Of a stretch of DNA of 64,000 nucleotides, positions 1 to 64,000 are shown in pieces; within the stretch, counting starts at the first letter, position 1, and each line of letters begins with the position of its first letter. The stretch spans positions 9,300,001 through 9,364,000 of the forward strand of contig NC_085847.1 of assembly GCF_035594765.1 (NCBI RefSeq), in the 5' to 3' direction. Under the pieces are notes generated by a model that searched no databases, had not been told where the DNA came from, and saw only the letters and a program-made list of their open reading frames with translations. This stretch comes from Anolis carolinensis. Lineage: Eukaryota. The translations under genes were made by a program, and so were the position numbers.

Positions 1-5
1 ATATA

Positions 6-134
6 CCATATATACTTGAGTATAAGCCGACCTGAATATAAGCCCACCAGGACCCTCACCTGAGTATAAGCCGAGGTTTTTTTTCAGTCCTAAAAAAGGG
101 CTGAAAAACTAGGTTTATACTCGAGTATATACAG
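6..134. mobile_element. Tc1/mariner (Tc2/pogo-like) MITE, short copy
   Basis: Inverted ends CC(G/A)TATATACTCGAGTATAAGCC, flanked by TA. Confidence 0.65.
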
Positions 135-279
135 TAAACAAGCACCAAAGCAAATTCATAAGTTAGGATCACCAAGATGGCATGTAGTGTTGTCTTATAC
201 ATACTCTTGTGGGGGAAAAGGCAAAAGTAGGATAGTCTTTTTCCAGGAACTGATTTGAAAATTTGATCCTTTTGAACAG

Positions 280-2293
280 TGTCCCATGCAGGAAATGAAG
301 CTACAGTCGAACGTGATGGATGTTCTCCCCAAACTGAAATCCCTGAGTTTGGCAGACAGAGCCGTATACGAGAAAGGGATGAAGGCCTTTGTGTCTTACG
401 TGCAAGCCTACGCCAAACACGAGTGCAATCTGATCTTTCGATTAAAAGGTAATTTTGGCAACCTATTTGGTAAGCCCAACGTTAGAAATAGCCGGTGCGA
501 GAACGTATTGAGATAGGAACTGTGGCCCCATTTGCAGCCTCAGGACTGAAGCTTGCCCCCAGTAGATCATTAGTAAGGTTGAGATCTTCTTCATTTCTGT
601 CCAGAGACCCAGCAGCTGTTGGGAGCTTGTTTTTGTCTTCCTACATGAGGTAATTCTGCTCTGTAATCAAATGTTTGTTTCAAGCCCTTCTCTCCACTGG
701 TCATTTCACCTGACATGGCCAAGTTGTGCTTACTTTACCTTTGGTTTGTATCACAGGCATAGACTTCAAGCTGTAGTTTATGAGGCTGACTCAGGATCTG
801 AATGGAATAATAAACTACGGCTAGTCATAAAAGCAATGTGCTGCATGTTGTTGTATTATTATAATGTATTGATAATATTATAATGTATTACAGTATAATA
901 CTGATAATAATACAATTTAATAATATTAATTATATATTATATATTACATGTAATATTACTAATAATATTACAATGTAATGATATAGTACAATATGGTAAT
1001 TTAATGCTAGTATTGTACTATGCTAATAATATAATGTATGTGAATGTAATTTGTAAGCTGCTCTGAGTCCCCTTTGGGGTGAGAAGGGCGGAATATCAAT
1101 GTAGTAAATAAATAAATAAATATTAATGTTGGAAACTGCCCAGAGTCCCTTTTGGGAGATAGGGTGGTATATAAATAAAGTGTTGTTGTTATTATTATTA
1201 TTATTATTGACACAACGACATTGTATGACACAGCAAACTAGATAGATATGCTGGATTTCGTTTCACAAAATCACAAGTCAAACACTTCCCAAGTGTTTAG
1301 GACTGTGTGAAGTATTTTCGGATGATGCGTGTAGATCCCAGTAGGGTGGCCTTTTGCAGTTGGGAGATTGTTGTTGTTGTTGTTATTATTATTATTTAAC
1401 TCCTCACTGCCACATTAGGGGTGAGGGGCGGGTAGAACGTGTATGTCTTTGGCCTGTTCTCATTGTGAAAAATGATGGTTTGTTCTGAACCGTCTCACTG
1501 TGCGGCCATCCACACAGCCGTATAACCCAATAATATCATGGCAGATAATCCACAATGTTTTGAACTGGGTTATCGGCATCCACACTGCCGTATAATCCAA
1601 TATAGATTTGATAGAGTTGTGTGGAATGGGCCTGGGTCTCTGCTTAGTTATATGGGTGCCTTGATGCATCCCTTTCTTCTCTCCGCCACAGACCTGGACT
1701 TTTCCAGCTTGGCCCGAGGCTTTGCTTTGCTGAAGATGCCGCGGATGCCAGAGCTGAAAGGCAAATGTTTCTCCGACTTCACGCCTGTGGATCTGGACAC
1801 AGACTCGATCGCGTTCAAAGACAAGCACCGAGAGAAACAGAGGCAGAAGTTTCTCGAGCAGCGAAGGACGGAAGGGCAGGAGCAAGGAAGGAGGAAAAGG
1901 TTTGCCAAAAACAAAGCCTGGTCCAAGCAGAAAGCCAAGAAGGAGAAGAAGAAGAAACTGACAGCCAAACGGAAAAGAGAGGAGGTGAGTGATGTTTGAG
2001 CTTGAGCCCAGCAACAGTCTTAACTATCTTGTTCTTGGGAGTATGTATAAATGAAGACTACAAGCAGATCTATGTAATTGTTTGGGGGGAAACTAAAATG
2101 TGTGCTTTTTATTCTCCGACTACAGGGGTCTGATGTAGAAGATGCTGATATGGAGGAACTGCTGAATGACACGCGGCTCCTCAAAAAGCTGAAGAAGGGC
2201 AAAATCAGTGAGGAAGAGTTTGAGAAGAAGCTGCTGCGTAGCACCAAGGAAGCTCAGGCAGACACAATGGGCGACTCGGGCTCCGAAGGATGA
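280..2293 (+). CDS. DDX55: ATP-dependent RNA helicase DDX55, last three coding exons (5' part outside window)
   Basis: Exons 280-448, 1692-1984 and 2126-2293 (TGA 2291-2293), all AG/GT bounded and in phase. Translation CPMQEMK...[55 protein letters not shown]...NKAWSKQK.../[34 protein letters not shown] matches the DDX55/Spb4 C-terminus. AATAAA at 2328-2333. Confidence 0.95.
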
Positions 2294-2563
2294 AGCATAA
2301 ACCGTGAGAGCTTGTTCTTTGGATAGCAATAAAACAGACTTTTCTATGTAACAAATGCTCCTGTGCTCTTGGCCTTGGTACTGTAGCCTCCTCTAACTTC
2401 CAAACCAGGCATTTAAAGCATTGGAGTCCAATACAACTGGACGGAATCATGTTGTGGGAGGCTTTGAGCCTCAAAGAGGGGCAGGTAATATTATTATTAT
2501 TATTGGGGTTTTTTTCCAGGGGAGATAATGTATCACTTTTCCTTCCAAGTGGCACAAGTACTA

Positions 2564-3139
2564 CCGTATATACTCGAGTATAAGCCAACCCGAATATAAG
2601 CCGAAGCACCTAATTTTACCACAAAAAATTGGGAAAACATTGACTCCAATATAAGCCAAGAGTAGTAAATTTCAGAAATAAAAATAGGTACCAATAAAAT
2701 TACATTAATTGAGGCATCGGTAGGTTAAATGTTTTTGAATATTTACATAAAGCTCAAATTTAAGATAAGATTGTCCAACTCTGATTAAATCATCACTCTC
2801 ATCTTCTTCAATGTAAATGTGCTTATGTATCCTTTTAATAATAATAGAGTAAAATTAATAAATGTAATAATAATTATTATTACAGTAAAATAATAAATGT
2901 AATAACAGAGTAAAATAATACATGTAATAACAATAATCATATCAGAGTGAAATAATAAATGTATTAATAAGAATAAATAGAGTAAAATAATAAATGTAAT
3001 ACCAATAATAATAGAGAAAAATAATAATGCTGACCCAAATATAAGCCAACCAGGACCCTCACCCGAGTATGAGCCGAGGGGGGCTTTTTCAGTCCTAAAA
3101 AAGGGCTGAAAAACTAGGCTTATGCTCGATTATATACAG
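2564..3139. mobile_element. Tc1/mariner (Tc2/pogo-like) non-autonomous element between the DDX55 and EIF2B1 3' ends
   Basis: TIR CCGTATATACTCGAGTATAAGCC, TA target duplication, AT-rich interior. The same family occurs at 16766-17424, 25929-26820 and 51699-52233. Confidence 0.75.
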
Positions 3140-3363
3140 TATTTTAATTTCATCTTACACACATGGGTAAATGATCTGCAAATTGTACAAAAACATCCCG
3201 ACACTTATTCTTTTTCAGTGAATTTATTCCCAGTAACGTAGTGTCCAAATTGTTTAGTAGGCTCTTCGTACAATCAACCAGAATACATCCCTTTTTGTGA
3301 ACATACTACCAACAAGCTGCCCAGCAAAAACACGTCAGCTTCGGCACATCAGAAGTGGACAGT

Positions 3364-6300
3364 TTACAAATATAGTTTAATAAGTTCATCACTGACAGCA
3401 GAGGGGGTCAGGACCCCAAGGTCCGTAAAGAGGAGAGTGATCAGGGAAGGGGACGTATAGTCAATCCAGGGATGTTCCATCATAAGAGTCTTACTTTTCT
3501 TCAGGGTGTCTGCTTTGTACTAGGGGAAGGAGAAGGTAAAAGGACACGAGTTAACATTTTCTGAGAATGGTCAGCTGTTCCCATGTGAGGATGGCATCAA
3601 GATGAAGCCAGAGCACTGAAGGATGCTCTATTATTATTTATTTACTGTATTTATATCCCGCCCTTCTCACCCCAAAGGGGACTCAGAGCGGTCTTACAAT
3701 AGGCAAGAATTCCATGCCACATAAAACTGGCATGTAATAAAATAAATATATACATTAAAAACATAAATTTAAAGGACATATAAGCATTAAAACCAATTAC
3801 AGTAGAGTCTCACTTATCCAAGATTTGCTTATCCAAGGTTCTGGATTATCCAAGGCATTTTTGTAGTCAACGTTTTTTCAATATATCGTGATATTTTGGT
3901 GCTAAATTCGTAAATACAGAAATTACAACATAACATTACTGCATATTGAACTACTTTTTTGTCAAATTTGTTGTATAACATGATGTTTTGGTGCTTAATT
4001 TGTAAAATCATAACCTAATTTGATGTTTAATAGGTTTTTCCTTAATCCCTCCTTATTATCCAAGATATTCGCTTATCCAAGGTTCTGCTGGCCCGTTTAG
4101 CTTGGATAAGTGAGACTCTACTGTATTAAAAACCACAAAATCCGAATTCATAGTCCGGGAGCCGTTTCAGTCATAATTGCACATATTCCATCTTCTCTAC
4201 ATAATGGAAAGATGCTAATGGCAAGAAGGTTGTTTATGGGTTGGCTTGAACAACGTGCTGAACCAGAGTAGTAACAACTCTAAATAATAATAATAATAAT
4301 TATTATTATTATTATTCACTGGCGAATAGACATTTTGGTGCCTCAAATGTGAGCCCTGTTTCTGGGTCTATTTGACCTGTTGATTCCAAAAATGGCACCA
4401 GTTTCTCCATCAATTCTAGTTTTTGAGATACATAACATATGCCATCTTCCAGTCGCTATCTACTGTTACGGATACGTGTTTGTGGACAACCTGCAAGATT
4501 ACATTGCTTTCCACCTGTTACAGGCTTTTAAAGCATAAACAATGAACGGACATCCTTTTCCACTCTGAAATTACCTTAAATTTATCTGGGACGTCCTGCT
4601 GGTTCAGAGGGAAGAGCCTGACGAACTTGAAACTCTCTGCAACCACGTAGAAGGGCTTGTTCTGAGCTTTGGCACACACGGCCATTTGGTTTGTGCCAAT
4701 CTGAAGAAGCCAGGCGGGTGGGAAAATACATTCAGGACAATGAACAGAACAACTACCTTTTTTAAGTTAAAAAACCCCCAAAAACAACGTTCGAGAGTAA
4801 GGTCCTGTACCATCATGTTCACTTTGCACTTGGCCACAGAAAGTGATCAGATTTCAAAGCACTAAACATGGACTACATCCTGTCCTAACCAACAATCTTT
4901 TGGTGCTTTACTAAAATAATCCAATTCTATCACTGTAATAAGACATAAATCCATTGAAAGGGATGTTGTTCAGGACATTTCAATTTAAAAAAAATAGTTC
5001 AGGGCTTCTTAAACCCTTTCAACTCAATAATTTTTTATGTGACCCCAGATATATAAAATAGGTATGAGATTAAAACATTCACTGGTAACAAATCAGCATT
5101 TGCAAGGTTTGCTAAAGAGGCTGATTTTGCTTTTCATGAAGTACAGCTGAAGCATTTTCTGCAGAGTCCACTGTAAACACTGCATGTAGTTGCTAATAGA
5201 TTTGTCTAAATTAGTGGTGTTCAAAAACTTTTTCCTTTTGCCAATTTCTGACCCTAACACTGAAGTAAGGGCCAGGGACCCACAGTTTAAGAAGCAGAGA
5301 TGTAGAGGCTGTTGGGACTCCCAAAGGTCCTACATAACCAATGGGAAGGATGGTGGGAGTTGCAACCCAACAACGTTTGCACATCCCCAATCCTTAACTA
5401 GGGGACTCTGCCGATGGAAGGACACCACCAGATACACCCCCAGTGTTTTGAGGACACCCCAGATCTTGCACACATGCCTCACCTTGTTAATAATGCCTCC
5501 ATTTTCCACCACGCCTTCAGCGCCAACAATCACCAGGTCCACTCTTTCCATGATGTAGCTATTTAAAAGAAGGGGAAGATCAGATACATATACTACATCA
5601 GGAACTCCTCCCTGCAGTCATATTTATTATTACTTATTATTATTTATTTATTTACAGTATTTATATTCCATAATACCAGTGGCCCACCAATTTATTTGGG
5701 CATTGGAGGAAGAAAATCCCACTAATGTCTTTCTCCATGTGCCTGGCTAACCATTTGCTGCCACAAAAGCCTCCTTTTTCAGAGGCCTTTAAACAGTTTG
5801 GACTCTCGGAAGCCTTTATTCTTCCTTTGGGTCAATTCCCAGACAGGTCAGTAGGCGAAAACAAGATCCACTCCTTTAAAGAAGAAGGAATCATGGCACA
5901 GCATATTGGCTGCATGTTGAAGGAGCCCAGGTTCAATTCTTATCTTTTATTTTACTCTAGGATCAAGTATCTGGTCCAGCAAACCATCTTTTTCTTCTTT
6001 CCGATTCCTGTATCACTCTACACCAAATTCCATTTTTTGCACTGCCATGACAATCCCAGCCAATTTTTCCCATTTAAAATTCACAGAAGAAGAACAAGTT
6101 AAAGATGTGGTGACAAAATGGGCGAGGGTGGTAGGTCATACAATAAACCTGTCAGAATGGGAAAAGATATGGAAGAGGAAACTTAAATTCACGTACACGG
6201 CAGAACTGAAGGAAAACTGGTATAAGATCTTTTATAGATGGTACATCACACCAGAAAGGCTTGCAAAAATTAGTAAAGGTAAAGGAGATGGGAAATGCTG

Positions 6301-9300
6301 GAAATGTGGGAAACACAAGGGAGATTTTATACACGTGTGGTGGGGATTATTAGACATTAAAAACATGGATTTATTATCACAAATAATATCACAGAGCAAT
6401 GCTCCAAGACAAAAGACAAACTGGTCCAAATTGAGAGTATATTTGTCAAAAGAAAAAGTTGAACTTTTGTAAAAAATGTTCAGAAATCACCCCAGGCCCA
6501 AAAATGTATTCGGATGTTTGCTGGTAAATGTTCAAAATTGAGGAAAACATGTCTCGCTGTGCAGAAGATCTGGAAGGAAAACTTTGTTTGTTTGGGACAT
6601 TTTTTTCCTTACTATCTCTGCATTCTTCAGTCAATCTGTTCTTCACTTTATTACATTGTTCCCCCACTTTTTATGTATATTCAAAATCATAAATAAAAAA
6701 AATTGCTTTGCCAAGCGACAACATTGCCCACTCACACTTACCCAACAGCAGCATCTAGGATGACTGTCACGGGTATGCCCAGTTTGGTGAGAGCCTCGGC
6801 CATCCTCTGCCTGTGTAATTGTCAATATTTTATCTTAAAACCCATTTTATATTAAAAATAGTACTTCAGTAGTATGTAAAATTACAAAGGATGTTTAAGA
6901 GAAAAAGTGGTATATAATAATAATAATAATATCAACAACAATAAGAACAATAATATATTAATGATAATTTTTTTGCAGTAGAGTTCATTCATTTATTATC
7001 TTACTAGCTGTGCCCGGCCACGCGTTGCTGTGGCGTTGTCTGGTGGTGTTGGTGAGAAATTGTTGAGGTAGTGGTGGTATTGAATGTCTGTTGTATGGTT
7101 GTCTTTATGTTTAGTATGCACACTGAAGTGGATTATATGGCAGTGTGGACTCAAGATAATCCAGTTCAAAGCAGATAATAAAAGATTCTAAATGGGTTAT
7201 ATAGCTGTGTGGAAGGGCCTTGAGTCTACACTGCCATATAATCCAGTTCAAATCTGATAATCTGTGGAAGAGGCCTAAGTGAGGCCTAACTGTGCCTGTC
7301 CCCTGGGCTGAGGAGGTTGCTAGGAGACCAAGTGGGCAGAGCTTAGCCTTCAAAGTGGCAGCAATTGGATAAAAACTATTATTCCTCTCCCTGTAATTAG
7401 GACTTTATTTTTCGTTTCTTTTTGTTGTATCAACCTAGAGCCGTGAATGATGGGTTGTGTTGTCAAATTTTGAGGTTGGGGGGCCTGTAGTTTTGTCCGC
7501 TGCCCTGATGCCATCACTCTTTTATATATATAGATATGCTTATGGGAGCTTATTCTCAGGTATCAGTGTGCATACAGGATTGTAGCTTTACTTCACAAAG
7601 GGAAAACCCTGTCCAGGTATTGAAGGAGCAGACTCAGCTACTATTATTTGCACAAGCGATACTGGGAAAACCTTGCCATCTACTTGCCCTGCTCGGTCCG
7701 GCTGCGATTCGGTGACGTAGACGCTGAAACGTCGCTTGGCTTTCACTGCTGTGTCCAGCACTCTCAGGACCACTTTGGAATAAGCGTGAGTCAATACCCT
7801 CTGAGGAAACAGAACACCAATGTTTCCGTTTAGGATTCGTAATATCAATTACACAGAATATTATCACAGTATATATGGTTCTACAGTGGAGCAGAGTTGT
7901 CTTCAGAAGTAGTAAACTCTCCTTTGTTTCAAAACATCTAGGCTTACTCACCCCACCATCTTTGACAAACGTATGGCAAAGTACAGCAATCTTATTCCTT
8001 GAGCCAGAGATTCGCCGGAGGAAAAGTTCTCCTCTCTCAATCATGATTGCTTTACATTTGGAATAATCCTAGAGAAAGCAGGAGATGACATTGGAGGTAA
8101 TAATAATAATAATAAAACTTTATTTATATACCGCCCTATCTCCCGGATGGGACTCAGGGCGGTTTACAGTCATAAAAGCAACACAAACATTACATAACAA
8201 CATAATACACATTATTAAACAAAGTAAAATATTACAATTATAACAATAAATCACACTTACATGACCAGATCAAGGGGACGGGAACCATAAACCCAATATA
8301 TTAAAATGTATCATTTTAGGCTAGGGGAATCTTGTGCAATATATTCAGGCTCAGAAATCGGCGGTAGTCCAATATAATTAAAGGTACAATTAAAGAAGCA
8401 AGCTCAAACATGCCTTGAGCATCATGCTTACCATGTTTAAAGGTTTTTAAAAACTGCTGGGGTTAACGTATTATCTACTATAAAAACCCTTCTCCATCAT
8501 AGCCAAGTATGTCGAATCTGGCTCTGATGAGTTTATTCTGAAATGAGTTGGCACATGCTCACAAACCTCCCCCTTTGTTGCTATTCCTGTGGGCCTTTTA
8601 AGATGAAATTGAGTGACGCAGACACAAAAACTACTAATTAGTGGCTACATTCCTGTACTCGCTTGTGATAAACAGTGGAGTGAAACTCACCGGATTCTCC
8701 AAAGAGGTGAGACTGATGAAGCGCAAGAAAAGCTCCCCTCCTGAAGAGATGGCTACCGAGGAATCGACACCAGAGAGCACTTCTATGGCTCGCTTGAGGT
8801 TGGCTCTCAACCCTTGAATTGTCTCCCCTGGCAGAGACAGAGATGGGAGGGAAATGAGCTTTAAAATACTACACTTGTATTAACTTCATTGCCATAAACT
8901 AGAATTTCAGTGCCCCCCTCGAGACTGACCGTTTAATGCAGTTCAAAGCCAGCTTCAAACTGTGGTGTCTAATAATAATAATCTATATATATAAAAGAGT
9001 GATGGAATCCTGGCGACCGCCAAAACAACAAAACTAAACACCCCACAACCTCGAAAATTGACAACAGAACCCATCATCCATGCCTCTAGGTTGATACAAC
9101 AAAAATAAAAGAAAAATAAAGTCCTAATTAGAGGGAGATGAATAATTATTTTTATCCAATTGCTGCCAGTTAGAAGGCTAAGCTCCGCCCACTTGGTCTC
9201 CTAGCAACCCACTCAGCCCAGGGGACAGGCAGAGTTAGGCCTCACTTAGGCCTCTTCCACACTGCCTATAAAATACAAATTATCAGATTTTAACTGGATT

Positions 9301-11559
9301 AGATGGCAGTGTAGACTCAAGGCCCTTCTACACAGCTATATAACCCATTTATAATCTTATATTATCTGCTTTAACTGGATTATCTGGACTCCACACCTTT
9401 ACCCTTTACCTTAACTACCACCAATTCCTCAATACTTTATTTCCCATACCACCATACTTCGCCACAGCAACGCGTGGCCGGGCACAGCTAGTAATAATAA
9501 TAATAATAATACTTTATTTTTCTATCCCGCCAACCATTTCCCCAAAGCGACTAACATAGGGCCAAGCCCAAAACAGAGACAAAACGTAACAAGTTAAAAC
9601 AAGTATCAATAACTAAAAACAGTGTCAACACAACAATCAAATCAAATCAACAATTAAATAATTCAATTACAATTAAACACAGAATACAGTATACTACCAT
9701 CATTATATAAGAATGAGGTAATAAAAACAAGCATCACCACTGATGGATAAAATGGGGGCAGTCTTATAAAAGTGCATAATTTCAAGACCATTTAATAAAA
9801 GTGCATGGACAAGTGTCAGAGAGTTGCCTGAGATGATAACAAACTAAATAACAAACTCCCACAAAAGCATGTGAAAGAAAGCCGTCAATGTGTATCAATG
9901 CTCTGCGGTGTGTAGAATCGCCATACAGGCCTCATACATTATCACAAATTATATATCCCAACCTAGTTCTTCACTGCACTCCAGCCCTCAACCCAGAGCT
10001 CAGGCCACACAAGTAAAAGCCAATACATGCCTTTGTCTCTTTTCAAAAACTCTAGCAAGACATGGATGGCAATCACAGCTGAGGCGACATCGGGATCCTG
10101 CCTCATCTGAGTGTTAAAGGCCTCGACCAGCTCTGGAAAGAAATGCAGGAAGAAAACAAAAAGGAGAAAGTCAGTGGAGCTCTGCTTTCTTTCTATATTC
10201 CCTTTAAATATTACAAATTCAAAGCAGCATAGTTTAACACAGGGTATTGTCTGTTGTGATGTTTACAACATCCACACACACCCAGAGTATATCCAGAGAA
10301 GGGCTGCCAAAATAATAACAACAATAATGTTTTATTCATATCCCGCCCCTCTTCCCACATTTAGACACTATCCTATTGATGCACCCAAAAATGAGATTGG
10401 CCTTTTTCGCTGCTGCATCACATGTTCAGCTTGTGTTCCACTAAGGCCCCTTCTAGACTGCCATATACAACCCAGATGATCTGCTTATCCCAGATTATCT
10501 GGCAGCGTAGACTCATAATCCAGTTCAAAGCAGATCATGTGGATTATTTGATGATATGGATTATATGGCAGTTAGAAGGGGCCTATGGCCTCTTCCGCAC
10601 TGCCCTACATCCCAGGATGTGATCTCAGATTATTTGTTTATCCCAGATTTTCTGGCAGTGTAGACTCATATATTTATTTCCAATATTTATATCCCGCCCT
10701 TCTCACCCAAAGGGACTCAGGGCGGCTTACAACACTGGCACAATTAGATGCCTATACAAAAACAATCAACAATACATAAAATCAGTTAAAAACAATTAAA
10801 TACAATATAATCCCATTCAAAGCAGATCATGTGGATTATTTGATGATACGGATTATATGGCAGTGTAGAAGGGGCCTATGGCCTCTTCTGTACTGCCCTA
10901 TATCCCAGGATCTGATCCCAGATTATTTGTTCATCCCAGATTTTCTGGCAGTGTAGACTCATATAATCCAGCTCAAAGCAGATCATGTGGATTATTTGAT
11001 GATACTGATTATATGGTGGCGTAGAAGGGGTCTATGGCCTCTTCCACACTGTCCTGTATCCCAGAATAAGATCCCATATTATCTTCTTATCCCAGATTAT
11101 CTGGCAGTGTAGACTCGTATAATCCAGTTCAAAGCAGATCATGTGGATTATTTGATGATACGGATTATATGGCAGTGTAGAAGGGACCTATGGCCTCTTC
11201 TGCACTGCCCTATATCCCAGGAGTTGATCCCAGATTAATTGTTTATTCCAGATTATCTGGCAGCGTAGACTCATATAATCCAGTTCAAAGGAGATCATGT
11301 GGATTATTTGATGATACACATTATATGGCAGTTAGAAGGGGCCTATGGTCTTTTCCACACTGCTCTGTATCCCAGGATCTGATCCCATGTTATTTTCTTA
11401 TCCCAGATTATTTGGCAGTGTAGACTCATATAATCCAGTTCAAAGCAGATAACATGGGATCAGATCCTGGGATATAGGGCAATGTAGAAGGGGCCTAGAT
11501 CCCTTTCCCACGGACTGTTTTCTAGCCCGAAGTCCTCTTGCCTCACCTGCTTCGTTCAT
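3364..11559 (-). CDS. EIF2B1: Translation initiation factor eIF-2B subunit alpha, 9 coding exons, 302 aa
   Basis: Minus-strand exons 11547-11559, 10031-10132, 8691-8827, 7952-8068, 7688-7800, 6742-6810, 5483-5558, 4575-4700, 3364-3519 (909 nt, open frame). Motifs [74 protein letters not shown]. Start context CCACC-ATG. Poly(A) signal on the minus strand at 3223-3228. Confidence 0.97.
3800..4123. mobile_element. Tigger/pogo-like MITE (~320 bp)
   Basis: Perfect TIR CAGTAGAGTCTCACTTATCCAA, TA target duplication. Further copies at 21612-21916, 30994-31291, 40641-40950, 46641-46950, 48992-49311, 53625-53946, 59148-59455 and 62205-62542. Confidence 0.8.
6047..6702 (+). mobile_element. L1/Tx1-clade LINE 3' fragment (ORF2 C-terminal zinc knuckle)
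   Basis: Peptide [10 protein letters not shown]...[14 protein letters not shown]...[17 protein letters not shown], ending in an AATAAAAAAAA tail. Confidence 0.75.
7004..7534 (-). mobile_element. Non-autonomous Helitron
   Basis: On the minus strand it begins TCTATATATATAAAAGAG and ends CACAGCAACGCGTGGCCGGGCACAGCTAG. It sits in an A^T target with no duplication. Confidence 0.75.
8982..9491 (+). mobile_element. Non-autonomous Helitron
   Basis: 5'-TC...CTAG-3' ends, A^T target, GC-rich subterminal segment. Confidence 0.75.
10445..11495. repeat. Tandem array of six ~156-bp Harbinger-type MITE units in EIF2B1 intron 1
   Basis: Units start at about 10445, 10588, 10880, 11036, 11192 and 11347. Each is bounded by inverted ends GGCCYCTTCCACACTGCC / GGCAGTGTAGAAGGGGCC and joined to the next by TAT. 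Unit 2 is interrupted by an L2-tail insert. Confidence 0.75.
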
Positions 11560-11792
11560 GGTGGAAGGGCCCGATCACGCCTCTCCTTCCATCTGCTTTC
11601 GGGGCTCACGCGGCAACCGGGGCGGAACCTTTGTGGCGGGACGCGTCTCCCCGCTCCGGATGCCTTTGGCGCGACACTGGGCGCCGGACGGAAGCGCGGG
11701 CGGGGCGGGCGAGGACGTCACTCCCCGGCGCCGGGGCCCAGGGCGCGCTTCCTTCCTTCCTTCTTCCTTCTTCCTTCCTGCGGCCGAGAGCG
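11560..11792. promoter_or_regulatory. Bidirectional CpG-island promoter shared by EIF2B1 and GTF2H3
   Basis: The divergent ATGs at 11559(-) and 11793(+) are 233 bp apart. The region is CpG-rich, with GC boxes (GGGCGGGGCGGG ~11698), an ETS-like CGGAAG (~11688), a CRE-like GACGTCA (~11714) and a (CTTC)n tract in the GTF2H3 5'UTR. Confidence 0.85.
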
Positions 11793-22162
<10,370 letters not shown>

Positions 22163-23619
22163 GAGCATTGCTCTTGCCTGTTTCTTTCGATGTGCAATTT
22201 CCCGGCTCAGATCATAGCTGGGTGTTTCTAGGATGCCAGAAAAGAATGAGACCCGTATTCCAACAGACAGAAAGAGTGCTAAACATTTCGGAACAACTGC
22301 ATAAAGGCGGGTGCCACCAGTCTGCTCAAGCAACAGGGCATAGCGCAAGTCTTGAGCTTGTGTTATATAGTCATGATGATTCAACTGCAACTGCCTTAAA
22401 CCCACAACCGCAGCTATTTGAAGGCATGAAGACCGGATTCTCCAGCCCCACGAATGAGGTGTAAAGCTTCTCGAAGAGAACTTCCTTGGACCAACTTCTC
22501 CAAAATAATTTAAGTAATGATGTCTTCCTTCCAAAAAGAAAGCCCCGTTTATTTAAGTAGAAATCTAGTCTTTTTGTAAAGGGTTGAGACTTCCGGGCTC
22601 CTGGGGGCTGGTCCCGCAGAAGCCCCTCGTGAGTTAATGAATAGAGAAAACAGCCCAGTTTCAAGACTGCAGAAACACTGGGCTCTAGATTGCTTGGAGC
22701 TAAGCTTTTCAATTATGGTTAGCAACAACTCTTAAGTTCTTCCCGTGTCCCCTTCTCCAAAGTGATAGCTGTCTCTTAGGCTCGTTTCAAAGGTTGGCTT
22801 GCCCAGCCCAAACCCGTGCCAACGCCATCGCACAAGCCAAACCTATTCCAGTGGAAGGGCTTAAGATGCTTCCCGATACTCTGCTTCCAATATCTCCTTG
22901 ATAATTTTAGGAGGGAGAATCAGCTATGCACGTCCTTTCCAGGTACAATGAACGATCTGTTGTCGAACGTAACGCAAATTGGATCCGTTCTGAGGATTGA
23001 GAGGAGTTCAGTCTTCCATGCTGGCTTACACTGGCAAGCTTTTCTACTCCTGATGCCACCTTTCTTCCTGCTCGTATACATTTCCAATGTTCAGTCTTCC
23101 TCAGCTGGTACAAGCATTAGGTTCTGAGAATTGCAGTCCAAAGGTGACATTTCCAAGTTCTTCTGTGTTTTGCCACCAGATTTAAAGAGTCTTCTGTGCT
23201 GAATATCCATCAGGGAGCGTTTGCCATGTAATTTTATTTCCTTGAATGCTGACTCTCCACATTGTTAAAATGCGATTTCTGTCTATGCCTTTTTTTTAAC
23301 TTCTTGATCCCAAATCGAAAGATTGGTGTCCTATTTGATGATCCAGGAGAAGCCAGGGCTCTGTAAACGGTATAATTTATTGACTGACCTGTATGCTGCA
23401 TTGAACCTTTTACAGTTTGCCAGAGATATGCTGTTGTTTTAACACTTGTTTTGTAACTTTTCCTGAATAAAGTCTTCCTAAGAAAACATTTTGGTGTGTA
23501 CAACAGAGGGGAAAAAATATTTCATGCAGCTGCAGTGTATTAAATATTTTGGCTATTTAAGTTAAGGGATGCTCCCCTCTTGTATAAGCTCAGCTACTAC
23601 TACTATTAGTAGTAGTGAT

Positions 23620-23925
23620 TTTATTTATTTGTTTGTTTGTTTGTTTGTTTACTACATTTATATGCCACTCTTCTCACCCCGAAGGGGACTCAGAGCGGCT
23701 TACAAATCAAATGAACATACAATATATTATTAGCATAGCACAATATAAGCATTAAATTACTATATTGTACTATATCATTATATGGTAATATTATTAGTAA
23801 TATTATATATAATATATAATTAATATTATATTATATTATTTAGTATAATAATGTATTACATTATATTATCAATAGTACATACAATATATTTATTATTATT
23901 TATATTATTAATTAGTAGTATTAAT
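23620..23925 (-). mobile_element. L2-tail short repeat with an AT-rich head (representative copy)
   Basis: TGTAAGCCGCTCTGAGTCCCCTTCGGGGTGAGAAG...(TAAA)n. Other copies at ~850-1120, 15050-15530, 19710-19955, 38995-39235, 46260-46506, 57771-58065 and 58800-58975. Confidence 0.6.
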
Positions 23926-25064
23926 ATCCCTAGTTAAGAGCTCTCTTTGGGCTCTGTATTACAGTAAAGCAGGACTCTTAATGGCTGCTGATAGATAGCA
24001 AAGTGGTGGAGTCTGGGGAAGTTTGTGCACAAGACAAGGAGACAGGTCAATGGGTTAATTTATTTATATATTTTATTTACAACATTTCTACCCCGCCCTT
24101 CTCACCCGAGTGGATTCAGGGCGGCTTACAACAACCGGCAAAATTCAATGCCAAACAGATCAGTAAAAACAGCAACACATTTAAAACCATTAATAATAAT
24201 CCATAAAATACATTAGTCAAGCTTAAAACATATAGTTGCTTAATACCATTCTTCCAAGGAACCATTGCACATAAACCTAAGTTCAGACCATGTCAATATA
24301 GTACAAGGTTAAAGGTTAAACCCTTGTGCCGGCAGGACTGCTGACCGAAAAGTCAGTGGTTTGAATCCAGGGAGCGGGGTGAGCTCCCATCTGTCAGCTC
24401 CAGCTCCTTATGCGGGGACATAGGATGGGAAAAACATCTGGCCGTCCCCTGGGCAATATCCTTGCAGACGGCCAATTCTCTCACACCAGAAGCGACTTGC
24501 AGTTTCTCAAGTCGCTCCTGACACGAAAAAAGGAAAATCACACACTAAAGGGACATTTGAACCACACTTTTCATGTAATAGACTCAAAAGATGGTTTACA
24601 GTATTTCAAGAGACAACAAAAAAAGTTCAAAGTTGCAACTAAAAACAGTTCAAATGACTACACTTTATCTCGTATTAACCCAAGAGTAGGATGTGTGGGT
24701 GATGTACAAATGACGACTGACTTGGAAAATTGGATGTGCTGCTTCCAACTTTTAAAAAAAGTAATTTTGGCCCTTTTTGAGCTAACTTGTCCATCTCTAG
24801 TAATAAGGGATAGAGGCTGGGTTTAGAAAAAGGCTCGAAGCCAGTACTGTAGCCATACCCAACCTATTCTCCTCGATGTTTTTGCCTGTGACTGCCATCA
24901 GTCTTGGTTAATATGGCCAGTGGTAATGTATCATCAAAGCGGAAATTAAAAGATCTGGAGGGTACCAGGTTCATGGTATATGAAAATGTGCATGTTAACA
25001 AAGCTATATATAAAGCTACATCCATTTCCAGCAAGTATCAAAAGTTAGTTTACCGATCCAAGCA

Positions 25065-26972
25065 TTAATCTCCTTGGTTAGTTCCACAAAGGGTTACGGA
25101 TGATGTGGTGTGATGGAAGAATGGCAAGTCGCTTCCACTTTTTGCGAGGTGCCTCTTGCCAGGGAGGTGTTGGTATGTATCGGCTGGCACAGCGTTTGGG
25201 AAAGAAGAGCCAGGTTCCTATTGGTTAAAATTAAACAGGAACAATTCAGCTTTTTTTCCAGGGTGATATGTGATACTTTTTCTGGCCTCCCAAATCTCTA
25301 GCTACAAAATGTGAACATACTGGCTAGGAGTTGTTGGAGCTTGATTTGATAATTCCCAAATTCTACTTATGCTAAAGTCTTTATATACCATATATGGAAA
25401 TCTATTGAACACAACATGATCTATTTCTGCGTTGATAGGCTTCTATGAATCATTGAATCTATGATTCTATGCTTGCACTATCAAACTAACCATGTCGATT
25501 CTATGGATTTTGGGGCCACTTCCTTTTGTTACATGATGGTCCTTTCTTTGCCTTTAACGTCACATTTTAGGTCCCCCAGATTTTAAGCTTACTTTGCAAA
25601 ACTTTGGTGGAAATTCATTTCGGACTCTTGCGTGGAAGGTGGCATCTTGTCCGGTGGACAATTTGGTCTCGAGGCTTTTCCAGCTGCTCTTGCTCAATGC
25701 CAGAGATGAAAACTGGACATCCGAGAACTCTGCTTGAAAGTTTCCTTTTCCGATAGAGGAGGACCCACAACTAGTGGTGACTTTGGGGGCTAATTTCTTT
25801 ATCATCAGAAGGTGAAAATGCCTTTTTTCCTCATCCAGTTGCCTGCATCTGCTCCGCTTTTGGTGTTCAAGTCTCCCTAGAGTCTTGGGATGCAAGTGAG
25901 AGGCAGAAAAATATTGACAGAAGGCATACCGTATATACTCGAGTATAAACCGACCCGAATATAAGCCAAGGCACCTAATTTTACCACAAAAAAACTGGGA
26001 AAACATTGACTCCAGTATAAGCCGAGAGTGGTAAATTTCAGAAATAAAAATGGATACCAATAAAATTACACAAGTTGAGGCATCAGAAGGTGAAATGTTT
26101 TTGAATATTTACATAAAACTGTAATTTAAGATAAGGCTTTCCAACTTTGATTAAGTTATCATTATTATCTTCAATGTAAATGTGCTTATGTATCCTTTTT
26201 AATAATAATAGAGTAAAATAATAAATGTAATAAGACTAACAAATACAGTCAAATAATAAATGCAATAATAGAGTAAAATAATAAATGTAATAACAATAAT
26301 AATATTAGAGTGAAATAATAAATGTATTAATAGTACTTATTTATTTATTTATTAGCGACATTTATATCCCGCCCTTCTCACCCCGAAGAGGACTCAAGGC
26401 GGTTTACAAGTATATATACATACAATATATTATATTATACGACTATATTGCAATATTATTAGTAATATTGCATGTAATATAAATATACAATTATAATAGT
26501 GAATTATAATTATGATTACATTGTATTACATCATAATAATATTATTAATATTACATGTATACAGTATGCAATATAATCTAATATTAGTATAGTATAATAT
26601 TATATATTATATCATTAAATTGATACAATAATAGTAATAAAAATAGAGTAAAATAATAAATATAATAATACCAATAATAATAAATATACCATATATACTC
26701 GAGTATAAGTCAACACGAATATAAGCCAACCAGGACCCTCACCCGAGTATAAGCTATGGGGGGCCTTTTTCAGTCCTAAAACAGGGCTGAAAAACTAGGC
26801 TTATACTCGAGTATATACAGGACTTTCCCCAAAGTTTGTTGGAACACAAACAGCTTGGATTGTGCACTCTTGGGAAGACGAAAGGATAACGAAATGGGTC
26901 TGCTTACCGCAGCGAGGTCCCTCTGCTCCTTGAGAAACTTATTCCTCACCCGCTGCGGTGCTGTCAGCAGAT
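25065..26972 (-). CDS. Candidate uncharacterised spliced gene with a predicted N-terminal coiled coil; 5' end unresolved
   Basis: Three minus-strand exons 26908-26972, 25593-25883 and 25065-25217 (TAA). Splice sites are CCTTTCAG/..GCG|GTAAGC, CCCAAG/..AAA|GTAAGC and CCAATAG/, with matching phase-0 junctions. Peptide LLTAPQRVRNKFLKEQRDLAA/TLGRLEHQKRSRCRQLDEEKRHFHLLMIKKL...PPKFCK/EPGSSFP...TNQGD*. An in-frame ATG lies at 27051. Confidence 0.55.
25929..26820. mobile_element. Tc2/pogo-like MITE with a nested L2-tail repeat (~26335-26630)
   Basis: Same TIRs; the interior is interrupted by a CCCGCCCTTCTCACCCCGAAG element. Confidence 0.75.
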
Positions 26973-27492
26973 CTGAAAGGCAGAAGGAATAGAAAGAGTC
27001 ATTCTTATATAAGAATGACAGGCAGATCCTTGGATCATTCCCCACTGCCATTTCTATGTATTTTTTTTTCTACGCAGTTGGATGTCACTCTCCTTGCAAT
27101 ATCTCCAGGAACGTGGTGGGAAAAGCAGCTGACTTGATGCAATCTTTTGGCACAGGAGCAAAAGAAACGTTGATGTCGATGCCGGGGTCGAGGGGAGGAG
27201 GATATCCTGTTCTACTGGTTGAATCCAGTTGAATGCATCCCGGCCTGCTATGGCATCGCTAAACATTGACCAAGACTTTGAGCGAGGTGAGAGCAGTGAA
27301 CCTTCATCTTCCAGAACAAATCCTTGATCATTTCATCTTCTTTCCCCCCCCCCCCCGCCCCCTCCTTAAGTATGTTGGCCGTAGAAGACATCTCTGAACC
27401 GTTTAAAACTGACTGTGTCAATTGGGAGTGATCATTATAATACAGTAGAGTCTCACTCATCCAACATAAATGGGACAGCAGAACGTTGGATG

Positions 27493-27544
<52 letters not shown>

Positions 27545-27545
<1 letters not shown>

Positions 27546-28260
27546 CCTTGCAGCCCAGGAGCAAGCCATCAGAACAAATACAATTAAGGCCAAGATCGAA
27601 AAATCAGCTGTTGACCCAAAATGCAGACTGTGCAAGGAAACCGACAAACCATTGATCATCTCCTCAGCTGCTGTAATAAAATTGCACAGACAGACTACAA
27701 ACAGAGGCACAACTCTGTGGCCCAAATGATTCATTGGAACGTATGCCTCAAGTACAACCTCCCAGCAGAAAAGAACTGGTGGGATCACAAACCTGCAAAA
27801 GTATTGGAAAATGAGCATGCAAAGAGACTGTGGGACTTCCGAATCCAGACTGACAAAGTTCTGGAACAGAACACACCAGACATCACAGTTGTGGAAAAGA
27901 AAAAGGTTTGGATCATTGAAGTTGCCATCCCAGGTGACCGTCGCATTGATGAAAAACAACAGGAAAAACTCAGCCGCTATCAGGACCTCAAGATTGAACT
28001 TCAAAGACTCTGGCAGAAACCAGTGCAGGTGGTCCCGGTGGTGATGGGCACACTGGGTGCCGTGCCAAAAGATCTCAGCTGGTATTTGGAAACAATAGAC
28101 ATTGACAAAATTACGATCTGCCAGCTGCAAAAGGCCACCCTGCTGGGATCTGTGCGCATCATCTGAAAATACATCACACAGTCCTAGACACTTGGGAAGT
28201 GTTCGACTTGTGGTTTTGTGATACGAAATCCAGCGTATCTATCTTGTTTGCTGTGTCATA

Positions 28261-28262
<2 letters not shown>
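27545..28262 (+). mobile_element. R4/Dong-type (restriction-like endonuclease) non-LTR retrotransposon, 5'-truncated and frameshifted
   Basis: ILAAQEQAIRT...KCRLCKETD, then a frameshift, then TIDHLLSCC...YKQRHNSVA...LWDFRIQTD...PDITVV...IIEVAIP...EKLSRYQDL (CCHC knuckle, RHN and PD-(D/E)xK motifs). Embedded in (AAT)n on both sides. 3'-end fragments at ~1209-1370 and ~35312-35370 also abut (ATT)n. Confidence 0.8.
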
Positions 28263-28322
<60 letters not shown>

Positions 28323-29044
28323 TATTCTTATATCCCTGTCTGGAAGGGCCCTCAAGCCCTGGTCTAACATTTCAAACTACTACACTCATCTTTTACCACC
28401 TGAAAGGACTTTAAAATTCCATTCTATGTCTACTGTGTTTTACTTTTTGTCTCAGGTATTTTAATATGTGTGCGTTTTAATATTTTCACCGCCAGGTGAA
28501 AATGGGTGGCCCATTTGTCAAAGAAAAACCATGTGTTTGGATCTCGAATTTGCCACCCAGCACAAACACTGCCTCCAGACAGACTACTATAATTTGGGAT
28601 CATGATAATTTGGGATTAAACATGGGATATTTCAGTTATATCTCTGTTCAAGAGGTGTTGTTTAAATTTTGACTGGCAGCCACAGTGGAATTGTAAGTGC
28701 CACCGAGATAAAATCGGTCTGTACAGTGAGTATAACGGTAAATCGCATAAATAATTTGTTATTCTCTTGATAATTTGATGTATCGTCTCATTGCTACCAA
28801 GGCAACACTGCAGAGGTATTTGCATGGCATCTAGTTATATATTTGTATTGGCCCATTAGGGATGTAGGTTAGTACGTTTTGCACAAAGGAAGCAAATGGT
28901 CAGGCTTGGGCAGGTCACAAGCACCTTTCGGAAAAACAGGAATGTGATGTGACATTGCTATGGTTTCTTCTCAGGTCCACTTTGCGTTGAATTATGGCGG
29001 GGCCTTGTGCTCCTGAGCTTAGAAACTGTTAAAAGCTTGTTAAA

Positions 29045-29607
29045 AGGCTTTAATGGCCAGAATCACTGGGTTGCTGTGAGTTTTCTGGGCTGTAATGTTC
29101 CGGAAACATTCTCTCCTGACATTTGGCCCACATTTATTTATGATTATTTATTTAATACATTTATATCCCACCCTTCTCACCCCAAAGGGGACTCAGAGCG
29201 GCTTACAAATTAAATTTACATACAATATTATATTATTAGCATAGCACAATACTGGCAATAAATTAGCATATTGTACTATATCTATACATTGTAATATTAT
29301 TAATAATATTACATGTAATATATAATATATAATTAATATTATTATATTGTATTATTAGTATTATATTGTGTTATAAAATATTATTAATATTATATGCATA
29401 TGCAATATATTATAATATTATATATTATTGTAAATTATATTGTATATATGTATATATGAATGTGTGTGTGTATATATGTAGAATCATAGAATCACAGAAT
29501 AGTAGAATTGGAAGAGACCTCATGGGCCATCCAGTCCAACCCCCTGCCAAGAAGCAGGAAATCGCATTCAAAGCACCCCTGACAGATGGCCATCCAGCCT
29601 CTGCTCT

Positions 29608-29638
<31 letters not shown>

Positions 29639-30355
29639 TTTATGGCAGGCATCCTCAGAGGTTGTGAGGTGTATTGGAAACTAGGCAAATCGTCTCAATA
29701 TAAGTCTTTTTCTTTTATTTCCTTTTTTAGGACAGAAAGGCCACGATGGAGAATAGATAAGAAAAGAGATAAAAGAGCACAGCAGATATTAAGAGATTAA
29801 TATACGAATCAACACACAATAGATGGAAGTCAATTTTATGTATTTTTGTTGTATGTATGTAATCACGACTTAGACCTTTGGTCGTTTTGTTTTGTTTTCT
29901 TTTCTAATTTCCCCCCCTCTTTTTAAACTTTTTTTTAATGTTATTTTTTCTGTCTTTGTTTTCTTTGGTTCTGTCACATATACGTCTATGTTACAAACCA
30001 GATGTTATGGTTTTCGATGTCTCACCCATTTCCCCGACAGCTCCCTTTCCCTCAGTGATAATGATTGTTGCAACTTATTTTCCTGTATAAATATTTTCAA
30101 TAAAATTTTATTTTATAAAAAAGGGAAACTAGGCAAGTGGGGTTTATATATCTGTGGAATGATGTCCAGACTCTTGTCTGTTTGAGGCAAGTGTGAATGT
30201 TGCCCTTGGCCACCTTGATAGCATTGAATGGCCTTGCAGCTTCAAAGCCTGCCTGCTTCCTACCTGGGGGAATCCTTTGTTGAGAGGTGTTAGCTGGTCC
30301 TGATTGTTTCCTGTCTGGAATTCTCCTGTTGTCTGAATGTTGTTCTTTATTTTAC
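29045..30355 (-). mobile_element. Penelope-like element carrying nested L2-tail, CR1, (CA)n and L1 insertions
   Basis: PLE sequence is split at ~29135 and at 29689. The L1-like 3' fragment 29689-30123 is flanked by TSD GGAAACTAGGCAA (29676-29688 / 30124-30136). A CR1 3' end lies at ~29480-29605. Confidence 0.65.
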
Positions 30356-30682
30356 CCATAAATTACTCCCAACGAGTGCTATTGTAAGAGAGTAGAACTG
30401 GATCTATATCGCCACAGGCAGTGACAGGCTCAGTTCTATGGAGCAAGGCATGACGGGAGTTCTGGGACAACAAGACTTGAGGTGGACTGTACCACTCGCA
30501 TCACGGGGGGGAGATTAACAGTGAGGGCGGCCTTGGCGCCTTTCTCTACGCAGCCTACCGCAAGAAGCTTTTTCTCACTTCAGCCAGGGTTATATTGGCA
30601 TAGTGAAGGGGTTCGGAGTCTTTCTTGGGAAGTCACATTGGTCTCTTATCCCCCCCTAAAAAGGTCTTAGTTTCAGCATCCC

Positions 30683-30696
30683 GTTTCCATAGCGAC
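30683..30696 (+). promoter_or_regulatory. RFX X-box in the TCTN2 promoter
   Basis: GTTTCCATAGCGAC lies ~85 bp upstream of the TCTN2 ATG, followed by a YY1-like CAAGATGGCGGC. X-boxes are typical of ciliary gene promoters. Confidence 0.7.
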
Positions 30697-30781
30697 CAAG
30701 GGAGCGCGCGGCAAGATGGCGGCGACTGTGGCGCCTCTTTAGCTGCTGAATGGCCTGTTTTCGCGGCGTTTCTCCCTGGCT

Positions 30782-33700
30782 ATGCCTGTCAGGCGGCTCT
30801 TATGGGGGCTCGTGCTTCTTTCCACGGCTCGGGCCCACGATGGGATTCCCGGTGGGTAGTAAACGACGGCGTCTGAGGCGAGAAGCCGCGCAGGGAGTTG
30901 TAGTTCGACAAGGCCCTTCGCCTTCCCAATCCACAACACTCAGGATGCCCTTGCAGTCAACCGTGAGAGCTAAACTGTTGTCAAATTGCATTACAGTAGA
31001 GTCTCACGTATCCAACACTCGCTTATCCAAGGTTCTGGATTATCCAACGCATTTTTGTAGTCAATGTTTTCAATATATTGTGATATTTTGGTGCTAAATT
31101 CGTAAATACAGGAATTACTACATAGCATTACTGTGTATTGAACTACTTTTTCTGTCAAGTTTGTTATTAAACATGATGTTTTGGTGCTTAATTTGTAAAA
31201 TCATAACCGAATTTGATGTGTAATAGGCTTTTCCTTAATCCCTTCTTATTATCCAACATATGCGCTTATCCAACGTTCTACCGGCCCATTACTAGATGGA
31301 GATTGGTGCCAAATGTTGTAAACATATTTTTCCCCCCACCCGGTTCACAAACAACTTTGTTCTTCATGGATTTTAACATAACACATCTTGTATTGATTTC
31401 TATTTTCTGTTTTTAGGCTTTCGGCCTCCTTTTATTTACATGTCTGGAACGGTTGTCACCTCTTCTTTGGTCAGTGTTCGCGCAGATGTTTTCTCTATTG
31501 CGGTAACAGACAGCGAAACAGGTAGGGTTTTTCTTTTCTAGATCGCACATGAAATGATCAGACCACTTTTTTGTCACTAAGACCATTGAATAGTTCTACC
31601 AGTAAAATGGTATTCTACCATCCCTAGCAGTGACTAAGGCCCCTTCCACACAGCCATATAACCCAGAATATCAAGGCGGAAAATCCCGCAATATCTGCTT
31701 TGGACTGGGTTATCTGAGTCCACACTGCCATATATCCCAGTTCAAAGCAGATAATGCGGGATTTTATTCAGCTGTGTGGAAGTGGCCTAAGAGGAAACTT
31801 CTGGTTGTTTACCTAAGCAGCAAAACATTTTGGGCTCATCCTAATTTGATTTTTGCTCTTTTCTAGGAATGTTGCCCCCTTCAGACTGTAGTGGAATGAA
31901 CAAAACTGGTGACTGGACTCTAAATGTCACGTATCAAGAGGTTCGCAAAAATTGATTCTGCCAGTGAAATATCTTAACAGAGATGCTCCTTCTTTGAGCG
32001 TAATGCCATACATTTCCCAAGTTTGGGATTTATCTTCACCTGATATCTCTAAGAGGATTTTGTAGTTTCTGTCCTTCATGTAGGTGAAATATAATATACT
32101 GAAAACTAATGTATATTGATGTATTTAAACTATGTTTAATTATGTTAAAATACATCTCAAGCTGTAAGGAGATGTAGGTAAGTAATACAACATTATTGTT
32201 ATTGTTATTATTATTATTATTATTTTATATAGATTTTTTTCAGAATACAAAACAATATTTTCTATAGTGGCTGGAGGACAAACAGAACTCTGTATATAGA
32301 TGACACAGAATTTTGTGTGGTTAGTCTACGAGGGAGAAAAGCCCCAATAAAATATTGCTCTTCTATATCCTTCATATTATTTTTTAAAAATTAAACATGT
32401 AAGCAAATTGAAAAAAATGTACATGCACGTACACTACACAACATTAAATTGTAACATGTATGGATCTTTTTGCTACAAAGAAAAGGTTGAGACATCAGCC
32501 AAAAGTTATGCAAATATGGAGACATAACATAGCTCATGTAAACATAGCTATGGATAGTCAAGCCAGAAACCAAAATGAACAGTTGATATCATAATATAAT
32601 GGAAAATCTTCTTTTGGGGAAAAAGTCATAATTTTAATGATCAGGACAAACCTGTTTTCATTGCTCCCCCCCCCCCCAACAAGTTGTATTGATTTCTAAT
32701 TAATGCTTTGTAAAACGGTGTGTTTCAGAATGTTTCCAGAGTGACAGTGCGCTTAACCAGAAACCTACAACTATGCACTTCAAATGCCACAAATTGCTGC
32801 ATGGAGGCCCTTTGTGTGGTGGAGGCTTTGCAGGTCTCAGCTTGTTGGGACTCAGTGGTGGTGGCCCGCCTCTTGATCCAAGCTGAAATATATGCTAATA
32901 CATCCTCACAAAATGTGTCAGGAAAAGTGGAAGGTATTCCAGCTTTTCTTGCTTGATGTTGATGTTTTTCAGCTCATTTATATGAGTAACACAATGATAG
33001 TGATCCAGTGCTTTTCCACAGTCTTTAGATATGACAACTTCACCACTTCACTGTTTGCTTGTGTTGCCTGGCATTTGTCTACATGAGTTAAGCATCATAT
33101 AAACAAAGGCAGCAGATTTTTGAACGTATGATATATGTATCTGTGTGTTCAGGTGTTGTTGTGGGTCGTCCTATATAAAAGGACACATTATACTCCTCTC
33201 TGATGCTGTCCTTGGTGAGCCCAAGCCATGCAACGTTCAGGCTGGAGGGCAAGGTTTGCTTTCTATCTCTCCCAATGGGCATCAAATGTGATTTTTGCTG
33301 TTAGATACATATGTCGGAGGGAGGAGTTGCCTAAATTTCTAGCCCTTAAGTTCTTTCTTTTTTTCAATAGAGAAAGAAAGAGTGATCCCCAATCAAGTGT
33401 TTCAGCCTCTGGGTTCTTGTCCCTGCAATCTCACTGCAGGAGCCTGTGATGTCCTTTGCTGCTGTGATCAGGTACCAATTCTGTGTTTGGCTTCTGAAAC
33501 CTATGCCTACAAAATGATCTGTATATTTTTCCTCACGCTTAGAAGAATGTCATGATTACCACCCAGTAGTTTGTTTTCCTGGGCCTTCTGTTAACAATAA
33601 TTTCTAAGAAGGAAAATATACAACAGAGACTGGAACTTTCTGTCTCAGAGCTGCAATCACTCCCGAAGGGATTTTCTCTGTTACTATTTATTTATTTATT

Positions 33701-35264
33701 TATTTGTGATATTTATATCCTGCCCTTCTCACCCCGAAGGGGACTCAGGGCAGTTTACAGGTATATATACATCTATATATATATAAAAGAGTGATGGCAT
33801 CATGGCGACCCACAAAACAACAAAACTACAGGCCCCCCAACCTCGAAATTTGACAACACAACCCATCATCCACGCCTCTAGGTTGATACAACAAAAAGAA
33901 AAGAAAAATAAAGTCCTAATTAGAGGGAGAAGAATAATTGCTTTTATCCAATTGCTGCCAGTTAGAAGGCTAAGCTCCTCCAACTTGGTCTCCTAGCAAC
34001 CCAATAAAAAAATAATAAAAAACACTAAAAATTAATACAATAAAATACTATAATAACAGAAAATAACTAAAAATAATACAAGAAAATAATAAAATATAAT
34101 AAATAAAAATATAACTTACAATAAAATTAATAAAAAATTGCAAATAACGTCAAATAAAAATTACACAACAATTTTTAACCAATACCACCACCACTTTGCC
34201 ACAGCAACGCGTGGCCGGGCACAGCTAGCACAATATATTATATTACTATCTAAAATAGTTTGCTTGAACTAAGTGTGTTATACTGTGCAATCCTTTTGTG
34301 TGTTTTTCTTTCCAGGAATGCACCCCCAAGATGAAGGAACTGTTCAATGGGTCATGTTATAAAGGAGTGTATGGTGGGGATGTTTGCCCTACTTTTGATC
34401 AGCTGTGCTCTGCCCAGGCAGGAAATACTGCTCCCGATTGGTTTCCCTTCTTATGTGTGCAGTCTTCTCTTAACAATACACCTTTCCTTGGTTATTTCTA
34501 CCATGGATCTATGTGAGTATGATGTGTTTGTGTTTAAAATAATCTAAATACTGTGAACACAACCTTTAAGACTTCAATAGCAATCTAAATATGTTTTAAA
34601 AATATTGTTGCAGTTCTTCTTCATACCAAGTCTCTTCATTTAAGATTCCATCTCAAACTGTCCAAGAAAGGCTTTCGAGTGGTTACAAACAAGGAGATCC
34701 AATTCTAACCATAGCAAATACGTATTTTACAGTTCCTCAGGTAATAGCTGTCTGCTTTTACAAATAACATTCCTGTCTGTGTCTGTGTGTTCAAAATAAG
34801 TGAAAAGAGTGACACTAATGTCTCATTTTCTGCTTTTTTCCTGTTGTGTGATGTAGGTGTTCATAGCTGGGCAATGTGCAATAAATAGCCCTGTTGCATT
34901 TCTTCAGAATTTTGAAGTTGAATGTTTTGCTGCTTGCGATGAATTGAATAACTCACTGACTGATATACAAATTAATAGTGGTACTGGAGGTATGTTGCTT
35001 TTGTATTCGGTATTCCATCAATGTTTGGGTTGCTCCAAAGGTTCCAGTATTTTCAGGTGCCAGTGATTTTTTAAAACATTGCTCAGATCACTCACTACCT
35101 TTGCAATGTCCAAAAATACATATGTCTATTTAACTCATAACATTACATTACATGTATGTCACCAACAAGAATTCAGCCAATATCTTTGGCATTTTTCTCA
35201 GAATTTTCAAGGGGAAACATCTGAATGTTTTCTTGTTCCCAAAGCAACAGATAAATTGTTGTTG

Positions 35265-35313
<49 letters not shown>

Positions 35314-35373
35314 GACACAGCAAACAAGATAGATATGCTGGATTTCGTATCACAAAATCACAAGTCATATGAA

Positions 35374-35428
<55 letters not shown>

Positions 35429-37244
35429 CCAGTGACATTATTGCAATAATAATTGGTTAGTAAAGTGTACCTCAGCTGGTTATTTTTGTAAATGGTAGAA
35501 GCAGTAACAAATAATAACCTGTTAGGAGATCAGAGTAACAGGGAATGTTTCTTTTATTACAGCTTGATTATAGGCTTTCACTGCTTTCTGTTTTTTGGTT
35601 TTTTTGCCAGACATCATCAAGCTTCAGGTGACCCATGAGAAGAAAACTACTAATATAGATAGCTGCATTGGTGAAGGTAAATATTATTTAATTTTATATA
35701 TTACATTCATTCTTTCATTGTATGGTAAGAGTCTTTAAGTTCCAATGCAACTAACTCTTCTCTTATGCTTAGGATGCAGAAATGTGACATTTGCAGAGAA
35801 TTACACGATCATATGGGAAGGCAAGAGAATAATAGAAATGAAAGTCAACATTCTTTTCGGGGACATATGTCCAGAAGGTACCATTGTTTTTATTTTGCAT
35901 TGTATAGTCACCAAGTTTCCAAGAATGTTGTTTTTGAGACATAATCTTATTGAGTTATTACCAGAGCATAAATTGAAAGTGTTCTGGTTTTGACACTGAA
36001 GCTATAATATGTATGCTAGCGATAAAAGTTGTTGCAATATGTTGTCCCTCCTTTTTTATAATATGTTCTTTTCTTTATCAGAGGCACCGACTAAGAAATT
36101 CACAGTCAACTTTGTGAGTGTAAATGCTACCAGCACAGAAGAATTTTCTGGCAATCCAGGTGAAATGCCTCATTGGTTATTCACATCTGAGGGTGGTAGC
36201 ACATATGTGACAGTGTAGTGAGCAAACTCAAGGAAGCTTAGTATTTGGCACAATTGCTTGGCAATATAAAACCTTACCCAAAATTCTCTTTGTCTGTATA
36301 GGTTATCAAGTTGGGAAGCCGATTAGAGCAGCAAATCCGAATTCTTCCGACGTTGTTTCCACATTAAATCATTGGAAGCCTGGTATTACATTTTGACAGG
36401 GAAAATTATAATACTGCAGTATAAATATATTAATTAAAGATTTAGATGTATTCTTCTTAACATGTTTTCCTCCCATGGTATAGCTTTTGTTGTGTGTTTT
36501 CAAGTAATTTCTGACTTATTGCAGTTCTAAAATAGTGTTGCATAAAGTCATAAGCAAATGCCTTAAATTGATTGTTTTCTTTTATTACATAGATGGGCAG
36601 AGTTTGTGCACATCATCGAGTCTTACACCTATTTTATTTGGATTAAATTCAGTCTCTGGATGCATTGTAGAGGTTGACCTTAGAGGCAACTGCAGTCAGT
36701 TGAGGTAGAGCAACTTCCTCCCTTTTTAAAATTTGTGGCATATTTGAAGTACAACGTGATCCTAGCATTTCCATGTTTGCATTATCAAAATAAATAAAAG
36801 TGTTTGTTTTATCAAAATAACCCACATTGACTTCAGAAATTCTAAAGAGTTCCCAGCCGCCAAGTATGTATAACATGTTAAACTGATTTACCAAATGTGA
36901 GTGCTAGAAATTCATTTATAACACACATTTCTTTGCAGAGAGAATGTTGTTGAACAATTTAGTACTTTGCTGCAAGCTAACTATATTGGAAAGAGAGGCA
37001 ATTCCAATGCGAGTGTCCCAGATGACTGGGTGGAAATTATCAGTGAGTAGCAGTATTCAATACCATCATGTTCATTGCTGGATTTTAATTTAGTTTTCAA
37101 AATTTAAATTCTGTTACAAGTTATAAAAAAAAACGTGTGAAGAACTCCCATATTTATGCTTCCATATTTTTAGACATGAAATCTAGAATTTTGATATTTT
37201 AAACAACTGGAATTATTGAGCAAAGCGAGTCAGTTGTTGTAGTA

Positions 37245-37282
<38 letters not shown>

Positions 37283-39679
37283 TCTCCTCATGGCTTGAGG
37301 CAGGGTACAACACCATCAAAACACATCACTATAAAATACAGAAAATAAAATGCATATATTAAAGTGCATTTCTATAAAATGCACATATTCAATGCATGGT
37401 ACAAAGATTAAAATACAATAGTGATAGAAGGTAAATTTAAAGTTCATGATTTAAAGTCGACTCTGGGTAGTAGGCCTGCCGGAATGAAATTGGGGATCAC
37501 ACCCTATAAAGAATGGGTAGGGCTGCAACTTAAATATCCTTTTTGATATGTAGCTTTGAATGTCAACATTATTTCCACAAGTAATTCAATAGTTTCTCAG
37601 AACCTTGGTTTCTCCATTCACAGGTTTACATACTCTTAACCCCAATATCAATGAAAGCATTTGGAATCTAAAGGGAATCTGCCTGGATATTCCTTCCCAC
37701 TTGAATATTCAGATTATTACTGCCGATGTGGGTGCAATAGAAGGAGCTGCACAAGAAGAGATACTTGGTGTACAAATGAGGTATGGAACATTTTAAAGAT
37801 GGGATGATTTCTTTTATTTTTCCTTTGCTCAGTTGAGATTGGAGTTGTCTGCCAGGACCACTGAAAATAACTGATCATTTTATATAAGGACATCAATGTG
37901 ATAAACATAGCATACATTTACTATTTTCTCTTGTTGCACTTGATGTTTTCCATTCATAATACAGATTTCTTTCTGCATTCAGTTTTTCAATGATAACGTG
38001 GCAAGCCCAGTGTCCTCTTGTCTGTGAAGTTAGAGACACTTTTCTTCCTATCTCTGTGGCAGTCCAGTTCATTCAAATACCAGCTCAACCTCCGGTTCCA
38101 GTCACAAGGTGACTATCTGGGATGTGGCGCAACCAGAATTCAATTATTTATTTACTACATTTGTAGCCAGCCTTGTTTTCTAGCGAGTTTAAGGTAGCAT
38201 ACAAGGCTCCCTATACTCCTCCTCCTACTAAATGTATTATCTGCCCCTCCTTGTGACTTGGGGCGGGTAATAATAATAATAAAATAATAATAATTTATTA
38301 TTATCAATCTAAGCTTTGATTGGCCCAGGATCACTTAGCAAGTTTCATGACTCATTGTTGACTTGAACCAGAATTGCAGTCATAGAATCCTAAGAGTTGG
38401 AAGAGACCCCAAGAACCATCTAGCCCAACCCGCTCCTACCAGGCAGGAACACACAATAAAAGCACTCCTGACAGATGTCCATCCAATTCGTTTCAGAAGT
38501 CTCTAAAGAAGGAGTCTCCATTAGATTTCCAGGCACTCTCAAACAGCTCTTGTCATCAGGAAGTTCTTTTTCCTGCAATTTGAATCCATGGCTCCATTGT
38601 ATCCCAGGTTCCAAAGCAGCAAATAAGAAGCTTGGACCCTCCTCAATATGACATCCATTAATCCAACTCTTAACTCAGAGCTGGACAACTGTCATGGGAC
38701 TGGATTTCCCTTTTTTTTGTTGGCCCAGTGCTCAAGGTTACAGTTTTGAGGAGGTTTTTTGATTGCTTGGTACCACCACGATTGGACAAACTTGTATTAC
38801 TGCAACCCCCTTGATTTCGTAGTATGAAGACATGGTAATAAAAGTGGAGTCATAGTGTGTTAATTCTGTAGTGTAGATGCACCCCCAAATGGGGTCTGAG
38901 TAATTTCAAGCTAGAAGACAACAACGTTTTACTGCCAGATCCCTTATTTGTACTACAGAGAGCGTGTGTCTTTGTGTGAGACTTTATTTTGAATATTTAT
39001 TTATTTACTATTTATTTACTACATTTATATCCCGCCCGTCTCACCCCGAAGGGGACTCAGAGCGGCTTACAAATCAAATCTACATACAATATATTATTAG
39101 CATAGCACAATATAAGCATTAAATTACTATACTGTACTATATCATTATATGGTAATATTATTAGTAATATTACATTTAATATATAATATAATTATATTGT
39201 ATTAGCATAATATTTAATATCATAATATAATATAGAATACTTTTGCAGATTTCAGATTAACTACACAGAATATGACTGCAGGAGAAATGATGTTTGTTGG
39301 CCGGAGCTTTTTTATCCCTTGACACCCTACTACACTGGTAAGAATGCAAAGTTGTTTACTTGTCAAGCATTCAGAGAGTTTATTTACAGCAAAGTCAAGG
39401 AAAGTGTGACCCTCGGATGCTGGACATCGGCTTGGGCAATCCTTACCTCTTGGATGAGTTGACTGCTGATGGGATTAGTAGTCCGGCTTGTATTTCTGCT
39501 TACTTCCCAGATCACTGTTAAAGTATAAGGAAGGCAGTACCCTTGGTTTCCGACTCTATAAGTCAAACCCTTTCATATTTTATTTTTCAGGAGAACCATA
39601 CTCCCGCTCTCTTGCCAAAGGACTATTGCTGGTGTTTTTTATTGTGATTGCGGTGGTGCTGAGCACTCTTTGGAGGTGA
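30782..39679 (+). CDS. TCTN2: Tectonic-2 (ciliary transition zone protein), 18 coding exons, 672 aa
   Basis: Exons 30782-30851, 31417-31521, 31867-31940, 32729-32933, 33371-33471, 34316-34512, 34614-34740, 34857-34989, 35611-35676, 35773-35877, 36082-36159, 36302-36382, 36593-36704, 36939-37042, 37624-37780, 37983-38108, 39249-39337, 39591-39679 (2019 nt, open frame). Signal peptide [18 protein letters not shown]; tectonic motifs [52 protein letters not shown]; C-terminal transmembrane helix. AATAAA at 39850-39855. Confidence 0.95.
31638..31787. mobile_element. PIF/Harbinger-type MITE
   Basis: TIR GGCCCCTTCCACACAGC with a TAA target duplication on both sides. A related copy lies at ~1505-1632. 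Confidence 0.7.
33772..34228 (+). mobile_element. Non-autonomous Helitron (A-rich interior variant) nested in an L2-tail repeat
   Basis: Same termini as the other copies, different interior. Confidence 0.7.
38380..38660 (-). mobile_element. CR1-type LINE 3' fragment
   Basis: CATAGAATCCTAAGAGTTGGAAGAGACCCCAAG... is the reverse complement of a typical CR1 3' end. Another CR1 piece lies at ~58160-58265 (+). Confidence 0.55.
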
Positions 39680-41081
39680 ATCTGCAAAGCGTGGAATAAG
39701 CCATGAGTGCCCTTTCTCAGACGTCAAGAGAGCTATTTTGACAGCCCCTTTTCTATACTTTTATTAAGTGGTGATTTCAAAAGTATTTTATAGAAAGAGA
39801 AAACGTTTGTATTTTTTTCTGTATATTTTTCTAAGAGTAGAAACGTTAAAATAAAACATCATGTATTTTCAAAAAAATACAGCAATATTTCAAATTTTTT
39901 CAAAATGAAATAAGCCGGTTCAGTTTTAAAGGAAAGGTAATACGATCTGAATTGTGTGCCTTATCACTTGAAGTCGCTTCTAGATCAGTCGGAGATGTTT
40001 CTGCATTAATTTTCTCTGATCAGAATGGGAACACTGAAAAGTAATAACTTGGCCTTCATACTGAAATTAGTAACTTTGATGGCGCCTTGCCTCTTCTCTG
40101 TACCTTTCACTCCTTCTCCCTGAGGGCAGCCCAGTCTAACCCACTATGCCAAGCAGGAAGACACCACCAAAGCCCTCCCAACCGACGGCCATGTAGCTTC
40201 CAAATCACCAAAAGAAATGACTCCACCAGCCTCTCAAGCAATTTTATTTTTTATTCTGTTATATTTTAATCTGTAGTGTGTATTTCAATATATGTATTGT
40301 ATAGTAATGTGTTTTAATATATGCATGCGGTACGTATTTTCAAGTTGTACCCAGCGTTGAGCCACGAGGAGAGGTGAGTAACACATAACATAGATTTTCA
40401 AAATATTATTTGCCATCGGATGCCTTGGGAAAGGGAGATCTTAATCATAATAATCATAATAATACTTTATTTTTCTATTCTGCCACCATCTCCCCAAAGG
40501 GACTCAGGGCGGCTAACATGGGGCTGAGCCCAAAACAGAAACAGAGTATAACAATTTAAAACACACATCAGTAACTGGAAACAAGATACAATTAAATAAA
40601 ACAATTAATTAAAAACATAGCATACAATAAAACATATACACTTATCTAAGACTCGCTTCTCCAACGTTCTGGATAATCCAAGCCATTTTTGTAGTCAATG
40701 TTTTCAATACATCGTGATATTTTGGTGCTAAATTTGTAAATACAGTAATTACAACATAACATCACTGCGTATTGAACTACTTTTTCTGTCCAATTTGTTG
40801 TATAACATGATGTTTTGGTGCTTAATTTGTAAAATCATAACCTAATTTGATGTTTAATAGGCTTTTCCTCAATCCCTCCTTATTATCCAAGATATTCACT
40901 TATCCAAGCTTCTGCTGGCCTGTTTCGCTTGGATAAGTGAGACTCTACTGTAATAACTAAGCAAAATGAGGTAAAAATACAAACATCAACCACTATAGAT
41001 AAAAAGAGGTCAGGCATATGAAAATACACGATTTCAAGGCCTTTTAATAAAGTGCATGGACGTTCAAGAAGTCACACTCTC

Positions 41082-41549
41082 AGGATAAAATGCTCTTCCT
41101 TATAGGGACAGCCACAAGACTTGTTCTAGCTAAAGTTTGGAAGCAAAAAATATATACCTACTATCGAAGACTGGACTATAAAATTGTTTGATTTAATACA
41201 AATGGACAGTTTAACGCAGAAACTAAGAGCCATCAAGGATAAAACAGATTGGTCTGGTTTCAACGCTTTTATTCGAAACGGAGGAAACACTCTTATAATA
41301 GACCTATCCGATGTATGAAAACACTAAAATCTAAAGAACGAAAATTGGGAAACACAAAGGACAATGACAAATCCACAAAAGTACTTCCCTAAGAGGACAA
41401 TGGGAAGTCCGTCCCTCTATATTTTTTTTCTCTTCTCTTTTGTTCTTTTTTTTGTTTACTCTCCAGCACTTTTTCCTAACAATCCGATACTTATGTTTTC
41501 CTAGCTTTCACTGTAACATTACTTATAACATAATAAATTTTTTTTTTAA
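41082..41549 (+). mobile_element. L1-clade 3' fragment with target-site duplication
   Basis: Encodes ...LVLAKVWKQKNIPTIEDWTIKL...DW, followed by a T-rich 3'UTR and AATAAA. TSD AAGTCACACTCTC at 41069-41081 and 41550-41562. Confidence 0.7.
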
Positions 41550-41779
41550 AAGTCACACTCTCTCAGCCTTTAGATGAAGGCCAAAGCCTCTTCCGCAATT
41601 ACTGTGGAATGAAGGTAGCTCGACACAACTTGAAATGGCAGGCTCAGTGTGAGAGAAGCCGGAGAGTTCTAGTTTGCCAAGGCCTTGAGCCTTCTCAATC
41701 TGAGGATGCCATAGCACTGGGCCAAGGCGGCTCGATTGGGGTCAAACGGCATGCGTGAAGGAGGCAGTGTTTCCCACCT

Positions 41780-42147
41780 TCTCGCTCTTGGACTTCAACT
41801 CCCGGCAGCCTCAGCGGCGTTGTCCAATGTGCAGGCATTCTGGGAGTTGAAGTCCACAACCTATTAGGAAGCAGTGGGAGAGGAAAGGCTGGCCGGGAGT
41901 GCTTGGTTCTCCAACCGGAAGTGGGGGCGTGGGGCCGCTCTAGGCACTTGGCGCAACTCGCGAGCGCCTCGGCCGGTCTGTCAGGGCGAACCGGAAGCGG
42001 CTGAGGGAGGGGGGCGGGCGAGCGAGCGGGCGGGCGTTGCTTCAGGGCTTCTCTCCATGGCCCGGCGGTCCGTCAGAGGAGCAGCGGCAGCGGGAGGAAA
42101 AGGACGGCCGAGGAGCCCGCCGTCTTGCCGTTCGAAGCCGGCCCGCC
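41780..42147 (+). promoter_or_regulatory. CpG-island promoter/5'UTR of ATP6V0A2
   Basis: CpG-rich. ETS sites ACCGGAAGT (~41914) and ACCGGAAGC (~41990), a CTCGCGAG palindrome (~41957), GC boxes, and a Kozak context GCCCGCC-ATG at 42148. Confidence 0.75.
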
Positions 42148-45100
42148 ATGAGCTCGTCGTTCCGGAGCGAGCCCATGTGCCTGGCACAGCTCTTTCTTCA
42201 GGCGGGCTCGGCCTACGAGTGCCTCAGCGCCCTGGGCGAGCGCGGCCTGGCCCAATTCCGAGACGTGAGTTGACGCCAGGCGGCGGGGGGGGGGGGGCGG
42301 GGGCGTTCTGGGAGTTCTGTCACCTCCTCTGCCTTAGAGCCCTCCCCGAACTACAACTCCCACAACAGTGGCGCCCTGGCCCTTCAAGGGGCGTCTATCC
42401 ATGGATCCTCCCGTGTCTGCTGACGTGTGCAGCGGCCCAAGAAGCCACTTCCAGCGCCTCTCTTCTGCCCTTTCACTTGCGTAGTTAATAATAATAACCA
42501 TAATAGCTTTCTTTATAGCCCGCCCCATCTCCCTCAGACAGTGGTCCCCAGATGTTTTTGGCCTACAACTCCCAGAAATCCCAGCTGTTAGGGTTTAGAA
42601 GGCCAAAAACATCTGGGGACCCCCAGGCTGAGAACCACTGCCCTAAAATGACTCTGGGCAGCCTACAAGGCCACAATAGTGCCACACAGAACATATCAAA
42701 TGTAACAACAATTAGCCAGAATAAAAAAAAACAGTGCCAGTATAACATAAAATAACAACATAGGTAAAGGTAAAGGTTTCCCCTGATGTTAAGTCTAGTT
42801 GTGTCCAACTCTGGGGGTTGGTGCTCATCTCCATTTCTAAGCCAAAGAGCCGGCGTTGTCTGTAGACACCTCCAAGGTCATGTAGCCACTGCCATGACTG
42901 CATGGAGTGCCGTTACCTTCCCACCAGAGCTGTACCTATTGATCTACTCACATGTACATGTTTTCGAACTGCTAGGTTGGCAGGAACTGGGGCTAACAGC
43001 GGAAGCTCACCCCGCGCCCGGGATTTGAACCTGGGACCTTTTGGTCCACAAGTTCAGCAGCTCAGTGCTTTAACACACTGTGCCACCGGGGGTCCCAAAT
43101 AACAATATATGAGGATTAAAATGAAACACATCAATCAAAATGAAATAACCACAAGCATTGATTATAATTAAAAGCGAGCTATACAAACCAAGTTTAGCAT
43201 CCCAGCCACAGATAAAAAATATCCACATTAAAATGTCAGGGTAAAACTTCATTCTGTTTAGGTCCGCCAATTTTAGATGTTACATTAACCATTGTCAAAG
43301 GCCGGTTTGAAAAGCCGTGTCTTCAGCTCCCTCAGACAGGATTGAATTGTGGCGGCTTGCCTGATCTCCCTGTGGAGGTTGTTCCAAAGCCGGGGGGCCA
43401 CAACCAAGAAGGCCCTCTCCCTTGTCCCCACCAACTGCTTTCAAAGTAAGGACTGGGAGCTGTACTTTGGCGAGGGACCAGCACTCATTGGCAGAGAAGG
43501 CTCAAGACCTTGTCAAACGGGATTCCATCGGATTGAGACATCCCTGCTAAAGTAGTGTCAAACTGCATTGGTGTCGATGCAGCTAAAGTCTCAGAAATCC
43601 CAGCAGGAAGCGGCCCAGCCTCTTTTTGAATATACCCAGAGGCCTCACCATCTTCAACTGACACCGTGATCGTGACTGTCTGTTATGAATGGGATTCAGG
43701 ACAAAAGAACTTTTGTGTCTTAATTATGTCTGTCCTCTTTCTTGTGCTTTCCGATGCTGCTCCAAAAGTTGCTTCCATTGCTTCTTTTGGAATGACCAGG
43801 GTCCGTAATGTGCCCTGGTGAATAGTAGTTTGAGTGAGAAATGTATAGAGTCTCCTTATCATATTTCTTTCTTTGTTTTATGCTTCAGTCATTCCTGAAG
43901 AATGTCCGTCCTGTTTTGAGTTCTTCTCACTAAGATATGGAATTGTGCTTCAGGCGTTTAAGAAAGATAATTTGCATGTTTTATAGATGATACGTCTATC
44001 GATATTGGGATATTGTCCAATTCTTGTTTTAGATCAATCTTCCCAAAATTGCACAATAAATACAGAGAATCTCCTGTCTCACTTGGGAGGTTTGGCCTTT
44101 GGACTAATTTCAGTTGGAGGCTCCATTGATATGAATAGCGTAAATTATTCTTATTGATAATAATATATTCATTATTGTGCTTTTATCTTGCAATCAAGAC
44201 ACATTGGCCCTTAACATATTGTATGTCAGATGGAATAGAATTACTGACTTCAGCTTTTTCTTTAACCATATACTCGATGTGCAATGGTGATACATAAAAC
44301 CTTAATAATAATAATAATAAGAAGAAGAATACTTTATTTTTCTATCCCGCCACCATCTCCCCGGAGGGACTAACATGGGGACACAGTCCAAAACAGAGAC
44401 AAAATATAAACAGTTAAAACACATGGCAAAAATTAAGAACAAAGATACCACAGTCAAATAAAAAGATCGATTAAAAACATTGCATATAATAAGACATAAA
44501 TAACCAAGCAAATGAAGTAATAATACTTACCACTTGAATGTCCAAAGATCTATATTGTTCTTTAACATCTGTATGATGCTAGATGCTACTTAACATCTGT
44601 ATGATACTAAAATTTGTTTCTGGCCTTGCTTTCTCTTTCAGTTTTGCTGACTGGAATATTAACTGTAAATCTGATGAGTCTAGTTTTTCTGATTGATATT
44701 AGCTGCCTTGAACGTTCACATGAATTACAAAATGGCATAAAGTAGCTTCATTATATACTGTATTAAATACTACTGTATTATTAATAGAGGATAGCTATCT
44801 CTGTCAGCACCTTCTTTCCAAGTCAGAATTTTCAGAAACTGCTAAATCAAAGTAAAAGACTATGGCATGAGAGGCAATGTTTCAGTTAGATGCCTCTTGG
44901 AAGCTATAAGAGGTGCATTAAGGCAGTTATCGCTTCTTCTAAAATAGAACCTATAGCACCTGGTGTTTGTTGCCAGTCTCCCATTCAAGTACAAACCAGT
45001 CTGATCAGACAGGATCTGGTGTCTTTAGGCAATTCAGAATCCCATAAATTATGTACATTTTGTTTTCCATCTTTCTAGCTCAATCCAAGCACCAGTGTGT

Positions 45101-47453
45101 TCCAGAGGAAGTATGTGAGCGAAGTGAAAAAGTGTGAGGAAATGGAAAGAATATTAGGTAAGCTTGAGAAGTATGTGGGGATTTGCTATGAAGGAAGATA
45201 ATCTGAATTTTCCAAGAGCATTCAGAAAATGTATATAGCTGAGGTTCAGGACCAGTTCTTGATATACAAAGGCTCACACGGTCCAGCTTTCATGCTGTCT
45301 TTACATATCAATTCAGCTTGCAAGCAATTTGACCCACTGTACCCACCTCTCTCTTCCTTGGGTCAAATAAATCCCTTTCTGGGTAATAGGATAAGCCTAT
45401 TAACAAACAGTGTAACTAGAAGCTATTGAATTCCCCAGCTCTGCTGAAAATATTATTCTGTGTTTCTAAGGTTCAGGATTATTGGCACCATAGTTATAAT
45501 AGTTATAATCCTCAATATGACTGCAGAATTTCATTTCTGGGAAAGCTGTGTTTTGAAAACATGTTATGATTAATTTTTCAGATCAGTATAGGTTTTACTT
45601 TTAAACACCTTTTTAGCAGTTCTGTTATTATATACACAGTAGGCCCTTGGTATCTATTGGTTCTAGGATTTTTCATACCGTAGATACCAAAAAACAAAAC
45701 AAAACCAACCTCTGGATGCATAAATCTCATTATATGCAGTATAGTAAACTGTACCCCTTATTTAAAATGGCAAACAAACAAGTTCCAGGGAGTGCCTGAA
45801 GATCTGTGAAATAATGGGAGGTTACAGCTGGAGTGTTTGTTGTGCAGCAAAATTAAGGTTTGCTTTTAGAATGTATTCCCCCCCCCCCTTGAATATTTTT
45901 TGAGTTTTGGTTGGTTGAATCCATGCAGGAGCCATGGATACAGAGTGCCAGTTGAATTTTATGGCTGTACTTTGGTTTTATTGTGGGCTTGGTAAGCTAC
46001 ATTGCAAGCCTTTCTCGAAGGTGACGTATACATTAATTGAACTGATCTGTGACGACAGTCAAGATAGCTCAGCTTTCTTGCCATAGCAAACTGCTGCTTC
46101 ATAGCTATGTTGTGTAGAGGATTAAGCAAGGCTTTCCCTTGCCTGACTAAGGGACCAAGTGATCTTTGTAGGTTAATACCTTCTTGGCACCCTTCTAGTT
46201 GTTAGTAAAGTGTATATCCTACATATAAGTGTATATGTGATTATGTACACATATTATTCATTTATGTATTATTTATTTAATACATTTATATCCTGCCCTT
46301 CTCACCCCGAAGGGGATTCAGAGCGGCTTACAAATTAAATTTACATACAATATTATATTATTAGCATAGCACAATATAAGCATTAAATTACCATATTGCA
46401 CTATATATATTTTTTGTAATATTATTAATAATATTACATGTAATATATAATTAATATTATTATATTGTATTATTAGTATTATATTGTATTACAAAATAAT
46501 ATTATTNNNNNNNNNNNNNNNNNNNNNNNNNNNNNNNNNNNNNNNNNNNNNNNNNNNNNNNNNNNNNNNNNNNNNNNNNNNNNNNNNNNNNNNNNNNNNN
46601 NNNNNNNNNNNNNNNNNNNNNNNNNNNNNNNNNNNNNNNNCTTATCCAAGCCTCGCTTATCCAAGTTTCTGGATTATCCCAGCCATTTTTGTACTCAGTG
46701 TTTTCAATATATCATGATATTTTGGTGCTAAATTCGTAAATACAGTGATTACAACATAACATTACTGCGTATTAAACTGCTTTTTCTGTCAAATTTGTTG
46801 TATAACATGATGTTTTGGTGCTTAATTTGTAAACACATAACCTAATTTGATGTTGAATAGGCTTTTCCTTAATCCCTCCTTATTATCCAAGATATTCGCT
46901 TATCCAAGCTTCTGCTGGCCCATTTAGCTTGGATAAGTGAGACTCTACTGTATATATAATTAGCAAAGCATGCCATTGTAAGGTCTGAAAAGTCTGAGCA
47001 ATACTTGACAAACATAGTTCAGCATCCTTTATAGTCCAGAGGAAACAAATTGATGTGGTTAAAGTTCCTCAAGGACCAAAACGTTGAGTGCTAACTGTTT
47101 TTGAGGATTGAAAAAGGCTTTTGATTTCTAGGGGGGGAAAAATCTTTTGAGTTATAATTCCCTCTTTCTCCCGCTCCCTTTGCTTACAACAGCATACCTG
47201 GTACAGGAAATTAAGAGAGCAGACATTCCTCTTCCCGAAGGCACTGTTACCCCGGCTGCCCCTCCGCTTAAGCAGATGTTGGAAATCCAGGTAAAGAACA
47301 GTATTAACTCCTGTTTTATTGTCTTACTGTGTTTTATTTTTTGTATATTGTGCAATGTATTTATGCTGTTTTTGTAAATTATGCTGGTCGGGCCTTGCCC
47401 CATGTGAGCCGCCCCAAGTCCCCGTGGGGAGATGGTAGCGGGGTATAAATTTC

Positions 47454-47496
<43 letters not shown>

Positions 47497-50400
47497 GTTA
47501 TTATTATTGTGTCTTTATCCCTTCGGCAGTTTCCTGGTCTCACAGGAAACCACAGAAATGTGTTGGGTTTCATGCGGCCTGTAGAAAGCATGGAGCCCAC
47601 CAGGATTTTTGTGGCTCCGAGCCTCCTTCAGACCCCATTTTGTTTTTCTGCATTATAGGAGCAGTTGCAGAAGCTGGAGGTGGAACTGAGAGAAGTAACC
47701 AAAAACAAAGAGAAGCTGAGGAAAAACCTGCTTGAGTTGACAGAGTATACCCACATGTTGCGGGTTACTCAGTCTTTTATCCGAAGAACTGTCGAGGTAC
47801 TGCATATATTGTGTCAACATTCTTCTGAACCTTTTAAATCTAGATAGGAAGAAGGTAGAGAGAGCTGCCCCTGGCTGTTCTCCAGTCACACAACAAGTGT
47901 CTGATAGTAGGTGCATTCCTCAAAAAAATGCTATCCTGGGTAGAGCTAACTCTGCTCCTTGCAAAGTGCCAAATTGGACACAAAATCTCGTTGGATTGGA
48001 TCTAGATTTAGTCAGTGGACTTGTGTGAGTCATCGTTCTCATTGATTACATTCAGTCTGCCTTTTGAATGGAGGAAGGGGTTTAACGTTAATCTATATAT
48101 ATAAAAGAGTGATGGCATCAGGGCAGCGGACAAAACAACAAAACTACAGGCCCCCCAACCTCGAAATTTGACAACACAACCCATCATCCACACCTCTGGG
48201 TTGATACAACAAAAAGAAAAGAAAAAGTCCTAATTACAGGGAGAGGAATAATAGTTTTTATCCAATTGCTGCCAGTTTGAAGGCTAAGCTCCGCCCACTT
48301 GGTCTCCTAGCAACCTCCTCAGCCCAGGGGACAGGCACAGTTAGGCCTCACTTAGGCCTCTTCCACAGATTATCAGATTTTAACTGGATTATATGGCAGT
48401 GTAGACTCAAGGCCCTTCCACACAGCTATATAACCCATTTAGTATCTTATATTATCTGCTTTGAACTGGATTGTCTTGACTCCACACTGCCATATAATCC
48501 ACTTCAGTGTGCATACTAAACATAAAGACAACCATACAACAGACATTCAATACCACCACTAGCTCAACAATTTCTCACCAACACCACCAGACAACACCAC
48601 AGCAACGCGTGGCCAGGCACAGCTAGTGTCAGATATTTGAGATCTTTGTTTGTGATCTGTGTTTTTTCGTGACTTAGTGCAACTAGAATGTTCTAAAATC
48701 TTTTTTCAAACTTTTGTTTCTAGATTGAGTCTTATTTGTACACAAATTATGAAGAATTTCCAACCTTAGAAAGCGAGCCCTTAGCCGATTACAGCTGTAT
48801 GCACAGACTTGGTGCCAAACTGGGGTAGGTAGTGGGAATCGGTGGTACTGAATAGTATTGCCAGGTGGGCGGATAGCAGCACCTGGTGTACTGCTGAAAA
48901 CATTAGACAAGTTGTCTTAAATTTGAATGGGAACATTGAATGCTGCCGGGGAGGTGTGAGTGGGTGAGCTTTAAATGCAATTTTTATTGTACAGTAGAGT
49001 CTCACTTATCCAAGCTAAACGTGCCAGCAGAAGCTTGGATAAGCAAATTTGTTGGATAATAAGGAGGGATTAAGGAAAAGCCTATTAAACATCAATTAGG
49101 TTATGATTTTACAAATTAAGCACCAAAACATCATGTTATACAACAAATTTGACAAAAAAGTAGTTCAATATGCAGAAATATTATGTTGCAATTACTGTAT
49201 TTACAAATTTAGCACCAAAATATCACGATATATTGAAAACATGACTACAAAAATGACTTAGATAATCCAGAGGCTTGGATAAGCGAGGCTTGGATAAGTG
49301 AGACTCTACTGTATTTATTGCATTTCAACCTTATTTTAACTTTATATCCATGACCAAATATTTAATGGTTTTTTAAAATAACAGATTTCATTTATACTAA
49401 AAATTCTGCTCATTTCTCTTGATAATGGTGGGATCAATTTATTCATTGTTTCATTTTCACTGTTCCAGTGAAGGGACATTGAAGCACACTATTGCCTGAA
49501 ACAAACGTTACTTTTTGAAACAGCTCTGAATACCCTTCTGGCTTTGGTTTGCAGTCACAAGAAATGTAGTCCTGTTGTACATTTTGTTTTTTTGTTTTTG
49601 TTTTTAATATAGATTTGTATCTGGCTTAGTTCATCGAGCAAAAATTGATGCCTTTGAAAAAATGCTCTGGCGCGTCTGCAAGGGATGTACAATTTTTTCG
49701 TATTCAGAACTGGAGGAATGTTTACAGGACCCAGATACGGTGAGTAACCATGATAGATGAATAGCAATGTATTAATAAAGGTTGGTGCTGGATCAGTGCC
49801 CTTTGTTTACACTGAGCATCTACACAGAAAGTGGAATTCCCATATACATGTATGCAGAAGACTGCATTCAGAGTAAGCTAGTCACTCTTGGCAAATCATT
49901 GATGTAATAGAACTGTAAACCAAAACTCAAGAATGTGTCCTTTGCTTTTCAGGGAGAACCTACCAAGTGGTTTGTTTTTTTGATATCCTATTGGGGTGAA
50001 CAAATAGGCCAAAAAGTTAAGAAGATATGTGACTGGTAAGGATTGATCTTATAGTTCGTATTTGATATTATTATTCTGCATATGGGAATAATGGGAAAGA
50101 GCCAGCTGTTTCCCCAAGAGGCTGCTAAAGGGTTGCCTTGGAGTTCTAAATCAACCAGATGTGCTCACTACCTGAGGGACAGAGAAAATACTGCTTTGTG
50201 TTTCAGAACAGAAATTGCAATGACCAGATAGTGTATATTGTATTACAAAAACGTGTTCTTATTAAATATTTTTAGAAATAATTTTGAGGGAGTGATTATA
50301 GGGAGTCCTTCTTTGGGAGTCCTTCATTCTGTTTATAATTTTAAAATAAAAAATATTCTATCAGCTCAGCTCAACCTCTGGAACTATTTTAGCATTTTTT

Positions 50401-53400
50401 TCCCTTTAAATGCAACATTCGGATCTCAGCAAATGTAGCTCACATTTTACAACTCTGCCTTTTCTTCCTTTGTTTGAATGTTTTATATTAATATATTTAT
50501 ATTTTTGGGGGCCAGCTACCATTGTCATGTTTACCCGTATCCCAGCAATTCGGAAGAGCGGCGAACAGTTATGGAGGGACTCCAGATTCGCATTCAGGAT
50601 CTTCACATTGTGAGTAGAATGATGTTGGTAGTTTTTTTTCTGACCAGGGAGGCACAGAAAACTGTTTCATATCAGGAGGATTGTTAACACAAATTATCAT
50701 AGCTCAAGAGAAAAAGATATAAACAGTTTTCATCAATGTGTGTTGGAATACAAATCCGGGATAACCAGTTTCTTGTAATGGGAGTACTTCTGTTTTCTGG
50801 GTGGTCTTTAGAGCAGAGATTTCCAAACTCTGTGACACAGTAATGTGTCGCCTGTAGTCCCAATGTGTGTCGCAAGAAAAATGCCCCCACAAACTAACCC
50901 TCAAAGGACATTCAGTTCAATCCCCTTGAGCCAGACAAAGCCTTCCCAACAGACAGACATCCAGTCTCAGTTCAAAAACATCCAATATGTACTTGCAAAG
51001 TGCACTCTCTGCCTATTTGTTACAATGTGAAAAAACTTGTAATTTTAATGATGTAATTTCAGAAAGAACTAGCAGTTGTCTGTCACCAGTATAAATTCTG
51101 AAAGAACCACATGATTATTGATTCTGGGAAAGGGAAGGGAACCTATGGATAGTTTTTGTAAACATGTTCCTTTTGTTGGTATAAAGGACTTGCAAGCACG
51201 TATAGTATTTAATCTTTACGCATCTAAAATGATAATGTCCACATAGGTGCTGCATAAAACCGAAGATTATTTGCGACAAGTCCTGGCCAAAGCTTCTGAA
51301 TCAATCTACACCTGGGATGTCCAAGTGAAGAAGATGAAAGCCATTTATCATGTGCTGAACCTCTGCAGCTTTGATGTCACCAACAAATGCTTAATCGCTG
51401 AGGTCTGGTGCCCGGTGTCTGACCTCCCAAACATGCGCCGAGCCCTTGATGAAGGATCTGTAAGTGATCTAATTTACCTGGGGGGGAATACATTTGAGGA
51501 TTTTAGAATGATGGTGCAATCATTCCTCTTTTTTATTATTAGAGATAAGGGGGCTGCATGTGTTATTAGAACTAATTATAGTTGAAGTTTGGGATCTGGA
51601 CTATAGTCCATTAAGTCTCCTTGGATATATAGATGGGGTGTGTGCAGACAACGACTGTAGAGGAAGGAAAAGTGTATTGTTGGCTCCACAAATACATACC
51701 GTATATACTCGAGTATAAGCCGACCTGAATATAAGCCGAGGCACCTAATTTTACCACAAAAAACTGGGAAAACATTGACTCCAGTATAAGCCGAGAGTGG
51801 TAAATTTCAGAAATACAAATAGATACCAATAAAATTACATTAATTGAGGCATCCGTAGGTTAAATGTTTTTGAGTATTTACATAAAGCTCAAATTTAAGA
51901 TAAGACTGTCCAACTCTGATCAAATCATTATTTTCATCTTCTTCAGTGTAAATGTGCTTATGTATCCTTTTAATAATAATAGAGTAAAATAATACATGTA
52001 ATAATAATAATAAATACAGGAAAATAATATATGTAATAATAAATAAAGTAAAATAATAAACGTAATAATACCAATAATTATAGAGAAAAATAATAAATGT
52101 ACAATATATTCTCGAGTATAAGCTGACCCAAATATAAGCCAACCAGGACCCTCACCCGAGTATAAGCCGAGGGGGGCTTTTTCAGTCTTAAAAAAAGGGC
52201 TGAAAAACTAGGCTTATACGCAAGTATATACAGTAGTCTTTTTTCCCAGTGGGACATTATTATAACATCCATCTAACACTGCAGTAGGCATTATGTGGAG
52301 TTGCAGTTCAGTAAAGGCAAGGCTTAAGGAGGGTTGCTTAACATTGATCAGATATTTGACTATAATGTTCTGTTTTCAAAAGGGAGAACCATCGGGAAAA
52401 ATTGAAAAATCTAATTGTAGACCTCTTCTTGGGTTAAATACTGCAAATAGTAATAGAGATCACCATTGTTTAATTCTGTACCCAGAGAGAAAGCAGAGCC
52501 TCTGTCCCATCGTTCATGAACACAATACCAACGAAAGAAACGCCCCCAACATTGATCCGTACCAATAAATTTACCTCTGGATTCCAGAACATTGTTGATG
52601 CTTATGGGATTGGGAGCTACAGGGAAGTAAATCCAGGTGAGTAACTCATAGATTGAAAAACAGGATTTAGCTTCATCCCACTCTCCTGCCTGTAAACGTG
52701 TCTCAAGAGCTCATTCTGTGATCTTGACAAAGCATGGTTAATACTGCTGCTTAATACTTGTTAGTGCTAGCAGAGAAAGCAAAAATAAATGCCTTCTCTT
52801 TCAAATGTGAATGATAATAACAGAAGATGACGTCTGGGTCTGGGTCACATCCTGTTAAAAAAAAAGTTATCTTCTGTGCATAAAAGGACCTATAGAGGAC
52901 AGAAAGGTGGTGAACTCTGAGAGTTTGGAAAGCCATTTTAAAAGGATATCATCCTCCAAATTTCTCCTGGGTAAAGGGCTGTTAATTGCATCCAAGGACT
53001 TCCTCTTCCATGCTGTCATAGTTGACACGTTGGCAGGTTTCCTCACTAGTAGTACAGGAAGATGATTGAGAATGTTGATATTGCACATGGTGCTTGCTAT
53101 GTAGCAATGCTTGTGATACAGCAGAACTCTTGTCTCTCTAATTTTACAGCTGTGTTCACCATTGTCACCTTCCCCTTCTTATTTGCTGTTATGTTTGGAG
53201 ATTGTGGGCATGGCTTCTTAATGTTCCTGTTTGCATTGTTCATGGTGTTGTTTGAAAACCACCCTAAACTTCAGCGATCACAAGATGAGGTAAGAAGGAA
53301 CTTGGCTTTTTCCCCACTTACATGTGAAGATGAATGAACTCCCATTCGCTCTTGGAGAGGCAGATAGCAAGTGCTGGCACATTATTGTCCTAGGTTGTAG

Positions 53401-56400
53401 AACAGTGGTGTTCAACCTTTGGTCCTCCAGGTGTTGGGACTCCAACTCCTAGAAGCCTAGACCAACTTGTCCAATGTTCAGAAATTCTGGGAGATGAAGT
53501 CCAAAACACCAAAAGTTAGACATAGTTAGAGATATGAAGTTCTCGAGCTTTTGCTTTACCACAGCTTTTCATTTTGAATAAAAACTATGGGCAGTCCCCC
53601 AAGTCCACTCAGTTTTTCCCAATACAGTAGAGTCTCATTTATCCAAGCCTCGCTTATCCAAGCCTCTGGATAATCCAAGCCATTTTTGTCATCAATGTTT
53701 TCAATATATCGTGATATTTTGGTGCTAAATTCGTAAATACAGTAATTACAACATAACATTACGGCGTATTGAACTACTTTTTCTGTCAAATTTGTTGTAT
53801 AACATGAAGTTTTGGTGCTTAATTTGTTAAATCATAACCTAATTTGATGTTTAATAGGCTTTTCCTTAATTCCTCCTTATTATTCAAGATATTCGCTTAT
53901 CCAAGGTTCTTCCGACCCATTTAGCTTGGATAAGTGAGACTCTACGATAGTAGTTTTGTTTTTAGGTCTGTTATGCAGAATATTGAAGTAGGTGGGACCT
54001 CCCAGGTTCAATTGATACATTAAATGTAGCACACAGTGCTTATGAAGGACATATCTTATTTATTTATTTTTTCTTTCATTGAAAAAAAAATACGAAATAC
54101 AATTTATGAAATCAGCAAAGTTTACAAATTAACATTGTTGCAAAATATACATATAGTGTACTGGATATAATATTTCCTCCAGAATTAATGTCTAATTCAA
54201 GCAAGTACAGTACTCCGTATGTGACCATGAATAATCGGGGCTTGTCTTCATGGGTTTATTGATTGATTAGCAGAGCAAACTAAAGTATCTTTGTTAGAAA
54301 ATAGGTCAACATGTTATGTGTTCTGTATTTTATAAAAAGGATCTTATCTTTGATCTTGTCCTTTTGAATCTTTGCAGATCATGAAAATGTTTTTCCAAGG
54401 CCGATACATCATTTTACTGATGGGTTTGTTTTCTATGTATACCGGCATGATCTACAATGATTGTTTTTCAAAGTCGTTCGCCATCTTTAGCTCCAGTTGG
54501 AATATTTCCCAAATGAATTGGCAGTGAGTGGCTTCCGTGATAATAAAACAAATTGTTGTGTTCACATAGGCAGCTATTTCCCCAAACAATGTGTGACAAC
54601 CTTACTACCTGTGGTGCTTTTGGTATTGTTTTGATTCTGTATAGTTTTTATTTAATATCTGAATATCTTTTTTTAAAATAATGTTGGTTGAATGGAGGGA
54701 TCCAGAGCCCATTAATAGCAAAGTCTATTAGATGCGAGTCTATTGCCTGGCAAACTCATGATCTAATTTTGAGTGTTTCAGACTCCTTGCAAATACTTTT
54801 TATATGTGTACAAAATAATAAACAACACAATGGAGGACAAAATGGCAAGCATCAATATGGTTTGGGATTGAGAGGGAGGAAAGGAGAAGTTTATTTACAG
54901 GCTTTGCAGTATAATTTGCTGATGTATATAACTTTCTAGCTGGTCCCAAATGGAGCAGCATGATTACTTGGAAATGCTGTATGTTTTATCTCCTGTATGG
55001 ATATACTTGTTTGCCATTTTACTCTGGCGTATGTCATTTACTTTGAATATTTTTAATAGAATGTCAACTAACATACAACCTATTGATGGTAACAGCGTTG
55101 GGATTCATGTCATAATTCTTTTATATGTGCTTTTTAAAAAACCGCAGACATAAGGATATGGAAGATAATCCATATTTGACACTGAATCCAAATGTGACTG
55201 GAGTGTTCAGAGGAGCATATCCATTTGGCATAGATCCGGTTAGTGTTTTTCCCTCAATGGTGATTCTTAAAATATTGATATTGTACGTTACTTCCCCTCA
55301 TAATAGTTGTTTTGTATTTACAGCCCAAGAAGCATACTCACGGTTTTTTGTTTTATGGCTTTAATGGGTACTTTAAGTGTCCTGGTTTAAGTCCTCCCAT
55401 TACTGTATCAAGTAAAGGGAATAAATTGTGTTTGTCCTATCTTGCAGTATTTACGGCTTCTTTTTGTTGCAGTTAAACATGGTTTCTATTCTGTTCTCTA
55501 ATCCTCACCGAATGGAGTAGATTTTAGGAATATTTACTATTTGATTCAGATTTTTCGTATCGATATTTTACTCGACTCCCTAATTGTGCCTGTTGACCCA
55601 ATATGCTCCGAAAACGGGATAATCTGCGTTTTGTGTTTTTCCTTTTCTCTCCAGATTTGGAATCTAGCCAACAATCGTCTCAGTTTCTTAAATTCCTTCA
55701 AAATGAAAATGTCTATAATTATCGGAATTGTTCACATGACATTTGGCGTAGTCTTAGGGGGATTCAACCACTTGTAAGTATGAGACGCAAGGGGAAAGAT
55801 GGAATGGTTATTTTGCAGATCTTGATTTCTCCTGGAAATGGGAATGGCTTAGAATAGCTGCACATTTTAGCCCTGTTTATTGAAATAATAATGTATTAAA
55901 TTATTAAATAAGAATAAGAATGAATATATTTAACATTCAAGGCTGGCCCAGCCAATAACAAGTGCTTGTATGTGGCCTTATTATGTGTCCCACCAATCCC
56001 AAATTTCTACTAAAGTCACTGCATGTGGCTATAAATAACAAGGAACCCTTCTCTCCTTCGTGTTGTAAGTAGCAATAGTGGTAGCCGACATTGGGATCGG
56101 AGTTGTTTGAGACAATTTCACCAAAACAGTAAATGGATCAGCTTGGTTCTTGTTTGAAGACTCTACACGTTATGTATTTCTTTCTCCACAAACTTTCTGT
56201 ATACATCTGATTTTTGCTCCTGATTGCCAAACTAACCTGCATTTCCTTTTGTTCTTCCATCAGGCATTTCAGGAAGACATACAATATTTATTTAGTGTTC
56301 ATTCCTCAACTTCTGTTCATGCTGTGTACTTTTGGATACCTTGTATTTATGATCATCTATAAATGGCTGGCTTTCAGTGCTGAAAACTCCAGGTCAGCTC

Positions 56401-59400
56401 CAAGTATTCTGATTCAGTTCATCAACATGTTCCTGTTTGTTGGCAACGGGACCGACAACTTCCTTTTTCCAGGACAGGTTGGTAATTGATGCAGTTCGTT
56501 CAGTTATTGTCTTGCTAGCAGGTCATTGTCCTCCATATAAAAAATGTTTCTGTTGTTTCTACCTTTTGAAACAGGTGATTGTGCAGAGAATTCTAATAGC
56601 TGTTGCTATAGTATCAGTTCCTGTGCTGCTTTTTGGGAAACCACTTTATTTATACTGGTTGCATAATGGTGGCCAAGGAATCGGATCTTATCGAGTATGT
56701 ATGAGAAACTGCGATATTTATCATCATGTCTATGCTTGATGAGCAAAACATTCCATCCTAAGTGCTGATGTACTCTGAAAAGGATCTTTTCTTCGTTTTC
56801 TAGAAAGGTTACCGATTAGTGCGAAGAGAAAGTGAAGAAGATATTGCTTTGTTGATGACGCATGATGTTGAAGAAGGAAACAGTGCTTTGGATACCAGGC
56901 ACAAAGATGAGGCAAAAGAAGAGGTGGGTCCACCTGCATGTAGGCATTTTTTTAACCTGCAGCAATGGTCGGTAGACTTGGGATTAATTTCCTAGCTCCA
57001 TCATCCGTTAGCCGAGAAAAAAGACTGTTTAGCTGAATGCATATTTCTTTATCATTTTGCTCCCTCCACAGTCCCTCCTTTCTAATTTTTACCTCCCACT
57101 GTGTTAACATTTAAATGGTAACCTTCATGGGTCAGGGATCTAAGACGTTTTATTGATTACTCTCTATTCAAAGCACTGTGCATGTTGTGGATACTCCATC
57201 AACACAATCCATTAGATCTTATGAAGCAAATAGTAAAATGTTCTGCTTTCAGAGAATGTTTAGATTGATTTCTTTGCTTGTGTGCATCAACATATTTGCA
57301 CAATTATTTTCTTGTAGTTTAAATTTGTAGATGTGTTCATGGATCAGGTTATCCATACCATTGAGTACTGTCTCGGATGCATCTCAAACACAGCTTCATA
57401 CCTGCGGCTCTGGGCCCTCAGCTTGGCTCATTCACGTAAGTATTTTGTATGCAATCTGAGATGTTCAATTTTTTTTTCATTCTGTTGTAAACAACAAACA
57501 TCATACTGTGTACAGATTCATTAAAGTTCAATTAAGGGAAGCAGTTGTTTTCTTGCTCCATGAATTTACCCTTCCCTTCTTATTCATACTTTGGGAAACA
57601 TAAACCCAAATTACATAAACCCAATTTATCCCTCCCTCCAGNNNNNNNNNNNNNNNNNNNNNNNNNNNNNNNNNNNNNNNNNNNNNNNNNNNNNNNNNNN
57701 NNNNNNNNNNNNNNNNNNNNNNNNNNNNNNNNNNNNNNNNNNNNNNNNNNNNNNNNNNNNNNNNNNNNNNATAGAATAATATAATATATTGTATATACAT
57801 ATAATATTAATAATATTATAATGTATTACGATATAATACTGAGAGTAATACAATTTAATAATATTAATTATATATTATATATGAAATTTAATTTTACTAA
57901 TAATATTACAATGTAATGATATAGTACAATATAGTAATTCAATGCTAGTATTATACTATGCTAATAATATAATGTATTGTATGTGAATGTAATTTGTAAG
58001 CCACTCTGAGTCCCCTTTGGGGTGAGAAGGGCAGCATATAACTGTAGTAAATAAATAAATAATAAGAAATAATAAACCATCTTATTTCCAATTTACAAAT
58101 AACAAGTTCTGTGACATCTTTGGTGATCGTTGGTGTATAATTAAAGTATGGTATGAGATATTGACAAGTTGGAACACGTCCAGAGGAGGGCGACTAAAAT
58201 GATCAAAGGTTTAGAGACCATTCATCCCTCTGAGGAGTAGCTTAAAGAGCAGGGTCTATTTAGCAGATCCTCAGGCTTTCCATAGCTATGATGTAGTGTC
58301 TTCTGATGCATTTGAAGCTTGGTTTTAATGAAGTGATTGCCTCCTCAGCTAATTGTAATGATTTGATGAATAGGGAACTTATTATCGTACACTTTCAGGA
58401 AAATCTTTGTCCAGTAAATGTGCCCCAGGCTTGCTCAGTAAACCTATGAGGATACAGGTTGCTTTGTTTTAAGTGGGAGATGGGCTTTCTGGCTAAACAG
58501 AGTTTTTGTAAATTTTATTTTTAGAGTTAGCCGAAGTACTCTGGGCAATGATCATGAGAGTGGGCCTTCGTGTGGATGCAACGTATGGGATCCTACTGCT
58601 AATACCAGTTTCAGCTTTATTTATGGTTCTAACAGTATTCATTCTCTTAGTCATGGAAGGCCTCTCAGCTTTTCTCCACGCCGTACGACTTCACTGGTAC
58701 GTGTTTTGTTTCTTGTTTTAATAAGATGACTTGCTAGAAAAACATCTTTGGATATTGTATCTGAAAAAAACAAGCTTTGTGTTTGAAAAATTAGATAGAA
58801 TTGCATATTTATATTACATGCAGTATTACTAATAATATTGCAACATAGTCGTGTAGTACAATATAATAATATATAATGCTTATATTGTGCTATGTTAATT
58901 ATATAATATATTGTATGTACCTATAACTTGTAAGCCGCCCTGAGTCTCCTTTGGAGTGAGAAGGGCGAGATATAATAATAATAATGATTAATAATAACGA
59001 TTAATAACAGCAGCATCAATTATCACCATCTTAGAACTCAATGACAGACCACTTATCAGATTCAAAATGTGTCAACTGTGTATTTATATGCATATTTTAT
59101 CAATGTTTAATGTATTTAATTTTTAACTGATTGAATTGCCTGTAATACAGTAGAGTCTCACTTATCCAACATAAATGGGCCAGCAGAACGCTGGATAAGT
59201 GAATATGTTGGATAATAAGGAGAGATTAAGGAAAAGCCTATTAAACATCAAATTAGGTTATGATTTTACAAATTAAGCACCAAAACATCATGTTATACAA
59301 CAAATTCGACAGAAAAAGTAGTTCAATAGGCAGTAATGCTATGTAGTAATTACTGTATTTACGAATTTAGCACCAAAATATCATGATGTATTGAAAACAT

Positions 59401-59768
59401 TGACTACAAAAATGCATTGGATAATCCAGAACGTTGGATAAGTGAGACTTTACTGTATTTTTATACTGTGTTTTATTGTAAGGCGCCCTGAGTCCCCTAT
59501 GGGTGAGAAGGGCAGGATATAAGAATTGTAATAAATAAATATAAATGTTGCGAATTAATTAATTAATTAATCTTCCTGATGGTAATTTTTCAATGTGAAA
59601 GTAATTTTTATTGAAGAATAAGCATTTTAAAAAATATTTTAATATAATATTTTCTTTTCTGCCCACAGGGTGGAGTTTCAGAATAAATTCTACGCAGGGG
59701 AAGGATACAAGTTCACACCTTTCTCCTTTCAAGACATTTCCTTACATTTCGATGGATATGTTACATAA
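42148..59768 (+). CDS. ATP6V0A2: V-type proton ATPase V0 subunit a2, 20 coding exons, 846 aa
   Basis: Exons 42148-42264, 45079-45157, 47193-47290, 47659-47796, 48724-48824, 49613-49739, 49953-50035, 50516-50609, 51247-51459, 52486-52636, 53150-53289, 54378-54523, 55148-55238, 55655-55773, 56264-56477, 56575-56694, 56804-56923, 57318-57435, 58525-58696, 59669-59768 (2541 nt, open frame). Motifs [52 protein letters not shown] (essential Arg), [23 protein letters not shown]. The a2 isoform call rests on sequence and synteny. AATAAA at 60715 and 60802. Confidence 0.96.
42762..43096 (-). mobile_element. Sauria SINE
   Basis: (ACCTTT)n tail seen as GGTAAAGGTAAAGGTTTCCCC on the + strand; tRNA-like head with a box-B GGTTCAAATCCC on the - strand; AAATAACAA flanks. 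A related head fragment lies at ~24309-24530. Confidence 0.75.
43097..43435 (-). mobile_element. L2-type LINE 3' fragment
   Basis: The minus strand reads GTGGGGACAAGGGAGAGGGCCTTCTTGGTTGTGGCCCCCCGGCTTTGGAAC, typical of the L2 ORF2 end. A similar fragment lies at ~61335-61505 (+). Confidence 0.55.
46507..46640. other. Assembly gap (N run)
   Basis: Ns between an AT-rich repeat and a MITE. Confidence 1.
48092..48626 (+). mobile_element. Non-autonomous Helitron
   Basis: Near-identical to 7004-7534; A^T target. Confidence 0.75.
48992..49311. mobile_element. Tigger/pogo-like MITE
   Basis: Perfect TIRs, TA flanks. Confidence 0.8.
51699..52233. mobile_element. Tc2/pogo-like MITE
   Basis: Same TIRs and interior as 2564-3139. 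Confidence 0.75.
53625..53946. mobile_element. Tigger/pogo-like MITE
   Basis: Same family TIRs. Confidence 0.75.
57642..57770. other. Assembly gap (N run)
   Basis: Ns next to an AT-rich repeat. Confidence 1.
59148..59455. mobile_element. Tigger/pogo-like MITE
   Basis: Same family TIRs. Confidence 0.75.
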
Positions 59769-61544
59769 CTTGGTTGCATTTTTGGAATTGTTTGGGAACA
59801 ATCATGTACCTAGATGTCATTCCTGTACAGAAAAGAGCATCACTGATTGCCTTATAATACAGCCAAGTAATCTATAACCTCCTACCTTGACTTTGCAAAT
59901 GTGAGGTGTCTTGTAAACAGGCTTGAAATATGTGTTGCGATCTTGAGCACCCAGAAGTGAACTTTAAGACTGATTCCGAGCAGCTGACCGCTGCTTCTAA
60001 ACAAGATGTAGCAAATGAATTTCCTTCGACCAATCCCTGTAGCACAATCTCCGCATGCTCACCTGGAAGCAAAACCCCACAAACGTACATAGGATTGCAC
60101 TGTTTGTCTTCTTTGTCATTGCCACGAATATTTTGTCTTTGTCGGAAGTTAAAAGAGAAGGAAACTGCCATGGACCTGAAGGTGAAGTTATTTGTCTTTA
60201 CGGTATTTATAGGAAACTGTCTGGCTTGATGTGATGTGGAGTGAAGGCTTTTTAAATCTTCCCCCTCCAGTTATTTTGGCTGTCACAGGTCCTGAATTTT
60301 AACTGGAATAGGAATTATAGTTGTGGGTGAGGCCTCTTCGTAAGGAATGAAAGATAGAATTTTACTCTCAAAGGTCACTCACTCTCTTCCAGGATCACTG
60401 CTTGAAGTTATTTCGTAAGGTCTTCAGTATCCTCGCTGAGCTCCTTGTGGTCTTATTCAAAGTAACTGAATGCGAAGTATGTGCTTTGGTAGCCCCTCCT
60501 TGAGTCTGGGGATGCACTCCTCACTGTGGAAATGCAGCCGAATAACTGAATTATCCCACAGATTCTCTTTGGATACACTACTTCTCGATGAAGCATGCCA
60601 CTGCTGGGAGTTAAAACTGGCAAAATCAGGTTCTAGCTTTCTATTGGCTGTGACGCAGCAGGCAGTTTGATACTCAATTTCTTTCTGCTCTTTATTTTTT
60701 TTAAAAAAAATCAAAATAAAATGGGGATATTTTAGCGTTAGAATTTTGTAAGTGCCACAAGAAATTGAATCTGGTTTTTTTCCCCTTTCCTATCCGTTTT
60801 CAATAAAAGCTGATTGCTATTTTTGAGAAGGTGCGTTGTGTTTGTTTGATAGTGGCTTAAAATGAGAAAATACTTCTAGAACATGGCCAGACAGCCCGGA
60901 AAACATACAACAACTCTAGGTTTCTACTCATTTTTACAAAATTAAATATAAGAGTTTACCCTAACATTCAAACGAAAACATATGTTTTATTTATTTATTT
61001 ATTTCAACTATTTATAACCCGCCCTTCTCACCCGAGGGGACTCGGGGCGGCTTATAAGTGGGAATTGATGCCGTTACACTGTTATACAATGAACTAAAAC
61101 GTTAAACAGTCATAAAATACAATATACAAAGTTTAAAACAATGCAAAGTGCTTATGCCATTCATCCACCAGATCTTATACAAGAGCGTCGAAGCCAACAC
61201 AACATTACACACAACAGACCCTGCACTTGTCCAAAACCCCTATCCCACACAAAATAAAACCCCATCCTAATCACCAGAGATGTTGATTAGCTCAGCCGGT
61301 GACCAATTTACGCAATAAAAAATTACGGGATTAAAACAGTTTGGGTCCAGGCTATTTAAGTAAGCACATCTCTACATATAAATCAACACTGTGGTCGGTG
61401 GAGGAGACCCTCCTCTCGGTCGCACCCCTGTCTCAAGTGGGGTTGGTGGGGACAAGAGAGGGGGCCTTCTCTGTGGTGGCCCCACCTCTGGAACTCCCTG
61501 CCCAAAGAAGTCAAAATAGTCTCCTCGAGGCTGCATTCTCGCAT

Positions 61545-61708
61545 CCACCACTAGAGGGAGTCACGTGCCGTGTGGGGGCGGTGATGGAAAGGAGCGGAAG
61601 CCCCGCCCCTCGGTTTCCATGGCGACCGGCGAGCGTCCCGTGGCTTGGGCCTAGCTGGAAGCGGCGTGCCTCACCTCAGAGCGGGGTTGGGGCTCGTCGG
61701 CGCCGGCC
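61545..61708 (+). promoter_or_regulatory. DNAH10 CpG promoter with CTCF-like site, E-box, GC box and RFX X-box
   Basis: CCACTAGAGGGAG 61548-61560 (CTCF-like), CACGTG 61562-61567, CCCCGCCCC ~61601, GTTTCCATGGCGAC 61613-61626 (X-box). Confidence 0.7.
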
Positions 61709-63739
61709 ATGGACGACGTGCGGGTGCAGTGGGTGGGCCAGCGCCTCAAGGCGGCCTTCAGCATCAAGGAGTCGGCCCCTTTCGAGGAGCTGCTCAACCG
61801 CTTTGACGGCGCCGAGGCCGAGCTGCTCCTGCATTTCCTCAACGTGGGCAGCGCGGGCCAGAAAGGGCAGGCCCTCGCCCTCTTCTTCCGTCAGGAGACC
61901 CGCCTCGACGAGGTCGACGTGGAAGTCGGTGCGTCGCCTCATGAGGGAAAAACAAAGCACCCACCCTCACAGACTCACCTCCTTTCCCAAAGGACTTCAA
62001 CTCCCAGAAGCCTCCACAGTTCAGACAGCAGCCAGGAATTCTGGGAGATGAAGTCCAAAACACCCAAGGGAGCCAAGTGTGGTAGTACATTGCTTTGGCT
62101 CCCTCTCAGTCCAAAAGCAGGCCCACACTGTTGGGATGCTTGGCTCCCTTCCTTTTCCCTCAGTGTTTGCTGTAAAATAAACCTGTGGAGAGATATACAA
62201 AATACAGTAGAGTCTCGCTTATCCAAGGTTCTGTATTATCCAACGCAGTTTGCCTTTTACTAGTCAATGTTTTTGTAGTCAATTTTTCAATAAATTGCCA
62301 AATTTTGGTGCTAAATTCATAAATACAGTAATTATTACATAAAGTTATCTTGTGCTGAACTGCTTTTGTTCACTTTTTCTATCCATTTGTTGTAAAGCAT
62401 GATGTTTTGGTGCTTAATTTGTAAAATCATAACCTAATTTGATGTTTAATAGGCGTTTCCTTAATCCCTCCTTATTATCCAACATTTTCGCTTATCCAAT
62501 GTTCTGCCGGTCCATTTATGTTGGATAATTGAGACTCTACTGTACCTCCACGTTTCTTTTCTCTCCTTTCTTTTTCCTGAATATTTGACATATAGCGTTG
62601 CTGTGGGTTTTCTGGGCTGTATGGCCATGTTGCAGGAGCATTCTCTCCTGATGTTTCACCCGCATCTATGGCAGGCAACCTCAGAAGTTGTGAAGTCTGT
62701 TCGAAATGAGGCAGTGGGGTTTATATCCCTGTGGAATAATGTCCAGGGTGGGAGAAAGAACTCTTGCCTGTTTGAGACAAGTGTGAATGCTGCCATTGGC
62801 AAGCTAGATTAGCATTGAGTAGCCTCTCAGCTTCACAGCCTGGCTGCTTCCTGCCTGGAGGAAATCTTTGTTTGGGAGGTGTTAACTGGCACTCCGACAA
62901 CACGTTTGACATACATATTCTCTACAAATGGCCATCGGGCAGACCTCGTACTTGATGGGACAAACCAATGGTTAGGCTATTTGGACAGAAATGGAAAAGA
63001 CAAGCACAGGATTGTATATTTTGGCAAAGGGTCCAAAGGAGTGGATTGACGACAAATCAGATAGGATAGGATATTCTCCTTTCCCTTTTTTCTGGACATA
63101 CCGTATATATTCTTCATTCCCTTTTTCCTGAATATTTGTCATTTATATTATCCTTTTTTTCATGAATAGTTGTCATATATACTCTCCCTTCCTTTTTTCC
63201 TAAAGATTTGTCATATATATTCTCCACTTCTCTGGCTTTGAACGGAGAAACATCCTTGTGAAGTAACTTCATATCTGCATTTTAATTGTAATATTTGTAT
63301 CATATATTTTCTTTTTGTCCTAAAACAGAGATATCGTTTGAAGAGGCTCTTAGAGAAGCAGAAAGTCGTTCAGAGAAGCTGTATGGAGCTTCTTCCCTTT
63401 CCGTGTCAGGTGCAAGTACGTAAGAGGAAAGAAATGCGCAATAGCCTTGCTAGTAGTTGGAGACCTGTTAGGAATTGGCCCAAGACATTTTGATGTCTCA
63501 GGCAGAAAAACAACCGACTCTTCTTAAGTCTTGTTGAACTCTTTTCTTGTCTTTAATTTCATTTAGTCTGGCTATACCTTTTTTTTAAAGAGAAAAGTCG
63601 GAAAAGCAGAGTCACTCTGTCTGATGCCATGGGAAAACGTGTTACGCCTGGTCATTCTTCTGCGGGCTCCGTTGGGAAAAGCAGAACTGATTTGGCGCGT
63701 ACGCCGGCTACAGAGGAATTAAAAGGTTTAATGGGTAAA
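61709..63739 (+). CDS. DNAH10: Dynein axonemal heavy chain 10, first exons (continues beyond window)
   Basis: Exon 1 is 61709-61928 (MDDVRVQWVGQRLKAAFSIKESAPFEELLNRFDG..., good Kozak, donor G|GTGCGT). Probable in-frame exons are 63329-63409 and 63591-63734/63739 (donor ambiguous). The N-terminus and position right after ATP6V0A2 fit DNAH10. Confidence 0.8.
62205..62542. mobile_element. Tigger/pogo-like MITE
   Basis: Same family TIRs. Confidence 0.75.
62600..62900 (-). mobile_element. Penelope-like element fragment
   Basis: Homologous to 21130-21435. Confidence 0.6.
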
Positions 63740-64000
63740 GTAAGTCTCTTTATCTTCATTGTTGACTTTGAAGTGGACCAGAAATATGGACTTTGTTTCT
63801 TTTGAAAATTTAAGTGAGGAGGCCATGCTAATATATGAATCATGTGCTGAATTGCAGAGTAAGGAGTAAATGCAGTATATTTATTCATTAATCCCATTAA
63901 AAAACCATTGTTTCAGTTCTGTCTCCAGCCATGGTATTTTCCAGAGCTTTTGTTTGGAGGGATTTTACTGTTTCTTCATTGTAAATCAGGGCAGGGAACT

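What the first reader, a model, noticed from the sequence alone, without database searches (positions are those of the whole stretch)
25065..27051. Hidden minus-strand spliced gene between GTF2H3 and TCTN2
Seen in sequence: three non-repeat exons (26908-26972, 25593-25883, 25065-25217) with AG acceptors, two GTAAGC donors and matching phases. They splice into a stop-free frame of ~168 codons, or 195 aa if the in-frame good-Kozak ATG at 27051 is used. The junction-spanning segment RNKFLKEQRDLAA/TLGRLEHQKRSRCRQLDEEKRHFHLLMIKKL looks like a charged coiled coil, followed by a Ser-rich low-complexity tail. Established: I know of no protein-coding gene at this position in the human DDX55-EIF2B1-GTF2H3-TCTN2-ATP6V0A2-DNAH10 block. 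Inference: a lineage-restricted or mammal-lost gene. The LxxxLxRL-x10-LxxExR spacing reminds me of the CCDC190 N-terminus (from memory, unverified). The strong acceptor before 26972 suggests a further unidentified upstream exon.
Basis: partly seen in the sequence, partly recalled or inferred. Interest (0 to 1): 0.75.

Follow-up and report, generated by a model that had tools for sequence, protein, structure and literature searches.

The report
Unnamed ancient vertebrate gene beside TCTN2
The three minus-strand exons are a real, selectively constrained protein-coding gene: the lizard copy of an unnamed vertebrate family (lamprey to squamates) with no annotated relative in mammals, birds, turtles or crocodilians and no known function.

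Summary
Exons 25883-25593 and 25217-25065 are as described. The first block is not an internal exon starting at 26972. It is the first coding exon, 27051-26908, 48 codons from the ATG, so the 195-codon reading is the right one. No upstream coding exon is needed.

Annotated "uncharacterized protein LOC…" orthologues exist in seven other squamates and in frogs, a salamander, lungfish, bichir, gar, sturgeon, basal teleosts, shark, skate and lamprey. None was found in mammals, birds, turtles or crocodilians.

In Elgaria and Paroedura the gene sits between TCTN2 (head-to-head) and GTF2H3 (tail-to-tail), as in the window. In a horn shark it is also tail-to-tail with GTF2H3.

Intron positions and GT/AG sites are conserved. 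Pairwise dN/dS for exons 1-2 is 0.17-0.25 (p ≤ 6e-9).

The family has no Pfam, PDB or fold match. A model gives an N-terminal three-helix unit (about 80 residues, pLDDT above 90 over the long helix) and a disordered Ser-rich tail.

The CCDC190 resemblance found no support. RNA evidence for this genome could not be obtained. Function is inferred only: probably a small coiled-coil adaptor.

The parts
26908..27051 (-). Coding part of exon 1: ATG at 27051, 48 codons, donor GTAAGC at 26907-26902. It encodes helices 1-2 and the start of the long helix of the conserved domain.
   Evidence: ORF 26776..27051; 83% and 75% identity to Sceloporus and Varanus. HMM E = 4e-25, profile positions 1-47. Elgaria exon 1 is also exactly 144 nt with a GT donor.
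27052..27241 (-). Probable 5' UTR, contiguous with exon 1. The transcription start was not determined.
   Evidence: the N-terminal extension of the Sceloporus isoform X2 model maps by tblastn to contiguous window sequence 27241-27146 and 27162-26914, in shifted frames; in-frame TAG upstream of the ATG.
26973..26990 (-). It is internal to exon 1 and is a by-product of the codons for the conserved FYSFCLSD.
25884..26907 (-). Intron 1 (1024 nt, phase 0), filled with AT-rich and dispersed repeat sequence.
   Evidence: the repeat signature has 13 copies in the window, 3 of them in this intron; the same intron position occurs in Elgaria, Paroedura and Xenopus.
25593..25883 (-). Coding exon 2: 97 codons, phase 0/0, donor GTAAGC. 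It encodes the rest of the long helix (…RQLDEEKRHFHLLMIKKLAP) and the Ser-rich region ending in PKFCK.
   Evidence: 70% identity to Sceloporus, E = 1e-31. HMM E = 4e-25, profile positions 48-137. Elgaria exon 2 ends at the same PKFCK with the same GTAAGC donor.
25218..25592 (-). Intron 2 (375 nt, phase 0).
   Evidence: The Varanus and Paroedura models read through this donor. The Sceloporus, Elgaria and Sphaerodactylus proteins continue after FCK with sequence that resembles window exon 3 (read by eye); the splice itself was mapped only for Elgaria.
25065..25217 (-). Coding exon 3: 50 codons plus TAA. It carries the weakly conserved C-terminal motif (…KRHLAKSGSDLPFF…). Whether a 3' splice to a further exon occurs, as in the Elgaria model, is unknown.
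   Evidence: tblastn of Elgaria residues 151-171 maps to 25199-25137; third-best segment of 2744, E = 0.78, collinear at profile positions 152-187; dN/dS about 0.95 over 28 codons, so constraint on this exon is not shown.
20564..20873 (+). Context: late coding exons of GTF2H3 (tail-to-tail neighbour).
   Evidence: collinear match to the Elgaria Tfb4 gene.
30743..30856 (+). Context: first coding exon of TCTN2 (head-to-head neighbour, about 3.5 kb from the new gene's 5' end).
   Evidence: match to the 5' end of the Elgaria TCTN2 gene.

Best explanation
The locus is an intact three-coding-exon gene on the minus strand: 27051-26908, 25883-25593 and 25217-25065, for 48 + 97 + 50 codons. It is the orthologue of an unnamed, uncharacterised vertebrate gene family, for example Sceloporus undulatus LOC121916494, Elgaria LOC134410797, Xenopus laevis LOC108705565 and Petromyzon LOC116957776.

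Shown here: homology, conserved exon structure, conserved position next to GTF2H3 and TCTN2, and purifying selection on exons 1-2.

Inferred, at roughly 40% confidence for the mechanism: the product is a small non-enzymatic adaptor or regulator. Its conserved N-terminal unit of about 80 residues (two short helices packed before a roughly 47-residue helix) would pair with itself or with a conserved partner as a coiled coil. The rest is a disordered Ser-rich tail. That tail probably carries phosphorylation sites and a short C-terminal linear motif, with consensus LL-T-R-S-E-S-C-L/F-P in fishes and amphibians and LAKSGSDLPFF here.
For: Homologues:
- word searches found orthologues in 7 squamate and frog species, E = 1e-31 to 1e-90.
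- a profile search of 1.84 bn representatives gave 33 hits with a sharp cut-off. The named ones are all 'uncharacterized' or 'hypothetical', apart from the misnamed Varanus entry, and run from lamprey to squamates. A few come from unnamed Logan contigs.
- a 27-sequence profile gave 34 hits and nothing between E = 3e-11 and 1.

The window's copy:
- exon 1 peptide is 83% and 75% identical to Sceloporus and Varanus.
- the family HMM hits only these three window segments, collinearly.
- By eye, the window's exon peptides carry every invariant and nearly invariant residue listed for family alignment A5.

Synteny:
- the order TCTN2 | gene | GTF2H3 is identical in Elgaria and Paroedura.
- tail-to-tail with GTF2H3 in a horn shark.
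- next to EIF2B1 in Xenopus laevis.

Structure and selection:
- same intron positions and GT/AG sites.
- Nei-Gojobori dN/dS is 0.17-0.25 in all three squamate pairs (Fisher p = 6e-9 to 1e-13).
- a 1271-nt frog Logan contig carries the full ORF without interruption, so the family is transcribed and spliced in a frog.
- the AlphaFold model has helices 7-17, 19-30 and 33-79, with pLDDT above 90 over residues 30-80 and the rest disordered.
Against: There is no RNA evidence for this genome.

Exon 3 shows no measurable constraint (dN/dS about 0.95 over 28 codons; HMM E = 0.78). Annotated C-termini also differ among squamates, by read-through of the exon 2 donor in the Varanus and Paroedura models and a fourth exon in Elgaria. 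The 3' end of the coding sequence is therefore uncertain.

The window lineage evolves about 3 times faster than Elgaria at both dN and dS (derived).

The mechanistic reading rests only on a predicted monomer model and motif inspection. No partner, localisation or expression pattern is known. No Pfam, PDB or fold relative gives functional transfer.
Confidence: 0.85

Rival explanations
1. The window's copy is a recently inactivated or non-translated relic, such as a lncRNA or unitary pseudogene in the making, of an otherwise real family.
For: No protein from this genome was found in the protein collections. dN on the window branch is faster than on the Elgaria branch. Exon 3 is unconstrained. 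No RNA data were obtained.
Against: The frame is open across all three exons, and all splice sites, the start codon and its Kozak context are intact. By eye, all invariant family residues are retained. dS is raised on the window branch as much as dN, so exon 1 dN/dS on that branch stays near 0.2.
Confidence: 0.08
2. It is a divergent paralogue of CCDC190.
For: Both proteins are small with an N-terminal coiled coil.
Against: No CCDC190, and no other named protein except the misnamed Varanus entry, appeared among the 33 hits at E ≤ 1e-3 in 1.84 bn representatives. None appeared among the 34 hits at E ≤ 1 with the 27-sequence profile. Pfam scans of all 27 members at E ≤ 10 show no shared family.
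Confidence: 0.03
3. It is a chance ORF or TE-derived exons.
For: Intron 1 and the flanks are full of dispersed repeats, and a retroelement ORF lies at 27621-28166.
Against: The exons are single-copy in the window. They have syntenic single-copy orthologues from shark to gecko and dN/dS well below 1. The repeats are confined to the intron.
Confidence: 0.01

Closest known systems
Sceloporus undulatus LOC121916494 (uncharacterized protein, isoform X2; P0001) and the other squamate models (Elgaria LOC134410797, Paroedura LOC143822915, Podarcis, Lerista, Sphaerodactylus, Liasis, Varanus)
   Same: These are orthologues. Identity to the window's exons 1 and 2 is 83% and 70% for Sceloporus. Exon 1 is the same 48 codons, the intron positions match, and in Elgaria and Paroedura the position between TCTN2 and GTF2H3 is the same.
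   Different: The C-termini differ between models, by read-through of the exon 2 donor, a short exon 3 stop in Sceloporus and an extra exon in Elgaria. The Sceloporus X2 model starts 82 codons upstream, in what is 5' UTR here and is blocked by a stop. The Varanus entry is misnamed 'Succinate--CoA ligase subunit beta'.
Xenopus laevis LOC108705565, Lepisosteus LOC107079560, Protopterus LOC122799471, Heterodontus and Petromyzon LOC116957776 (uncharacterized proteins)
   Same: They share the N-terminal domain of about 80 residues (…LSFLYKNDPFYSLCLSDLM-APQ-V-N-FLKEQ…RQLNEEK-QF-LLM--KLAP). Xenopus has the same three-coding-exon layout. Linkage to GTF2H3 (shark) or EIF2B1 (Xenopus) is kept.
   Different: Fish and amphibian proteins keep a Cys-containing C-terminal motif (C-x-C-G … LL-x-RSESC-x-P). 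In squamates, including the window, this has lost its cysteines. The gar copy lies next to a Serinc gene instead.
CCDC190
   Same: A small protein with an N-terminal charged helix. This is resemblance by memory only.
   Different: No detectable sequence relationship in any search run here.

Membership tests
Unnamed vertebrate family (LOC121916494 / LOC108705565-like) | Significant match to the family profile over the N-terminal domain of about 80 residues, with the invariant residues retained | tested here: met
   exon 1 E = 4e-25 (profile positions 1-47) and exon 2 E = 4e-25 (positions 48-137). By eye, the window peptides carry the residues that one search lists as invariant or nearly invariant (L14, D18, Y21, C24, D27, A31, F39, Q43, L46, L64, E66, E67, F71, M75, L79).
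Unnamed vertebrate family (LOC121916494 / LOC108705565-like) | Same exon-intron structure: phase-0 intron after codon 46-48, and a second intron after the PKFCK motif in squamates | tested here: met
   Elgaria, Paroedura and Xenopus have intron 1 at the same place. Elgaria has the same GTAAGC donor after PKFCK.
Unnamed vertebrate family (LOC121916494 / LOC108705565-like) | Orthologous genomic position (head-to-head with TCTN2, tail-to-tail with GTF2H3) | tested here: met
   Elgaria, Paroedura; shark, GTF2H3 side.
Unnamed vertebrate family (LOC121916494 / LOC108705565-like) | Purifying selection on the coding sequence | tested here: met
   dN/dS 0.17-0.25 for exons 1-2, p ≤ 6e-9. Exon 3 is not constrained.
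Unnamed vertebrate family (LOC121916494 / LOC108705565-like) | Transcription and splicing in this species | not testable with these tools
A spliced transcript is seen only in a frog relative.
CCDC190 | Detectable sequence homology to CCDC190 proteins or a CCDC190 Pfam model | tested here: not met
   no CCDC190 among any hits. A profile-profile test was not possible.

The most novel reading that the evidence does not exclude
This is a 'dark' protein family that predates the lamprey-gnathostome split. Its 80-residue helical domain has no Pfam, PDB or fold relative, and it has kept its place beside GTF2H3 since at least the shark-bony vertebrate ancestor. On this reading it was lost independently in mammals, in the turtle-archosaur lineage and in most teleosts. 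It would define a new domain family whose partner and role could be studied in Xenopus, salmon or lizards.
Probability: 0.6. Interest if true: 0.5.

Novelty: new member of a known kind. Interest (0 to 1): 0.4.

Why it matters
It adds a real protein-coding gene to a well-known syntenic block (DDX55-EIF2B1-GTF2H3-TCTN2-ATP6V0A2) in a genome where no protein model for it was found.

It also shows that the scattered 'uncharacterized LOC' models form one ancient vertebrate family. That family has a strongly conserved N-terminal domain, no Pfam entry and no literature found.

Genes kept for about 500 million years yet apparently dropped by mammals and birds are useful in two ways. They help date lineage-specific gene loss, and they point to functions that model mammals cannot reveal. 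The practical gain is modest: an annotation fix, plus a defined family, alignment and model for follow-up.

Tried and rejected
- All searches used single exons by reference or database orthologues, and dN/dS counts were summed per exon.
- Pfam scans of the exons, the orthologues and all 27 family members gave only scattered sub-threshold hits.
- The PDB sequence profile search gave no hit at E ≤ 10.
- Foldseek against PDB gave one row at E = 8.8.
- The ESM Atlas searches by features (best 0.81, DUF5528, at chance level) and by shape (TM ≤ 0.43) were uninformative.
- The look-up of encoding contigs had no record for the Sceloporus and Varanus proteins.
- Literature searches for 11 LOC numbers, one protein accession and two run accessions, and for TCTN2/GTF2H3 gene-loss wording, found 0 papers.
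- Earlier-findings look-ups returned nothing.
- Bacterial promoter/terminator and AATAAA scans were uninformative.
- Rejected readings: a TE-derived origin, a chance ORF, and an upstream coding exon.

Full report
**1. Observation**

- Block A ends at 26908 before GTAAGC.
- Block B, 25883-25593, is 97 codons between a pyrimidine-rich AG acceptor and a second GTAAGC donor.
- Block C, 25217-25065, is 50 codons plus TAA after an AG.
- Lengths of 144, 291 and 153 nt keep one frame throughout.

Everything below was done exon by exon, by reference, or with database orthologues.

**2. Correction of the 5' end**

Its 48 residues are 83% identical to the Sceloporus undulatus protein and 75% to the Varanus komodoensis protein.

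The pyrimidine tract plus AG is simply the coding sequence of the conserved peptide FYSFCLSD. The Elgaria orthologue's first coding exon is also exactly 144 nt from its ATG to a GT donor.

An in-frame TAG lies 21 nt upstream of the window's ATG, which has a purine at -3 and G at +4. The Sceloporus isoform X2 model's extra N-terminus maps to contiguous window DNA up to about 27241, but in shifted frames. That stretch is therefore 5' UTR here.

No upstream coding exon is required.

**3. What it is**

A word search with exon 2 found Sceloporus LOC121916494 (70% identity, E = 1e-31) and a Varanus protein. Searching with the Sceloporus protein added Elgaria, Podarcis, Lerista, Paroedura and a frog.

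A profile of the N-terminal 120 residues was scored against 1.84 billion representative proteins. It gave 33 hits with E ≤ 1e-3, 31 of them below 1e-10. By their source names the named hits come from:
- lamprey, horn shark and skate
- bichir, gar, Arapaima, Scleropages, Megalops, Conger, Aldrovandia, Engraulis, Coregonus and Dallia
- lungfish, a newt and several frogs
- squamates

A few further hits come from unnamed Logan contigs. A 27-sequence profile (A5) run through the word search added sturgeon, paddlefish, eels, salmon and clupeids. It found nothing between E = 3e-11 and 1.

Apart from the misnamed Varanus entry, every name is 'uncharacterized' or 'hypothetical'. No mammal, bird, turtle or crocodilian protein appears. 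Pfam has no model for the family. The PDB has no sequence relative. Twelve accessions and two run numbers occur in no searchable paper.

**4. Orthology by position and structure**

The window carries the following:
- the DDX55 3' end (+, about 1.5-2.0 kb)
- EIF2B1 (-, about 5.3-10.3 kb)
- a CpG-rich promoter (about 11.5-12 kb)
- GTF2H3 (+, about 14.3-20.9 kb)
- the new gene (-, 27.25-25.07 kb)
- TCTN2 (+, from about 30.74 kb)
- ATP6V0A2 exon 1 (+, about 42.1 kb)

In Elgaria multicarinata and Paroedura picta the orthologue lies head-to-head with TCTN2 and tail-to-tail with the Tfb4-domain gene GTF2H3. The window's GTF2H3 and TCTN2 exons map collinearly onto the Elgaria locus. In the horn shark the gene is again tail-to-tail with GTF2H3. 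In Xenopus laevis it lies 2.6 kb upstream of EIF2B1. In gar it lies next to a Serinc gene.

Intron 1 is at the same phase-0 position in Elgaria, Paroedura and Xenopus. The exon 2 donor after PKFCK is GTAAGC in both the window and Elgaria.

**5. Coding constraint**

Nei-Gojobori counts, made per exon and then summed, give dN/dS for exons 1-2 as follows:

| Pair | dN/dS | Fisher p |
|---|---|---|
| window-Elgaria | 0.25 | 6e-9 |
| window-Paroedura | 0.17 | 1e-13 |
| Elgaria-Paroedura | 0.21 | 4e-12 |

Exon 3 shows none: dN/dS is about 0.95 over 28 alignable codons. The family HMM matches it only weakly (E = 0.78), though it is the third-best of 2744 segments and collinear.

From the three distances, the window branch is about 3 times faster than the Elgaria branch in both dN and dS. 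Its own dN/dS for exon 1 stays near 0.2.

By eye, all residues listed as invariant or nearly invariant in A5 are present in the window's exon peptides. The exons are single-copy in the window. The repeats, a dispersed element with 13 signature copies in the window, are confined to intron 1 and the flanks.

**6. Expression**

A 1271-nt Logan contig from a ranid-like frog run carries the whole 198-codon ORF uninterrupted. This shows that the family is transcribed and spliced in at least one relative.

**7. How it probably works (inference)**

An AlphaFold model of the Sceloporus orthologue, built with the 27-sequence alignment, has helices at residues 7-17, 19-30 and 33-79. pLDDT is above 90 from about residue 30 to 80, and everything after residue 80 is disordered. 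No solved or predicted structure resembles it meaningfully.

Conservation along the long helix is not limited to a heptad core. Blocks such as RLRQLNEEKKQF are conserved on all faces. This suggests binding to a conserved partner rather than only self-association.

The tail is Ser-rich. In fishes and amphibians it ends in a C-x-C-G…LL-x-R-S-E-S-C-x-P motif. The L-x-R-x-x-S core of that motif looks like a basophilic-kinase site. In the window it reads LAKSGSDLPFF.

My best guess, at about 40%, is a small coiled-coil adaptor or regulator whose disordered tail is phospho-regulated. No enzymatic or membrane feature is present. I have no evidence on tissue, partner or process.

**8. Comparison with what is known, and novelty**

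The nearest known entities are the automatically predicted 'uncharacterized LOC' genes listed above. The window's gene passes every membership test I could run: profile match, exon structure, synteny and constraint.

The CCDC190 idea failed the only tests available. No CCDC190 appeared in any profile search, and there was no Pfam hit. A profile-profile comparison could not be run because no tool supplied a CCDC190 sequence.

The gene is therefore a new, apparently unannotated member of an already predicted but unstudied family. The family is old, with lamprey and gnathostomes both represented. Its absence from mammals, birds, turtles and crocodilians rests on protein collections only, not on genome searches.

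**9. Verdict**

This is a real gene with the exon model corrected at the 5' end. 'Mammal-lost' is supported. 'Lineage-restricted', 'upstream exon' and 'CCDC190-like' are not.

Interest is moderate: an annotation gain and a defined orphan domain family, with function still open.

Noticed in passing
window 27453-28166: A retroelement fragment lies just upstream of the gene's 5' end. The + strand ORF 27621-28166 (181 aa) looks to me like a retrotransposon ORF tail. It is flanked by long (AAT)n runs at about 27495-27545 and 28260-28320.
   Followed up: no
window 25926-25969, 26686-26729, 26798-26815, and 10 more sites (e.g. 2569, 16771, 17403, 51704): A dispersed repeat with the palindromic signature GGCTTATACTCGAGTATA has 13 copies in the window against 0 expected. 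Three of them lie in intron 1 of the new gene.
   Followed up: partly
P0002 (Varanus komodoensis protein, 194 aa): The Varanus orthologue is deposited under the name 'Succinate--CoA ligase [ADP-forming] subunit beta'. This is a misannotation. Its C-terminus also reads through the exon 2 donor into intron sequence.
   Followed up: partly
window 41874-42488 (+): ATP6V0A2 exon 1 sits in a GC-rich island at about 42 kb (GC 0.50). TCTN2 therefore occupies only about 11 kb (30.7-41 kb) in this genome.
   Followed up: no
L003:5850-6290 (Xenopus laevis, minus strand): Two window TCTN2 exon ORFs (36.2-36.7 kb) give weak tblastn hits about 4 kb upstream of the Xenopus orthologue, on the opposite strand, where no gene is called. 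This may be part of a TCTN2 gene head-to-head there too, or chance.
   Followed up: no
L007:11494-12051 (Paroedura) and L001:14413-14568 (Elgaria): Annotated C-termini of squamate orthologues disagree. The gecko model reads through the exon 2 donor, and Elgaria has a fourth coding exon with no counterpart in the window. The 3' end of this gene family's CDS is either evolutionarily labile or inconsistently modelled.
   Followed up: partly
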